The notes below the pieces were generated by a model. The model saw only the letters and a list, made by a program, of their open reading frames with translations, was not told the origin of the DNA and searched no databases. Position numbers and translations under genes: made by a program. A DNA stretch of 64,000 nt from a virus (taxonomy: Duplodnaviria > Caudoviricetes). Below, piece by piece: positions 1 through 64,000 of this stretch (position 1 is its first letter; each line of letters begins with the position of its first letter). The stretch spans positions 26,208-90,207 of IMG/VR virus record IMGVR_UViG_3300032086_004057, one strand, 5' to 3'.

Positions 1-270
1 ACGCACGGTTAATTACCGTGGGAATGCCCGCCGTATTGTGGTATATCAGACGTAATCGAAGTTTTTGAGTACAGTCCCTTCAGCCTTATTAAAGGTAGTC
101 TGGTAGCGAAAATTATTTCGCCAGTATATTGTCGCAGAATGTCCCATCTGCATAAACAACACAGGGGCTATGGAAAAGCTTCATGGCGTTAAAGACTATA
201 TGCACAGTGCCCCCCTTACTGGGGGGGGTACTTGTGTCTATAGTGCTTGGAAAAGCATTCAGCGTTAGAA
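1..270. ncRNA. Candidate structured non-coding RNA or structured intergenic element, 5'-truncated by the window edge; family unknown
   Basis: No convincing ORF and visibly GC-richer than the flanking CDS. At least 7 stem-loops: 4-20, 83-96, 100-124, 134-151, 167-187, 195-244, 245-263. Two of them share a GGAAAAGC loop region. Confidence 0.4.
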
Positions 271-283
271 TATATAAAAAATT

Positions 284-1009
284 ATGAATGAACAAAAAAA
301 TAAACCTACTTCACTATTTGTGGCTACCCCATGCTACGGCGGCATGGTTACACAAGAGTATACATTAAGTATGCTTAATTTGACTCATGCTTGTTTAATT
401 AATAATATTAATTTAAACGTTAGGTTAGTGGGTAATGAAAGCTTGATTACAAGAGGTAGGAATCATCTTGTTTCAGCATTTATGGCTTCCGATTTTGAAA
501 ACTTTATGTTTATTGACGCGGACATAGAGTTTGACGCTATGGATGTTATAAAAATGCTAAAGTATGATGAGTTAGTTCTATCTGGGGCTTACCCGCTAAA
601 GACTGAACCTATCAAGTATGTTGTAAATGGAATGAGTAATGAAAAGCATAATAAATATGAAAATTTACTATCTGTAAGGGATACTGGCACTGGTTTTTTA
701 CTTTTCAAAAGAGAGGTTATAGAAAAAATGAAAAAAGCCTACCCAGAGCTCCATTATGAGACTGATCTAGATTGTGAGTCATACATGGGAATTCAAGATG
801 AAAATTACAAAAATAAATTAAAGGAAAATCTTTACAGTTTGTTTGACACAATGCATGACACAGAAGATAACAATAGGTACCTATCTGAAGATTTTACCTT
901 TTGTAAAAGATGGAAAGACATAGGTGGTGAGATTTGGTTGGACACAGACATAAACTTGAGTCATGTTGGTAGAAAGAAATACGTAGGAGATTCAGATAAA
1001 ATAAAATGA
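284..1009 (+). CDS. GT-A fold glycosyltransferase-like protein (GT2-related)
   Basis: FVATPCYGG start, ESLITRGRN, FIDADI (DxD), YLSEDFTFC..W...GGEIWLD, LSHVG. Confidence 0.7.
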   Translation: MNEQKNKPTSLFVATPCYGGMVTQEYTLSMLNLTHACLINNINLNVRLVGNESLITRGRNHLVSAFMASDFENFMFIDADIEFDAMDVIKMLKYDELVLSGAYPLKTEPIKYVVNGMSNEKHNKYENLLSVRDTGTGFLLFKREVIEKMKKAYPELHYETDLDCESYMGIQDENYKNKLKENLYSLFDTMHDTEDNNRYLSEDFTFCKRWKDIGGEIWLDTDINLSHVGRKKYVGDSDKIK

Positions 1010-1626
1010 AGATAATCGGATTAGCTGGGGTAGCTGGAGCAGGTAAAGATTTGTTTTGTAAACTACTGTCAGAAGAACTCGACTGCCAAAGGTTTTCATT
1101 AGGTGATGAACTTAAAGAGGAGATAAAGCCTCACTGCTTAAAGCACTTCAACATCGACCCCACTACATGCTCTAGAGAGGATAAAAATTTTTTAAGGCCA
1201 ATCCTTGTTTCTCACGCAGGAGCTAAAAGAAAAATGTCAAAAGGAAGATACTGGATAGACAAAGTTGACCCAAAATTAAAGAATTATTTTTTTGAACGTA
1301 ATGTAGGAAATCAAAACACAGAAAATCAAGTTTGCTGCGTTACTGATATAAGATACTGCGAATACGATCACGATGAAGTATCTTGGTTAAAAAATGAATT
1401 AAATGGTATTTTAGTTCATATATCTCAATTTAAAATTATTAATTCACAGAGAGTTTTAAAATCTGGCGCAAATGAAGATGAAATCAAGTACGACCCAATA
1501 CTTAAAAGTTTATCTGACATTTCTTACGAGTGCGAGTTCATTGAAGGAGATTTAGAGTCTGTAGAATTAAAGCTTAAAAATAGTGTGATAAAAGATTTTT
1601 TAAAACAATTAAAAAAACTACCTTGA
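1006..1626 (+). CDS. Deoxynucleoside monophosphate kinase (phage dNMP kinase-like)
   Basis: N-terminal P-loop IIGLAGVAGAGKD, FSLGDELK, R..L...G/A..R..S.GRYW, VTDIRY..E. Confidence 0.75.
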   Translation: MKIIGLAGVAGAGKDLFCKLLSEELDCQRFSLGDELKEEIKPHCLKHFNIDPTTCSREDKNFLRPILVSHAGAKRKMSKGRYWIDKVDPKLKNYFFERNVGNQNTENQVCCVTDIRYCEYDHDEVSWLKNELNGILVHISQFKIINSQRVLKSGANEDEIKYDPILKSLSDISYECEFIEGDLESVELKLKNSVIKDFLKQLKKLP

Positions 1627-1651
1627 CATATTTTAAAAAAATACATAACTT
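1623..1651 (+). promoter_or_regulatory. Sigma70-like promoter
   Basis: TTGACA (1623-1628), 17-nt spacer, TAACTT (1646-1651), directly upstream of the 1661 ATG. Confidence 0.55.
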
Positions 1652-1660
1652 AGTCGAAGC

Positions 1661-1972
1661 ATGAGTGATTCAAATCAAACTAATAACGGCGGAGATTGGA
1701 AAGACAGAGAGATCGGAGCTCTTTGGTTAAAGAAGAGCGCCTCTGGCACAAAATATCTTTCTGGTCATATCGAGACTGGGGAAAACGACGATATCGATTC
1801 TGAGAAAACTAGAGTTATTGTTTTCGCTAATAAAGACAAGAAAAACGATAGAGCTCCAGATTACAGAATGTACCTATCGGAAACTCCTCAGAGCTCTGGT
1901 AAGAGCAAAGAGTCTTCAGCTACTGAAACTCAAGATGCCGTAGAAGAAGACGAAGAGCTTGATGTCCTATAA
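1661..1972 (+). CDS. DUF736-like small beta protein with acidic tail; possible ssDNA-binding protein
   Basis: EIGALWLKKSASGTKYLSG and FANKDK..DRAPDYR resemble DUF736; C-terminus EEDEELDVL. Confidence 0.55.
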   Translation: MSDSNQTNNGGDWKDREIGALWLKKSASGTKYLSGHIETGENDDIDSEKTRVIVFANKDKKNDRAPDYRMYLSETPQSSGKSKESSATETQDAVEEDEELDVL

Positions 1973-1981
1973 AAGATATTC

Positions 1982-3064
1982 ATGAGCTTCTCTTTTAATG
2001 CTCCATTAGGAGAAGTCTCTTTTGGGCAGGTATCAACCCTGCTCCTAAGAGGCTTTTTTTCTCGTGATTTACACCCAAACGTATTTGTAATTGGGCAAAA
2101 TCCTACTTTTTCATCACAAAAACAGGATCAAGCTTTTTTTAGCTATGTAAATCAATGCATCGGGAAAGCTCACGAGTCTCACTCTAGAGATACCCCATGC
2201 TTAAAGCTTTGGCACCTTAATCAAGGGATGGATTCCTTTTCTAAAACTCACTATCTTTTTACGTTTTATGAGTTAGATCAACCAACAAGCTACGAGATAA
2301 ATGTTGCTAAAAATTGTGATAAATTAATTTTTACAAATAATTATACTAAAGATGTGTTTGATCAGTTCGGAGTAGAAAGCGAAGTCGTCCCCCTTGCTTT
2401 TGATAGCTTTAATTTTAAAAAATTAAATAAAAATTACTTCGATGACGATAGGATCGTTTTTAACCTCTCTGGTAAATTCGAAAAAAGAAAACACCACGAA
2501 AAAATTATCAGAGCTTGGAGTAAAAAATTTGGTAATAACAAGAAATATTACCTACAGTGCTCGCTTTACAACCCATTCTTAAACGAACAATTAAATAAGC
2601 AAAACTTCGTAAGATCGTTAGACGGTAAAAGTTATTTTAATATACAATTCCTTGGTCACATGCCAACTAATGAACTCTATAATGATTACTTAAATTCTGG
2701 AGACATCATTATAGGTATGTCTGGCGCGGAGGGTTGGGGCTTACCTGAGTTTCAGTCTACGGCTATCGGGAAGCACTCTGTAATCCTTGACGCGCATGGG
2801 TATAAAGAATGGGCAAACGAAGAAAATAGCACACTCGTACAGCCAAATGGAAAAATTGAAGCTTACGATGGCTTATTCTTTAAACCGAATCAACCCTACA
2901 ATCAGGGTAATATATATGACTTTTCTGAGGATGATTTCATATCCGCTTGTGAAGAGGCGATAAAGAAAACTGAATCCAATAAGATTAATGAAAGTGGGTT
3001 AAAAATACAAAAAGACTTCTCACTTGATAATACTTTAGATAAACTTCTATCCATTATAGGGTAA
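1982..3064 (+). CDS. GT-B fold glycosyltransferase (GT4-like)
   Basis: FNLSGKFEKRKHHE, then SGAEGWGLPEFQSTAIGKHSVI, the GT4 EGFGLP..EA-type motif. Confidence 0.75.
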   Translation: MSFSFNAPLGEVSFGQVSTLLLRGFFSRDLHPNVFVIGQNPTFSSQKQDQAFFSYVNQCIGKAHESHSRDTPCLKLWHLNQGMDSFSKTHYLFTFYELDQPTSYEINVAKNCDKLIFTNNYTKDVFDQFGVESEVVPLAFDSFNFKKLNKNYFDDDRIVFNLSGKFEKRKHHEKIIRAWSKKFGNNKKYYLQCSLYNPFLNEQLNKQNFVRSLDGKSYFNIQFLGHMPTNELYNDYLNSGDIIIGMSGAEGWGLPEFQSTAIGKHSVILDAHGYKEWANEENSTLVQPNGKIEAYDGLFFKPNQPYNQGNIYDFSEDDFISACEEAIKKTESNKINESGLKIQKDFSLDNTLDKLLSIIG

Positions 3065-3065
3065 A

Positions 3066-3449
3066 ATGCCGATATACATTTTCCAGAACCCGACCACTCA
3101 AGAGGTAATTGAAATCCAGCAGAGGGTGAAAGACGAACATAAGTATACCGATGAAAACGGATTAGAATGGAACAGGGTTTTTACCGTACCAAACGCAAGT
3201 GTACCGAATATGACTAGAATAGACGCTGGCTCTGAGAAAGACTTTATGGCTAAAACTCAAGGCTCAGGGGGCACATACGGTGACCTTTTCGATTTATCTA
3301 AAGAGTTAAGCGAAAAAAGAAAATCCAAAAGCGCAGATGGAAAAGACCCAGTTGAGCAAAAATTCTTCAAAAATTATTCCAACAAAAGAAAAGGGTTAAA
3401 ACATCAAAACGATAAACGCTCTAGCTCTGGCGGGACATTAGAAGTATGA
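3066..3449 (+). CDS. FmdB-like (MPIY) small protein lacking the zinc-ribbon cysteines
   Basis: MPIYIFQNPTTQEVIEI matches the MPxYxYxCxxCGxxFE pattern, but has no Cys. Confidence 0.5.
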   Translation: MPIYIFQNPTTQEVIEIQQRVKDEHKYTDENGLEWNRVFTVPNASVPNMTRIDAGSEKDFMAKTQGSGGTYGDLFDLSKELSEKRKSKSADGKDPVEQKFFKNYSNKRKGLKHQNDKRSSSGGTLEV

Positions 3450-4711
3450 AATTTTCTATTTTCACGCCTTCTCACAACTTAAAAAGAATTGATCGCACCA
3501 TAGAAAGCGTAGCGAATCAGTCGTTTAAAGATTTCGAATGGATAATCTGCCTTAATAACGACGCGCTAGATTCCGATTTAGAGCTAAAAGCCAAATTAAT
3601 GGATAAAGGTATTACCTATAAAATACTTAAATGGCATGGTGATACAGACAAAATAGGAGCCCTCAAAAAATTCTGCTGCGCTAAATCTCAGGGCGAATTA
3701 TTATTAGAATTAGATCACGATGATGAACTTTCCCCAGATTGTCTAGAGGAGATTAACAAAGCTCACGAGCAACATAAAGCTGATTTTTATTACTCAGATG
3801 ATATAGATATCGTTGAGTCAAGCGGTGAATCTATAGCGCCTTACTCAGAAGAGTTTGGGTGGAAATACTATAAATGCGAACGCACTGGTATGACCGCAAC
3901 CAGAGCTTTTAGTCCATCCCCTCTTACGTTTAGCTATATATGGTACGCTCCAAATCACGTAAGAGTATGGTCTAAGTCTTTTTACGAATCTATAGGTGGT
4001 CACAACGAGGAAATGGATATTCTGGATGACCACGAGCTTCTTTGCAGAACTTACATCGAAGGTAAAGTATTTCACATAGAAAAACCGTTGTACATTTACT
4101 GGAGACACGAAGAGAATACTTGCTACGGCGAGAAAAATGCAAAAATACAAAACTTAACTGTTGAGCTTCATGATAAATACATTCAAGACCTTTGTAAGAA
4201 ATGGAGCGACATTAACAATCTTAAAAAATTAGACCTCTGTTGTCATCAATACAAAGCTGAAGGCTTTTCTGGAGTAGATGCTTACCCCTACCCAAACGTT
4301 GACGTAGTGTGCGACCTAGATAAACCCGATTGGCCATTCGAAGATAATAGCGTTGGCGTTTTCAGAATGCAGGACGCGCTAGAACATTTAAAAAACCCAG
4401 TTCAAACAATGAAAGAGCTATATAGATGTCTGGCTCCCAATGGGTGGGTTTTAATCAACGTGCCAAACACGGATGGTAGAGGAGCATTTCAAGACCCCAC
4501 TCACGTTTCATTTTGGAATAGTAACAGTTTTTGGTATTACACTAAGGCTCAACAAGCTCAGTTTATTAATACCCCAGTAAAATTCAAATTGGCAAGAATA
4601 GCAAATTACTATCCATCTCAATTTCACGAAACTCACCTAATAGGGTATACTAAAGCTCACTTAATGAAGCTTGAGGACGGTGTTATTCCCGCTGGTGGTA
4701 GAGAAATCTAA
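3446..4711 (+). CDS. GT2 glycosyltransferase fused to a C-terminal class I SAM-dependent methyltransferase domain
   Basis: FSIFTPSHN, ELDHDDEL, GGHNEEMDILDDHEL (GT2). Then GVD....NVDVVCDL....WPFEDNSV, ALEHL, ELYRCLAPNGW, DPTHVSFW (MTase). Confidence 0.8.
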   Translation: MKFSIFTPSHNLKRIDRTIESVANQSFKDFEWIICLNNDALDSDLELKAKLMDKGITYKILKWHGDTDKIGALKKFCCAKSQGELLLELDHDDELSPDCLEEINKAHEQHKADFYYSDDIDIVESSGESIAPYSEEFGWKYYKCERTGMTATRAFSPSPLTFSYIWYAPNHVRVWSKSFYESIGGHNEEMDILDDHELLCRTYIEGKVFHIEKPLYIYWRHEENTCYGEKNAKIQNLTVELHDKYIQDLCKKWSDINNLKKLDLCCHQYKAEGFSGVDAYPYPNVDVVCDLDKPDWPFEDNSVGVFRMQDALEHLKNPVQTMKELYRCLAPNGWVLINVPNTDGRGAFQDPTHVSFWNSNSFWYYTKAQQAQFINTPVKFKLARIANYYPSQFHETHLIGYTKAHLMKLEDGVIPAGGREI

Positions 4712-4788
4712 CCATCTCTACACAATTTTTATTTGCAGAAAAAGTATTTTTCTTATTCTGTAAATTTTACTTTCTTTAAGAGAAAAAA

Positions 4789-4801
4789 AATGTAAATATA
4801 C
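4789..4801 (+). promoter_or_regulatory. Recurring RTGTAWWW promoter-like motif upstream of nrdA
   Basis: AATGTAAATATAC, with TGTA at 4791, 27 nt before the ATG. The same motif occurs in 8 other intergenic gaps. Confidence 0.45.
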
Positions 4802-4817
4802 TCGAACTATTTAATAA

Positions 4818-7259
4818 ATGAACTCCTCAGATTTACAAGTTAAGAAAAGAAACGGTAGACTCGAAAAGCTCGATATTTCTAAAATCAATAAATGCGCCGA
4901 AAGAGCTTGCGATAATTTAGACAGTGTTTCAGCCAGTGAAGTTGTTTTAGATGCTCATGTTCAACTTTACGATAAAATTACAACAAAAGAGATAGATAAA
5001 GCGCTAGTTATGTCCGCTAGGCAAAAAATGGACAAAGAACCAAACTATTCGTATGTAGCAGCCAAACTACTACTTGGAAATATTCACAAAGAAGTTTTTG
5101 GCTCTAGCGTAGATAAGGATGTATTCGATAGCCAGTACAGATTATCTTTTATTAAAAATATTAAATCTTTAATCAAGGAAAATATCCTTAATGAAAAGCT
5201 CCTAGACTTTGACTTAAAAAAGCTATCAGAATCATTACAGCTTGAAAGAGATTTCAAGTTTAAATACCTTGGGTTGCAAATATTAAATGATAGATACTTC
5301 CATAAAGTTAACGGCAGAGTTATGGAGTCGCCTCAATCCTTCTGGATGAGAGTAGCGATGGGTCTCGCTATAAACGAAGAAGATAAAAACGAAAAAGCTA
5401 TCGAGTTCTATAATGTCCTTTCGGAGTTTAGATTGTGCTGCTCGACACCGACATTATTTAACAGTGGTAGTAATCGTAGCCAGCTTTCTAGCTGTTATCT
5501 GAACACTTTCGACGATTCTATTGATGGAATTTTTGACGGAGCTTGGCAGGAAGCTAGAAAATCTAAATACGCTGGAGGCTTAGGGTTTGATGTTTCTAAT
5601 TTTAGGTCTTCTGGTTCTCATATTAAGGGTACCAATGGAACATCTAGCGGATTAGTGCCTTGGCTTAAAATCTACAACGACCTTTTGGTTGCCGTCAACC
5701 AAGGCGGGAAAAGACCAGGTGCTGGGTGCGCGTACTTGGAGCCTTGGCATCTAGACATAGAAGAGTTCCTCGATCTTAAAAAGAACACTGGAGACGAACG
5801 CAGACGCTGCCATGATTTAAATACAGCCAACTGGTTAAATAACCTTTTCCTAGAGTATGTTAAAAGCGACAAAGATTGGTATCTTTTCTCCCCATCCGAT
5901 GTTCGCGATCTGCATGAATTGTATGGTGATAACTTCGATAAGAAGTATAAAAAATACTGCAAGCTTGCTGATAACGGTGAGTTGAAAAATTTTAAAATCG
6001 TAAAAGCAAAAGATTTGTGGAAAAGAATGCTGAGAGTGCTTTTTGAAACTGGTCATCCTTGGATGACCTTCAAAGATAACTCAAACATGAGATACTCTAA
6101 TTCACACGAAGGTGTGATTCATAGCTCAAACCTATGTACCGAAATTTTCTTACACACTAAACCCTCGTTATTTAAAGAAGGGGATAAGGTAGAGGTTGGA
6201 GAAACTGCGGTGTGCAACCTTAGCTCTGTAAACCTAAACCAGCACATCAAAGAAGATAACACTCTTGATTTTGAATTGCTTGCGGAGACTATAGCCATTC
6301 AAATGAGAATGCTCGATAATGTTATTGACTTAAATTTTTACCCAACTCAAGAGGCCGAAAAATCAAACTTAAAGCACAGACCTATCGGGGCTGGCTCAAT
6401 GGGTTGGCATGATGTTTTTCACGCTTACAATATTAGCTACTCGTCAAAAGATGCTGTTAAGTTCTCAGATGAGCTTTATGAGTTTATTTCTTATCATTGC
6501 ATCTTAAACTCAAGTAAAATCGCGAAAGAAAAAGGCGCTTACTCTACCTACGAGGGTTCGCTTTGGAGTAAAGGCGTTTTACCCATTGATACTTACAAGT
6601 CATTAATGGAATACCTTGATGAAAAACCTATCTTACACAGAGGCAAAAAGTATTGTCCAGAAGTGAATTGGAACGCTGCGAGAGATCATATCTCTGAAAA
6701 CGGAATGAGAAACAGCAATACTATGGCTATCGCCCCTACTGCAACCATCTCTTATATCCAAGGGTGTTCGCCATCGATTGATCCAGATTTTTCGACTTTC
6801 TTTGTTTACGAAAATAAAAGCGGCAACCTATTTATCACTAATGAATGGTTCGTTAACAAATGCAAAAAACTCGGTATATGGAACAAGCCTTTTATTGAGG
6901 CTCTTAAATCAGCAGATGGAGACGTTTCGCTATTAGATTCGTCAACTATCCCAGAGGAACTAAAAGAAAACTACAAAACCGCATTTGATCAAGATCAATT
7001 CAATTTAGTTGATTGCGCTGCCGCTAGACAAAAATGGATTGACATGGGTCAGTCACTTAATTTGTTTAATAATTCAACGTCGTTAAAGCATTTGAACGAT
7101 CTTTACTTTCATGCTAAAGATAGAGGCCTTAAAAGCACCTATTACCTTAGAAACAAAAGCGCAAGTAAAATAGAAAAAACAACCAAATCGAGCGCTCCTG
7201 AAACGCAAGAGCAAAAAGCTTGCTCGATCATTGACCCGACATGTGAAAGTTGTCAATAA
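4818..7259 (+). CDS. nrdA: Ribonucleotide reductase class I large subunit with N-terminal ATP cone
   Basis: VKKRNGRLEKLDISKI ATP cone, STPTLFNSG, QLSSCY, QGGKRPGA, SSNLCTEI, MAIAPTATIS, C-terminal CESC. Confidence 0.97.
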   Translation: MNSSDLQVKKRNGRLEKLDISKINKCAERACDNLDSVSASEVVLDAHVQLYDKITTKEIDKALVMSARQKMDKEPNYSYVAAKLLLGNIHKEVFGSSVDKDVFDSQYRLSFIKNIKSLIKENILNEKLLDFDLKKLSESLQLERDFKFKYLGLQILNDRYFHKVNGRVMESPQSFWMRVAMGLAINEEDKNEKAIEFYNVLSEFRLCCSTPTLFNSGSNRSQLSSCYLNTFDDSIDGIFDGAWQEARKSKYAGGLGFDVSNFRSSGSHIKGTNGTSSGLVPWLKIYNDLLVAVNQGGKRPGAGCAYLEPWHLDIEEFLDLKKNTGDERRRCHDLNTANWLNNLFLEYVKSDKDWYLFSPSDVRDLHELYGDNFDKKYKKYCKLADNGELKNFKIVKAKDLWKRMLRVLFETGHPWMTFKDNSNMRYSNSHEGVIHSSNLCTEIFLHTKPSLFKEGDKVEVGETAVCNLSSVNLNQHIKEDNTLDFELLAETIAIQMRMLDNVIDLNFYPTQEAEKSNLKHRPIGAGSMGWHDVFHAYNISYSSKDAVKFSDELYEFISYHCILNSSKIAKEKGAYSTYEGSLWSKGVLPIDTYKSLMEYLDEKPILHRGKKYCPEVNWNAARDHISENGMRNSNTMAIAPTATISYIQGCSPSIDPDFSTFFVYENKSGNLFITNEWFVNKCKKLGIWNKPFIEALKSADGDVSLLDSSTIPEELKENYKTAFDQDQFNLVDCAAARQKWIDMGQSLNLFNNSTSLKHLNDLYFHAKDRGLKSTYYLRNKSASKIEKTTKSSAPETQEQKACSIIDPTCESCQ

Positions 7260-7282
7260 ATTGTATAAGTATTGTATAAATT

Positions 7283-7295
7283 AGTGTATAAAATA
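7283..7295 (+). promoter_or_regulatory. RTGTAWWW motif upstream of nrdB (third of three TGTATAA copies)
   Basis: AGTGTATAAAATA. TGTATAA occurs at 7262, 7273 and 7285. Confidence 0.45.
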
Positions 7296-7297
7296 TT

Positions 7298-8308
7298 ATG
7301 AGTAAAAGTGGATTATTATTGGGTGAAGAAATAGCGGGCGTGAATCAAATTTTACCCCATAAACATCAGTTCGCATGGGATTTATTCCTTAAAGGTGTAG
7401 CAAATAACTGGTCTCCGTCCGAGATAAATATGACCGATGACGTTGACCAATGGAAGGGTGAAGAACTTACTGAAGATGAAAAATTACTCGTTAAAAGATG
7501 TCTTGGCTTTTTTGCTGGAAGTGAGTCCTTGGTTGGCAATAATCTACTTCTTACTGTCGCGAAATGGGTGACAGACGCTGAGTGCCGCCAATACATACTT
7601 AGACAAGCTTACGAAGAATCTCTGCATAACTGGACTGTAGTTACATGTTGCGACAGTTTTAATTTAAAAGTTTCAGAGGTTTATGAGGCTTACAACAACA
7701 TTCCATCCATCAAGGCCAAAGACGACTTCTTGATGGAGATTACTAGCGATATAAATAGAAACGATTTTACCACTAAAACAGCAGAAGGAAAAAAAGAGTT
7801 TTTAAGAAACTTAGTAACTTACTATATAGTCTGCGAAGGTACATTCTTTTTTAGCGGTTTCGCGATGCTTCTAGCTCTAGGAAGACAAAAGAAGTTAATA
7901 GGGCTGAACGATCAAATTAAATACACGCTTAGAGACGAAAGTCTGCATATCCAGTTCGGTACTTACTTAATCAACACGATTAAAGAGCAATACCCGACTA
8001 TTTGGAGTAAGAAATTTGAAGAAGAAACAGTTGACCACATCAAGAAAGCTGTAGAGCTTGAAATTAATTACGCTCATGATGTACTTCCTCGCGGCATTTT
8101 AGGTTTAAACGCTGATATGTTCGTCGATTACATGCAGTACATTGGTAACAGAAGACTCGAAGGGATTGGTATCGACTACCGCTTTGATAGCGATAACAAC
8201 CCATTCCCTTGGCTTTCCGAAGTGGTAGACACTGGGGCAATGACGAACTTTTTTGAAAGAAAAGTCAAAGACTATCAAAATTCTGGAGTTCTTGAGGACG
8301 ATTTTTAA
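7298..8308 (+). CDS. nrdB: Ribonucleotide reductase small subunit, class Ic (Mn/Fe, Chlamydia-type) signature
   Basis: NNWSPSEI, GFFAGSESLVGNN (first ligand Glu76), EESLHNWTV (Val114 at the radical Tyr position), YTLRDESLH, NPFPWLSE, NFFE..V.DY. Confidence 0.95.
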   Translation: MSKSGLLLGEEIAGVNQILPHKHQFAWDLFLKGVANNWSPSEINMTDDVDQWKGEELTEDEKLLVKRCLGFFAGSESLVGNNLLLTVAKWVTDAECRQYILRQAYEESLHNWTVVTCCDSFNLKVSEVYEAYNNIPSIKAKDDFLMEITSDINRNDFTTKTAEGKKEFLRNLVTYYIVCEGTFFFSGFAMLLALGRQKKLIGLNDQIKYTLRDESLHIQFGTYLINTIKEQYPTIWSKKFEEETVDHIKKAVELEINYAHDVLPRGILGLNADMFVDYMQYIGNRRLEGIGIDYRFDSDNNPFPWLSEVVDTGAMTNFFERKVKDYQNSGVLEDDF

Positions 8309-8313
8309 AAAAT

Positions 8314-8326
8314 AAGTGTATTAATA
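8314..8326 (+). promoter_or_regulatory. RTGTAWWW motif upstream of the 8331 gene
   Basis: AAGTGTATTAATA, with TGTA at 8317, 14 nt before the ATG. Confidence 0.45.
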
Positions 8327-8330
8327 TTAC

Positions 8331-8633
8331 ATGGAAGGCTCAGTCGATCTACAGACGTTTGTAAACATAGCTATAGGTTTAATATCCTTTTTCGGTGGGT
8401 GGATTCTCAAGGTTATTTGGGAGAAAACCAACGTTAACGCTGGCCATATAGAAGAATTGCGTGAACACCACGAGGAAGACTTAAAAGAAGCTAGGCAAAA
8501 AATAAACGACCTAGCCCTCAGTATGCCTGAGAAGTATGTTTCGAAAAGCGATTTTGACAATTTAGTTAAAGTTGTTCATCATAGGTTTGATAGGCTTGAA
8601 GAGAAAATAGACCACCTATCAGGCAGAAATTAA
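8331..8633 (+). CDS. Single-pass membrane protein with coiled coil (holin-like hypothetical)
   Basis: Hydrophobic FVNIAIGLISFFGGWILKVIW followed by heptad-rich ...RFDRLEEKID. Confidence 0.5.
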   Translation: MEGSVDLQTFVNIAIGLISFFGGWILKVIWEKTNVNAGHIEELREHHEEDLKEARQKINDLALSMPEKYVSKSDFDNLVKVVHHRFDRLEEKIDHLSGRN

Positions 8634-8662
8634 TTGATTTTCAGTCAAATACCCGTTAAAAT
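8634..8662 (+). promoter_or_regulatory. Sigma70-like promoter for the GT / NDP-sugar block
   Basis: TTGATT (8634-8639), 17-nt spacer, TAAAAT (8657-8662). Confidence 0.5.
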
Positions 8663-8668
8663 ATACGG

Positions 8669-9520
8669 GTGAGGTATGTTTTAGTAGCGGACTTTTTTGC
8701 TGAAGACACCGTTGGTGGTGGAGGCACTCACAGTGGGGGTGCTGAATTAAGCGATGAGATACTATACAGTATACTCAAATCTAAAGGTGAAGATGTATTC
8801 AGGATAAGAAGTAGATATATTAACGAAAACTTCCTGAATGACGAAAAAGATTCACTTTTCATACTTTCAAATTTTTTTCATATCCACCCTAGTATACTAG
8901 AGAGGTTTTACGACTTAAATTATTGCTTAATCGCTCATGATTACAAGTTTGTTGCCCATACACAGCCTAATTTATACAAAGATTTTTTAGTTCCTAAGCA
9001 TGAGCTAATAAACACCTATCTATTCCACAAGGCTAAAGCGACAATATGCCAAAGCAGCTTTCAAGCCGCTATACATAAAAAGAATCTTGAAGTAAATAAT
9101 ATAATTAATTTTTCTGGAAATTTATGGAGTAACGAGACGCTAGAGTTAATGAGTCAGTTTTCTAAAAATGAAAAGAAGAAGGTTTATTCTGTAGTTAAGT
9201 CTCCATATAAAGAAAAAGGAGTCCCCGAAGCGATAAAATTCTGCATAGAAAATAAGCTGGACTACGAGCTAGTTTATGATAAAAATCACAACGATTTCTT
9301 AAAAAAGATTTCATTAAACGAGGGTGTTGTATTTTGGTCTAAAGTACCAGAAACGTGCGGTAGAATTTGTGTAGAAGCTAAAATGATGAATTGCATTGTC
9401 CACACAAATGAAATGCTTGGCGCTAGTTACGAACCTTGGTTTAATCTTCAAGGAGAAGAGTTGATAAACGTAATGAAGCAAAAGCATCAAGAGATACACA
9501 AAATTATAACTTCTTTATGA
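8669..9520 (+). CDS. GT-B-like glycosyltransferase (GTG start)
   Basis: GGAELSD, IAHDY, PYKEKG, and ETCGRICVEAKMMNCIVHTN (GT4-type E-x7-E motif). Confidence 0.65.
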   Translation: MRYVLVADFFAEDTVGGGGTHSGGAELSDEILYSILKSKGEDVFRIRSRYINENFLNDEKDSLFILSNFFHIHPSILERFYDLNYCLIAHDYKFVAHTQPNLYKDFLVPKHELINTYLFHKAKATICQSSFQAAIHKKNLEVNNIINFSGNLWSNETLELMSQFSKNEKKKVYSVVKSPYKEKGVPEAIKFCIENKLDYELVYDKNHNDFLKKISLNEGVVFWSKVPETCGRICVEAKMMNCIVHTNEMLGASYEPWFNLQGEELINVMKQKHQEIHKIITSL

Positions 9521-10449
9521 AAAAATCATTAGTAACAGGTGGCTGCGGATTCATTGGAAGCCATTTAGTAGACAATCTTGTGGATAAAGGTCACCAAGTC
9601 TACGTTATAGACGACCTATCCTCAGAGTGTAATGAAGAATTTTATTTTAACAAAAGTGCAATTTATCTACATGAGGATATTAAAAACTATAACAAAATAG
9701 AGCATTTTTTTAAAGATATAAATTACGTATTCCACTTAGCCGCTGAATCAAGAATTCAACCCACGTTAAATAGACCCCAAGATGCTTGCATGACTAACTT
9801 TGTTGGCACATGTAACATACTTGAAGCTGCAAAAAATTATAATATCTCTAGATTTGTTTACTCTAGTACATCATCTGCTTATGGCAGAAAAAATTACAGT
9901 ATAGCTTACAAACTCTTAAACAAACCCTGCGAATTAAGAGAGGATATGCCAAGAGACTGCCTTAATCCGTATTCCGTCTCGAAGGTCGCGGCAGAAGATT
10001 TATGTAAAATATATTACTCCTTATGGGGTTTAAACACTATCACGTTCAGATACTTCAACGTTTACGGGGAAAGACAACCAACTAAAGGCAGATATGCGCC
10101 AGTTTTAGGCTTATTTATTAAACAAAAAAACGAAAATAAACCAATGACAATCGTGGGAGACGGAAAGCAGCGCAGAGATTTTACCCATGTGAGTGATATC
10201 GTAAATGCCAATATATTAGCTATGGAATCCGAAGAGCTCTCAAAAATATCAGGTGAAGTTTTCAACGTCGGGACAGGGCGCAATCATTCGATTCTTGAAA
10301 TAGCTAAAATGATTGGCGAGCAAGTAGAGTATCTGCCACCAAGGTTAGGTGAAGCTCAAGAAACCTTAGCTGACATTCATAAGATTTCTAGTCGTTTAGG
10401 CTATAAGCCCTCCGTTAGACTGGAAGATTGGGTTTCTAAAAACAAATGA
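9517..10449 (+). CDS. NAD-dependent nucleotide-sugar epimerase/dehydratase (extended SDR, GalE/WbpP-like)
   Basis: LVTGGCGFIGSHL, VFHLAAE, YSSTSSAYG, PYSVSK (YxxxK), FRYFNVYG, GDGKQRRDFTHV. Confidence 0.93.
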   Translation: MKKSLVTGGCGFIGSHLVDNLVDKGHQVYVIDDLSSECNEEFYFNKSAIYLHEDIKNYNKIEHFFKDINYVFHLAAESRIQPTLNRPQDACMTNFVGTCNILEAAKNYNISRFVYSSTSSAYGRKNYSIAYKLLNKPCELREDMPRDCLNPYSVSKVAAEDLCKIYYSLWGLNTITFRYFNVYGERQPTKGRYAPVLGLFIKQKNENKPMTIVGDGKQRRDFTHVSDIVNANILAMESEELSKISGEVFNVGTGRNHSILEIAKMIGEQVEYLPPRLGEAQETLADIHKISSRLGYKPSVRLEDWVSKNK

Positions 10450-11426
10450 AGGCCATTGTAGTTGGTTGTGGTATAAGCGGTATAGTATCCGCTATCCTTT
10501 TAAAAGAAAAAGGTTATGAAGTAGAGATATTTGACACTAGAAGTCACATTGGCGGGAACTGCTACGATCACGAAGTAGAAGGTGTGAGAGTACATAAATA
10601 CGGACCGCACGGATTTCACACAAACAATGAAAATGTTTGGAGCTTTTTAAACAGATACTCTAAATTTAATGACGTTTGCTTAAAGGCGAAAGCCAACACT
10701 AAAGAAGGGATAATTCCGATACCTTACTCTCCTGAAACTGAAAAAATAATAGGATACAAAACTCCAGAAGAAATACAAGATTTAATATTTAAAGATTATA
10801 GCGAAAAAATGTGGGGAATACCTTGGGAAGAGCTCCCAAAGTCTATAAGCGGCAGACTCCCCAATAAAAGAGAAGACCCAAGTGAATGTTTCCACTTAGA
10901 TACCTATCAAGGTATACCTGAGAACGGGTACACTAGTATGTTTAAAAACATGCTCAACTCAATTAAGGTTAATTTAAACTGTAAACCTAAAGACTACCAA
11001 AATAAAAAATATGATATTTTAATTTATACTGGTAAAATAGATGAGTTTTTTGACTATTGTTATGGGTGGCTAGAGTACAGGTCTTTAAAAATACAATTTG
11101 AAACAGCTAAACCGAGACCAGATTTATTTCAACTAAACGAATGTAATGATTGGAACTCTTGGACAAGAAGCGTTGACCATTCTCATTGGCACAAGCAGAA
11201 ACTTAATCAAACTGTAATCTCTAGAGAATACCCATGCGAGCACGACAAGAATAATTTACCATTCTACCCTAAACCCTTCGGAAGCAACCCAGAAAAATAT
11301 AAAAAATATAAAAAAATTGCAGATAGACTAAACGACGTTATCTTTGTTGGTAGACTGGCAACTTATAAATATTTAGATATGGATGATGCAGTCGCTCAAG
11401 TTTTTACTAAATTAAATAAAATATGA
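10446..11426 (+). CDS. glf: UDP-galactopyranose mutase
   Basis: IVVGCGISG, HIGGNCYD, HKYGPHGFHT, IYTGKIDEFFDY..G.LEYRSL, PFYP, FVGRLATYKYLDMDDAV. Confidence 0.93.
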   Translation: MKAIVVGCGISGIVSAILLKEKGYEVEIFDTRSHIGGNCYDHEVEGVRVHKYGPHGFHTNNENVWSFLNRYSKFNDVCLKAKANTKEGIIPIPYSPETEKIIGYKTPEEIQDLIFKDYSEKMWGIPWEELPKSISGRLPNKREDPSECFHLDTYQGIPENGYTSMFKNMLNSIKVNLNCKPKDYQNKKYDILIYTGKIDEFFDYCYGWLEYRSLKIQFETAKPRPDLFQLNECNDWNSWTRSVDHSHWHKQKLNQTVISREYPCEHDKNNLPFYPKPFGSNPEKYKKYKKIADRLNDVIFVGRLATYKYLDMDDAVAQVFTKLNKI

Positions 11427-12484
11427 AAAAAGTCATAATCACAGGTATACTCGGCCAAGACGGCTCAAATATGGCGGAATACCTTCTGCTTAAAAGTGAT
11501 TTAAATTGCAAGGTCTACGGGATGATGCGTAGAAGCGCTAACCCTAATTTCATTAACACTAAAAAATTTGAAAATCATCCTAATTTTGAATTTGTATACG
11601 GGGATTTAACTGATGAAATTAGCATTGATAATCTAGTTAAAAAAATACAACCAGATTATTTTATTAATTTTGCAGCTAATTCTTTTGTAGGTTGTAGCTG
11701 GGACATGCCGTTACAAGTAATGGATACTAACGCTGTTGGTGTTTTAAGATGTCTTGAGTCAATTAAAAAATTTAAAAAAGATTGCAGGTTTTACAGCGCT
11801 GGGAGCAGCGAGGAATGGGGGGATGTTGATTATTCGCCGCAAGACATTATGCATCCAATTAAACCCAGAAGCCCTTACGGAGCATCTAAAGCTGCCGCAA
11901 GACACCTAGTAAAAGTTTACAGAGAATCATATGGAATGTACGCGGTTCACGGGATACTTTTCAATCACGAAGGCACTAAACGCGGCGAAGAATTTGTCAC
12001 CAGAAAGATAACAAAAAATGTAGCCAGAATCAAAAAAGAAATACAGTTTTATCTTGAATCTGGTAGACAAAGCAGAATTACCCCACTTGAGTTAGGTAAC
12101 CTAGACGCTAAAAGAGATTGGAGCGACAGCGAAGACTTTATGGAAGGGGTGTGGCTTATGCTGAATCAAGACTTAAACAACACAAAAGACTATATACTCT
12201 CAAGCGGCGAAACGCACTCTATAAGAGAGTTTGTTGAAAAAGCCTTTGGTTACGCGGAAATACACGGGGTTTGGAGCGGAGATGGTCTAGAAGAAAAATT
12301 CCTCTTAAACGTAAAAGGCGAGCAAGTGACTTTATTAAAAATAAATAAAGACTTTTTTAGACCAGCGGAAGTCGATCTTCTCCTTGGTGACTCAAAACCA
12401 ATAATGAAAGAACTTGGATGGAAACCTAAAAATTCTTTTTGCGATTTAGTCAAAAAAATGATACAACATGACTTGAATGAGTGA
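11423..12484 (+). CDS. gmd: GDP-mannose 4,6-dehydratase
   Basis: IITGILGQDGSNMAEYLL, AANSFV, FYSAGSSEEWG, PRSPYGASK, GILFNHE, RGEEFVTRKI, LGNLDAKRDW, FRPAEVDLLLGD. Confidence 0.96.
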   Translation: MKKVIITGILGQDGSNMAEYLLLKSDLNCKVYGMMRRSANPNFINTKKFENHPNFEFVYGDLTDEISIDNLVKKIQPDYFINFAANSFVGCSWDMPLQVMDTNAVGVLRCLESIKKFKKDCRFYSAGSSEEWGDVDYSPQDIMHPIKPRSPYGASKAAARHLVKVYRESYGMYAVHGILFNHEGTKRGEEFVTRKITKNVARIKKEIQFYLESGRQSRITPLELGNLDAKRDWSDSEDFMEGVWLMLNQDLNNTKDYILSSGETHSIREFVEKAFGYAEIHGVWSGDGLEEKFLLNVKGEQVTLLKINKDFFRPAEVDLLLGDSKPIMKELGWKPKNSFCDLVKKMIQHDLNE

Positions 12485-12914
12485 TGAAAAACAATTTAGC
12501 GTTGGCAGAAAAATCGTATCATCTAAAACAGGCAAACCTCCGTTCATACGCAATAAATATCAAGTTTTAATTTGGCAGTTAATTAAAAATCCAAACGATT
12601 TCTGCCATATAGAGTGGTCGAGAGAAACCAAAGCCGCAAAGCTACTATACTTTCAATATCCTGATATTAACTTCTGGAGACAGCTAGATTTAGGTTTTTA
12701 CTTAAACTCTTTAAACTTTTTCAACAAATCAGATGGTTTAAGAAAATTAAGAGAAGCTATAGATGAGTATGAACTATCCAAAAAGGTTAAGTTCTCAACA
12801 AAAGAAAAGGAAAAAACAGTAGAAGACCTTGATACCTTTCATAAAGAAATCAAAACCAAAAAACAGGATTTAAGATACGGAGACTTTTTTAAGCATGGCA
12901 AAAAAACAAAATAA
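12477..12914 (+). CDS. Hypothetical protein
   Basis: 145-aa ORF overlapping both neighbours in operon style; no motif recognised. Confidence 0.7.
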   Translation: MSDEKQFSVGRKIVSSKTGKPPFIRNKYQVLIWQLIKNPNDFCHIEWSRETKAAKLLYFQYPDINFWRQLDLGFYLNSLNFFNKSDGLRKLREAIDEYELSKKVKFSTKEKEKTVEDLDTFHKEIKTKKQDLRYGDFFKHGKKTK

Positions 12915-14163
12915 AGTAAAAATATGTCTTTGGACTCACGTTCAAAACGAAGCTTCCGTTATCGAAAAGATGCTCGAAACAGCGGTTGACTACATAGACT
13001 ATTGGGTTCTTGTAGATAATGGGTCAACCGATGGAACCCAAGATATAATTAAAAACTTTTTCGAAAAGCACGGCATTGAAGGCAAACTTTACCAAAGTAA
13101 AATCGGCTGGAAAGGTCATGGTATCAATAGACAGCATTCATGGGAATTCTTAGAAAACACAGACCACGGGTGTGATTACATTCTAAGGATAGACGCAGAC
13201 GAAGGTATTGCAGTGGATGAGAATTTCGACTGGTCAATTATTCCATCCCAAGAAGCGTGGTCTATAATTTATCAATCTGGTAATCATTGTGTTCCTAGAA
13301 TGTGGATGTGGAAATGGGGTTTACCTTGGTACTGGGCTGATGACGTAGCTCATGAAACTATCCACTTAAAAGACGGAAGGCAACCCGATCAACCTAAAAA
13401 CATGCCCATAGGTTTTAAGCATGTAAATATAGGCAAAGGTAATAGCTACGAAAATCCTATAAAATATATACAAGATGTTTTAAAACTTGAAAATCAATTA
13501 CATGAAAGATTTAGAGATGGTAGCTCTTTAGAAAAAGAAAGATATCATTTATTTTATTTATGCAAATCTTTCAATTATACAGGATTCTCATTAAATAATG
13601 AAAATTGCTATAAATACTTTCCATACGGAAAAAAACAGTTGAAAAGCTTTTTAGAAAAGGGTATATTCTACTACGACAGATTCTTAGAGTCTTTCCAAGA
13701 CAGCGGTGAACGCTGGTACACTCTGCACTTAAAAGCTCAATTATTCGAAAGATTAAATTTAGCCCAAGAGGCTCTAGATTGCTATAAAGAGTCTTACAAT
13801 TTAAGGCAAGACAGAGCAGAGTCTTTATTTAGGATTTTTAATTATTATTATTATAAACAAGAATGGGAATCAGCTTTTAAATACGGACTTAAACTAAAAA
13901 ATTTAAAATGCCCTATTGAAACAGACGCATGGCAAGTGGAGCTAGATAATTACTATGAAAATAATTGGCAAATAAGAGATTGCTTTGCGGTAACATTAGA
14001 AAGAATTGGCTCCCAGCTAAAAAATACAACTTTACTTGAGGAATCAAAATCTATATTTGAATCTCTAAAAAAAGAATTTAAATCGGACAAAGATGAAGTA
14101 GACAGATTAGACGGGAATATAAAATATATACAAGGAAAAATTAATGAGAAAAAAGAAAACTGA
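12895..14163 (+). CDS. GT2 glycosyltransferase with C-terminal TPR-like helices
   Basis: QNEASVIEKML, VLVDNGSTDGT, ILRIDADE, VAHE. Then helical repeats ERWYTLHLKAQLFE..ALDCYKESYNLRQDRAESLF. Confidence 0.8.
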   Translation: MAKKQNKVKICLWTHVQNEASVIEKMLETAVDYIDYWVLVDNGSTDGTQDIIKNFFEKHGIEGKLYQSKIGWKGHGINRQHSWEFLENTDHGCDYILRIDADEGIAVDENFDWSIIPSQEAWSIIYQSGNHCVPRMWMWKWGLPWYWADDVAHETIHLKDGRQPDQPKNMPIGFKHVNIGKGNSYENPIKYIQDVLKLENQLHERFRDGSSLEKERYHLFYLCKSFNYTGFSLNNENCYKYFPYGKKQLKSFLEKGIFYYDRFLESFQDSGERWYTLHLKAQLFERLNLAQEALDCYKESYNLRQDRAESLFRIFNYYYYKQEWESAFKYGLKLKNLKCPIETDAWQVELDNYYENNWQIRDCFAVTLERIGSQLKNTTLLEESKSIFESLKKEFKSDKDEVDRLDGNIKYIQGKINEKKEN

Positions 14164-15241
14164 AGCTGCTGGCAATTTTACAGCCCTAGATCAAATTGAA
14201 GCTTATTTAAAAGCTAATCAATCTGATCACTATAATTTTGAAGAACAAAGAGATTACACGGTTTCAAGTGGAAGCTTAAAACTTGATATCGAAATGGGTG
14301 GAGGAATTAAACCAGGTGTCATTAGAGCATCTGGGGTTACAGAAGGCGGCAAAACTTCCTGCGCGTTATCTTTCGCTAGAAATTTCCAGAAGATGGATAA
14401 TTCTATGATTGTCTACATAAAATCAGAAGGCAGACTTTCAGAAGAAATGCTTGAACGCTCTGGGGTAAACACTGATCCAGACAGATTTTTTATTTATAAG
14501 TGTAATATTTTTGAGTCTGTAATTGATTTAATTAGGCAGTTAGTACACAACAACCCTAACGATACTCGATACATGTTTATCGTTGACTCTATGGACGCTC
14601 TCGTACCAAGAGGCGACCTAGAAAAAAGCTCTGATGAAGCCGTAAAAGTTGCGGGCGGTTCGTTGCTCACTTCCGATTTCCTTAAAAGAATGGCTTTGTC
14701 TTTTGCGAGTAAAGGGCACATTTGCTACATGATTTCTCAGGTGAGAAGCAATATAAAAATAAATCCATACGAAAAAGGTGACCCACAAATTACAAACGCT
14801 TCTGGCGGTAACGCAGCACTTCATTACAGCGATTGGATTCTAGAGTTTCAGCCAAGATTTAACAAAGACTTGATATCAACACAACCAAACGGTAAAGGGG
14901 AAGCTCTTGGTCATTGGTGTAAAATTATATTTAGAAAAACCGCCAACGAAAAAACTGGTATAGAAGTCAAATACCCCATTCGATACGGAAGAACGGGCGG
15001 TAAAAGTATTTGGGCTGAATATGAAGTGGTAGAGATGCTGCAAATGTTTGACCTTGCTCAAGCTAAAGGCGCTTGGGTAACCATAAACGATGAGATTATT
15101 GAAGAGGTTAAAGAAAAGCTTAATTTAGAGTTCAAAAAGCAACATCAAGGCGTAGACAATCTAAGAAAATACTTTGAAGAAAATAAAGAAATAGGGAAAT
15201 ACTTATTTAGTAAATTTATTGAAGTATTGAAAAAGTCTTGA
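14144..15241 (+). CDS. recA: RecA/UvsX-like recombinase
   Basis: VSSGSLKLDIEMGGGI, Walker A GVTEGGKT, Walker B FIVDS, ISQVR, SGGNAALHYSDW, AKGAW. Confidence 0.88.
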   Translation: MRKKKTEAAGNFTALDQIEAYLKANQSDHYNFEEQRDYTVSSGSLKLDIEMGGGIKPGVIRASGVTEGGKTSCALSFARNFQKMDNSMIVYIKSEGRLSEEMLERSGVNTDPDRFFIYKCNIFESVIDLIRQLVHNNPNDTRYMFIVDSMDALVPRGDLEKSSDEAVKVAGGSLLTSDFLKRMALSFASKGHICYMISQVRSNIKINPYEKGDPQITNASGGNAALHYSDWILEFQPRFNKDLISTQPNGKGEALGHWCKIIFRKTANEKTGIEVKYPIRYGRTGGKSIWAEYEVVEMLQMFDLAQAKGAWVTINDEIIEEVKEKLNLEFKKQHQGVDNLRKYFEENKEIGKYLFSKFIEVLKKS

Positions 15242-15269
15242 TTTAGATTCAAAAAAACAGTGTAATATA
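15238..15269 (+). promoter_or_regulatory. Promoter for the tmRNA (sigma70-like, overlapping an RTGTAWWW motif)
   Basis: TTGATT (15238-15243), 17-nt spacer, TGTAAT (15261-15266); AGTGTAATATA at 15259-15269. Confidence 0.5.
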
Positions 15270-15275
15270 CTTTAA

Positions 15276-15678
15276 GGGGGCGTACTGGTATCGATTTAAT
15301 ATCAGACGCTAAAATAGCAAGTCAAGGATGATAGTTGGCCTTGTAAAAATCTATCTAGGTATTCAACTGCCAAAACTGAAGTTGATATGGCTCCTTCCCT
15401 AGCTGAAGCTGACGCGATTCTCGCTAAGTTCGGTTGGGCTGAAGAGGCTGCTGTAGCTGCGTAAGCTACCCGTCCTACTCTGGATGCTCGTTAAGGAGCT
15501 AGGGCGTCGATAACGAGCAAAAAAAGCTAGGAATGAGATGGTCTAGTCTAAATAAAGAGTCTCAAGCCTCGTGCGTAGGTGTTAGTGACGAAGCACGGGT
15601 GTATAACACTGACTAAACTTGTAGAAATTTAAGTTAACGGTATTAAAGACAGGGGTTCAACTCCCCTCGCCTCCACCA
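15276..15678 (+). ncRNA. ssrA: tmRNA (one-piece, 403 nt) with tag AKTEVDMAPSLAEADAILAKFGWAEEAAVAA
   Basis: 5' GGGGGCG pairs with 3' CGCCTCC-ACCA, including the G3.U alanine-identity pair. T-arm AGGGGTTCAACTCCCCT. Resume codon GCC at 15369 after TTCAACT; TAA at 15462-15464. Confidence 0.95.
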
Positions 15679-15683
15679 ATTTT

Positions 15684-16100
15684 ATGAGACTGTACAATAT
15701 TTATGGAAACCTTCAAAATAAAAATGTTTCTAGATTCCTTATAAAATGGGATTCTAAATCAAGATCAAAATTACAATTTAGAGCTAAACAATTTTTCAAA
15801 ACCGTTTGGGACGGCCAAATAGTTTATGAAGAATTTCCTGTTTTTGGGTCAAGAATGAAAGTGGATTTTATGAATTTCACTAAAAGGATAGCTATTGAAG
15901 TAAATGGGGCTCAACATACAAATTTTAATAAATTTTTTCATAATAATTCCAGAATGAATTATTTAGAATCAATTAAAAGAGATCATGAAAAATCCTTGTG
16001 GTTAGAAAAAAATAGTTTTACACTCATTGAACTTTATCAAGAAGATGTTGACGAGCTAAGTGAAAAGTTTTTTAATGAAAAATTTGGAGTAAAAATTTAA
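15684..16100 (+). CDS. DUF559/Vsr-like PD-(D/E)xK endonuclease
   Basis: YEEFPV, MKVDF, IAIEVNGAQH, RDHEK..WLEKN.FTLIE. Confidence 0.75.
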   Translation: MRLYNIYGNLQNKNVSRFLIKWDSKSRSKLQFRAKQFFKTVWDGQIVYEEFPVFGSRMKVDFMNFTKRIAIEVNGAQHTNFNKFFHNNSRMNYLESIKRDHEKSLWLEKNSFTLIELYQEDVDELSEKFFNEKFGVKI

Positions 16101-17656
16101 TGAAAAAAGATTCATGTGCAGATACAGAAATGAACGTGCTGGCTGGCATTATTTGTCACACTGATGAGCTTGTTAAATGCAGAAGCGTTCTTCATAGAGA
16201 TTTATTTGATTTTTTAGAGAACAAAAGAATATTTGATCTTACAATTGAGACCCTTGAAAACGACAGAAAGGTCTCTCTTGCAACCTTGTGCACTAAACTT
16301 CAAACGCTTGGTTGGACCGACAAAAAAAATAGACCCTTAGATAAATACTTAGAGGCTATATGCCAGTGCCCACCAAACGAAGAGGACGTTCAAGAGTTTA
16401 TATATCAGCTTGTCGATTTACACTACAATAGGAAAGGTAAGAAAACCCTTAAAAATATTGAAGATATATTTAATCAAGATTTAACTTTAGCTGAAAAGTA
16501 TGATGAAATAAATAAAATTTATACGGATGGTATGAGAGTTCCAGTATCTGGGACTTCCAAACCTGTAAAAGTCTGGAAAGATTATTCCACCGATTTAGAA
16601 TACTACGCTGCTAACCCAGACGAAAAAGACGAAGAGGGTTTTGACTGGCCTTATGAAACCATGAACAAGCAATACGGGCAAATGCTTATCGGTGAAGTTA
16701 GCTTAGTTGTTGCTAGAGGTGGCGTAGGTAAATCTACTGTACTTAGTCATGTATCTGATTTTGTTCAAAATAAATATAAAGTTCCAGTTTTGATAGTTGA
16801 CACTGAGATGCAGACTCACATGGTGCAGCATAGAGCTTTCGCAAGAAAATCTGGAGTGAACTCAAATAGGCTCAGAAAAAACACTTGGTGGAAAAACGAA
16901 TCAGACAAGAAAAAAGTTTACAAAGCTTTTGATGATATAAACGAAGAAGAAAACCTTTACCATATTTATGTCGGTGGTAAGGATTTCTCTGAGATAGAAG
17001 CAATCATTGAAAACTTTTATTACACTGAAGTTGGTCACGGTAACCCATTCCTGCTTGTTTATGATTATATAAAATGCGATGGAAATTCCGTATCCGAACA
17101 CAGAAAAGAATACCAAGTTCTTGGGGATATAGTTGATAGACTTGATAAAATGGCTAAAAGACTAAATTGCGCGATACTTTCAGCCGCTCAAGCGAATAGA
17201 ACTGGAGACTCGTTTTCTAATAGAACTGGCGTAGCCGACGATACTACTGCAATAGGTGACTCAGATAGAATCCAAAGATACGGTGGGCAGATAGTCATAC
17301 TTAGAAGAAAAATGCCAGACGAATTAATCCTGCACGAGTCCGTTGATGAGGAGGAAACCGACGAGCAAGAAATGGAGCAAAGAGTTCTAACTAACGCTAG
17401 TCAGTTGAGATTTGGCACACATATTTGGACCTGCGTAAAGGCTAGACACGGTGGTGAAGAAGGTCACGGTCATCTTGATTTAGTTGAAATAACACAAAGA
17501 AACGGAAAAACCGTAAGCTCTAACAATTTCATAAATATTACAATTGATAATTTTGATGTCATAGATAAAGGTGACGCTAGACACATGGAAAGAATGAGAA
17601 GTGAAGACCATGAAATACTTGACGGTCAAGATATAGATATTGAAGACATCTTGTAA
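16100..17656 (+). CDS. dnaB: DnaB-like replicative helicase (SF4)
   Basis: Walker A ARGGVGKST, VDTEM, Walker B LVYDYIK, LSAAQANR, IGDSDRIQR, VKARHG. Confidence 0.88.
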   Translation: MKKDSCADTEMNVLAGIICHTDELVKCRSVLHRDLFDFLENKRIFDLTIETLENDRKVSLATLCTKLQTLGWTDKKNRPLDKYLEAICQCPPNEEDVQEFIYQLVDLHYNRKGKKTLKNIEDIFNQDLTLAEKYDEINKIYTDGMRVPVSGTSKPVKVWKDYSTDLEYYAANPDEKDEEGFDWPYETMNKQYGQMLIGEVSLVVARGGVGKSTVLSHVSDFVQNKYKVPVLIVDTEMQTHMVQHRAFARKSGVNSNRLRKNTWWKNESDKKKVYKAFDDINEEENLYHIYVGGKDFSEIEAIIENFYYTEVGHGNPFLLVYDYIKCDGNSVSEHRKEYQVLGDIVDRLDKMAKRLNCAILSAAQANRTGDSFSNRTGVADDTTAIGDSDRIQRYGGQIVILRRKMPDELILHESVDEEETDEQEMEQRVLTNASQLRFGTHIWTCVKARHGGEEGHGHLDLVEITQRNGKTVSSNNFINITIDNFDVIDKGDARHMERMRSEDHEILDGQDIDIEDIL

Positions 17657-18571
17657 GTGAATAGCTTAGTTGAAATTTTAAACAAGCTAGGTTATACGAA
17701 CCTAAAAAGTTCTGGCCCAGTATTTAGAACGAGACCATTGTATAGAGACTCTGGTAATGATCAAATTTTATGTATATTTAAAGATACTGGTTATTTCAAA
17801 GATCATGGAAGAGATGAATTTAAAGGGCCACTTGAGGAGCTAGTTAGACTAACCCTTAATCTAAAATCCCATAAAGAAGCATGTGAATGGCTAGGTGTAG
17901 GCTACAAAAAAATAAACTATTCACCTGTCGAAAAAGTAAAATACGTAGAACAGGATAAAATTTTTTCAAATGAAAATTTAAATTTAATTACCAGCAACCA
18001 CCAATACTGGAATAAAAGAGGTATATCAAATAAAACCATGAATCTCTTTAAAAGCGGATTAGATAATGGAACTGAGGGTGGTAAAATGCAGAACAGATAT
18101 GTATTCCCTATATTTGACAGCAAACACAACATAATTGGCATGTCTGGTAGAAAAATAGAAAAAGAATCAAAAAGACCCAAGTGGATTCATTATGGTAAAA
18201 AAAATAAATGGATTTACCCCGCGTTTATAAATACCGATAGTATAAAATCTAAAAGCGAAATAATCCTTGTGGAAAGCATAGGCGACATGCTATCTTTATG
18301 GGAAGCTGGAATCACAAACTGCATAGTTCTTTTTGGAGTCAATTTAAGTGACTCTATATTGTTTTATATTCTAGGGCTAAGAGTTGAAAAAATTATTATC
18401 GCTTTAAATAACGATGGCGAGAATAAAGCTGGGAATACTGCGGCTAAAAAAATATTAGAAGATTTAAAATATTATTTTGATGAGTCACGCATAAGCATCG
18501 CGCTACCTGAAAGAAACGATTTTAACGAAATGACTAAAACAGAAATTTTAAGGTGGAGGGAAAATGTCTAA
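17657..18571 (+). CDS. dnaG: DnaG-like primase (TOPRIM) with cysteine-free N-terminal domain
   Basis: NRYVFPIFD....IIGMSGRKI, PKWIH, IILVESIGDMLSL, IIIALNND...GNTAA, NDFNE. Confidence 0.85.
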   Translation: MNSLVEILNKLGYTNLKSSGPVFRTRPLYRDSGNDQILCIFKDTGYFKDHGRDEFKGPLEELVRLTLNLKSHKEACEWLGVGYKKINYSPVEKVKYVEQDKIFSNENLNLITSNHQYWNKRGISNKTMNLFKSGLDNGTEGGKMQNRYVFPIFDSKHNIIGMSGRKIEKESKRPKWIHYGKKNKWIYPAFINTDSIKSKSEIILVESIGDMLSLWEAGITNCIVLFGVNLSDSILFYILGLRVEKIIIALNNDGENKAGNTAAKKILEDLKYYFDESRISIALPERNDFNEMTKTEILRWRENV

Positions 18572-19646
18572 AGAACACATATTATCTGCGTCTAGAATAA
18601 AAACCTACGAAAGCTGCACTTGGAAATACTGGTGCGGTTACGTGTTAAAGCTACCCAAAACAAAAAATGACGGCAACGTCAGAGGTTCAGCTTGCCATTT
18701 GGTCCTAGAGGTTTTGCTTAATAAAAGACATAAGCAATATATTAAAAAAATAATTAAAGCAAGCAGCATAAAAGTTATCCCCTCCATAGAAAGACTAGTA
18801 AGAAAATCTTTAAGAAAAGAAGGCGAAGAGTTTTACACTGAAGAAAATGTAGAAATGTGTGATGATATGATAGTTGTAGGACTAACTATCGACGACTTCC
18901 TTGGAGGCAAAGGCTCAACAATAGACAAACCAGAAGAAGAGTTTTTCCTAGACACTGTTGAAGACCCTGATAAGCCTAGCTACAAAATGATGGGGTATAT
19001 AGATAAACCAGTTCAATTTAAAAGAGGTAAAAGACTTAAAATTATCGACTACAAAACCAACGCTAAACTCTTTGCGCCAGATGAAATAGACTATAACCCT
19101 CAAGCGTTCGCTTATTTACTAGCCGCAAAAAAAGTTTGGCCTAAGTTAACTGACACTTCCATTGAGTTTCATTTTTTAAGGTACCCAGAAGAAGCCATAA
19201 TTGAAATAAAATATACAGATGATCAACTCGAAGGCTTTGAGTATTATTTGGAGCATTTGTACAATCTATTTAACAATTACACAGAGAAAGATGCCACAAG
19301 TAATTTCGCGAGAAATCGAGGATTCCCAGAGGACTCAGATAAAGAAGGGTTCGTTAAACGCCTGAATTGCGGATTTGCTGACTACGTGGGGCACAAAAAG
19401 AAGGATGGTAGCACTCGCTGGTTCTGTGAGTACAAGTTTGCTTACGACTACTATGCGGTAGTAGACAAAGAAGGGAACACGCTGTATAGCTCTAAAAATA
19501 AAAAAGACCTACAGCCTAAAAGCGGTGAAAAAATAGTCAAAAAACACTACGCAGGTTGCCCAGCTTGGCCCGAACTAAACAAAGCTACAGATCAAAACCC
19601 AGAGGAAGATAAAGAAGATAATAACCCCGAAGACTTCCCTTTTTAA
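18564..19646 (+). CDS. Cas4/AddB-like PD-(D/E)xK exonuclease with probable Fe-S cysteines
   Basis: LSASRIKTYESCTWKY, GSACHLVLE, GYIDK, IIDYKT, QAFAY, plus three C-terminal Cys. Confidence 0.8.
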   Translation: MSKEHILSASRIKTYESCTWKYWCGYVLKLPKTKNDGNVRGSACHLVLEVLLNKRHKQYIKKIIKASSIKVIPSIERLVRKSLRKEGEEFYTEENVEMCDDMIVVGLTIDDFLGGKGSTIDKPEEEFFLDTVEDPDKPSYKMMGYIDKPVQFKRGKRLKIIDYKTNAKLFAPDEIDYNPQAFAYLLAAKKVWPKLTDTSIEFHFLRYPEEAIIEIKYTDDQLEGFEYYLEHLYNLFNNYTEKDATSNFARNRGFPEDSDKEGFVKRLNCGFADYVGHKKKDGSTRWFCEYKFAYDYYAVVDKEGNTLYSSKNKKDLQPKSGEKIVKKHYAGCPAWPELNKATDQNPEEDKEDNNPEDFPF

Positions 19647-19675
19647 TTGACGTTTTTTAAAAAAAATAGTATCAA
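19647..19675 (+). promoter_or_regulatory. Weak sigma70-like promoter
   Basis: TTGACG (19647-19652), 17-nt spacer, TATCAA (19670-19675). Confidence 0.35.
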
Positions 19676-19681
19676 TCTTCC

Positions 19682-20467
19682 ATGAGCGTTATACCTCTGT
19701 TTAAATCTCAGTACAGCATTGGTAAATCAATTTTAACTTTACAAAAAGCTGGGGAATCAATCAAAGATGGTCCAGACTCCATCATAGACATTTGTTTAGA
19801 TCATAAATTAGATTCATTTTTTCTAATCGACGATGGCATGTCTGGCTTTCTTGAGGGGTATGTAAACTCAAAAGAGTCCAAAGTGAAAATGATCTTTGGG
19901 CTTAGACTCACTATTTGCGAGGATATGGAGACGAAGAACGAGGAAAGTCTGAACTCGTGCTGTAAATATATAATTATAGCAAAGAACACTCAGGGGTATA
20001 AAAGACTTATCAAAATTTACTCCAAAGCAGCTACAGATGGTTTCTATTATGTGCCCAGAATAGATTTTAAAAATCTTTCAGAATTTTGGGACGATAAAGA
20101 TTTGCAATTAGTTGTACCGTTTTACGACTCCTTTATACACAGAAATTATTTAGAGGATAGCTTGTGCCCACCCCCACCAACAAAATTTAAAATTGATTTT
20201 ATAAAAGAAGATAATAACCTTCCATTCGATGATATTTTGTCTGAAAAAATAGACTCCTACATCAAAAAAACAAAATCCTCAAAAGGCTTCAATATAATTA
20301 AAGGGCAAAGTATTTTCTATAAAAATAAAAAGGACTTTAAAGCTTACTTAACGTTCAAGGCGATAAACGCAAGAACCACGCTTGGAAAACCAAATTTAGA
20401 ACACATGGCTAGTGATGAATTTTGTTTCGAAAGCTGGATGGAGAAAAACAATGAAAAAACTTCTTAG
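19682..20467 (+). CDS. Stand-alone PHP domain of DNA polymerase III alpha
   Basis: PLFKSQYSIGKSIL (degenerate HxHxxYS), LIDDGMSGF, KMIFGL, IAKNTQGYKRLIKIYS.A..DGFYY.PRIDF. Confidence 0.8.
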   Translation: MSVIPLFKSQYSIGKSILTLQKAGESIKDGPDSIIDICLDHKLDSFFLIDDGMSGFLEGYVNSKESKVKMIFGLRLTICEDMETKNEESLNSCCKYIIIAKNTQGYKRLIKIYSKAATDGFYYVPRIDFKNLSEFWDDKDLQLVVPFYDSFIHRNYLEDSLCPPPPTKFKIDFIKEDNNLPFDDILSEKIDSYIKKTKSSKGFNIIKGQSIFYKNKKDFKAYLTFKAINARTTLGKPNLEHMASDEFCFESWMEKNNEKTS

Positions 20468-21086
20468 GTACAACAAAGATAAAGAGTTTGTCTTTATAGA
20501 TTGCGAAACGTTCAATTTGTGTTTGAATTTTACGCACAATCTGCCTTGGCAAATCTCAATGATAAAAGTCAAAGGTGATGAAATGACCGCTTTTAAGGAT
20601 TTCTACATAAAGTGGGATACGCATCTAAAGATTGGCGCAGAGGCCGCTAGAATAACAAGATACAGCCAAAAAAAGATGGACCAGAAAGGCGTGTCTCCTG
20701 AAAAAGTTTATCCGACTATTAAAGATTGGCTAGACAATGCAGATTACGTAGTAGGGCACAACATATTAGGTTTTGATATTTATTTAATTAAAGGCTTATA
20801 TGAATACATGGGCGACGATTATAAACCTTTAGTAAAAAAATTAATTGATACGAATTGCATCGCTAGAGGTTTAAAAACTGATAAGACATACGATAATAAA
20901 TCAGATTTCCTTGAGTATCAATATAAAATCATGAGCAAAAGAGTTAAAGGAGTAAGAACTAATCTTACCGCACTTGGGAAAGAATATAATATTTCTCATG
21001 ATTACGAAAAACTTCATGATGCTCTAGTCGATTTAGAGTTAAACCTAAAAGTGTGGAACAAACTGAAGTGGGAAATTGATCTTTGA
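20451..21086 (+). CDS. DEDDh 3'-5' exonuclease (DnaQ/epsilon-like); likely start ATG 20451 (ORF track starts at 20412)
   Basis: FIDCETF (ExoI), VGHNILGFD (ExoII), IDT, LHDALVDL (ExoIII). Confidence 0.85.
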   Translation: MKKLLRYNKDKEFVFIDCETFNLCLNFTHNLPWQISMIKVKGDEMTAFKDFYIKWDTHLKIGAEAARITRYSQKKMDQKGVSPEKVYPTIKDWLDNADYVVGHNILGFDIYLIKGLYEYMGDDYKPLVKKLIDTNCIARGLKTDKTYDNKSDFLEYQYKIMSKRVKGVRTNLTALGKEYNISHDYEKLHDALVDLELNLKVWNKLKWEIDL

Positions 21087-21946
21087 GTAAATTAGAGGAC
21101 AATTTACTTCACGTTCATTCACCGTGTGGTTTTTGGGGTGATCAAATGCTGTTTCTGTTTTCAGCTTATTACCACATGGAGAGTCAAAAAAAAGATGGCG
21201 TTATAATTCATACGGGTAAAGACCTATGGAATACTCACGCTGGCATATATAGCCCCGCTCAAAAAAACATTTTTCATTTTTGGAGTTGTTTTGATTTTGT
21301 AAAAGGCATAATCTTTGACATGAATCAAAGGGGCTTAAATCAAGATGCCGAAAAAAGTTTATATAATGTTTTCCCATTATTGAATCACTATTATGAAGAT
21401 GATGAATATAAATTAGATATAAGTAAAAAAATTAATTTTAATTTATTTCCAAGTAGATTTGAAAACGCTTACACAAAAAAAATAGCAGTTTTTCAGCCTG
21501 TTTCCTTGGCGAATAAGCCAGAGCAGTTTAAGCAAGACTTTATATGCAAGTTGAGCGAAACAATTAAAACCGTTGCTGAAAAGGGCTATACGATAATTGC
21601 TATAGGGTCAGCTTCTGATAGAGAGCATTACGAAGCACTTTATCATGACACGCCTTATCAACACAAAATAGTAGAATTGTTTGATAAAATCAATATGTTT
21701 CAAGCTATAGATTTAGTTATGAATCACGCTGAACTTGTTGTGTCCTGCTGTAGCTGGTCTGGGTGGTACGGCATAGCCTCAAGAACAAAAACTGTGATGG
21801 CTTTAGGCCCACTGATGGAAAAAGGAAAACCAGATGAAAAATACGTTAACTTAATGAAAAATAAAGACATATTTTTTATGGATTATTCCTCAAAAAAAGA
21901 GCAAACTGACCTTAGCATTTCTAATTGGATAGCAAATAACGTATGA
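21083..21946 (+). CDS. GT9-like (heptosyltransferase-type GT-B) protein
   Basis: GFWGDQM, FQPVS, IIAIGSASD, AIDLVMNHAELVVSCCSW...IAS...KTVMALG, resembling the GT9 C-lobe. Confidence 0.55.
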   Translation: MSKLEDNLLHVHSPCGFWGDQMLFLFSAYYHMESQKKDGVIIHTGKDLWNTHAGIYSPAQKNIFHFWSCFDFVKGIIFDMNQRGLNQDAEKSLYNVFPLLNHYYEDDEYKLDISKKINFNLFPSRFENAYTKKIAVFQPVSLANKPEQFKQDFICKLSETIKTVAEKGYTIIAIGSASDREHYEALYHDTPYQHKIVELFDKINMFQAIDLVMNHAELVVSCCSWSGWYGIASRTKTVMALGPLMEKGKPDEKYVNLMKNKDIFFMDYSSKKEQTDLSISNWIANNV

Positions 21947-24573
21947 GCACTTATACTGACAACTTTGAAGAGCTTGATTTAAAACTTCACGGAGTTAGGT
22001 TGCCTAATTTTGAAATCACTAATACCCAAAAACAAGATGTAAAAATCAGTGAAGACTCAAATAATTTTTCTTTCCTTAGAGCTCTTTGCGAGAAAGGTAT
22101 GCAAGATAAAAACCTAAAAGGTAAAGCGTATCAAGAGAGAATGGAATACGAGCTACAAACTCTGGAGGAGCTCGGATTTACTGATTATATTTTATTAGTT
22201 TGGGACGTTACCAACTTTTGCAAAAGAAATAAAATCGCCATTGGTCTAGGAAGAGGCAGCGCTGCGGGTTGTTTAGTTTTATATTTAATTGGTTCGACAA
22301 ATATTGACCCAATCAAATATGAACTATTTTTCGAAAGGTTTGTATCCAAGGTAAGAGCCAAAAAGAAAGTAGTAAACGGTGTAACTTACCTTGATGGCTC
22401 CTTAATGGTTGATGTTGACATTGATGTATGCTATCACGGCAGACAAGAAGTGTTGAAATATTTAAATGAAAAATTCTCTGGTAAAACGAGCAAAGTATTA
22501 ACTCTAACGACTCTAAGTTCTAAACTCCTAATTAAAGAATGCGGTAAAATTATTGCGGAGGAAAACGAACAGGAGATGAACAAGGTGTCCGCGATGATCC
22601 CAAAATTGTTTGGTTCTGTAAAAGATATCTCGGAAACCTATGATGAAGTAGAAGAGTTTAAAGAGTGGGTTGACTCTTCAGAAATAAGAAAAGAAACATA
22701 TAAGACTGCGTTAAAGATTAGAAATCTTGTCAAAAACAAAGGTATTCACGCTTCCGCTATTGCTATTTGCTATGATAATCTAGAAGACTCGTGTCCTAGC
22801 GAGCTAACCTCAGAGGATAAAGACAAATCAAAGTCTAAGTCGTTTGCTAAAAAAGCTGTGGTGTCTTCATATGAAATGGATTTTGTTTCCATTTCTAACG
22901 TCAAATTGGATATCCTTGGTCTTAGGTGTGTGTCTGTGGTTGATGACGTTTGTAATTTAATTGGCATAGATAAAGAGGACATCAACCTAAACGACCCATT
23001 TATTTACCAAAATCTTCAAGACCTTAAAAATCCACATGGCTTATTTCAAATAGAAGCTGACACCAATTACAAAGTATGCCAAAAAGTAAAACCTAAAAAT
23101 CTAGAAGAATTAAGTGGTGTGCTCGCTCTAGCTAGACCAGGTGCGCTTTCATACGTTGATCAATATGCGAACTACACCAACAATGGCGTTGAAGAGGCTA
23201 TTCACCCATTCTTTGACGATATATTGTCTTACAGCGGTGGTGTAGCTCTATATCAAGAGCAGCTAATGAAAATGGCTCATAAAATTGGCTTTACCCTCGA
23301 TGAAGCGGAAATACTTAGAAGAATTGTAGGTAAGAAAAAGGTATCAGAAGTAAAAAAGTGGAAAAAGAAGATTTCTGAAAAGATTAAACAAAATAATCTT
23401 GATGAAAAAATTGGTGATGTCTTATGGAAAGTTTTAGAAGATTCAGCGAACTATTCTTTTAACAAGTCCCACTCAATTGCTTACGCTGCCTTGGCTGCTA
23501 TTACTATCTACTTGAAGTTTAAATACCCAAAAGAGTTTTTCTTGGCTTTGCTTAAAATGAGTCGCTATGAATCGGAGCCCATAAAAGAGATATCTAAAAT
23601 CAATAGAGAGATGAATGATGCTGGGGTTAAACTTTTACCACCTCACTTAATTAAGTCTGAAATGGATTTTTCTATTGAGGAAGAAGGAATTAGGTTTGGC
23701 TTACTTTCAATTAAAGGCGTTTCAGACAAGTCGATTGAGAAGCTAAATAAATTTAAAAATAAATACTCCACTAAGTTTCAAGTATTTGAAGCCGCAAGTA
23801 AGTCTGGTATTGGTATAGGAATCTTATCCGCACTTATCCAAGCTGGTACGTTTGAAGGATTTTCTCAAAGTAGGACAACAGTTGTTTACGAAGCGCAAAT
23901 ATGGAGCATTTTAACTAAAACTGAAAAAACTTTAGTTCATAAGTTTGCAGAGAAGTTTGATTATGATTTAGTGAAGACTGTTAAATACTTGTATTCGAAC
24001 TACGAAATTAAAAACGGAAAAGAAAAGCCGTATATAAAAGATTCAAGAAAGCAAACTATAAAAAAGAAAACAGAAAAGTATAGTTTAATTTATAAACAAA
24101 ATAAAAAATCTGAAAGGTTTGCAAACTGGTTCTACGAAAACCAATTACTTGGCTATACTTACGGGGTTAGACTTATTGACATATGGAAAAATGTCACAAA
24201 TAATCTTGTTACAATTAATACGGTAAAAAACTCCCCAATGGATAGCAGAGTTAAGTTTATTGGCTTTGTGGATGGCAAACCATACAGAGGTACATCTAGA
24301 AACGGTAACCCATATTTAAGACTTGAAGTTTCTGACGAAAATAAGCAAACTAAAGTTATGATCTTTAATGATAAAATGTGGAACGCGATTGGCAAAGACG
24401 CTAGAAACATGCCAAAGTCTGGAGAAATAGTGATAGTAAAAGGCGTCGTAAAGGACGAGTGCGTATTCGCTGACGAAATGTACACTCAAAGAAAAAATAG
24501 CATATACACAAAGTTATCAGACTTGAAAGATAAAAACTTAAACAGCTTGACAAATGAAAAAGATATCGTATAA
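21943..24573 (+). CDS. dnaE: DNA polymerase III alpha subunit (family C) lacking the PHP domain
   Basis: GLGRGSAAGCLV.Y, DPIKYELFFERF, DVDID (catalytic), GIHAS, KLDILGL, FQIE, LARPG, YQEQLM, YSFNKSHS.AY, C-terminal OB fold. Confidence 0.95.
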   Translation: MSTYTDNFEELDLKLHGVRLPNFEITNTQKQDVKISEDSNNFSFLRALCEKGMQDKNLKGKAYQERMEYELQTLEELGFTDYILLVWDVTNFCKRNKIAIGLGRGSAAGCLVLYLIGSTNIDPIKYELFFERFVSKVRAKKKVVNGVTYLDGSLMVDVDIDVCYHGRQEVLKYLNEKFSGKTSKVLTLTTLSSKLLIKECGKIIAEENEQEMNKVSAMIPKLFGSVKDISETYDEVEEFKEWVDSSEIRKETYKTALKIRNLVKNKGIHASAIAICYDNLEDSCPSELTSEDKDKSKSKSFAKKAVVSSYEMDFVSISNVKLDILGLRCVSVVDDVCNLIGIDKEDINLNDPFIYQNLQDLKNPHGLFQIEADTNYKVCQKVKPKNLEELSGVLALARPGALSYVDQYANYTNNGVEEAIHPFFDDILSYSGGVALYQEQLMKMAHKIGFTLDEAEILRRIVGKKKVSEVKKWKKKISEKIKQNNLDEKIGDVLWKVLEDSANYSFNKSHSIAYAALAAITIYLKFKYPKEFFLALLKMSRYESEPIKEISKINREMNDAGVKLLPPHLIKSEMDFSIEEEGIRFGLLSIKGVSDKSIEKLNKFKNKYSTKFQVFEAASKSGIGIGILSALIQAGTFEGFSQSRTTVVYEAQIWSILTKTEKTLVHKFAEKFDYDLVKTVKYLYSNYEIKNGKEKPYIKDSRKQTIKKKTEKYSLIYKQNKKSERFANWFYENQLLGYTYGVRLIDIWKNVTNNLVTINTVKNSPMDSRVKFIGFVDGKPYRGTSRNGNPYLRLEVSDENKQTKVMIFNDKMWNAIGKDARNMPKSGEIVIVKGVVKDECVFADEMYTQRKNSIYTKLSDLKDKNLNSLTNEKDIV

Positions 24574-24574
24574 T
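24547..24574 (+). promoter_or_regulatory. Consensus sigma70 promoter inside the dnaE 3' end, driving the 24583 gene
   Basis: TTGACA (24547-24552), 16-nt spacer, TATAAT (24569-24574). Confidence 0.7.
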
Positions 24575-24582
24575 TAAAAAAT

Positions 24583-25104
24583 ATGAGCTTACAATTTTAT
24601 AAACCCAATCAAAAGTCTACTGGCACAGCTTGTTCATTCTGGAGAAATGCAGACGATAATACGTTCTGGGTAAGCCTTATTAAGCAAGACTCTTGGAACT
24701 CAAAAACTAAAACGGGCTCATTTTCTAAGAATAAAGACAACCCAAAAAAGAGAGCAATTATCAAATTTAGCGATTTAGAAATTGCTGGCGTTATTGACGC
24801 TATCGAAAGAAATGCTGAGTACAGCGGTTATCATGGTAGCCAAAAGCAAGTTGTAAAGTTCAACTTTAAACCTTACGTAAAAGACGGTAAACAGCTTGGT
24901 TACTCTTTCTCTGTTAATAGGGAAGATAAAGAAGATTCTACAGAAAAGCAGAATTATCTCATTGGTTTTTACTACCCAGAAGCGATGAGACTCAAAATCT
25001 ACCTTCAAACCATTCTTTCTGAGAGCTATAAAAACGATTACACTTCTCAGAAGAACTCCCAAAACAAACCAGCTAAAAAAGACGCTGAAGACTACGACTT
25101 CTAA
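24583..25104 (+). CDS. Whirly/PC4-like ssDNA-binding protein candidate with acidic-aromatic tail
   Basis: Two beta4-alpha repeats ending KFSDLEIAGVI and GFYYPEAMRLK; C-terminus DAEDYDF. Confidence 0.55.
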   Translation: MSLQFYKPNQKSTGTACSFWRNADDNTFWVSLIKQDSWNSKTKTGSFSKNKDNPKKRAIIKFSDLEIAGVIDAIERNAEYSGYHGSQKQVVKFNFKPYVKDGKQLGYSFSVNREDKEDSTEKQNYLIGFYYPEAMRLKIYLQTILSESYKNDYTSQKNSQNKPAKKDAEDYDF

Positions 25105-25106
25105 AA

Positions 25107-26981
25107 GTGAGTAGAAAAAAAGTCTTAATCCAAACTGACTTCTCTTTAGTCAAAACGGGCTTTGGTCGTAGTGCTAAGGCTCTTTTATCGTATTTATATA
25201 AAACTAACAAATATGATCTAGTTCATTTTTGCGTTGGAATGAACGAAGCTTCTCCAGCCCTTCTCCAAACCCCTTGGAAATCTGTCGGAACCCTCCCTAG
25301 TTCTCCAGAAAAATTAGATCAAATTAATAAAGACCCGAAACTAAGTAAAATTGCTCATTACGGGGCTTATTATTTAGATGAAATAATTGAACGAGAAAAG
25401 CCAGATGTTTATATCGCCGCTCAAGACATTTGGGGGGTAGATTTTGCAGTTGGGAAACATTGGTTTAATAAGATTAACTCAGCTATTTGGACAACGTTAG
25501 ATTCGCTACCGCTACTACCAACCGCCGTTGAATTGGCTCCAGAAATAAAAAACTACTGGATGTGGAGCAGTTTCGCAACGGAAGAAATGCATAGGCTTGG
25601 CCACAAACACGTCAAGACTGTCCACGGAATTATCGATACTGACAATTTCAAAAGACTAAAAGACGAAGAAAGAAAATTATTAAGAAAAAGAAATAATATA
25701 GAAGAAGATGCTTTTGTAATCGGTTTTGTATTTAGAAATCAGTTAAGAAAGTCCGCGCCTAACCTTATAGAAGGATTCAAAAAATTTAAAGATAAAAATC
25801 CACACATCAAAAACGCAAAACTATTATTACATACAAGCTATCAAGAAGGCTGGGATTTAAGAGCTTTAGCCGATGAGTACAAAGTAAACTGGGAAGATAT
25901 TTTAACGACTGTTATTTGCGCTAAATGCAAAAAATACGAGGTAAAATCATTTAAAAGACCAAATGACGAATGTAGATTCTGTGGTACTAAAGGCTCCGTG
26001 AACACCACTGGAGTCGCCTTGGGCGTTTCAGAAATTGAGCTAAATGAAGTCTATAACCTTATGGACGTGTACTGCCACCCGTTTACGTCTGGCGGTCAAG
26101 AAATTCCCATCCAAGAAGCTAAACTTACAGAGTTACCCACTTTAGTAACAAGCTATAGCTGCGGTCAAGAAATGTGTGGCAAAGCAGCAAATTCATTATC
26201 TTTAAATTGGACAGAGTATAGAGAATTTGGAACATCTTTCATTAAAGCTACCACCGACCCGAACCATATAGCTGAAAGACTTGAAGAGGTCTACAACATG
26301 CCAGACTCTGAAAGGCAAAGAATGGGTAAGGCGGCTAGAAATTGGACTCTTCAAAATTTCTCAGTTCAAAGCGTGGGTAAAGAGATAGAAAAATTTATCG
26401 ACTCCTGCAAAAAAATAAAAGAGTCCGAATACCCAAAACCAGAAAAAAAAGACCCTTATGCAAAAATAGAAAATATACCAAACGCTGTAGACTGGTTAAA
26501 AGCTCTTTACAAAAACATCCTAAAAACTACAGTAACCTCAAAAGACGAGGGTTTACAGTACTGGTTAACCGAATTAAGCAAAGGTGCTAAAGCGGAACAA
26601 ATAGAACAATATTTCAGAGATGTAGCTTCTCAAGATAATCAAAAAGCGAGTGATAAATTATTAAAAGATAAATTATCTGATAATAAAAATAGAATTTTAT
26701 ACATAATGCCTCTTGATGAAGTTGATATATTTGTTTCCACAAGCTTATTTAAATCTATAAAGGATTTGTACCCCGATCACGATTTATATGTTGCTTCTCA
26801 ACCTAAAAATGAACTAATTTTAGCTGCAAATCAATATGTTCATAAATTCTTAAAGTACGAGCAAGCTTTTGAACATTTACATTTACTTAAAGATGATCAA
26901 GGCGATGATCTTTTTGAGGCTATCTACACGCCTCATTTAAACAAAAATAATTACAATCTCATACACAAAACTAATCTATAA
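25107..26981 (+). CDS. Multidomain glycosyltransferase: GT4, DUF4214-like helical module, GT9-like N-lobe
   Basis: TGFGR, FRNQLRKS, YNLMDVYCHPFTSGGQEIPIQEAK (GT4). LYKNIL...DEGLQYW...L..G (DUF4214-like). RILYIMP...DIFVSTSLFKSIKDLYPD (GT9 N-terminus). Confidence 0.75.
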   Translation: MSRKKVLIQTDFSLVKTGFGRSAKALLSYLYKTNKYDLVHFCVGMNEASPALLQTPWKSVGTLPSSPEKLDQINKDPKLSKIAHYGAYYLDEIIEREKPDVYIAAQDIWGVDFAVGKHWFNKINSAIWTTLDSLPLLPTAVELAPEIKNYWMWSSFATEEMHRLGHKHVKTVHGIIDTDNFKRLKDEERKLLRKRNNIEEDAFVIGFVFRNQLRKSAPNLIEGFKKFKDKNPHIKNAKLLLHTSYQEGWDLRALADEYKVNWEDILTTVICAKCKKYEVKSFKRPNDECRFCGTKGSVNTTGVALGVSEIELNEVYNLMDVYCHPFTSGGQEIPIQEAKLTELPTLVTSYSCGQEMCGKAANSLSLNWTEYREFGTSFIKATTDPNHIAERLEEVYNMPDSERQRMGKAARNWTLQNFSVQSVGKEIEKFIDSCKKIKESEYPKPEKKDPYAKIENIPNAVDWLKALYKNILKTTVTSKDEGLQYWLTELSKGAKAEQIEQYFRDVASQDNQKASDKLLKDKLSDNKNRILYIMPLDEVDIFVSTSLFKSIKDLYPDHDLYVASQPKNELILAANQYVHKFLKYEQAFEHLHLLKDDQGDDLFEAIYTPHLNKNNYNLIHKTNL

Positions 26982-28108
26982 TGCAGCTTGCAAATGTATA
27001 CTCGGCTTCGTGCGGCTTAAAGATAGATAAGCCTGAGATTTACGATGTTTATTTTCCCTTTGTAGAGGAAAAGTTTATAACCGTAGACACCGATAAAAAC
27101 AATTATAGTAATTGGCAAGACGTAGCCAACATAATCGGACCGCATTTAAATAAATTAAATATAAAAATTTTTCAACTAGGCGAGCCTGAAAGCACTGAAA
27201 TTCAAGGCGCTCTTAGAACTAACGGCAACCTGAGTGCTGGTCAAAAAAGCTTTTTAATTAAAAAAAGTATGCTTCATGTGTCTAATAATAACTTAACGGC
27301 ACAAATACGCGCTAGTTTAAATAAAAAATTAATATGTTTAGCTGAGAGTAAAAAAAGAGCCTTACCTTTTCCAGAAGTCTGGGGTGATAAAAACAATCAC
27401 ACTTTTGTGTACCCAGAAAAAAAACAAGACTTTATTAAGCCAGAGAAATTAGCTAAAACCATCTTAAACAATCTAGGTGTAGATTTTCAATCTGATTACG
27501 AAACGGTTTATATTGGTTCAAGGTATAAAGATGGTGTTCAGTTTGTAGAAAATATTCCAACTTCGTTATTTGACCTAAAGAAATACTCTTTAGACTCCGT
27601 TTTATTGAGAATGGATTTGGAATTTTCTCAAGAAAATTTAATAAAGCAGCTTCAGATTGGAAAAGCTACTATATACACAGATAAAAGTATTGACTTGAAT
27701 CTATTAAACTCGTTAAAAAATAATATAGTAGAAATTATTTATGAAGTAAAAGAAGATAACAGCCCTTCTTTTTGCGAGCAAGTATCTAAACTAGGAATAA
27801 AATGCCATCTTATTTCTAATTTACCTGAAGACAAAATTAATCAATTAAAGCTTCAGTATATGGATATAGGAAACATTTCCAAACAGTATATTTTCAGCAA
27901 AGATTCCTTACCCAATCATGAGTCACTAGATGTGAATAATCTGTATTACAGAAGTAAAAAAATTATTTGTAAAAATGATTCTATGTACCTTTCTGAAGCG
28001 GCACTAGAAAAAGGAATTAAAAGTAATAGTAGTTTTGATGTTCAAAAAGTGATAGATATACCAAGCTTTTGGAAGAATTTGGACGCTTTTTCAATTTTAA
28101 AAAAGTAA
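26981..28108 (+). CDS. GT9-like C-lobe protein with uncharacterised C-terminal domain
   Basis: YSNWQDVA, KIFQLG, LSAGQKSFLIKKSMLHVSNNN...Q..ASLNKKLICL, resembling the GT9 C-lobe. Confidence 0.5.
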   Translation: MQLANVYSASCGLKIDKPEIYDVYFPFVEEKFITVDTDKNNYSNWQDVANIIGPHLNKLNIKIFQLGEPESTEIQGALRTNGNLSAGQKSFLIKKSMLHVSNNNLTAQIRASLNKKLICLAESKKRALPFPEVWGDKNNHTFVYPEKKQDFIKPEKLAKTILNNLGVDFQSDYETVYIGSRYKDGVQFVENIPTSLFDLKKYSLDSVLLRMDLEFSQENLIKQLQIGKATIYTDKSIDLNLLNSLKNNIVEIIYEVKEDNSPSFCEQVSKLGIKCHLISNLPEDKINQLKLQYMDIGNISKQYIFSKDSLPNHESLDVNNLYYRSKKIICKNDSMYLSEAALEKGIKSNSSFDVQKVIDIPSFWKNLDAFSILKK

Positions 28109-28137
28109 TTGACCTGAAGTAAAAAGTAGTCCATAAT
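28109..28137 (+). promoter_or_regulatory. Sigma70-like promoter
   Basis: TTGACC (28109-28114), 17-nt spacer, CATAAT (28132-28137). Confidence 0.55.
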
Positions 28138-28143
28138 TTATTT

Positions 28144-28857
28144 ATGGATAAAATTAAATCTCTTTCAAGAGACAAAAACGGTTTAGTTTCAGGTGTAGAT
28201 TATATTTTCGACGAAAGTGGTTTAATCGATTGGAGAAAGATGATTAAGCCAGAGTTTCTGGTTCCGAATAGAGATAGGACTAATGAAACAGACGTATCTA
28301 AGCTCAAAGATCACGAGTTGATTATTCTGCTTGGTGGTATTAAAGAACTTGCTCAAATTAGAGGGTATACTGATGTTAGCTACGATGTCACCTGCCCTAG
28401 CTCAGATTATGTAATTGCGACTTGCAAAATTACTTGGACTCCAAATTACGAAACAGAAGGTAAAGAGGTTTCATTTTCGTCTGTAGCTGACGCCTCTCCT
28501 CACAATACAAATGAATTTGGCCAAATCTTTTTAGCTGCTTGCGCTGAAAACAGAGCTTTTGTTAGGTGCGTGAGAAATTTTCTTAGAATCAATGTTGTCA
28601 GCAAAGAAGAGTTAAAGCTAGACTCTTCAAATAAATTTACCGCAACTAAACCAACCGCCTCAAATCAAGAGCATAACGCTGATGGACCCCACCTAATCCT
28701 CTCTAAGACAATGAGAGATAAAGGTGTATCTTTCGAAATAGTTAAAACAAAATTAGTTGAAGAAAACTTTAAGGACGCTGACACATTTGAAAATGTATCT
28801 GACATTCCTAAAAGTAAAGTGTTTGAACTGATTGATAGACTTAAAAAGATCAAATGA
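28144..28857 (+). CDS. Rad52/Sak-like single-strand annealing protein
   Basis: LLGGIKELAQIRG, VIATCKITW, VADAS..NT, ACAENRAFVRCVRNFLRI...SKEEL. Confidence 0.55.
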   Translation: MDKIKSLSRDKNGLVSGVDYIFDESGLIDWRKMIKPEFLVPNRDRTNETDVSKLKDHELIILLGGIKELAQIRGYTDVSYDVTCPSSDYVIATCKITWTPNYETEGKEVSFSSVADASPHNTNEFGQIFLAACAENRAFVRCVRNFLRINVVSKEELKLDSSNKFTATKPTASNQEHNADGPHLILSKTMRDKGVSFEIVKTKLVEENFKDADTFENVSDIPKSKVFELIDRLKKIK

Positions 28858-29438
28858 AGAAAAGTATTATCATTTTAATTCTTGCGGTTAATCTATCTTT
28901 AGCCGCCACTTTTCAATTTAAGGACGGGACTGTAGTAAATGGTGAAATCTTTGAGGAGCCATTTAGTATCGCCAATCCGTCTCCTACTGGAATTTTTTTA
29001 AAAGTAAATGGTAAATTTTATTTACACCACTATCCATCCAAAGTTCTTAAAAAAGAAGTAATTATTGACCACGGTAATGGTACATACACAATCAAAGAAG
29101 AGAATGAAATTGTCCCAACTCCAGCACCTCCCGAAGCGGGAGAAATGAACCCGTATCAATTACCAAACTGTGTTCCAGCTAGAATTAATTTCATTCACTT
29201 TTCGCCCAAAACCCTTAACGATTTATACAAATACTATTTCGCAAGAACCGCATACTTTAAAAAAGTAAATAACCCTCTAGAGTTTCGCAATAATAAAAAT
29301 ATTGCTCTTGGAATTTACAAGGCTGCTTACTCAAAAAAATATAAGCTCAATTCTCCTAAATTAAGCTCAGAATGGAAAGCAAAAGTAAACAAAGAGTATG
29401 GAAAAATTCCGTCCAGCGTTACTTGGTTTGGTAACTAA
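28854..29438 (+). CDS. Secreted/periplasmic hypothetical protein; last gene of the + arm
   Basis: Signal peptide MKKSIIILILAVNLSLA-A followed by TFQFKDGTVVNGEI. Confidence 0.6.
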   Translation: MKKSIIILILAVNLSLAATFQFKDGTVVNGEIFEEPFSIANPSPTGIFLKVNGKFYLHHYPSKVLKKEVIIDHGNGTYTIKEENEIVPTPAPPEAGEMNPYQLPNCVPARINFIHFSPKTLNDLYKYYFARTAYFKKVNNPLEFRNNKNIALGIYKAAYSKKYKLNSPKLSSEWKAKVNKEYGKIPSSVTWFGN

Positions 29439-32400
29439 AGCTTTGATTGATTCCAAAAGTCGTTGTTATGATCAGCTTGCTCCTTAGTCTTTGGAGTAAA
29501 CCTTACACCCTTTAATCCTTTTCTTATGCCACTTAGTTTCACGGTAACTTCTTCAGGTATATTACCTGAGAACGTAATTATTAATTTATTTTCTTTTACT
29601 TTAACCCCACATAGAGCGGGTTCCGTAGTGGTATAACTCACAGCTTTGATTGAGTTTTGCTCGCATACAAAAACGAACTCTGGATCAATTTCTTGCTCTA
29701 TTTTAAGTCTCCCGTTAGCCTTTATAGATACAACGTCTTCGAATCTTACATCAGGAGATTCTACACAATACAAATCTACATATTGACCGCTAACGCTTTC
29801 AACTATGGCCGTTTTAATCGGGTCTCCCGCTTGAGAACTTACATTTCTTACTTCGTCTTCAAAAGTGAAGCCTGACGAATCCCAGCTACTACTGGATACA
29901 TAAGCCCATACTGGTGTCGCGCCATAGCTCGTTAAAACTTGACCGTTTTCACCTTCAGTTTCACCCCCTGAACCGTCACTAGCGACAATTCTACAACCAG
30001 CGGCTGGGTCTATTACCTGCCCAGCTAAATGTATACCTGAACCCGCATTGATATGCATGTTCGCGCCAACATTAAGCTCGGTGTCTGTTATAGTTACCCC
30101 TACATTTACCACGTATGGTAGGTCTGTTGACCCTTGAGCGTCACCCGTAACCCCCAAGTATAAACCATGAACACCATCTAAAGTCCATCTATCATCGTAA
30201 AATATTACTGCTTGAGGCTGTGGTAAATCTCCGTTTCCACTTGGGTAAGCATCTCTATGCAGGTAAATGTGAGGTCTAAAATCAGAATCGTATGAGGTGT
30301 TGCCGCTTTCGTTCTTACAGGCGAATATATTTATACCATTTCCTGTAACATTGTACAAATCTACAGCACGATCAGAGTTGCTCCCAACGCTCACCGTGGG
30401 ATATCTATCTGCTGCTAAACCCTGAGCAAATTGACCTCCAGCTAAAGAATTTCTTTTAATTACTTTATTGCTATCAACTACTAAAACATCAGTCGCGTTA
30501 GAGTCGGTTGATATACAATCCAAGTAAACATCACCACTAAAGTGATGATTGTTTGAGCACTCGGCTCCGAAGAACGAATCCCCAGAAGAGAATAAAGTAG
30601 TTCCTGCTTGACCAATATTTAAAGTCCCAACGTCGCCACCGAAATTTATAGTACCTGGTGTATTTGCTCCAGCCTGATCAAGTATGTTTACGATAGGAGA
30701 CGTTGAAGTGATATCAAAAGCTGAAGTGTTACGTAAACCTAATACAGCCCCGCTGAAAACATGCTGATCGATGTTAGAATCACCAAACTGGGTATGACCC
30801 AGACCCGTTATATTACCCGTTACCAACAAGCTGCCAGCGGTATATATATCTCCGCAGTCTTGATTTATATCCCCTGATACATAATGGATATTGCTGCACG
30901 GGCCTTCCCCAAATGCTTTACCTTGAACGCCTTGAACTCCTTGAGCACCATTATTACCTTGATTACCTTGATTACCTTGAGCTCCAGCGTCTCCTTGATT
31001 ACCTTGAGCACCATTATTTCCAGCGGCACCTTGATTGCCTTGAGCGCCGTTATTTCCAGCGACACCTTGTCTACCTTGGGCACCTTGATCGCCATCTGAT
31101 GGACCTTGAATGCCCTGAACTCCTTGATAACCTTGATTACCTTGATTACCTTGAGCTCCAGCGTTACCTTGATTGCCTTGAGCGCCATTATTACCAGCGG
31201 TACCTTGTCTGCCTTGAGCACCTTGAGCGCCGTTATTCCCAGCGGCACCTTGAGCACCATTATTACCAGCGACACCTTGTCTGCCTTGAGCACCTTGGTC
31301 TCCATCTGATGGACCTTGAACACCCTGAACTCCTTGAGCTCCTTGATTGCCTTGATTACCTTGAGCACCATTATTACCAGCAACGCCTTGTCTACCTTGA
31401 GCACCTTGGTCTCCATCTGATGGGCCTTGAACGCCCTGAACTCCTTGAGCTCCTTGATTACCTTGATTACCTTGAGCACCATTATTACCAGCAACGCCTT
31501 GTCTGCCTTGAGCACCTTGATCTCCATCTGATGGACCTTGAACCCCTTGAACACCTTGGATACCTTGAACGCCTTGTGTACCTTGTCTACCTTGAGCACC
31601 TTGGTCTCCATCAGATGGACCTTGCACACCTTGAATACCTTGAACGCCTTGTGTACCTTGATTGCCTTGGTTACCTTGGTTACCTTGGTTACCTTGAGCG
31701 CCCCCAGCGCCCGCAGCACCTTGAGCGCCGTTATTTCCAGCGACACCTTGTCTGCCTTGAGCACCTTGGTCGCCATCTGATGGACCTTGAACTCCCTGTC
31801 TGCCTTGTGCGCCTTGGGCTCCTTGATTACCTTGATCGCCTTGAGCTCCCGCAACTCCTTGATTACCTTGGTTACCCTGATTACCTTGGTTTCCTTGGTT
31901 ACCCTGATTACCTTTAACGCCTTGAGACCCTTGATTACCCTGAGAGCCTGTAGAACCTTGAGCTCCTTGGTCTCCGTCAGATGGACCTTGAACGCCCTGA
32001 ACTCCTTGAGCTCCTTGATTACCTTGATTACCTTGATTACCTTGAGCTCCAGCGTCTCCTTGATTACCTTGAGCACCATTATTTCCAGCGGCACCTTGAT
32101 TGCCTTGAGCGCCGTTATTTCCAGCGACACCTTGTCTACCTTGGGCACCTTGATCGCCATCTGATGGACCTTGTACACCCTGAGTACCCTGAACACCTTG
32201 AGCACCTTGATCTCCATCAGATGGACCTTGCACACCTTGGATGCCTTGGATACCTTGGATACCTTGAACCCCCTGAATACCTTGGTTACCTTGGTTACCT
32301 TGGTTACCTTGGGCTCCGTTTACACCAGAGACGCCTTGTCTGCCTTGGGCACCTTGATTTCCTTGGTTGCCTTGTCTACCTTGAGCACCTTGGTCTCCAT

Positions 32401-35400
32401 CTGGTGGGCCTTGAACGCCCTGAACTCCTTGAGCTCCTTGATTGCCTTGATTACCTTGGTCTCCTTGAGGCCCGTCGTTACCTTGGCTACCTTGACTTCC
32501 TTGATTCCCTTGATTGCCCTGAGACCCTGTGGCCCCTTGGTTTCCTTGGGCACCTTGATTACCATTGTCCCCTTGAGCTCCTTGATTGCCTTGATTACCT
32601 TGGTTACCTTGAGCACCTTGGTCTCCATCTGATGGACCTTGAACCCCTTGAACCCCTTGAACACCTTGAGCGCCTTGATCTCCATCAGATGGACCTTGTA
32701 CACCTTGGATACCTTGGATGCCTTGAATTCCCTGAGTGCCTTGGGCTCCAGCACTACCTTGATTGCCCTGAGCACCTTGATTGCCCTGAGCACCTTGATT
32801 GCCCTGAGCACCTTGATAGCCTTGATAACCTTGTTCGCCTTGATAGCCTTGATAACCTTGGACACAGCTACCTTTGCATATTGTTATGTCTTCAGTAGTG
32901 TCTATGTTAGCGAAAATTGCATTACCATTAACAAAAACTTCAGTGCTAGAAATCTCAATTTCAGCGTCCACCTGAACGACTTCACTTGGCGTGGCGTTTG
33001 TCGTAAATCTTACGCAGACATTTTCTCCGTGAACCCAGTTTGATTTACTAGATAAAATTTCTAATCTATTATCGTTTAGCTTGTTGTAGCCAGCGGTAAA
33101 ATACGACAAACAAGATGATGTCCCTTGATGCCCTTGGTAACCTTGATACCCTTGATGACCCTGATCACCTTTAGGTGGACAAGGACCATGACAAAATAAG
33201 AAGCCAGCCGTTTTATCCGCAGTTATATTTGCGTATTCTGAATCAAAAGTAACGAGCCACGAATTACTTTGCCCATTATTATTCGGACCTTTGAGTGCGC
33301 CCTGTACTAATTCATAAACTGTTGCAGAACCATTCTCTTGTTGAGAAAGGCTTACACAAACTTTTAATCCATTGACTGAATCATGCGGCCAACATTGACT
33401 TGTAAAAGGGGTTAAAGAAGCATCTGCAAAAGATATTTCTCCCGCAGAAACACTTATATTAGAACTATCGACAATATACTCGCACGCAGGGCATCCTGAA
33501 AGACCTTGATAACCTTGATACCCTTGATAACCTTGATAACCTTGATAACCTTGATAACCTTGGTGGCCCTGATGACCCTGATACCCTTGGTATCCTTGAT
33601 GACCTTGATAACCTTGGTGGCCCTGATGCCCCTGATACCCTTGGTATCCTTGATAACCTTGATACCCTTGGTACCCTTGGTGTCCTTGATAACCTTGGTA
33701 CCCTTGGTGTCCTTGATAACCTTGATACCCTTGATAACCTTGGTGGCCTTGATAGCCTTGGTGACCTTGATATCCTTGATACCCTTGGTAACCTTGGTAA
33801 CCTTGATAACCTTGGTAACCCTGATAACCTTGGTAACCCTGATAACCTTGGTACCCTTGGTAGCCTTGATTCCCCGCTTCGCTACAAACACCGTGGCAAA
33901 CAGTAATAGGGTAAGCACTATAATCTACATCCACTACTGATACTGTAGTACCAGTTACATAAAGGTCGCCAAAATCATCAACATCAATACCTCCGTTTAC
34001 TTTTATTTTTTCGCCGTCATAATTATACCCGTGAAGACAAACGTTTTCACCACTTCTCCAGTCTATTGCAACTTGCGCGGTATCTGGGAAGTAAAGTACA
34101 TTAGTTATTGACGGGTTTGCATCAGGTGAGAATTGTTCATTTGGGAATCCTGAGTAACTAACACACGCGGAAATACCTTGATAACCTTGGTAGCCTTGGT
34201 AGCCTTGGCCTTGGTAGCCTTGATAACCCTGAAAACCTTGATACCCTTGGTTGCCTTGAAGACAATCATCAGCATCAACACCAGATATACCTGGCATGGG
34301 ATTATCAAGCGCGTTGCAAAAAGCAGTTGCTTCACCTGTTGTTCCAAAAATAAAGTGTTCTTGCCCATCTTGTTCATCTGGCTGCTGTAAATTCGCCTCT
34401 ACTGTCCAACGTGTGTTACTATCAGTAGTACCATTCCAGTTTACCCAAACTGATACGTATGGCTTTATAAGTGCTGTTACCTCATCTATGGTAACTCCAG
34501 TTGTAAGAGGCCCAGAGCCATCTCTTGCGGGTGCCCAAGAATCAGTTGGATCACTATCACCACGACTTATATTGAGTAATATATCAGCAGCATCAATACA
34601 ATTTGTAATCGGCTGTTTAACATGATCAGGAGGAGCACCAGTTCTGCACGGGTCATCTGCGGTTAACGTTCTTACGTAATCAATGTCCGAATTAACTATC
34701 GTAATCCAATCAGGTACAGATTGGGGATTAAAAGTAACGTTTAACGTGCCACTATTGCAAACAGAAAGACCAAAATCAAAATCATAAACTACAGCCTCAT
34801 CGCTAGACCCACCTGCGCTCGTGTCTTGAGTGGAGCAATCGTTTGTGCACTGATAACAACCTACGCTTGATACACCGCCAGACGGACCTTGAACGCCTTC
34901 AATTCCTTGATACCCTTGATACCCCTGATGACCTGCACCAGCACCAGAAACTCCTCCGCCTTTTAATACTGGTGTAGAAAGTAATTTATACGAATAAATT
35001 AAAGCATCGCTTTGATTTTCTGGGGCTGGACTATAGTTAGCGCCATATTTTTCTACAGCTTGTCTTACGTTGCTAGAAGCGTATTTGCCACCAGTATGCT
35101 CAATTGGCGCGTTGTATTTTACGCATTGAAGTTTCGCCCCGTTCAATAAAGGAGCAACAAACTCTTGGCTGTATACCCCGAATGCCACTTCGGTTTCATT
35201 TATTAATAGAGAATCCCCGTTTGCCCCTGTTACTTTTAAAAGATTTTCCCTGAAAGCATTTTCAGGTTTTTCAATTACATAAAAATTATTATCTTTTTCT
35301 CTTTTACCTATAAAAAATGTACTTAATTGATTTAAATCGCTGCTGCTAGTTGTAGTAAAAGAATACTTAGTTCCACCATCTTTATTATCGTCTAAACCAA

Positions 35401-35467
35401 CAAGAATAAGCTCCTCTGTTTCAGCAGGAAGCTGTGTAATTTCTGGTATTATAATCGGTCTTGACAT
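29435..35467 (-). CDS. 2010-aa collagen-like (Gly-X-Gln) tail fibre with globular domains and a C-terminal fibre-type domain
   Basis: Hundreds of GXQ triplets, Cys-bounded beta domains, C-terminal [15 protein letters not shown]; located in the tail gene block. Confidence 0.8.
30920..32860 (-). repeat. Main collagen 9-bp-period repeat ([15 protein letters not shown]) with about 12 GP[SP]DGDQ interruptions
   Basis: ccttgNNNN periodicity on the + strand; includes a 156-bp exact direct repeat. Confidence 0.95.
30953..32173. repeat. 156-bp exact direct repeat (30953-31108 and 32018-32173)
   Basis: Compared base by base; offset 1065 bp = 355 codons. Confidence 0.85.
33503..33870 (-). repeat. (GYQ/GHQ)n collagen block of about 40 triplets
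   Basis: Translation of the 2010-aa ORF; synonymous codons are varied. Confidence 0.95.
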
Positions 35468-35475
35468 TTCTTAAA

Positions 35476-37332
35476 TTATTTTACTCCAGTTATATATCCA
35501 GTTCTTGAGAAATTTCCACTTCCACTAGCTACTAATATTGCGGTAATAGGAAACACATCAAAGTAATTAGTATTAGCGATTGCAGCCACGAGTTGGTCTT
35601 GCGTGCCTATACTTATCTGTGTATCCTGCCTAAAAGCGTAAAGACCACCAGTATAAGATAATTTATCGACGCTTATTTGTCCATTTTGTCTAAAATTATA
35701 AAAAGAATCCCCTGATCCAGTTAATAAATTAAATACACCAGTAAAATCTTTTGTGTAATTACCAAATACCCCAGAAGTCGAAGCGCCAGAAGACATTACC
35801 GCAGAACCAGAAAAGCCAGTTGGTAAAACAGCCGCCCCAGAGCCACTTGCGGCTGGATTACCACCTGAAAAGGTCACGGTAGGAACCCCAGTGTAACCAG
35901 AGCCTCCTGAAATTAAAGTTACTCCAGTTATTCTTTGACCAAATCCATCTGTGAACCCCGTTAAAGCTTGAAAGCTTGCACCAGAGCCTCCTCCTCCTTC
36001 AATCAAAACAGTTGGAGTTTCAGTGTAGCCGCTTCCAGAAAAATTTATATTAATCCCACTTAAACCAGGTTCTAAAGTAATTTGGGGTATCCCAGAATAA
36101 GAGGAGCCTCCACTAATAATGTTTATAGAAGAAATTGATCCAGCACCGTCAACCGAAGCTGTTCCTGTAGCCTCTATCCCTCCGAATCTTTCACCACTAA
36201 ATTTTACAATCGGTGAACTAAAATAACCCGCCCCGCCATTTGTAATATCTACTGAATTAACTCCAGATAAAATTAAAATTTCAGTAGAGCTATCGTAGCC
36301 ACTTCCGCCATTAATTATATCAATTCCACTAAGTTGACCAAATGAATTTATTTGCCCAGAAACTACAGCACCGCTCCCACTACCACTTACTAATATAGTT
36401 GGTGGCTCTATACTTGAATAGTTAACGCCAGAGCTAAGTATTTCCACCCCTGTAAGCGCCCCCTCGATATCACCAGTAAAACCACTTTCATAAGATAAAG
36501 TAAACTTTAAAGGTAAACCAGTAGCAAGACTACTTGTACCAGTGTATAAATTATGAGTTGCTAAAAATTGCCCAGTTTTTTCGGTAAGAGCTCTTGAGCC
36601 AGATAGATCAAGAAGGTTTTCTTGCTCTTCTAGTAATAGTGAGGGTTCATAAAACGGAGTGGTCCCAGAAACAGTAAATTGATTAGTGGATTCTCCAAAG
36701 CTCGTAAAAAGAGTAACATCAAAAGTGTAGACCGACTGATTCTGAATGCCGCTTATGCCGCTTATCAAAAAATTCCCAGTTCCCAATATTCCAGTGGAAA
36801 TGGAAGTATCTATCGAAAATAATCCAGTGCTATTGCTAGATAATATTTCCCCAGAAAAAATATCAAACTTTCCTAAATCAGCGTTGTTCGCTGTGACTGT
36901 TCCAGTTATTACTCCGCTGTTCCCAACTGCGGTATCAAAAGATATTGCTTCTATTACGGTTTGATCACCAGAACCATTTACAGTCAACGTTTGAAGGTCG
37001 AATTCGCAACCAGTGCAATCAATAAAAAATCTATCTACATCAAAATCTGCTTTAGTTCCACTAAAGTTGATTCTTTCGTCATTAATAAAATAATTATAAT
37101 TATCTTTATTTACAGTTGCATCTATTCTAAATTGACCAGTGTTATAAGAAGAAACGTAATTATTATTTGGGTCAATTATTCTGCCCTCATCGAAATTGAA
37201 TTCAAACTTCTGACTCTCTCCAGAAAAACCAAAAACGCTACTTCCCGTAGTGCTATTTATAGAAGCAGTTAAAGAAAAGTTATAATCACTTTTCTCTTGT
37301 ATTTTTCTATATTTTTCTCCAGAAAAAATCAT
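35476..37332 (-). CDS. Ser/Thr-Gly-rich virion (tail tip/baseplate-type) protein with I.GGSGY...P.V repeats
   Basis: About 4-5 copies of the I(IN/SG)GGSGY..xPTV.F.GG repeat seen in phage baseplate/fibre proteins; about 59 [ST]G dipeptides. Confidence 0.6.
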   Translation of the reverse strand: MIFSGEKYRKIQEKSDYNFSLTASINSTTGSSVFGFSGESQKFEFNFDEGRIIDPNNNYVSSYNTGQFRIDATVNKDNYNYFINDERINFSGTKADFDVDRFFIDCTGCEFDLQTLTVNGSGDQTVIEAISFDTAVGNSGVITGTVTANNADLGKFDIFSGEILSSNSTGLFSIDTSISTGILGTGNFLISGISGIQNQSVYTFDVTLFTSFGESTNQFTVSGTTPFYEPSLLLEEQENLLDLSGSRALTEKTGQFLATHNLYTGTSSLATGLPLKFTLSYESGFTGDIEGALTGVEILSSGVNYSSIEPPTILVSGSGSGAVVSGQINSFGQLSGIDIINGGSGYDSSTEILILSGVNSVDITNGGAGYFSSPIVKFSGERFGGIEATGTASVDGAGSISSINIISGGSSYSGIPQITLEPGLSGININFSGSGYTETPTVLIEGGGGSGASFQALTGFTDGFGQRITGVTLISGGSGYTGVPTVTFSGGNPAASGSGAAVLPTGFSGSAVMSSGASTSGVFGNYTKDFTGVFNLLTGSGDSFYNFRQNGQISVDKLSYTGGLYAFRQDTQISIGTQDQLVAAIANTNYFDVFPITAILVASGSGNFSRTGYITGVK

Positions 37333-40300
37333 GATCGTAAAATATTTCTAGAAAGTAATTTTGGCTCTATTTCCTGAGTAAATAAATCTTGAGCGGGTGG
37401 TTTAGCTGGCCTGTTTGTCCAAGAAGCTGTTGCACTCGAACCATTTTGATCAACTTTTGCGCTAAAGGATACTAAACCTTTTTGCACATTTAAGTACTGT
37501 CCTAAAGTGCCATAGTTTAAGCTACCAAAGTCAACTCTTACATTTTGCTTAGGAGATGAATGACCTAAAAGTTGAACATTTTTTCTTAGAAGCTCGTGAT
37601 ATTCCTCTATGGTTAAAAATCCAACCCCTTGTACATATATATTTGTTATAGTAATTACTTCGTTTGTTACAGGGTCTTTGCTGTTAAATATCGGGCTGTC
37701 TGTATCTAAATTATTTAACTCGATTTGAACCTCGCTAACATTACCAACCGAATGAAAGTCTTCAACTCTAGCACCTAAAAATTGTTCTACTTTATCCTGA
37801 TAGTAAGCGCTTGTTATATCCTCTTTGTAATTAGCTAAATATAAATTATTCAAAGGAACGGTAGCAGGAAAAAGCGGGTTAGGGGTAATCGCCGTACCTG
37901 CTGGTCCTACGATTGTCAACGAACCTCTAATGGGTCCATGAATTTGCCCCTTATTTGTAGGTGGCCAAAACGTTACAGTTAAACCACCCCCCAGTAAATT
38001 AGCAACCCCCTCTGGAAACGGTTCGCCTTCTTTAGCTGCGTATATTTTACCAAAGGCAGTAGTTGGATCGACTGCGCTTGGTGGAAACACCTGATAGCCA
38101 CAATAGTTAGTTGGCTTGCAAACTTCTTCTTCAAGTGAAGATTGGATTTCGCAAGCTAAACTTTTGCTACAATCAATTTCTTGCTGATCGGAGGAGCCTT
38201 TGCTGTTCCAAAAAGGAGACTCTTTAAAGTTTGGCTGCGTTATTATTCTTTGAGTATCACTAGCTCCGACTTTTAGTATTTGCCCTATTCTAGCGGGCTT
38301 GGGTGCTATAACTAAAACAGGAGTAGAGTCTTTTTTGACTAAATCTAAAAATCCATTTATGTCAACCGCAGTCCCCTTAAATCTTGCTCTTATCCTAGTT
38401 TCTATCATTCCTGATATTTTTTGAAACTTAGGTAGAAATGGTTCAGCTAAATCTTTGGTCCCGTCATTAGTCTTACCGTTTACATTTGTTTTCGTTGTAA
38501 AATAATCGTCTGCCTGTTCTTGGGTTATACTCCAAGGCGCGTTTGATCTCTCGAATATTTTTAGCCTTGGATCAGCAGCGCTTTGACCCCAAGGATTGAT
38601 TGGAATTGGACCCCACAAATATTTAGCGAAAGGAAGTCTTTCTGTAATAAATCCTCTAGTCTGGAAAGACGTAGAAGCCTCTTTGTTGCTATTTGAAACG
38701 TCTACAGGCTCTGGGGTTAATGAACTTTTCGCCTCGTATCTCCAGTCGCTACCAGTAAAACAAACTTTATACCCACCGTATTTTTCGTCCGCAAACGTAT
38801 TTAAATTGGTGTAGAAATATTTACCCATCACATTTTCTGCCCAATTTTTTTCAAACTCTAAGTGTCTTTCCGCTAAATCTGGACTATATAAAGCTAAAAA
38901 CATGTCCACATCAGGTATCTGAACTGGAACAGTAAATTTATCAATTATGTCTTGATAAGTCTCAGTGTCTAAACACTCGTCTATTATTTCTCGTCTAAGA
39001 TTAGCGTTAATAGAAGCTACGTATTGTAAACCTAAACACCCATAAACATTTCCGCCATTTCCTTGAGCTACGTCATTACCAGCCAAAAAGATATTAAAAA
39101 GAGTCCTAATATTAGTATTGTATTTAGCTAAATAACAAGAAGCGTTAAAATTCTGTTCGTTTCTAAAGCTTCTAAATTTTGTGGTTAAAAGATCGCTACT
39201 TGCAAAGCACTTGTAAGCAGTACCATAATAAGTTGTTTTATTGTAAGACCTTAAAGTCCTTTTTCTTTTGTAAGAAGTTACTAAATTCTTTTTAAATGTA
39301 CCTTCTAAATTTTTACTTTCTGAAATTGACTCTATTAAAGCATCGTCGCCCGCTTTTATTAATTTAGCTGTACTAGAAATTTGATCTAGAGTTTTACCTC
39401 TAGCTGGTGAATTTAAATCTATTTCACCGACAGTTGGCCTTTCGTTTGCGGTAGCTAATTCTTGAGCAAAATCATAATAAAATGTACAACCAAAAAGAGC
39501 GCACCAATCGTTTAAAACTTTTCTTAAAGTGCCAGTGAAATTTTTTCTAAGATATGAAAAACCATTAATTTCAGATTTGTCAAAAATATTTATATCTATG
39601 CCAAAAGCTCGGCAAGCTTCTTTAAGCTCAAAAAACGAATAGTCTACAGCCGCAAGATCGCAACTAGTTTTTGTGAACTTTTCTTTACCAAGGAATATGT
39701 AACCTCCGTCAACTGTATTTCCCGTAAAACATTTATTCAGATTCGCTTCCCTTAAAAGTCTCTGTGTAAATATTGGATTTATTGCGATTGGATTAGCGGG
39801 AATATCTGCGGGTGAATTTTGAAGGAGTTCATTATAAAAATCACTACCAATAGCATTTAATATTTGAACACCTTGAGCATTTACGGGGCCAATTTGATTA
39901 TTCTGAAAGCAAGGAGGACAAGATAGTGGAATTATTGCGGTATTGTCAGCTTCACCTAACGGACTTTTTAAAAATCTTTCATCTAAAGTATGAGTTCCTA
40001 TAAGACCAATAAAAACTCTATCTAATATATGGGAACCGTCTGTTAATTCTAACTCTAAGGTTTTATCAGAGCTTGAAGTATTTTTTTTAAATCCTTTTAC
40101 ATAACATTTTATGGTTAAATCATCTCCAATTTTTAAGTAATAAGGTGAGGTATAATCTAAATTTGGAGTAGGATCATAAATCCCATTTTGATTCATTAGC
40201 CCAAGATTTAAGGAGGTTGGCTTTTCATTTATGCCAAAATCCATATTTATAGCTCTTATAAAAGCAAGATTTTCGAATTTGCCAGCTTCAGCGCCAGCAA

Positions 40301-40355
40301 AACCTCTATCTTGAGAAATTAAAACACTTGGAATGTTCTGTATTGTATCTGGCAT
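37329..40355 (-). CDS. Large tail/baseplate hub-like structural protein
   Basis: Lies between the tape-measure block and the fibre. N-terminal INMDFGINEKPTSLNLGL and LRKVLNDWCALFGCTFYYD patterns are typical of hub proteins. Confidence 0.45.
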   Translation of the reverse strand: MPDTIQNIPSVLISQDRGFAGAEAGKFENLAFIRAINMDFGINEKPTSLNLGLMNQNGIYDPTPNLDYTSPYYLKIGDDLTIKCYVKGFKKNTSSSDKTLELELTDGSHILDRVFIGLIGTHTLDERFLKSPLGEADNTAIIPLSCPPCFQNNQIGPVNAQGVQILNAIGSDFYNELLQNSPADIPANPIAINPIFTQRLLREANLNKCFTGNTVDGGYIFLGKEKFTKTSCDLAAVDYSFFELKEACRAFGIDINIFDKSEINGFSYLRKNFTGTLRKVLNDWCALFGCTFYYDFAQELATANERPTVGEIDLNSPARGKTLDQISSTAKLIKAGDDALIESISESKNLEGTFKKNLVTSYKRKRTLRSYNKTTYYGTAYKCFASSDLLTTKFRSFRNEQNFNASCYLAKYNTNIRTLFNIFLAGNDVAQGNGGNVYGCLGLQYVASINANLRREIIDECLDTETYQDIIDKFTVPVQIPDVDMFLALYSPDLAERHLEFEKNWAENVMGKYFYTNLNTFADEKYGGYKVCFTGSDWRYEAKSSLTPEPVDVSNSNKEASTSFQTRGFITERLPFAKYLWGPIPINPWGQSAADPRLKIFERSNAPWSITQEQADDYFTTKTNVNGKTNDGTKDLAEPFLPKFQKISGMIETRIRARFKGTAVDINGFLDLVKKDSTPVLVIAPKPARIGQILKVGASDTQRIITQPNFKESPFWNSKGSSDQQEIDCSKSLACEIQSSLEEEVCKPTNYCGYQVFPPSAVDPTTAFGKIYAAKEGEPFPEGVANLLGGGLTVTFWPPTNKGQIHGPIRGSLTIVGPAGTAITPNPLFPATVPLNNLYLANYKEDITSAYYQDKVEQFLGARVEDFHSVGNVSEVQIELNNLDTDSPIFNSKDPVTNEVITITNIYVQGVGFLTIEEYHELLRKNVQLLGHSSPKQNVRVDFGSLNYGTLGQYLNVQKGLVSFSAKVDQNGSSATASWTNRPAKPPAQDLFTQEIEPKLLSRNILRS

Positions 40356-40379
40356 TTGTTCCTTTTACCTTTTACCACT

Positions 40380-40391
40380 ATAAAATACACT
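40380..40391 (-). promoter_or_regulatory. RTGTAWWW motif upstream of the 40355 gene
   Basis: Minus strand AGTGTATTTTAT, 34 nt before the ATG. Confidence 0.45.
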
Positions 40392-40402
40392 AAAATTAAT
40401 TT

Positions 40403-42406
40403 TTAAGTATCGAAAAAATCATTTGTATTATTGTATATATTCGTGTTAAAACCAGTTACAAAATTATTATATTTAAGCAATCCAGCGTTTGAAACCTTGA
40501 AATAGCTGTCTTCTTCTATTCTTTTTCCGTTTACCCAAACTTGCTCGTCTATCAAACCAACTCCAGCGTTTATAAATTGACTGGCGTTTCCAGTAATCCT
40601 ATTATAGCTTTCAGATATTCTAGGAAGCACTAAAATATTGCCAGTTACATACTTATTATTATTTTGAATTTGCGAGGATATTAAAGAAATCTCACTAGCA
40701 TCCCCAGTGAAATCCACCCCTGATAAAAGCTTATACCCATTTAAATAAATATCGCCAGTGTGAGTATTACTTATCGTAAAATTCTCTTGGTCTATAAAAC
40801 CACTCGCAGTGGCATTAGTTGTAGCACCGCCACCTTCAATAGTTATCGTGGGTGAGGACAAGAAGCCAGAGCCACCAGAAGTTAACACTAAACCAGTTAC
40901 CTTTACGGTTCCACCCGCCTCACCAGTAAAAGCTGTCGCTGCGGCGTTTTCTCCTCCAGAAAATACTACGCTCGGTACGCCAGTATATCCGCCGCCAGAA
41001 TTAGTAATTTCAATTCCAGTTACAGCATACCCAGAGAAAGACTCTATAATGTTTTGGTCGCCACTTATTATATCAAAAACAACCGCATCTTGACCAGAGG
41101 AAGGTAAATCATCGAATTTTACCTTGTAGTCTACCGCCGTATCGGTTGTTATTGAAAATTGGTCTCCAGAATACTTAGCTAAACCATTTAAGAAGACGTT
41201 TAAATTTCCACCCTCGTAACCAGTGGAAGGATAATAATTATTATCTCCTAAAAATTCTGGTGTTATATTTAATTGAGTATCATAAAAAGAAGTATGAGAA
41301 TATATTTCAAAATAATTTCCAGTATCAATTTCATCTATAAAACTTATGCATTGCTCTGCATATTTTAAAGATTTAGAATAATCATTTGTTCTTTGGGCTC
41401 CTATGCCACTAAAGCCGCTTCCCGAAATTATTCCAGAGCCAGTTAAAAACTCAACCACTTGACCAAAAAGTTCACCCGAAACACCTGAATCTTTATAAAA
41501 ATTTATATCCCCACACAAACAAGTTTCTATTGTTTTGTATATTTGAGGTATAAAGCCCGTAACCCCAGTACCTGTTAACCCTGTTAAATTAACGTCTACC
41601 CCAGTTATCTCTTGTCCTGTGATAGAGTAAGCGACAGTTGTTCCAGACTCTATGCCAGAATAAAAATAATTTTCTGCTATTGTATTTTGCTGAGAAGGAT
41701 TTAAAGCTCCCCCGTATAAAATAAAGCTATCGATTTGACCACTAAAGCCTGTGTAACTTGAAGGCGTTGAACTTCCAGTTGTCCCAAAATTTCCTATAAA
41801 GAAGTAAGAAGATTCGGTAAAGTTTTCTAGCCTGAATTGAGCAACTTCGTGATCAAAAGAGCCTATATCATGATTTATTATAGTTAAAACATTTGAGCTC
41901 TGGGAAACTGAAATTACATTGTTTTCACCAAGCTCTTTTGGATGAGTATATATTCTTCTTTGATTACCAGTGTCTAAATACTCAAAATAAGCTCTATTCG
42001 ATCCGTTTACACCAAAGTTAAAGCCAGAAGCGCCTGTATAAGTTTCCATAGAGGAAGCAAGCACCCTAGCTACGTTTCCTTGAGTTGATTCGCTTTGATA
42101 GTAATCTACAAAAAATGTCCAGTTACCAGTGGATAAATCACTCGCTAACTCAAGAACGTCTTCCCCTTTAAAAACTCCAGATGAACCTAGATTACCTGTA
42201 ACGTTAGAAGTGCAAGATATAGCAACCAAAGGAAAAGTTTCAGAAATTGGCCTAGTAACATCACCAGAAATAACTTGAGCACCAGTGGGGTAATAGTCGT
42301 TAAATACTAAACACTCGCTACCGCTTTCAAAATTATAAACACCCTGAATAATTCCAGTATTTAAATTATTTATCTCGAATATATTTTTTAAGTCGTCGGG
42401 ATTCAT
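40403..42406 (-). CDS. Ser/Thr-Gly-rich virion protein with LamG-like N-terminal domain
   Basis: WTFFVDY, FNFGVNGSNRAYFEY, FFIG, FSGQIDSFILYGGALN (LamG-like); ITNSGGGYTGVPSVVF repeat; about 49 [ST]G dipeptides. Confidence 0.6.
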   Translation of the reverse strand: MNPDDLKNIFEINNLNTGIIQGVYNFESGSECLVFNDYYPTGAQVISGDVTRPISETFPLVAISCTSNVTGNLGSSGVFKGEDVLELASDLSTGNWTFFVDYYQSESTQGNVARVLASSMETYTGASGFNFGVNGSNRAYFEYLDTGNQRRIYTHPKELGENNVISVSQSSNVLTIINHDIGSFDHEVAQFRLENFTESSYFFIGNFGTTGSSTPSSYTGFSGQIDSFILYGGALNPSQQNTIAENYFYSGIESGTTVAYSITGQEITGVDVNLTGLTGTGVTGFIPQIYKTIETCLCGDINFYKDSGVSGELFGQVVEFLTGSGIISGSGFSGIGAQRTNDYSKSLKYAEQCISFIDEIDTGNYFEIYSHTSFYDTQLNITPEFLGDNNYYPSTGYEGGNLNVFLNGLAKYSGDQFSITTDTAVDYKVKFDDLPSSGQDAVVFDIISGDQNIIESFSGYAVTGIEITNSGGGYTGVPSVVFSGGENAAATAFTGEAGGTVKVTGLVLTSGGSGFLSSPTITIEGGGATTNATASGFIDQENFTISNTHTGDIYLNGYKLLSGVDFTGDASEISLISSQIQNNNKYVTGNILVLPRISESYNRITGNASQFINAGVGLIDEQVWVNGKRIEEDSYFKVSNAGLLKYNNFVTGFNTNIYNNTNDFFDT

Positions 42407-44149
42407 TTACTGGTAAAAGCTTGTGTTATTAACAAAAGTATAGCTCTGAGTGATGCTTGAGTCAAAAGTGCTTATATTAAATGCGTCAGTAGCTATTGGG
42501 TTAAAGTTACTGCCTTCACTTTCTATCACTAAGTCATTATTAGTTGTAAAACTATTTCTCAGTGAATCACCGTAATTTCTCATCTCAGTTTTGAAATCAG
42601 AATTACTGTCAACAGCTTTTGAAGTTATATTTAAATTAACTCTTTCTCTTGTCTTGGCGTTTAAATTATAAATTCCATAAACACCATTTTCGTTGCAGCT
42701 AGGTTTAGCCACGTATTGATTTAACGCTGGTGTAACATCAACTTTGTATTGAAAAGTTCTAAAATCTTCTTTAAAATTATTATTGTCAAACGAAGCGTTT
42801 AAACTAATGGTTCCAGCGTATTCATTCATATCAACGCTAAACGAGGAAGGCTGCGGATTCAAAGCCCATCCAGTATTAGAGTATAAGATGTTATAATTTA
42901 AACCCGTGTAAATCTCTTCTGCTTTTTGAAACAAATACTCTTCCGCAGTTTGAGAGTTAAGGATTGTATTAAAATAATGTCCAGAAATTAAATCAAATTT
43001 TGCTCTATTGTTTCCTCTAGCTTGAAATTGGCCATTGATAGAAACGGTGGCTCTATCTGTAATATCATCAGTGCTTACGTCTACATTGTAATCAAAATAC
43101 ACTTCCGTAGATAACCCAGAAAACAATAAATTATTATCATAACTTGCGCTTACTGATATTCTTTTGTCTGTATCTGCTGTGTCTTCTACATCAAGAGATA
43201 AAGGGACTTGATTTAAGTTGGTAACTTTACAAGCGCCAGTAGCTATCTTGTAAAGATTTCCAGTGGTTGGTTGACTACTCCTAACAGAAGCTGGCGTTGC
43301 GAATTTATCTCCTTGAATTGTGTAATTTACAGTGACTTCAAGAAAATCAGATTGGGCTCCAGAGCTTACTGATGAATCAATTTCGCTAACGTAACCTGCT
43401 GTAATTGGTATATCGCCAATACTTCCAGTCTGAATGACATATTCGTTTGTGCAAGAATAAGTACCATCAACTCTATTTACATCCTTGGATGTATTTGTTA
43501 AAACTAAATTAGCGTTTGTAATTCCGTTTACAAATTTTGGAATTACTTTATTTATATTGTATCCCGTTCTAGCCTCTACGAAGTTTTTAGCATTTACTAC
43601 GGCTTGAGCGGTTGGCGCTCCACCACCAGGTTCATTGCTGGTAAAACCTTGAGCGGAAACCGTGTGCGAAATTCCTACTGTGCCATTTTCGTTATCGTTA
43701 AATGAAACAGTTTCTTGTGGTTCTAGCACACCAAATGTGCCAGCGAATTCATCTTGCTCGAAACATTCTAAAGTAATTGAGTATTCTTGTGCGCCATAAT
43801 TTGCTGGAGAAAAATTTAAATCTCTAACTAAACAACCCTTCCAAATGTGTCTAGTGGTTCCATCCTCGTAAATCGCTAAATGCTTATAACTTTCAGCAAA
43901 CCCGCTAAGTATTCTTTCTCTATCCTTTTTAATCGAAACTGTATTTAAGTTACCCCCTAATCCAGTTTCAGAACCAATTATTTGTCCATCTAAGTTTATG
44001 GTTGCTATCTGACACCACTTACCCCCATAATAAACCAACTCTTGAGATCGAGAGAGGTAAGGCGTGGGCATACCAGTGAAAGTAAAATAATCGGAAGAGA
44101 AATCATTTCCGTATCTAATTTCAACTGTTGGATTTAAAGGTAGTGGCAT
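42407..44149 (-). CDS. Tail structural protein with internal ~110-aa repeats (distal tail/hub-like)
   Basis: Post-tape-measure position; modules end GTYSCTNEY, RISVSASYDNN and GTISLNASFDNN. Confidence 0.5.
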   Translation of the reverse strand: MPLPLNPTVEIRYGNDFSSDYFTFTGMPTPYLSRSQELVYYGGKWCQIATINLDGQIIGSETGLGGNLNTVSIKKDRERILSGFAESYKHLAIYEDGTTRHIWKGCLVRDLNFSPANYGAQEYSITLECFEQDEFAGTFGVLEPQETVSFNDNENGTVGISHTVSAQGFTSNEPGGGAPTAQAVVNAKNFVEARTGYNINKVIPKFVNGITNANLVLTNTSKDVNRVDGTYSCTNEYVIQTGSIGDIPITAGYVSEIDSSVSSGAQSDFLEVTVNYTIQGDKFATPASVRSSQPTTGNLYKIATGACKVTNLNQVPLSLDVEDTADTDKRISVSASYDNNLLFSGLSTEVYFDYNVDVSTDDITDRATVSINGQFQARGNNRAKFDLISGHYFNTILNSQTAEEYLFQKAEEIYTGLNYNILYSNTGWALNPQPSSFSVDMNEYAGTISLNASFDNNNFKEDFRTFQYKVDVTPALNQYVAKPSCNENGVYGIYNLNAKTRERVNLNITSKAVDSNSDFKTEMRNYGDSLRNSFTTNNDLVIESEGSNFNPIATDAFNISTFDSSITQSYTFVNNTSFYQ

Positions 44150-44150
44150 A

Positions 44151-46115
44151 CTAAGGGTTAAATACTAAATTTTGATTTACAGTTGCAAACCTTTGCATAC
44201 TAAATGCGGCGTCAATTGACATACTAAAAGTATCATCAGAACTAAAAGAATAACTAGCATTAGTTATATACATTGTATCAGTTCCTACTTTTTGTATTTG
44301 ATTATTGTTTGCGTATACTGAATAAGCTTGCTGAAGCATATCGCTTTTGGATGTGTTAATAGCAGAAGTCGGGTTGGGTCTTTCATTTAAATTGTTTGTA
44401 AACTGAGCTCTTCTTAATTGACCTTCCATTTTAACGCTTCTTGTGCCTAACGATGTTTGCTCTGGCGTGTGCAATATTTGATCTGTTACATTTGGTACGA
44501 TAAAAGCAGCTTGATTTGGCGTTCCGATTTTATCGTCTATAGTTACTTTTCTTCTGGCGAATGTACCATTATCAAAAACATCTGGATCATCCGTGAAACT
44601 ATATTCATAAGATAACTGTTTTCCGTATTTAGGAACAGTAAACTTGTTACTTAAATTTTTTAAAGTATTTGTTTTATCGTTTAAAGTATAAAAAGATTGA
44701 CATCTTGTTTTTACGTCTGACCTAGATGGAATCAAAGAAAGAGAATCAAACTCAGTGTCTTTAAAATTAACCGAAGTTATTGTACCGTTTTCATTGACTG
44801 TGACAATGTTATCTGATTCAGATAATTGCGTGGTTCTTTCTTCTAGGAAAGTAAGATTTTTAAACGATTTATCGTCTGTATACTGAACGCTATAACTTGA
44901 TTTAGCGGAGCTATTGTTTACATTTTTACTTGTTGAAACTGCTCTATTATTTAATGAGCCAGCGTTTGTGCCTAAATAATTTTTGTAAGATGTATATACT
45001 GTATTGCATCTATCGTAAGAATTGCCTATCTCAGTATCTAAAGCTGAAATTGCTTCTGTCAAAAAGTCCGCTGACCTTGGTTCTATTTCTCCATTTTCAC
45101 TTACCGTAACTATTCCTCCTTCGTCGAAAGAAAAAGAATTAGAGACTCTCAAAGAGTATGTAGACTTACCACTTGGAAGTAAAACTAACCTTCTGTCAAA
45201 ATCACAACTTCCATCAATCAAATTATAGGTTTCATTTGTGTATTTTCTAGATGCAACAGAAATACTTCCATATGAATTATCTATAACAGTGGAAAATTGA
45301 GTTGGTGTTTGATCAAATAAAATACCTGCTAATGTTTTAGACGTTGATATTGGATCAATTGCAGAGCCGCCAGCTTCAATACCAGATATATATGTTATGC
45401 TTAGTGAGTGATTTAATTCGTAAGTATTATCTTCCGATAAACTGTAAGAAAAATCTTCTGAAATATTATCTAAAAACTGAGGAAAAGGAACTGTATAATA
45501 TACTAAAAAATTAGCAGTGAATGGATCAGATGTAACATCTACTAAAGAGGTTCTCGATGGGTCTTCGTATAATTGAAAATTGTTTTCGCTAGTTACATCT
45601 ACATAGTACCTAGTATTTAAACTTGGACCTGTTCCCGTCATTGCAGTGATTTCAACTTCTACGCCATCTAATAAATTATGATTAGATTTTGTAAAAACGT
45701 CTGTTGAATCATCTGCGCTTACGAGCGTTAAGCTTCTTGTTTGAGACTCGAAAGTACTTCTGATGTCACCGCTGTTGTATACTTCTATTTCTGCGGTGTA
45801 TTTACCGATTCTTATTTGATCTTCATCTGTAGCGCTTGAAGCTGGAAAATCTAACGAGACTATTCGACCCGTGCCAAAGCCAGTTTCGTTTATTGTTATC
45901 GCCTCCATTATAGAAGACGAACTTGAAGCTGCTGCAACATAATTGTCTATTTGTTGTATAGCTTGTCTTACACCCTTTAAGTCTGTGTTAGAGGCGCGAA
46001 CGTCTATGTACCCCTCTACAGAAATTGTGTCTACAGTTCTGTAATTTGCGGTTCTTTCACCAAAGTAGTCGCTTCTTCTTTGAATTCCTAAAATATATGC
46101 GTTAGTGAAATTCAT
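44151..46115 (-). CDS. Tail structural protein, probable paralog of 42407-44149
   Basis: Directly after the tape measure; similar modules (SFDEGGIVTVSENG, SYSVQYTDD, LSYEYSFTDD). Confidence 0.5.
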   Translation of the reverse strand: MNFTNAYILGIQRRSDYFGERTANYRTVDTISVEGYIDVRASNTDLKGVRQAIQQIDNYVAAASSSSSIMEAITINETGFGTGRIVSLDFPASSATDEDQIRIGKYTAEIEVYNSGDIRSTFESQTRSLTLVSADDSTDVFTKSNHNLLDGVEVEITAMTGTGPSLNTRYYVDVTSENNFQLYEDPSRTSLVDVTSDPFTANFLVYYTVPFPQFLDNISEDFSYSLSEDNTYELNHSLSITYISGIEAGGSAIDPISTSKTLAGILFDQTPTQFSTVIDNSYGSISVASRKYTNETYNLIDGSCDFDRRLVLLPSGKSTYSLRVSNSFSFDEGGIVTVSENGEIEPRSADFLTEAISALDTEIGNSYDRCNTVYTSYKNYLGTNAGSLNNRAVSTSKNVNNSSAKSSYSVQYTDDKSFKNLTFLEERTTQLSESDNIVTVNENGTITSVNFKDTEFDSLSLIPSRSDVKTRCQSFYTLNDKTNTLKNLSNKFTVPKYGKQLSYEYSFTDDPDVFDNGTFARRKVTIDDKIGTPNQAAFIVPNVTDQILHTPEQTSLGTRSVKMEGQLRRAQFTNNLNERPNPTSAINTSKSDMLQQAYSVYANNNQIQKVGTDTMYITNASYSFSSDDTFSMSIDAAFSMQRFATVNQNLVFNP

Positions 46116-46124
46116 TTATTATTT

Positions 46125-49100
46125 TTATCTATTCGTACCAGCGAGGGGCAATGACGAGCTAGGAATATTAACTGTTGTAGCTCTTGGCCCATTTGCGCCA
46201 GCGGCTCCAGCACCTAACTGTTGTTTAAGTTTATTTACGTCGGCTTGAAGACTTATCACCTCTGGAGCGCCACCAACTGCAATTTTTGGATCAATTACTA
46301 TTTGTATACTGTTATTAACAGTCTGACTATCTAATAAAGCTAACAACTGATTCTGAAACTCTTCACCAGATGTCGCTTGTGAGCCTAGCTTACCTTGCTC
46401 CAGTCTGTTTAGTAGCTCCTGCAACCCTTGCAACTGTAAAGCCGCGTTCTCTCTATCAGCCGTTCCAGAGGCAATTCCACGCTGAACGGTTCTAACTTGA
46501 TCCATTAAAAATTCTCTAGCTTCATTCGCTCCACCCGTCCCCTGAAGCCTATTTATCGCAGCCTGTCTTAGATTTCTTAACCTTCCAAAAGCGCGTTGGG
46601 TGTCTGTTGTTTCAACGCCATCTTCTGCTAAGTTATTTACATTGAAGTTATCACGAATATCCTGCAATTGCTGAACAGCAGCCCCAAACAACGGTCCTAA
46701 AGCTTTTATTTCATCGGGTGAAAGTGCAGTTGGATCAATTTGTCCCCCAGCGGTTACCGCTACTCCACCAATTCTAGCTCTTTCGTTTATCATCGCTGCT
46801 GTAGCAGGGTCGAAACTTTTTAATGTAGCCTCAGATAAGCTACCTAACAAATTTCCAGACTTAACGTCTATGCCTTGAATTTCTGATGTTAGTTTTTCTA
46901 TGGCTTTCGCTTCTTCAAGAGTTATTTGTCCGTCTTCTTGGGCTTTTTTTATTAATTCGTCAAGCTCGACGGCTTTTTCACCTCTCTGCGTTTGCAAATC
47001 TTTTATCTCTTTAGCCTTTTCAATATTCGCGAATTCTGTTGCTATCGCCGCTGGGATTGCTATCATGGCCCTTGTCATCGCCGCGATTCCCTCTTCAGTA
47101 TCTTGCAAGGCGTCACCCAAAGGTATATTAGCTACTACATTCGCTGCTGCTTCGGCAAATTTGCCGCCTGATAGCTCTTCAAGCATTTGTGCCGTGTTTT
47201 GAGCCGTTAGTTGGTTTGCTATCACGTCCTCTTGTTGCATCACATTAAGCTGTTGCTGGAGGCCAAGCAAGCTTTCGATGTTGTCGGGCATTTTTTGACG
47301 TTTGAATTCTGCCGCTACTTGTGTGGCGGCGATACTACCATAGTCTTGATTTCTCAATACTTCCGCTGCTCTCGCTAAATCTTGATTACCAGTTTCACTT
47401 GCAGCTTGCTCTAACACCGCTGCTCTAGCCATAGCTCTTCCTCTTAGGCTTTGCTCTAAACCAGATTGGACCAAATCTTTTAACCCTTCTGCACCTTGGC
47501 CCATCATTTCTGTGCCAATAAATTCGTTTAAATTACTTAAAAGTTGTCCAGCGAATTGACCAGTTTTAACTGAGTCTCCTCTACCACTAGCTTGCCTGAA
47601 TCCTTTAACAGCATTATTAAACCCGCTTTCCATTTCATCAAGCTGTTTTGGATTAAGAAAGGCTTTTATTCCGCCGCCAGCTTTTAACTCTTGATCGATT
47701 TTATTTTGAGCTTGAGCAAGTCTTGTTTGTAAACCTTGCATTCTCAATTGTTCTAGTCGAGTTTGCTCGGCTTTGGCCATTTCGCCAAGTTGTTGGGTTA
47801 GTAAGCTTTGTATTCCGTCTATATTTGCTATGTCAATTTTTTGACCTTCAAGCGCTCCACCTTTTCCAGTTGCTTGATTGATCACGTCCTGTAAAGCTTG
47901 CGCTGTTGCGCCCCCGCCTTGTGCGCTTGTTTGAATTAAAGCGTTTCCTAAATTTGCGAATAATGTTTGAGCGGCGGCACCACCTGCTCCTCCTTGACCA
48001 GCGGCCTCTAAAGCTTTTGCAACGGGACCAAATTTACTTACAGCATCGAATATTTCTTTGCTACCTTTTACTCTTAACTGCTCTTGCTTTACGCCAGCTT
48101 TTTGATTTATTTCTAACTGAGCGATATCACCTTCTAATTTTGTGCTTTGAAAAGATGTTTGGAATTGTTTTGCTAATTGAGCTCCACCTTTTACACCCGC
48201 GAGGGTTAATTCTTTTGTAAATTCTTTTTGCCTTCTTTTTGCTTTTTGTACGTTTGTTGCAAAAAGTTGTATTGATTTTACAAATTCTAAATTTCTTGAA
48301 GAGGCTTGTGCTATAGCAGCTTGTGCAGCGTTTGCTGCGGCGGCTTGAGCATCTAAAGCCGCTTGAAGTCTAGCGGTTTGAGCGGCTGCTTCTGCGGCTT
48401 CTTTTGATAAATTACTTACATCTAAAGCTAATGCGTAAACTTGACTACCAGCGCCTTCAACGAAAGAACCAGCTTGTTCAGCCGTTAAACCAAGTTCTTG
48501 TAAAGTTTTTTGTAACTGTTCAGTGCCACCCGTTTTTAAATCTGCTAGACCAGCCCTTCTTATTTTTTCCTGTTCATCGTCTGTAAGTTGGCGGCCAAGA
48601 GCGTCAACTATGGATTTGGCGTCTGACTTTCTTTGTTTTACACCTTCGGCACTTATCCCCCTTCCTTCCTCAACGTCTTCCGCACTTATTCCATATCTTT
48701 CTGAGGATTCTCGTTTTGCGATTTCTTTAGCTTCTTTTCGTGATTGGCGAAACCCTCTAAAAGTAAGTGCGCCTATAAATTTATCCGCTGCGGAAGCTGC
48801 TCGCCCAAGAGCGCTTGTAAGCTTCGAAGAGCCAAAACCCAATGTCTCCGCCGCCTTTGATACTACTTGAAGCTTCTCAGCCCCAAATTTAACAATGGCC
48901 CCAAGACCAACAAGCGCCGCATAGACTACACCTACAATGGCTGCTAGTTTAGCAAACAATACTACACCAAGCTTTAGACCCATTAATAATGCTCCAAACA
49001 TTTTTACGACAGATAAACCCGCAACAGTGAGCCCTGCAAACACCCCACCACCTGCCACCGCAGACGCGGTGCCCGCTACGGCAGTAGCGCCCGTTGCGGC

Positions 49101-52100
49101 TGTCATTGCCCCAGCAACAATTCCTTTACCCTTTAGTTTTGAAAACGCAAACCAAGCAACTAATATCCCTGTGATGTACTTTAAAGATGTTAATATAGTC
49201 TCTTGCTTGTCTTGTTTAGCTTGCTTTTCAAATTGCTTTTGTAATAATTCGTTTGTTTTTTTAGCTTCTTGATTGGCGGCGGTGTCTTTGCCAACTTTTC
49301 CAGCGGCTTCTCCTAATATTTGTTGTCTTTTTGTAGAATCTTGCTCTCGTAATAATTTACTTCTTAACTCAGCAGGTAATTTAGATAAGGCTTTAGCGTA
49401 TTTCGCTTGAGCGGCTTGAACTTGTTCTGCGTCACCAGCCGATAGCGCATCTGTTAAACTCGAAAGAGCTTGTTGAGTTTGTTGTATATTGTTTCCTTGT
49501 TCTTGCAATCTCACAGCGGCAGCGTCTAGCGCTGATCCATACGCTTTCATCTTCGAGCTACCCTCAGTTAAAGCAGTTTGAAACTGAAATGCTGCTGATG
49601 CTAGTCCAGCTATTGCCCCAACGGCAATTCCAACGGGACCAGGAATAGTTGTTATTGCAATTGCCGCTATTGATAATCCGCTTGTAAAAGCATTTATATT
49701 ATTAGCTGTTCTAGCGGCTTCTTCTCCCATTCCTTCAGTGGCCGACGCTGCAACACTAGTTATAAGAGACAGCGCCGTTGTAGCCGCAAACATTTTCTCA
49801 AAACCTCTGCTTGCAACGTCAGCTTTTTGGCTTACATTTTTAAGGGATTCGTTTACATTTTTTGTTTCAATATTCGGTATAGTAGGCTTAACAAAACTAG
49901 CAAAATTAGTTTGTTGAATCCCCGTTCCAGATACAAAATTAGGAACATACCCTCTAGCTAAAACATCTTTTATACCGCGAGGTTCATCGCGAGTATTTGT
50001 AACTGCTAATCCAAAAGGGTTTCCTTTGGTTGCTAATCTTCTGTCTTGACCAATACGTATTGCACCTTTCGAAACGCCAGCTTGATTTTCGCGTTTTACG
50101 GCATCGTTTAATGGGTTTGCGAAGTTAGGGATAAAACCGCCAGCTTTATTTGTCGCAAAAGCATTTTTTATAGCCCGATCAATAATTGGGTCTTTAGTGT
50201 TAAAAAGTTTACTTCTAAATTCTGAGATGTTACTTGGCGGAAAAGACAATTTTGCGTCTGTAACAGATGCAGCTTTAAATCCTGCGATATTGTTTTTACC
50301 TACCAAGGCTCCCAGCATTTTACCTTTGCGAGAAAAATCACCTTTCGTATAGTCCCATCTGCGACCAGCGCTTTTATCTTTTAAATCTATACCAGCATTT
50401 ATAGCGTCCTCGAATATGTTACCTGCTGTTAGTGAAAGTTTTTCTTGTCCTGCTTTAGACTGTAAATATTTATTTACTTTAGCTATATTAGGGAGCTCTC
50501 TTTCGTTCGGAGAAAAAAGTTGTTTACCTACACTACTTATAGCTTTTGCAATCGGACCTCTTAAAGTTGAGCTTATTATTTCGTCTATTTTACCATCGCC
50601 TTTGAGATTCTTTGGTCTTCTAACGAATAAACCTTTAACTTGTTTAAATGGCGCACCCTTTGTGGTTTTCGCCCCTACAAAACTTGCCGTTTCCTTTTGG
50701 TTGGTAGACAAACTAATGCCACCTCCTGACAAATTACCTTTAGTAGTAATTATGCCAACTCTATTTTTAAGGTCTATAGAGGTGGACTTTTGTTTCAGCA
50801 ATTCCGCTCTTCTTTTTCTGGCGGCGTCATAAATCCCTCCTTTCAGCAGAACTCCACCTTTACTGGCATTGGCTAATCCAGTTAAATCAGACGCTCTTGT
50901 AGCATTTTTTACATCGTCTAATGAAGCGTTCTTGTTTAACTTTACAAAGTTAGGAATAAACCCTCTGGCAGCAGCTTGCATAGCTGGGCTTGCTATAATA
51001 GTTCCTTTTCTTCCATTTGGCCCAATAACGTCTTGTTTCTTTTCGTAAGCGTTGTAAGTCGCCATGAAGGAGCCACCTCGACCATCAAAAACTCTCCCTC
51101 TTCTTGTTCTAGGGTTATTTACCTGAGTGCCGCTGTACATTCCAGAGAGAGCCATAGCAGCGGCTTCTCCACCATTGGCAAAATTAGGAACAAACCCAGA
51201 AGCTTTCGGCCTTTTACCTGCGGCGATTGTTTGGACACCAGCTACCGTTCTTACGGAAGCTCCAGCTTGGCTCATTTTTCCCGCTAATTGAGTCGCTAAA
51301 TTGTTCATTTGAATCAATTCAGCATTTAAGCCTTTATAAGAACCTAAAATTTGTTTTGCAGCAGTGTCTACACTGATTTCCCCTCGTTGAATTTGAGCTA
51401 AAACTTTAGGGTTTTCTTTTAGTATGTTTACTATACCCTGTTGAAGTTGCTGCTGTTGAGCGAAACTAGCGTTCAAACCAGAGAAAGTTCTAAAAGCGTC
51501 TGCGGCAAATTTTCTTAAATCATTAAATAATTTGAAAAGAACAGAAGCAGCCAAAGCTAAACCTGGCCCAGATATAAACTTACCAAGACCACCCAGCAAA
51601 GCTTTACCAATTCCTTCGCCTTTGCTTTCTGCGTCACCAAGGCTTATTTTTTCGGTAATCGCATTTACTATGTCGAGTACGTTTCTGATCGCTGGCTCTA
51701 AAGTTAGCTTACCAACGGCTGCACCAAGTTTTGTTAAATTTTGCAGCGTTTCATTCAAGCCAGCCGCTAAAGTTTTATTTAACTCAGCGTTTCTTCTCGC
51801 TGATTCCCCACTTGCTCTTCCAGCTATTTCAGTCGCGTTTGTAAACACTGAGTATTGACTACCCAAATCACTTAATGAAGCTTTTAACACGTTGATCTGG
51901 AAAACGCCACCAACCAACTCAGCTATTTGGGCTTGTTGCGCTTGAGTTAAAGTATCAAATGTGCCAGCTAAATTTCTCAGAACATTTATAGCTGAAAGAT
52001 TTGCTCCCGATGCATTTTTTGTTTTTACACCCAACTCGTCCAAAGCCTCTAATACTCTAGGTCTTTGAATACGAGTAAAAATAGTTTTAAACGAGTTACC

Positions 52101-52835
52101 GATTACAGCACCACCACGAGCGGTAATTTGCTGCGCTGCTGTTACAATACCCAAAAGTTCATCTAAGCTAACTCCAGCGCCTTCGGCGGTACTGCCTACA
52201 CGTCTCAAAGCTTCTGCTAAATCTGCACCACTAACAGCAAATGCTTGGTCAACCGCGATTAGTTTATCAACAACCGCAGTAGAATCTAAAGCTGCATTTC
52301 TGAAACCGTTTAAAGCGGCGGTGATAGCATTTACCGACTCTTCTACACCCAAGCCACTTAAACGAGCCAAGACCATTGCATCGGAAGTACGCTTTAAGGT
52401 TTCTTCCATAGCTAAACCTTGACGAGCAAGCTCGCCGCCAGCAATCGCTACGTCTTGAAATGATCTACCAGTTCTTTTGGCTATGTTGAAAAGTTCATTA
52501 CCAAATCCAGCGAGCTTCTTTTGTGATGTACCTAAAATTACATTTACTTCAGCAAGGGATTTCTCTACTTCTATAGTGGCTCTTACAGTCTCAGATAAAG
52601 CTTTTTGAACGGCATAAATGGCCCCAGCGGAAGCGCCAAACGCTAAAACACGAGCGTTAGAAGCCGCTAAAGATTTATCAAATTCCCCAAGGTCACCTTT
52701 TATCTTACCAAGGGGTTGAGAGAAATTTTTAGAATCAAGAGTTAGATTAACCTTTTTATTGGCGATCTTATTTATATCGCGCTCTAAAGGTCTCGTATTA
52801 CCCGCTACATCAACTGTTATTCTTGGTCCTGCCAT
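46125..52835 (-). CDS. Tail tape measure protein (TP901-type core), 2236 aa, with inserted domains
   Basis: IEVEKSLAEVNVILG, ELARQGL, AFAVSGADLAEAL.RVGSTA..AGVSLDELLG...A.....ARGGAVIGNSFKTIF; long Ala/Gln helical segments; hydrophobic mid-region. Confidence 0.92.
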   Translation of the reverse strand: MAGPRITVDVAGNTRPLERDINKIANKKVNLTLDSKNFSQPLGKIKGDLGEFDKSLAASNARVLAFGASAGAIYAVQKALSETVRATIEVEKSLAEVNVILGTSQKKLAGFGNELFNIAKRTGRSFQDVAIAGGELARQGLAMEETLKRTSDAMVLARLSGLGVEESVNAITAALNGFRNAALDSTAVVDKLIAVDQAFAVSGADLAEALRRVGSTAEGAGVSLDELLGIVTAAQQITARGGAVIGNSFKTIFTRIQRPRVLEALDELGVKTKNASGANLSAINVLRNLAGTFDTLTQAQQAQIAELVGGVFQINVLKASLSDLGSQYSVFTNATEIAGRASGESARRNAELNKTLAAGLNETLQNLTKLGAAVGKLTLEPAIRNVLDIVNAITEKISLGDAESKGEGIGKALLGGLGKFISGPGLALAASVLFKLFNDLRKFAADAFRTFSGLNASFAQQQQLQQGIVNILKENPKVLAQIQRGEISVDTAAKQILGSYKGLNAELIQMNNLATQLAGKMSQAGASVRTVAGVQTIAAGKRPKASGFVPNFANGGEAAAMALSGMYSGTQVNNPRTRRGRVFDGRGGSFMATYNAYEKKQDVIGPNGRKGTIIASPAMQAAARGFIPNFVKLNKNASLDDVKNATRASDLTGLANASKGGVLLKGGIYDAARKRRAELLKQKSTSIDLKNRVGIITTKGNLSGGGISLSTNQKETASFVGAKTTKGAPFKQVKGLFVRRPKNLKGDGKIDEIISSTLRGPIAKAISSVGKQLFSPNERELPNIAKVNKYLQSKAGQEKLSLTAGNIFEDAINAGIDLKDKSAGRRWDYTKGDFSRKGKMLGALVGKNNIAGFKAASVTDAKLSFPPSNISEFRSKLFNTKDPIIDRAIKNAFATNKAGGFIPNFANPLNDAVKRENQAGVSKGAIRIGQDRRLATKGNPFGLAVTNTRDEPRGIKDVLARGYVPNFVSGTGIQQTNFASFVKPTIPNIETKNVNESLKNVSQKADVASRGFEKMFAATTALSLITSVAASATEGMGEEAARTANNINAFTSGLSIAAIAITTIPGPVGIAVGAIAGLASAAFQFQTALTEGSSKMKAYGSALDAAAVRLQEQGNNIQQTQQALSSLTDALSAGDAEQVQAAQAKYAKALSKLPAELRSKLLREQDSTKRQQILGEAAGKVGKDTAANQEAKKTNELLQKQFEKQAKQDKQETILTSLKYITGILVAWFAFSKLKGKGIVAGAMTAATGATAVAGTASAVAGGGVFAGLTVAGLSVVKMFGALLMGLKLGVVLFAKLAAIVGVVYAALVGLGAIVKFGAEKLQVVSKAAETLGFGSSKLTSALGRAASAADKFIGALTFRGFRQSRKEAKEIAKRESSERYGISAEDVEEGRGISAEGVKQRKSDAKSIVDALGRQLTDDEQEKIRRAGLADLKTGGTEQLQKTLQELGLTAEQAGSFVEGAGSQVYALALDVSNLSKEAAEAAAQTARLQAALDAQAAAANAAQAAIAQASSRNLEFVKSIQLFATNVQKAKRRQKEFTKELTLAGVKGGAQLAKQFQTSFQSTKLEGDIAQLEINQKAGVKQEQLRVKGSKEIFDAVSKFGPVAKALEAAGQGGAGGAAAQTLFANLGNALIQTSAQGGGATAQALQDVINQATGKGGALEGQKIDIANIDGIQSLLTQQLGEMAKAEQTRLEQLRMQGLQTRLAQAQNKIDQELKAGGGIKAFLNPKQLDEMESGFNNAVKGFRQASGRGDSVKTGQFAGQLLSNLNEFIGTEMMGQGAEGLKDLVQSGLEQSLRGRAMARAAVLEQAASETGNQDLARAAEVLRNQDYGSIAATQVAAEFKRQKMPDNIESLLGLQQQLNVMQQEDVIANQLTAQNTAQMLEELSGGKFAEAAANVVANIPLGDALQDTEEGIAAMTRAMIAIPAAIATEFANIEKAKEIKDLQTQRGEKAVELDELIKKAQEDGQITLEEAKAIEKLTSEIQGIDVKSGNLLGSLSEATLKSFDPATAAMINERARIGGVAVTAGGQIDPTALSPDEIKALGPLFGAAVQQLQDIRDNFNVNNLAEDGVETTDTQRAFGRLRNLRQAAINRLQGTGGANEAREFLMDQVRTVQRGIASGTADRENAALQLQGLQELLNRLEQGKLGSQATSGEEFQNQLLALLDSQTVNNSIQIVIDPKIAVGGAPEVISLQADVNKLKQQLGAGAAGANGPRATTVNIPSSSLPLAGTNR

Positions 52836-52856
52836 CCTTTTAGCCTTTTTCCTACT

Positions 52857-52869
52857 AAATATTACACTT
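52857..52869 (-). promoter_or_regulatory. RTGTAWWW motif upstream of the tape measure gene
   Basis: Minus strand AAGTGTAATATTT, 31 nt before the ATG. Confidence 0.5.
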
Positions 52870-52895
52870 TATTTTCTTGAAATAATTCAAAAAAA

Positions 52896-53945
52896 TTATT
52901 GATGTATTTTTAGTATATCGCTAACACTCAAAGAGTCTTTTTTAAGCTCTTTTTTAAGTTTTTCGGCAGCTTCTACAAAATTTACTGGTCTAGCTTGCTC
53001 TGAGGCGGCTATTTGACCCACCTCTTCTTTTGTTGCGCCTGTATAGCTGACGCCTTCAAATCTTTCAGTGGTTTTACCTGAAGAGCTTGTTTGGGAGCTT
53101 GAAGATGGTTTTTGTTTATATTTTCTATTGATAATGTCTCTCTCCCTCTCGAACCAATCGATCATATCATCTACATCTTCTAGTTCTGGCGGGGTATTAT
53201 CAGAATTTTCTAAAACACTTTTGCAGCCATTTCCGTAAGAGCACAAGTTTGATTGATAAGTTGTGAAATCTTTAATGGCTTTACCCATAAAATAAAAAGG
53301 GTTTGATTTCGACAAAAGATAAGTATTTAAGAAAAAAGTACTATGAGCAACTCTTTTTATATTATGACTACTAAATTTATTTAATGCAAAATAATAAGAA
53401 TTAGTATAAACATAAGTATCTTCAACTGGTATTTCTTGATACTCTTCAAAATCAAACAAATACTCTTTTAAGTCAGGGGTTTTATAAAAAGAATAACACA
53501 ATATAAAATCATTAATTTTGCTATTAGCATATTCTTCTACTGTGTTTACTTTGATTTGCTTTCTTTTGAATTCTATTTCTTTGAATTGTTTTTCTTTTTC
53601 TTTTAATCTAGAATCAATAATATTTCTTTGAGCCTCAACAAATATTTTACTTTTTGATTTATTTAAGTTCTGTATTTCTTTAGAAAGTCTTTGATAGTTT
53701 TCCTCTTCCTGATTTGACCAGTTTCCTGTTTTGTCTAAAAGTTCGAAAAAATCTTTTTCAGTTTGAAGACCTCTTTCCAGAGCTATATTCTTAAATAAGT
53801 TTTTCTTTTCCTCGAAAAATGCATAATCGACATCTCTCAAGTGTTTTATGTAAACTTCTTTTGAGCCGATATGATAAGTCGAGTAACCGTTGATTATATC
53901 ATTATATAATCGTAGGCAAAACTCACTTTTTTCCTGTGGAGTCAC
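52896..53945 (-). CDS. Hypothetical protein, possible tail assembly chaperone (GTG start)
   Basis: Immediately upstream of the tape measure; helical and charged. Confidence 0.45.
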   Translation of the reverse strand: MTPQEKSEFCLRLYNDIINGYSTYHIGSKEVYIKHLRDVDYAFFEEKKNLFKNIALERGLQTEKDFFELLDKTGNWSNQEEENYQRLSKEIQNLNKSKSKIFVEAQRNIIDSRLKEKEKQFKEIEFKRKQIKVNTVEEYANSKINDFILCYSFYKTPDLKEYLFDFEEYQEIPVEDTYVYTNSYYFALNKFSSHNIKRVAHSTFFLNTYLLSKSNPFYFMGKAIKDFTTYQSNLCSYGNGCKSVLENSDNTPPELEDVDDMIDWFERERDIINRKYKQKPSSSSQTSSSGKTTERFEGVSYTGATKEEVGQIAASEQARPVNFVEAAEKLKKELKKDSLSVSDILKIHQ

Positions 53946-53954
53946 AAGAAAATT

Positions 53955-54944
53955 TTATTGAGAATCTTTTTCTGGGGCGGAATCAGATTCGGCTGCTTGT
54001 TTCAACTCTTCTTCTCTGGCGGCTTCAACCTCTTCGGATAAAGAGTCCAATTCCTCTTCTAGCTCTTCAGCGATAGCTTCTTGCTCTGCTTTGTATTGAG
54101 AATCTACAGCTTTGGCTACAATATCGTCGGTTTGACTTGGGTTTTCTTCTTCGTTATTGATATTAAAGATGTCTACTTCTTTCAATAATTCATCGGCAGC
54201 ATCAAAACCTTCTTTATCTGTAGCCTGTCCAGAATACCAAAAAGATATAAAATAAGCGAACTTTTTAACCGCAATGCTAAAGTGCTGTTTTTCTCCACCT
54301 TCGCTGTATTCTTCGCCTTCCTCGATTTCGTCGTAAGAATTTAATTTGTTTTCAAAAGTTTCACCATCGAAAACAGACTTAAAGTCTTCGTCTCCGTCTT
54401 CTTTAATGTAAGCTAAATTTAAAGTCCACCAAAGAATGGTTCTATTTCTAGCTTTGTGTTCTGCGGTTTGATCAAACAAAGAAGACTGAATGCTTTCAAA
54501 TTCAACAAGCTGTTGTCTTATAGAGGTGATTTCTAAAATTAAATCTTGTAATTTTTTTGCTCTCTTTTTTGCGTTTTCAGTATCTAATTGTATTCTTTGA
54601 ACTTCTTGCTCCTTTTCATGAAGAAGAGAATAAAGCTTAGAATACTTTTCTTGATCGGCGTCAGTTAAAGTACCTCCGTCATTAGCAAACCTTTTGGCCA
54701 GCAGAGTTTTCGTTAACATTCCAGCTTGAATGTACTTAGACAACTCAACCGAGTAAAAAAGCTCGCCATCTTCATATAAACTTCTCGTTGGTTTAAGAAT
54801 CGCGCACTTTACAGGCTTGTCTTTTTTAATCTTTTTAAACTGCTTGATTTCTTCACCGTCTTTAATTACTGGATCGATTTCGATTTCCTCTTCTACGGTT
54901 CTTGAAACCTTGAAGTGATACATCCATTTACTGTTTTTGCTCAT
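53955..54944 (-). CDS. Hypothetical protein, possible tail assembly chaperone
   Basis: Between tube and tape measure; coiled coil and acidic C-terminus. Confidence 0.45.
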   Translation of the reverse strand: MSKNSKWMYHFKVSRTVEEEIEIDPVIKDGEEIKQFKKIKKDKPVKCAILKPTRSLYEDGELFYSVELSKYIQAGMLTKTLLAKRFANDGGTLTDADQEKYSKLYSLLHEKEQEVQRIQLDTENAKKRAKKLQDLILEITSIRQQLVEFESIQSSLFDQTAEHKARNRTILWWTLNLAYIKEDGDEDFKSVFDGETFENKLNSYDEIEEGEEYSEGGEKQHFSIAVKKFAYFISFWYSGQATDKEGFDAADELLKEVDIFNINNEEENPSQTDDIVAKAVDSQYKAEQEAIAEELEEELDSLSEEVEAAREEELKQAAESDSAPEKDSQ

Positions 54945-54957
54945 ATTTTCCTTGTTC

Positions 54958-55257
54958 CTATTTTAAAGTTATTTTTAGATTTTCAATACTTCTTTCAAAT
55001 TCTCTGATGGCTTCGTTTCCGATATCTAACGTTTTTTTTCTGAAGTAATTATATTTCTTTTCGGATAGATAGTCAACGTCGTCAAGAGTTTCTTGTGCTA
55101 CATGATTTTTTAACTTATCCATCATTTGATTGTGCTCGACGCTTACGTCTTCCAAAAGAGTAAGATGATTTTTGTAAAGGTTTACAATATTCCTATGAAT
55201 TTGAAAAACTAAATATTCTTTTAGCTTTTCTTCGTTTGAAGAATTTCCTTTAGCCAT
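54958..55257 (-). CDS. Hypothetical protein (99 aa, helical)
   Basis: ORF with an upstream motif and AAGG-type RBS, in operon order. Confidence 0.65.
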   Translation of the reverse strand: MAKGNSSNEEKLKEYLVFQIHRNIVNLYKNHLTLLEDVSVEHNQMMDKLKNHVAQETLDDVDYLSEKKYNYFRKKTLDIGNEAIREFERSIENLKITLK

Positions 55258-55273
55258 AACCTTTTACCTTGAT

Positions 55274-55286
55274 TTAATATACACCT
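55274..55286 (-). promoter_or_regulatory. RTGTAWWW motif just downstream of the tube-gene terminator
   Basis: Minus strand GGTGTATATTAAA, 26 nt before the 55257 ATG. Confidence 0.45.
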
Positions 55287-55301
55287 TTTTAATAAAAAAA
55301 C

Positions 55302-55329
55302 AAAAAAAATCCCCCTCCGAAGAGGGGGA
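55302..55329 (-). terminator. Rho-independent terminator after the tail tube gene
   Basis: Minus strand TCCCCCTC-TTCG-GAGGGGGA followed by a long T tract; C(UUCG)G tetraloop. Confidence 0.9.
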
Positions 55330-55351
55330 CTGGTAGGAGATTTGTTAATTT

Positions 55352-56317
55352 TTAAACGCTTGCGATGATTAACTGGCTTTTTGAACCCGCTCCACCGATT
55401 GAGCATGAGAAGGTTGCGTTACATGTCGCAGCGGTGTCACCGATTGAGTTACTAAAGCTCACCGCGTCTAATGTACCACTTTGCAGCTTGAATCTAGTAG
55501 CTCCAAAATCAACAGCAACGTTACAAAAAGCACCGCTACCTGCCTGACCCGCTGTGCCGTCACTGGCTTTTTGTGACAAATCCGACAACGCCATAGACAT
55601 ACCTCTGTCTACAGCAAACGCTTCTAATTCCAAGGTAGCCGTAGCTGGGAAACTTGGCACACGAGCGTATTGGAATTTATTGTTTTGATCAGTTTGAATG
55701 CCAGCAGAATCCTTAAATGCCAGTTCCTGCAAACCTTCTACACCCAAGTCAAAACTTACAGTGGCGCTTTGCGGATGAACATAATGACCAGTAGTATCAG
55801 TAGTTATTTCACTGAAATCAACAACTACACCAGACTGAGTGGCGACATCGATATCAGTGGCGGGCGCAGTAACAGCATTTGTCGTGTAGCTCAAATCTGT
55901 TCCTTCGAAGCCCAAGGTCATCGTAGGAATAGCTCCGACACTTGCTTCAGCGCTCATTGACGTAAGCGAACCGCTAACCAATTGAATTGTAGCGTCTGAA
56001 CCGTCATAATCTTCACCTTCGGTGTTATCTAAGCCGACCAAACAATCAACGTTTGTACCAGATATGGCAGCACCGAGTAGTTCGCCTAAAACCTGAGCGG
56101 GAAGACCGCCAACGTACATAGTGGTTTCCAGATTAGCAACTGGAGCTTCTAAGATAATTCTATCTACAGCGCCCAAGTCACCAAATTGAAGTACGTCTTC
56201 GCGGGTTACATCAAGTCCGTAGTTTACACTTTGCACACCTTTACAGGTTTCGTTTGATATGCCGTTACCTTCGACACGAACGGACTGACTCTGGTAAATA
56301 ATTCTTTTTCTAGCCAT
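55352..56317 (-). CDS. Probable major tail tube protein
   Basis: Beta-rich. GVQSVNYG.D..REDVLQFG...AVDRI and QSATVSFDL..E.L.EL resemble tube folds. It has its own motif, a strong RBS (AGGAGA) and a terminator, as expected for a highly expressed gene. Confidence 0.7.
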   Translation of the reverse strand: MARKRIIYQSQSVRVEGNGISNETCKGVQSVNYGLDVTREDVLQFGDLGAVDRIILEAPVANLETTMYVGGLPAQVLGELLGAAISGTNVDCLVGLDNTEGEDYDGSDATIQLVSGSLTSMSAEASVGAIPTMTLGFEGTDLSYTTNAVTAPATDIDVATQSGVVVDFSEITTDTTGHYVHPQSATVSFDLGVEGLQELAFKDSAGIQTDQNNKFQYARVPSFPATATLELEAFAVDRGMSMALSDLSQKASDGTAGQAGSGAFCNVAVDFGATRFKLQSGTLDAVSFSNSIGDTAATCNATFSCSIGGAGSKSQLIIASV

Positions 56318-56336
56318 AATTTAAATCTCCTGATCT

Positions 56337-56352
56337 TATTTATAATTACATT
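56337..56352 (-). promoter_or_regulatory. RTGTAWWW motif (with embedded TATAAATA) upstream of the tube gene
   Basis: Minus strand AATGTAATTATAAATA, 33 nt before the ATG. Confidence 0.5.
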
Positions 56353-56375
56353 TTATTTTTGATAATGAGAACAAT

Positions 56376-57239
56376 TTAATCATTAAATTGCCTCGGTCTT
56401 CTTGCTATTATTAGCTCATAATCGATAAATGCAGTGTGCATTTGAGGGTTAATTTTATTGTAAGCATTTAAACCTGCTACATTTTTAGATACTAAAGCAT
56501 TATTTAAAAATATCGCATTTCCATCACCTTCTGAACCAGTTGCTAAACCTGTATAATTATACGCTACTCCAGTATAAGCCCCCAAAGCGTTAAAAGGTAG
56601 CTCATCTTGAATAAAATAAACATTACTTTTAACCACATCTTTAAGAATGCTACATGCAGCATCTAAATTATACGCAGAATCAGCTAAAACTATCAATCTT
56701 GCATTGAAATTTGTTTGATCTGTTCCCCCGAATGAGAATGGGACATTTTCACTCGATACATTTTTAACAAAAACGGCTGGAAAAGTTTGAGAATCTGGCG
56801 CTAAACCAGTGGTATCCTGATGGGTTTTTGGTTTTACATGGTATTTACTTTCAAAAAGAATTTCCTCTTCAGAAAGTGTAGTCAAATAAACATTAAATTC
56901 TTTAACTGAATAATCACCACTTATTCTATTGCTTCCAGTGATTTCACTCGTAAAATTAACTTGACCATTTATGTAATCTATTGAATTCAAGCCGCTTTGA
57001 CCAGGTATAATAAAAGTATTATCTAAATAAACGCCTGTCATTACGTCTGCGCCAGTGATTGACACGTCAGAAACTAGCTGCTTGAATGGGGCTGAATAAT
57101 TGTAATAATTAGCGTAAGTTTGAGTGGTCTTTGAAAAATAACTAGAGTGGTTATCAAAAGCGTCTCCGTGTTCAAGTAATTTATGGTCTACGAATAAAAG
57201 TAGACTGCTCATTACCCTGTTGTCGAATTGAGCTTTCAT
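56376..57239 (-). CDS. Virion neck / tail-terminator-like structural protein
   Basis: Immediately upstream of the tube. C-terminal FPAVFVK....PFSFGG.D.T.F..RLIVLAD resembles tail terminators. Confidence 0.45.
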   Translation of the reverse strand: MKAQFDNRVMSSLLLFVDHKLLEHGDAFDNHSSYFSKTTQTYANYYNYSAPFKQLVSDVSITGADVMTGVYLDNTFIIPGQSGLNSIDYINGQVNFTSEITGSNRISGDYSVKEFNVYLTTLSEEEILFESKYHVKPKTHQDTTGLAPDSQTFPAVFVKNVSSENVPFSFGGTDQTNFNARLIVLADSAYNLDAACSILKDVVKSNVYFIQDELPFNALGAYTGVAYNYTGLATGSEGDGNAIFLNNALVSKNVAGLNAYNKINPQMHTAFIDYELIIARRPRQFND

Positions 57240-57241
57240 GT

Positions 57242-57826
57242 TTATCTAATTCTTTTTGTAAACGCTAATAACATAGCGGAAAAATAACTGGTATTTTTAA
57301 ATGACCCACCTCTAACTCTTTTATCAGCTTGAAATGCATTACCCGATCTAGAGCGTTGCCATTTCTTATAAAAGTAACTTCCAAACCCAGAAATACCGCT
57401 TTCTATACCATACAACCAACTTCTCGCACTTTCAAATGGTAAAGGTGTTGCTCTATAAAAAGCTTCCCGTGTTGGTATTTGTATTTCTACTTCGACTGTT
57501 AGTTTGCTTCTAGACGGAATAGATTTAGTTATTTTACCAGTTTTTATTGTGTTTAGTAAATTTTCTACTATTTTTGTGGGTCTGCTTCCCGCTGGAAAAC
57601 CTATAAAACTGTATAAATTGCCGTAACCGCCTAAAGTATTGCTTATATTTGGTGAGCTTGCACCACCTTCTATTTCTCTCGTAACTGGATGAGCTTTAAA
57701 TTCGCTCAAAAGCAAAGCTTTCGATGATTCAACTTTTTCAGAAGCTCTTTTTTTAATTTCAGATTTATAAACCCTATTATTAGCGAGCTTTTTGTTGAAA
57801 ATTGACATGTTTACTTTTTTAGCCAT
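57242..57826 (-). CDS. Putative neck/tail-completion protein (HK97 gp10-like position)
   Basis: Basic 194-aa protein in the head-tail joining position. Confidence 0.35.
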   Translation of the reverse strand: MAKKVNMSIFNKKLANNRVYKSEIKKRASEKVESSKALLLSEFKAHPVTREIEGGASSPNISNTLGGYGNLYSFIGFPAGSRPTKIVENLLNTIKTGKITKSIPSRSKLTVEVEIQIPTREAFYRATPLPFESARSWLYGIESGISGFGSYFYKKWQRSRSGNAFQADKRVRGGSFKNTSYFSAMLLAFTKRIR

Positions 57827-57827
57827 A

Positions 57828-58271
57828 TTAATCCGCTTCCGCTAATATATAAACATAATAATTTCTATTTAAGAATACTTCTTTTGTGTCTGAACTTTTA
57901 ACAAAGAATTTTTTCCCATCAAATTCTAAAGATTCAGTTCTTCCATTATTTATGTAGTCCCTAGCTGTTTTTTCAACTTTCAATTTTACCGCATCATCAG
58001 GTAGCCTTATGTTTGCTTGCTGCAAATCCTGATCGTCTCTGTTGGTGCCGTAAACAATTAAACCAGAAAAAACACCTGAAACTGGAGTGAAGCTATAATT
58101 ATCACCATTTGAATCTGTTCCGTACCCATATAAAAAACTTAAATCAACATCAGCCACAGTCTTTTGGGGTTCTTTATAAACGAGAACTTCTTTTTTAAAA
58201 TAGTCAAAAAAGTCTTGATAAGCTCCTGTAAAGGGCGTGACATTTATAATGGAATTTGAAATGAAACTCAT
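57828..58271 (-). CDS. Putative head-closure protein
   Basis: Beta-rich 147-aa protein in the head-tail joining gene order. Confidence 0.35.
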   Translation of the reverse strand: MSFISNSIINVTPFTGAYQDFFDYFKKEVLVYKEPQKTVADVDLSFLYGYGTDSNGDNYSFTPVSGVFSGLIVYGTNRDDQDLQQANIRLPDDAVKLKVEKTARDYINNGRTESLEFDGKKFFVKSSDTKEVFLNRNYYVYILAEAD

Positions 58272-58273
58272 TA

Positions 58274-58795
58274 TCAGATATCTATTCTATTATAGTTTAT
58301 CCCAGCCGATCCATAGCCACCGTTGTAGAAACCTTCGGTGGTGTCGTCACCAGCGACTTGCCTCGGAACCGCTTTGTGAACTTTGTAGTAAGCTACCATT
58401 CTATTCAACTCTTCAGTTTCTAAACGTTTTACGCTGGTTAAATTTCTGATAATGTCGGTTTTTGAAGTTTTTCTTACCCTCATTCCGTCAGAACTTACCT
58501 CTACAACCGAATCAGTTTCTACACCTACAACACTTGCTCTGATTTTAGTGTCATAGTAATGTACCGTGTACATTTTTTTAAGAATTGAAGCTTCGTCAAT
58601 GCCAATGTTAGTGGCTACTCCATTTATTTCTCTTTGTATTTCTAAAGAAGTAGAATTTACAGAAAAATCAGTATTAATAGCGTTGTTTAGAGAGCCAACA
58701 TTCTCTCTTATCCAGAAAGCGATAGCGGGAATGCTAAGGCTACTCGGTTCTCCTAAATCCCTATAAATCGCATCTGATATATCAACAACCTTCAT
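58274..58795 (-). CDS. Putative head-tail adaptor / head completion protein
   Basis: Helical 173-aa protein, first of the joining genes, with an upstream motif. Confidence 0.35.
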   Translation of the reverse strand: MKVVDISDAIYRDLGEPSSLSIPAIAFWIRENVGSLNNAINTDFSVNSTSLEIQREINGVATNIGIDEASILKKMYTVHYYDTKIRASVVGVETDSVVEVSSDGMRVRKTSKTDIIRNLTSVKRLETEELNRMVAYYKVHKAVPRQVAGDDTTEGFYNGGYGSAGINYNRIDI

Positions 58796-58801
58796 ATTAA
58801 C

Positions 58802-58812
58802 ATATTACACTT
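58802..58812 (-). promoter_or_regulatory. RTGTAWWW motif upstream of the head-tail joining genes
   Basis: Minus strand AAGTGTAATAT, 14 nt before the ATG. Confidence 0.5.
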
Positions 58813-58821
58813 TTTATTCGG

Positions 58822-59406
58822 TTATTTTGTTTTATTTTTATTTATATTGCACCTGTATTCAAATGTTGCTTCTTGGTCTTCGAGCCATTTTAGTAGGTTT
58901 TCGTTGTCTATAGTAAAGCCTTCTTTTATATACTTTAATAATCTCCTATTGTTGACTCTCGGATGTCTGTCTTGGATAGGGTTCCTTACTAAGATTTTGC
59001 TTTTTATATGATTTTCGAAGTCAGAATGACAAACAAATTTTCCTTTATTATCTAAAGCAGCCATTCCTATCGTAAAATCAAATAATTTAATCATTTCTTC
59101 AGGAGTTTTAGCATTGGCTAAAGATTCATCAGAACCAGACCAGCAAAGCATGTCATAGTAATTATCTTTGTATATGTATTTCTCTCCTCGCGGTAAATCT
59201 TTAACTTTTTGTGCTCCAGATTCCAGTAGTCTTTTTTGGGCTATTTCTCTATCTTCGTGACTAGTAAAGAAAAAGTCATAATCTTTCGGCTTTTTACTAA
59301 TGAAAAAATCTTTTATTGAGCCTCCAGCAATCCAGAAATATACATCCAAACCTTCAAAAATTTCAAAGTGCGGCTGCATATGTTTTTTTAAATCATCCGA
59401 GTTCAT
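58822..59406 (-). CDS. Minimal class II (CCA-adding/poly(A) polymerase head-like) nucleotidyltransferase
   Basis: WIAGGSIKDFF...KPKDYDFF (GG..RD..DxD pattern) and FDFTIGMAALD (RDFT-like). Confidence 0.75.
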   Translation of the reverse strand: MNSDDLKKHMQPHFEIFEGLDVYFWIAGGSIKDFFISKKPKDYDFFFTSHEDREIAQKRLLESGAQKVKDLPRGEKYIYKDNYYDMLCWSGSDESLANAKTPEEMIKLFDFTIGMAALDNKGKFVCHSDFENHIKSKILVRNPIQDRHPRVNNRRLLKYIKEGFTIDNENLLKWLEDQEATFEYRCNINKNKTK

Positions 59407-61097
59407 AAGTATTTTAAATATCTTTTGTACTCTGGATGACCTTCTAACATATTATGAGTCTCCTCAGAAATTTCGCCTCTATCTAAATAAGTTTTATATC
59501 CCTCATTCTGAGAAGCATTTTCTTTCTTTTGGGGGATATACATGTGTTGAAAGTTATTTAATAAAAACGAGCCAAAATTTTTGTTGTTAAATTTTGCAAC
59601 GTGCTGTACGTCATCTACGTAATCAGGTAAACCCCATAAACGTTGCGCTCCTTTGCCACTGAGCATACCGCGAATAAAATTATTTAAATTAATATTGTGC
59701 GGATTGTTCTGTCCAGATATTCTTATCAACTGTTTCTTCAAAGGCTCTCTCAAATCTTGAGTACTTTTGTCTTCTCTTTCCCATTTATCCCACTGGCCTT
59801 TCGCCCAAAAATATAAAGAGCACATTATATCTTTAGGGTTTCTTATGAACATAAAAGTTAACCAGCCGTGATCGTTAAATTTCTTAACAGATTCCTTAGT
59901 CCAATTTATGTGATGATTATGCGTCAACGCTTCTTCTACGTCTTCTTCAGCTATTTTCAATAACTCTTCTTGCGTCCAATCTCTATTTAAAGCTCTTTTG
60001 TTGATGTAGTTAAAATCCCACCAAGAATTAAAATGTTTTATATTCGGGAAAACATGTTCTCTTATATAATGCTGGGTATAGACTCCAGCAGCTTTGCCAT
60101 AGTGTATGAATGCTAACTTTTTGTTGCAATCAGGATTGTAGTGTTTTCTTATATGGCTATTTATAATTGGGCTGTTTTTTGCTTGGGCTAAAGCGTAATC
60201 TTTGGTTTTTTTATTTAAAGCTATTAGACTTAACCCTCTACCTGCGCTACCTAATTCACTTATATGTGTATGAACAGATTTGGCTTTAAGTGGTAAATTT
60301 TCATCCCTCCAAAATCCTACGTTATGATCTTTGCCGAATGTTTGTATTTTATAGTGATCGGATATTCTATTCATGCACTCCTGCTCAAAAAAACTTGAAT
60401 CAGTCAAATACAAATGTCTCCAAAATTTTGGAAATCCTTTATTTGCACAAAATAAATATCCAGCGTTGTAAAAACCAAACTCAAAGCCCTTGTGTTGGTT
60501 TTCCGTTGGGTAATGATGAGGTGACAAAACAACTTCCGCAGTAAAGTATTCTTGCAAGCTATCTAAAACTATAATATCTGTATCTAGAAAAAAAGTATTA
60601 TCGTGGTGCTTTAATGCGAAATCCATAACCTCCATCTTTTTTAATATGGAAGGCGCGTCGTGAACGTCGTTAGCTATACAAGAATGACCTTCAAAAACTT
60701 TTTTTTGTATATCGTCTAAATGCTCTTTTTCTGCGGTTGTTTTAAATTTAACATTGTCGGTTACTTTCATTCTGTTCAAGAAAGTCCTACTGGCTTTATC
60801 ACAAATAATGTAAACAGGCTCTTCGTGAAAAAGCCTTAGAGTTTTTAGTAAAACTTCAGCTTCATCTTTGAGATTATCTGTGACAACAAAACAAAAGCTT
60901 TGTATTTTATGGTATGTTTGAGGCTCGTGCTTGGGGGGTAAGTTTTCTAACCAAAACTTTTTTGGGTTGTAATCTACGCTAAGATTATTTGTAAATAAAC
61001 CTTCTAATATATTAATATTTTTTGGTTCAAATAAATTACCTCCTAAGTCTCTTAAACCTAGTTCTTTATCTTTAATTTTTAATCGAGGCTGCTCCAT
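59403..61097 (-). CDS. Glycosyltransferase (GT-A) - sulfotransferase fusion
   Basis: N-half: KMEVMDFAL, TFFLDTDI (DxD), YNAG, FFEQECMN. C-half: FIHYGKAAG (5'-PSB-like) and FIRNPKDIMCSLYF (3'-PB-like). Confidence 0.75.
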   Translation of the reverse strand: MEQPRLKIKDKELGLRDLGGNLFEPKNINILEGLFTNNLSVDYNPKKFWLENLPPKHEPQTYHKIQSFCFVVTDNLKDEAEVLLKTLRLFHEEPVYIICDKASRTFLNRMKVTDNVKFKTTAEKEHLDDIQKKVFEGHSCIANDVHDAPSILKKMEVMDFALKHHDNTFFLDTDIIVLDSLQEYFTAEVVLSPHHYPTENQHKGFEFGFYNAGYLFCANKGFPKFWRHLYLTDSSFFEQECMNRISDHYKIQTFGKDHNVGFWRDENLPLKAKSVHTHISELGSAGRGLSLIALNKKTKDYALAQAKNSPIINSHIRKHYNPDCNKKLAFIHYGKAAGVYTQHYIREHVFPNIKHFNSWWDFNYINKRALNRDWTQEELLKIAEEDVEEALTHNHHINWTKESVKKFNDHGWLTFMFIRNPKDIMCSLYFWAKGQWDKWEREDKSTQDLREPLKKQLIRISGQNNPHNINLNNFIRGMLSGKGAQRLWGLPDYVDDVQHVAKFNNKNFGSFLLNNFQHMYIPQKKENASQNEGYKTYLDRGEISEETHNMLEGHPEYKRYLKYL

Positions 61098-61324
61098 TCT
61101 GGGCCTTCTAATATTTTTATGACCTCTTGGTGACTGTATTCTTGTAGACCTATTAAATCTCCAGTAATATTATAGCAAAATTCAGGCTGATCGCCAGTAT
61201 ATTTTAAAATAAAAAACTTATTATCCAAAGAATAACGAAGTGACTCTGGACCAGTTTGAAATACCTGATCAAAACGTACCCAATCAAGTTTATTCGCTGG
61301 AACTATAACGTAGGTTTTGTTCAT
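61079..61324 (-). CDS. Small hypothetical phage protein
   Basis: 81-aa ORF in operon order between the LamG protein and the GT-sulfotransferase. Confidence 0.65.
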   Translation of the reverse strand: MNKTYVIVPANKLDWVRFDQVFQTGPESLRYSLDNKFFILKYTGDQPEFCYNITGDLIGLQEYSHQEVIKILEGPEWSSLD

Positions 61325-61325
61325 T

Positions 61326-62102
61326 TTATTCTGTGTACATCGTTACGTCACCATATAATCGAGTATTGTTTATGGAGTAGGACGCTAAAAAGTTTTGCCT
61401 TATCTGTGAGGCAGTCAACTCAGAACTATAAACATGAATATGCCCTACCTTTACACCAGCAACACTATAACTGTTGTTATATCTTCCGACTTTTAGTGGC
61501 ACGTTTGGACCACCGCTCGGCGCATAAAAAGCATTTACTACCCCTATGAATTTTCCATTTAAATACATTTTATAACCGCCGTTACCATCGTGAGTAACAG
61601 TCGCATAAATCCATTTGTTTTTACCGAGAATAAAATTGTAATCTGGAGTAAAGGATACTGGGTCAGCATTTCCAGAACCTGTACGACTCCTTACCCTCAT
61701 TGAGTCAGAAGAAATCTCAACTGCTATATGGTTTATACTGGAGTCTTTAAGCTCAAGAATATAATGATTACTACCGCCACCAAAACTACTTGGTATAAAC
61801 ATCCATTGACCAAAAGTATAAGCGTCTTTAAAAGGTATAGTAAATGCAGTACCTCCGTAACCACTTGATGCTTCTCCTAAATAATCGTCAGTTCCGTCAA
61901 ACTCAAAATTTTGAGGACTTGAAGAATTATAAGTTATTCCATTGTACCTTCTAAGCGCATTACTAGCAGCTTGATTTGTCCAGCTACTTGATGCTATACC
62001 TAAACTTGGAACAAAATTACCAATTAAATTAGTGGATACAATCGCAGAAGATTTTTGCCCCAGTGTCTTGTTAAGACCTGTTTTGTGGATAGGAACCGAC
62101 AT
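61326..62102 (-). CDS. LamG/concanavalin A-like lectin-fold virion protein
   Basis: FEFDGTDDY, YTFGQW, WIYATVTHD, KMYLNG, PLKVG, HVYSSELTASQIRQNF. Confidence 0.8.
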   Translation of the reverse strand: MSVPIHKTGLNKTLGQKSSAIVSTNLIGNFVPSLGIASSSWTNQAASNALRRYNGITYNSSSPQNFEFDGTDDYLGEASSGYGGTAFTIPFKDAYTFGQWMFIPSSFGGGSNHYILELKDSSINHIAVEISSDSMRVRSRTGSGNADPVSFTPDYNFILGKNKWIYATVTHDGNGGYKMYLNGKFIGVVNAFYAPSGGPNVPLKVGRYNNSYSVAGVKVGHIHVYSSELTASQIRQNFLASYSINNTRLYGDVTMYTE

Positions 62103-62104
62103 GA

Positions 62105-64000
62105 TTAATCCTGCACAGCATAACTACATACTATGTCTGTTTCGTTAGTTCCGAAACAAGTCATACTTAATATTGCTATTTTGTTGGCAGCTATACTAGT
62201 TGGTTTTTCACCCACAAATTTCCAGCTACTATTCCACGTGAAAGCCCTGTTAGAGCTATCGCAAGTAATCCTAATTATAATAGTTTTACCCGCTCCTTTA
62301 TTTGCCGCAGCCGTATCAATTACTGGAGCCCCATTTAAAAGAACTTTTTGTAATGCGTCTTCATCAAAGTCAACATCAATGTTTGCTGTTGTACCGTAGT
62401 CATGAACGCTGGTGTGTAAATTACCAGTTAAATTTAAAAGGTTGCTAGAGAAAGTTAAATTAGCTTCGGCATCAAGCTGTGTAGTTGTCGCGGCAACAGT
62501 AGTTAACCTATTTTCTGCTGCATTATTGATTGTTGCTGATGCGCCTTGATTTCCTTGATTGCCTTGGGCTCCGTTATTACCCGCGTCACCTTGGTTGCCT
62601 TGGGCTCCGTTATTACCCGCGTCACCTTGGTTGCCTTGGGCTCCGTTGTTACCCGCGTCACCTTGGTTGCCTTGGGCTCCGTTGTTACCCGCGTCACCTT
62701 GGTTGCCTTGGGCTCCGTTGGAACCATTGCTTCCAGCAGCACCTTGATCGCCTTGGTCTCCAGCACCCGCAGCACCCTGAGCTCCTTGATCGCCTTGATC
62801 TCCAGTACCCGCAGCACCCTGAGCTCCTTGATCGCCTTGATCGCCTTGGTCTCCATTACCAGCAGCACCCTGAGCCCCTTGATCGCCTTGGTCTCCAGCA
62901 CCCGCAGCACCCTGAGCTCCTTGATCGCCTTGGTCTCCATTACCAGCAGCACCCTGAGCTCCTTGATCGCCTTGATCTCCAGTACCCGCAGCACCTTGGT
63001 TACCTTGAGCTCCGTTGCTACCCGCGTCACCTTGGTTACCTTGAGCTCCGTTGCTACCCGCGTCACCTTGGTTACCTTGGGCTCCGTTATTACCCGCGTC
63101 ACCTTGATTACCTTGGGCTCCGTTATTACCCGCGTCACCTTGATTACCTTGGGCTCCGTTATTACCCGCGTCACCTTGATTACCTTGAGCTCCGTTGCTA
63201 CCCGCGTCACCTTGGTTGCCTTGGGCTCCGTTGCTACCCGCGTCACCTTGGTTGCCTTGGGCTCCGTTGGAACCATTGCTACCCGCAGTCCCTTGGTACC
63301 CCTGATACCCCTGCTCTCCAAGACCAAGAACTTTAGTTATAGTAAATGTTATGCTTTCTATGTCTAAAGTAGCAGTACCTGCCAAGGTTTTCATTTTCAC
63401 ACCAATAGCATCACCGCTAGATAAATCTAAAAGTTTTATTATACTAAAAGAGCCTCCAGAGCCAGTGTTTTGAAACGATCTATCTACTTCTGTTGCAACG
63501 TTAACTGCGCCGTTTACAGAAACCCCCGCTCTAACAGTTACATTAGCGTTTTGGGATGAAACTGAAAATGCAGCAGCTATCTTATAAACACCATCGGAAG
63601 CCAAATTAAGAATATCGGGATCAGAGCCAGTTCCAGAGGTAAAAGTAATATTTCTTAGCTCTCCAACCTCTCCAGTATTCCACCCCGTGTAAGAGGTTGT
63701 TAAAGCTATCGTACTAGAATCTCCAGCGTCAAAAAATTCTCCATAATCTATCGAACCACTTACAAAACCACTAACACCTTGAAACCCTTGGTAGCCCTGA
63801 TCACCATCTGGCGGACCTTGAACTCCTTGAACGCCTTGATTACCTTGAGCTCCGTTAGCGCCCTGATTCCCTTGCGCTCCGTCATCACCTTGATTTCCTT
63901 GGGCTCCGTTGCTACCCGCATCACCTTGGTTACCTTGGGCTCCATTATTTCCAGCAGCACCTTGAAACCCTTGAAAACCTTGGTTGCCTTGAGCTCCGTT
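62105..64000 (-). CDS. Second collagen-like (Gly-X-Gln) tail fibre, 5'-truncated by the window end
   Basis: The frame of the tracked ORF (TTG 63604) stays open to 64000 (NGAQ...[10 protein letters not shown]...). [12 protein letters not shown] repeats at 62540-63310 and 63780-64000; C-terminal beta domain ending FTWNSSWKF. Confidence 0.85.
   Translation of the reverse strand, partial: NGAQGNQGFQGFQGAAGNNGAQGNQGDAGSNGAQGNQGDDGAQGNQGANGAQGNQGVQGVQGPPDGDQGYQGFQGVSGFVSGSIDYGEFFDAGDSSTIALTTSYTGWNTGEVGELRNITFTSGTGSDPDILNLASDGVYKIAAAFSVSSQNANVTVRAGVSVNGAVNVATEVDRSFQNTGSGGSFSIIKLLDLSSGDAIGVKMKTLAGTATLDIESITFTITKVLGLGEQGYQGYQGTAGSNGSNGAQGNQGDAGSNGAQGNQGDAGSNGAQGNQGDAGNNGAQGNQGDAGNNGAQGNQGDAGNNGAQGNQGDAGSNGAQGNQGDAGSNGAQGNQGAAGTGDQGDQGAQGAAGNGDQGDQGAQGAAGAGDQGDQGAQGAAGNGDQGDQGDQGAQGAAGTGDQGDQGAQGAAGAGDQGDQGAAGSNGSNGAQGNQGDAGNNGAQGNQGDAGNNGAQGNQGDAGNNGAQGNQGDAGNNGAQGNQGNQGASATINNAAENRLTTVAATTTQLDAEANLTFSSNLLNLTGNLHTSVHDYGTTANIDVDFDEDALQKVLLNGAPVIDTAAANKGAGKTIIIRITCDSSNRAFTWNSSWKFVGEKPTSIAANKIAILSMTCFGTNETDIVCSYAVQD

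Follow-up and report, generated by a model that had tools for sequence, protein, structure and literature searches.

Evidence for the exchange of a linker-bounded module within a phage tape measure protein

Tape measure proteins (TMPs) are usually viewed as passive rulers, now and then with a cell-wall hydrolase. The locus described here, in a stretch of 64,000 nucleotides from an uncultured marine phage (hereafter the window), raises the question of what such a protein carries when a short peptide recurs in it at four places, around residues that do not look like a ruler. An earlier note on this DNA had proposed that these peptides enclose a nuclease-like effector that is delivered at infection, possibly in a variable cargo slot. 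That reading is partly supported, since a swappable, enzyme-like module is present and a nuclease fold is not recognisable in it.

The gene concerned is the following.

46125..52835, minus strand: tape measure protein (TMP; P0001), 2236 aa, a single ORF with Pfam PF10145 and PHROG matches

By its family matches, the 2236-aa product is a TP901-type tape measure protein. Residues 119-306 match Pfam PF10145 (PhageMin_Tail) with an E-value of 8.9e-31 (107.8 bits, for a cut-off of 33.2), which bears out the earlier assignment of the gene, and PHROG tape-measure families are matched with a best E-value of 5e-53. The gene is a very long ORF within a co-oriented block of tail genes. Its neighbours include a weak minor-tail match (55352-56317) and lectin-like and collagen-like fibre genes, most of the others falling in no family. 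Two large ORFs lie just upstream of the TMP gene, in the position usual for tail assembly chaperones, and have homologues beside motif-bearing TMPs in eight other loci. Further along the protein, a hydrophobic, Gly/Ala-rich stretch with a membrane-like character covers residues ~1216-1400. The metagenome bins of the TMP relatives carry labels of many different phyla, so host assignment is treated as unreliable.

The TMP begins with ~545 conserved N-terminal residues, after which an array is found. In this array, a start unit (unit A), a central module and an end unit (unit B) follow each other, separated by a flexible linker. Its elements, in the order of the protein, are listed below, together with a short variable stretch behind it.

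51180..51197, minus strand: motif 1, GFVPNF, aa 547-552, opens unit A; stretch with pLDDT <50
50964..51179, minus strand: unit A, aa 553-624, start unit of the array (family alignment A6), which it also heads in most relatives
50946..50963, minus strand: motif 2, GFIPNF, aa 625-630, forms the left-hand junction of the segment that is exchanged; identity break
50139..50945, minus strand: central module, aa 631-899, basic domain (AlphaFold pLDDT 85.4, pTM 0.74)
50121..50138, minus strand: motif 3, GFIPNF, aa 900-905, opens unit B; stretch with pLDDT <50
49953..50120, minus strand: unit B, aa 906-961, end unit of the array (alignment A5), last in the array in most relatives
49935..49952, minus strand: motif 4, GYVPNF, aa 962-967, second sharp junction; identity break
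49821..49934, minus strand: variable stretch of ~38 aa, aa 968 to about 1005, with 33-50% DNA identity to the related locus L001

The count of exactly four G[FY][IV]PNF motifs in the TMP ORF, each at the place first reported for it, was reproduced. No further PNF occurs in the protein, and a six-frame scan of the 64-kb window shows G[FYW][IVL]PNF at no other place. In the AlphaFold model of the cassette, all four motifs fall in stretches with a pLDDT <50 between well-modelled units, in agreement with the claim that they bracket folded units. The first motif pair encloses 72 residues (unit A), modelled as two short helices and four strands with a pLDDT of 80-87; the second encloses 56 residues (unit B), modelled as a helix, two strands and a helix.

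The motif is the core of a nine-residue linker peptide, [AS]xG[FY][IV]PN[FY]A, present in 2-11 copies per protein in hundreds of long metagenomic TMPs. It is not a chance repeat, as it recurs in 120/120 related TMPs (2-11 copies each) and in 741 distinct sequence contexts, whose logo is conserved only across the nine residues. The codons of the motif vary synonymously, which points to selection at the protein level. The cassette gave no match by blastn and tblastn against 50,697 deposited phage genomes, and a search of the literature for the motif strings returned only an unrelated serum-proteomics match.

A conserved nine-residue peptide that occupies the disordered linker at each boundary between modules, with small residues at positions -2 and 0 ([AS]-x-G), might be a protease or self-cleavage site. 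The TMP would then be a polyprotein whose modules are freed before or after ejection, which is compatible with the other readings considered here. Processing into units has been proposed for polyvalent virion proteins (PMC5512222). For this TMP we regard such processing as unlikely. Pfam detects PF10145 as the sole family in the protein and no peptidase in it, in ten neighbouring ORFs or in seven relatives with expanded arrays, nor do PHROGs detect one in a partly overlapping set of neighbouring ORFs. Nor were genes seen that are naturally split at the motif, and the short proteins resemble assembly fragments. The motif Asn is fixed in the close family and replaced by K or R in distant relatives with the same module, where the peptide reads G[FYHN][IML]P[KR][FY]A. 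The scissile Asn of an asparagine-lyase-type site is thus not invariant across the distant relatives, and self-cleavage or isopeptide chemistry dependent on this residue was rejected as a general mechanism at PNF. A signal-peptidase or prepilin-peptidase reading, in which [AS]-x-G would be cut before F, was also rejected, the motif having no adjoining hydrophobic segment.

The order of the elements follows a grammar: unit A, one or more modules, then unit B. The order A-central-B is found in 66 of 201 proteins, the window TMP among them, and central-B in another arrangement shared by 42 of the 201; in most of the expanded arrays, A stands at the start and B at the end. Unit B has an invariant NP..V.N..EP.G core in alignment A5 and is 77-82% identical in phages in which the central module has been replaced. 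The length of the array does not correlate with that of the remaining protein (r = -0.04, 157 proteins), which indicates that the array is an add-on.

This independence also bears on the idea that the motifs are assembly signals, docking tail assembly chaperones or the lumen of the tube, in an array that would be structural and play no role after ejection. A repeated aromatic-Pro-aromatic peptide would suit such docking, as would the two upstream ORFs in the chaperone position, with their homologues in the eight other motif-bearing loci. However, the number of motifs (2-11) is unrelated to the length of the remaining protein, they are confined to the module borders and absent along the helical ruler, and enzyme domains such as GNAT, found in the arrays of relatives, have no obvious assembly role. 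An assembly function is therefore given little credence.

The central module itself had been described as about 270 basic residues between the motif pairs, and indeed 269 residues are counted, 50 of them K or R and 23 D or E (net charge +27). Modelled alone by AlphaFold, it gives a confident single-domain structure (pLDDT 85.4, pTM 0.74). Foldseek searches with this model against PDB and BFVD returned nothing at E <= 0.001, and the best match of a wide VIA search (Z 4.9) covered no more than a helical hairpin, with no nuclease among the matches listed. The model of the whole 442-aa cassette found helix matches only (Foldseek against PDB and wide VIA search, best Z 4.8). At the sequence level, PDB sequences, searched by phmmer and with profiles for the cassette, the central module and each of the two units, gave only coiled-coil matches or noise, Pfam on 13 central modules gave scattered single hits and no nuclease at E <= 10, and the ESM Atlas gave no usable match for the central module. 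The central module is thus modelled as a folded, basic domain, and it matches no known fold or family. It is also rare: only 175 matches were obtained among 1.84 billion representative proteins, nearly all of them in long proteins at around residues 600-900. The short proteins with the module, where checked, resemble fragments of genes or assemblies. Apart from such likely fragments, homologues were found only in long proteins, and those checked are tape measures.

Comparison with near-identical phages indicates how this module is inherited. The related locus L089 is ~98% identical to the window over a 26.7-kb syntenic stretch, except inside the TMP gene. There, the DNA identity of 98.4% stops exactly at base 50945, directly after motif 2. 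The segment exchanged in L089 extends from residue 631 to about 1400 and includes the membrane-like stretch. In L001, residues 1-630 are ~100% identical to the window TMP and the following ones 10-30%. Protein identity collapses right after F630 in six relatives, and again after motif 4; in P0009-P0015 it is high up to motif 4 and collapses directly behind it. On the far side of the ~38-aa variable stretch, the DNA of L001 is again 93-100% identical to the window, and the protein alignments agree. Backbones with a 98-100% identical N-terminus carry central modules that are only 23-28% identical, and the closest central modules (48-65%) belong to backbones whose N-termini are 77-84% identical. 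These alignments show that the central module is exchanged between phages, by recombination as judged from the breaks in identity, with junctions exactly at the linker and a few charged residues that stay fixed. The suggestion of a variable cargo slot is well founded in this respect: near-identical phages hold modules of 23-28% identity, the break is exactly at the motif, and a few relatives hold unrelated domains. Replacement of a cassette at a linker, between phages ~98% identical over 26.7 kb, is new here.

In polymorphic toxins, the border between carrier and toxin is marked by demarcation motifs, VENN in CdiA and PxxxxDPxGL in Rhs. The TMP resembles them in that a short conserved peptide, at which identity collapses, precisely separates a conserved carrier from a fast-exchanged domain. 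It differs in that no adjacent immunity gene co-varies with the module: within 10 kb on each side of the TMP gene, the window and L089 are 93-98% identical with the same gene order, and no co-varying partner gene was found. Furthermore, the variable part is internal and not C-terminal, and its alleles belong mostly to one domain family with the same key residues.

These key residues lie in the following positions of the central module.

50400-50426, minus strand: AGNIFEDAI, in the TMP ORF
50409..50423, minus strand: G805-N-I-F808-E809, on a long helix (model residues 164-185)
50349-50363, minus strand: RRWDY, in the TMP ORF
50352..50354, minus strand: D828, invariant (115/115), in a loop with a pLDDT of about 65
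50250-50261, minus strand: TDAK, in the TMP ORF
50250..50258, minus strand: D860-A-K862, on a beta strand (model residues 228-232)
50208..50210, minus strand: K876, on the helix that follows the DxK strand; invariant in alignment A2, nearly invariant in A3

The three residue blocks AGNIFEDAI, RRWDY and TDAK, on which the proposal of a nuclease was built, are all present, the positions first given for two of the three being one base off. Among 115 homologues, residue 809 is E in 110 and D in five, G805 and F808 are invariant, D828 and K862 are found in all 115, and position 860 holds D in 70 cases and E in the other 45. Within the central module, conservation is thereby highest at E809, D828 and D860-x-K862, the residues that had been picked beforehand.

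The central module might therefore be a nuclease with the PD-(D/E)xK restriction-endonuclease fold, injected with the TMP and cutting nucleic acid of the host or of a competitor. The order of the residues is that of this superfamily, E809 being on a helix and followed by D828 and by D/E860-x-K862 on a strand. More fully, its signature is seen in F-E on a helix, D with hydrophobic residues behind it, an h-x-h-(D/E)-x-K strand and then a helix with a conserved K, at positions that are invariant, or nearly so, across alleles otherwise 20-30% identical, in a strongly basic domain. The predicted topology is different. In the model of the central module (DSSP order), no strands are found between the E-helix and the DxK strand, unlike in the canonical core, so that the beta1-beta2 hairpin is missing and the 32-residue spacing from D to (D/E)xK is occupied by helices; the cassette model has a two-residue strand immediately after D828. 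A permissive hhalign alignment pairs FE, D and xK with FE, GID and QxK of Mrr_cat, at a probability of 0.18% that deprives it of any weight. With the 115-sequence profile of the central module, PDDEXK_1 reached 0.08% and VRR_NUC 0.06%, in a comparison against locally built, shallow nuclease profiles that has no power, the three genuine families, as positive controls, reaching only 0.2-2.6% against each other. No nuclease was matched by Pfam even at E <= 10 or is among the structural matches listed, the best Z of any kind being 4.9. In the AlphaFold check that the earlier note had asked for, no nuclease fold was recognisable: of the PD-(D/E)xK-like domain, the order and conservation of the residues stand, and the confident model (pLDDT 85.4) matches no solved fold. 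We consider a nuclease of this fold possible, though somewhat doubtful.

We favour, with a rough probability of 0.55, a reading in which the TP901-type TMP holds a motif-punctuated array of unit A, central module and unit B, separated by linkers, whose recombining central module has a putative active or ligand-binding centre, is ejected and takes part in an arms race. E809, D828, D/E860, K862 and K876 would form this centre; its simplest form would be an E...D...(D/E)xK-type site, either of a metal-dependent phosphoesterase or for the binding of nucleic acid. At infection, the tape measure would take the module out of the virion, to act at the host envelope or in the cytoplasm, and the fast replacement of its alleles would mirror an arms race between phage and host. 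Selection at the protein level would maintain the linker as a joint, letting the modules fold, and possibly dock or be cut, independently. As such a joint, it is proposed to be the only site at which recombinants stay viable. That a TMP can bring a working enzyme into the cell is known from gp96 of P23-45 (PMC10770324), and TMP-borne lysins (PMC6116005) are a further precedent. On the other hand, the conserved charged residues fit structural salt bridges or a binding site equally well, the lumen of the tail tube would hardly accommodate a folded domain of 270 aa, and D828 lies in a loop of lower confidence within a model that is confident and matches no fold. The lack of a Pfam, PDB-sequence or ESM Atlas link for the central module and of a co-varying partner gene within 10 kb on either side also speaks against this reading.

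The last point agrees with another reading, in which the central module would be a non-enzymatic surface for contact or evasion. With it, the ejected TMP would bind an envelope protein of the host, or superinfection-exclusion or defence proteins would recognise it, and its alleles would turn over for this reason. The extremely fast divergence of the module, compared to units A and B, is consistent with this. The L089 exchange (residue 631 to about 1400) also replaces the membrane-like stretch, so that two host-facing parts would change together. The function of the HK97 TMP depends on inner-membrane and periplasmic proteins of the host (Cumby et al. 2015, as cited in PMC6116005). Five invariant charged residues in alleles that are 20-30% identical are, however, unexpected for pure binding, and GNAT enzyme modules share the same array grammar in relatives. 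A purely non-enzymatic surface is thus held only tentatively.

Enzyme motifs in TMPs have been described for mycobacteriophage TM4 (the Mt3 peptidoglycan-hydrolase motif; Piuri & Hatfull 2006), T5 (pb2; Boulanger et al. 2008) and phiIPLA35 (a muramidase domain), all as cited in PMC6116005. Like the window TMP, these siphophage TMPs hold a functional module that is presumed to be active after leaving the tail. Their modules can be recognised as cell-wall hydrolases and are not fenced by a conserved peptide, whereas the central module matches no known fold or family, is fenced by a fixed nine-residue linker and by a dedicated unit at either end of the array, and is swapped as a cassette. In the Thermus phage P23-45, the N-terminal part of the 5002-aa TMP gp96 is the virion RNA polymerase (PMC10770324). 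It resembles the favoured reading as a nucleic-acid enzyme that is fused to a TMP and whose proposed place of action is the entry pore, while the genome is being delivered, and differs in being N-terminal and homologous to cellular RNA polymerases (PMC10770324). Polyvalent proteins combine unrelated effector domains, with a combinatorial content, in one virion-delivered polypeptide (Iyer et al. 2017, PMC5512222), in a paper that mentions tape measure proteins 0 times. They hold several modules and rely on an embedded metallopeptidase (MPTase-type) for processing (PMC5512222), whereas the window TMP carries one module and Pfam detects no such domain in it.

What emerges is a large uncultured TMP family with a fixed grammar of a start unit, peptide-fenced cassettes and an end unit, which suggests that a variable protein repertoire may reach the host ahead of the DNA. 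In a more far-reaching and rather unlikely version, these marine siphophage TMPs would be polymorphic effector racks, the linker serving as a joint for exchange and for release or positioning, and the central module would be a metal-dependent nucleic-acid enzyme with a new fold, which enters before the genome and is engaged in an arms race with host immunity. With its lack of a known fold or family match, the module offers five obvious residues to mutate, and the linker joint is a natural site where foreign domains might enter a virion protein. The motif is also a simple marker for such arrays in metagenomes.

The window TMP itself holds one non-TMP module and the two small units, to which relatives add GNAT domains, DUF7178 and many unnamed modules under the same grammar. 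GNAT modules are found at other places of the array in P0027, P0108, P0109 and P0098. In P0054, DUF7178 occupies the central slot between the same motifs; a profile-comparison probability of 0.09% reveals no detectable homology between this domain and the central module, to which it is unrelated.

The tape measure protein (TMP) carries a module array that is specific to tape measure proteins, with a fixed grammar and precise exchange of cassettes at a conserved linker peptide. The whole array lies within a single ORF of 2236 residues. Pfam family PF10145 matches aa 119-306 of its product with 107.8 bits (cut-off 33.2), and nine PHROG tape-measure families match the N-terminal 400-500 residues. 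Judged by sequence, the product is a TP901-type tape measure protein.

Features of the array and its gene (aa positions in the tape measure protein)
46125-52835, minus strand: ORF of the tape measure protein
aa 547-552: motif 1, GFVPNF
aa 553-624: start unit (unit A)
aa 625-630: motif 2, GFIPNF
aa 631-899: central module (C)
aa 900-905: motif 3, GFIPNF
aa 906-961: end unit (unit B)
aa 962-967: motif 4, GYVPNF

The earlier note had described this region as a cassette bracketed by PNF motifs around a PD-(D/E)xK-like domain, and had interpreted it as a processing or insertion module delivering a nuclease-like effector, possibly a variable cargo slot. The observation is confirmed, with all four motifs exactly in place; the TMP contains no further PNF, and the hexapeptide is absent elsewhere in any frame of the 64-kb window. 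The interpretation is supported in part: the array and the exchange hold, and no nuclease fold could be shown.

AlphaFold, given an alignment of 51 sequences, models aa 536-977 with a mean pLDDT of 74.8. Unit A is modelled as two short helices followed by a four-stranded meander, and unit B as a helix, two strands and a helix. The stretches holding the four motifs all fall below a pLDDT of 50, which suggests that the motifs are conserved peptides in flexible linkers, outside the folded units.

Related TMPs were gathered by a word-seeded search with aa 530-985 as the query. This search retrieved 362 proteins, and the 120 listed span 1240-3723 aa. PF10145 is found in 116 of them and the motif in all 120, in 2 to 11 copies each. 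Over 741 distinct contexts, the consensus peptide is [AS]-x-G-[FY]-[IV]-P-N-[FY]-A, with essentially unconserved flanks. Its codons vary synonymously, indicating selection on the peptide and not on the DNA. A comparison of the motif region with 50,697 deposited phage genomes gave no match at the DNA or protein level, and no paper mentioning the motif was found in an incomplete literature library. More distant TMPs carry the variant G[FYHN][IML]P[KR][FY]A. In one distant branch (P0126-P0190), this variant replaces the PNF peptide while unit A and the central module are kept; unit A of these proteins contains an internal E[IV]PNF and two more hPx[FY][AG] repeats within ~25 residues.

The grammar of the array became visible when the 120 proteins were cut at the motifs and the pieces clustered. 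A short-unit family of 182 pieces from 116 proteins includes both window units, the central-module family is found in 114 of the 120 proteins, and the remaining pieces form about 50 small families or singletons. Among the short units, a start type (A) and an end type (B) are distinguished, with a separate conserved core for each. Labelling of 201 proteins with A, B and C profiles gave the order A-C-B in 66 and C-B in 42. Expanded arrays mostly begin with A and end with B, and up to eight other modules lie in between. The array measures 285-1579 aa, with no correlation between its length and that of the remaining protein (r = -0.04), which suggests an addition to the ruler and not a part of it.

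Exchange at the motifs is seen between near-identical phages. The viral contig L001 has a gene 98.6% identical to the window gene that lies directly upstream of the TMP. The two TMPs show ~100% identity over aa 1-630, 10-30% over aa 631-900 and ~72% in unit B; they diverge again for ~40 residues following motif 4 and then return to 90-100%. In the DNA, the first 1830 bases differ at eleven positions, and the identity drops directly after the motif-2 codons. A second contig, L089 (129 kb), shares a 26.7-kb syntenic stretch with the window.

DNA comparison of contig L089 with the window (window positions)
59018 down to exactly 50945, the base after motif 2: 98.4% identical
central module: no detectable similarity
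50105 to 49190: 78% identical
49189-48635: no similarity
remaining 12.5 kb: 97.8% identical

The dissimilar patch at 48635-49189 (TMP aa ~1216-1400) encodes a hydrophobic, Gly/Ala-rich, membrane-like stretch. Since the segment between the central module and this patch is only 78% identical, a single event may have brought in everything from aa 631 to ~1400. Upstream in the syntenic region, window positions 59079-62946 are only 93% identical to L089 1-3817, with indels, against ~98% for the rest. They include a lectin-like gene and a gene of 564 aa (59403-61097), and the L089 gene calls differ there (81 + 374 aa).

Six protein relatives are perfectly identical to the window TMP through "...ARGFIPNF" and not beyond, and their identity collapses once more immediately behind motif 4. 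TMPs whose N-terminus is 98-100% identical have centres only 23-28% identical to that of the window, and 71-92% identical among themselves. The closest centres (48-65%) are found in TMPs whose N-termini are 77-84% and C-terminal parts 27-42% identical. The histories of the central-module allele and of the TMP backbone thus disagree: the window phage has received its central module from a different lineage, joined at the motif.

The proposed variable cargo slot is borne out in two forms, as fast allele replacement within one domain family and as occasional non-homologous replacement or addition in relatives. A few relatives have unrelated content at the position after unit A. In the related TMP P0054, this is a DUF7178 module (aa 658-877; 31.2 bits, cut-off 27) without similarity to the central module. 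P0027 carries a GNAT acetyltransferase module between motifs (aa 1359-1419; 26 bits, cut-off 20.7), and weaker GNAT matches lie between motifs in P0108, P0109 and P0098.

The 269 residues between the inner motifs are basic, as had been noted, with a net charge of +27. The three strings previously read as catalytic are present, two of them one base away from the positions first assigned, and their residues show the highest conservation in the central module across 115 aligned sequences.

Conserved residues of the central module (115-sequence alignment)
G805, F808: invariant
E809: E in 110, D in 5; long helix in the model
D828: invariant (115/115); lower-confidence loop in the model
position 860: D in 70, E in 45; strand in the model
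K862: invariant (115/115); on the D860-x-K862 strand in the model
K876: near-invariant lysine; on the helix following the D860-x-K862 strand in the model

Folded alone with 50 aligned sequences, the module gives a model of pLDDT 85.4 and pTM 0.74, in which an N-terminal sheet-forming part precedes a helical part. When 1.84 billion representative proteins were searched exhaustively with a profile of the module, only 175 relatives emerged; almost all of them are long proteins that hold it at about aa 600-900. The short matches inspected carry the motif, have no start methionine or finish in frameshift-like sequence, and thus look like gene fragments. These likely fragments aside, the module turned up only in long proteins which, where checked, are TMPs.

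The order of elements, helix-E, D, (D/E)xK on a strand and then a helix with a conserved K, matches the PD-(D/E)xK superfamily, as do the local patterns (F-E; D followed by hydrophobic residues; h-x-h-(D/E)-x-K), and is kept in alleles otherwise 20-30% identical. The residue signature of the proposed PD-(D/E)xK-like domain therefore stands, but neither fold nor family match could be shown. Pfam gave no match to the module even at E <= 10, PDB sequence searches returned only noise, and Foldseek of the model against PDB and BFVD gave nothing at E <= 0.001. In a wide VIA structure search, the best match (Z 4.9) covered a helical hairpin, and none of the 50 matches listed was a nuclease. Moreover, in the modelled topology the E-helix and the DxK strand are connected by helices in place of the beta1-beta2 hairpin. 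Profiles of PDDEXK_1, Mrr_cat and VRR_NUC, built from genome hits and compared using hhalign, gave probabilities of 0.08%, 0.18% and 0.06%, a comparison without power, as the same profiles also fail to recognise one another (0.2-2.6%). A permissive hhalign run placed FE, D and xK of the module over FE, GID and QxK of Mrr_cat, a pattern match and not evidence. The specific reading as a PD-(D/E)xK nuclease is rather unlikely. We infer that the central module is enzyme-like, possibly a nuclease.

TMPs with embedded enzyme motifs are established, as in TM4 Mt3, T5 pb2 and the phiIPLA35 muramidase (all cited in PMC6116005). In P23-45, a virion RNA polymerase is fused to the TMP, and its authors propose that it acts at the entry pore (PMC10770324). 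Iyer et al. described multi-effector "polyvalent" virion proteins processed by embedded peptidases, with tape measures nowhere mentioned (PMC5512222).

As for the peptide, it is established that the motif is selected as a peptide and lies in predicted flexible linkers, at every module border and at recombinant joints. It might serve as a joint that lets modules fold independently after passage through the tube, or as a docking site for a phage or host factor. It could also be the cut site of some protease, but Pfam revealed no peptidase domain in the TMP or its scanned neighbours, and PHROGs none in the neighbours to which they were applied. Chemistry needing Asn, such as asparagine-lyase self-cleavage, is argued against by the K or R that replaces Asn in the distant relatives.

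Polymorphic toxins have demarcation motifs, and the sharp motif-delimited variability of the window TMP most resembles these. It differs in that no gene among the TMP neighbours co-varies with the central module.

The genes around the TMP are co-oriented and almost all without family; the exceptions are one weak minor-tail match, one lectin-like and one collagen-like protein. Other motif-bearing TMP contigs (L037-L046) are binned in MAGs of Flavobacteriaceae, Cellvibrionales, Halobacteriovorax, Verrucomicrobiales, Crocinitomicaceae, Saccharibacteria and others. They are probably phage contigs swept into these bins, so that the bin labels are no reliable guide to the host. Two large minus-strand ORFs (53955-54944 and 52896-53945) directly precede the TMP, at the place where tail chaperones are usually encoded. 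They share a reading frame, separated by a TAA and three codons (53946-53957), a junction unlike the usual -1 frameshift overlap of genes in this position. This could be stop-codon readthrough or merely two genes. Homologues of both ORFs precede motif-bearing TMPs at other loci.
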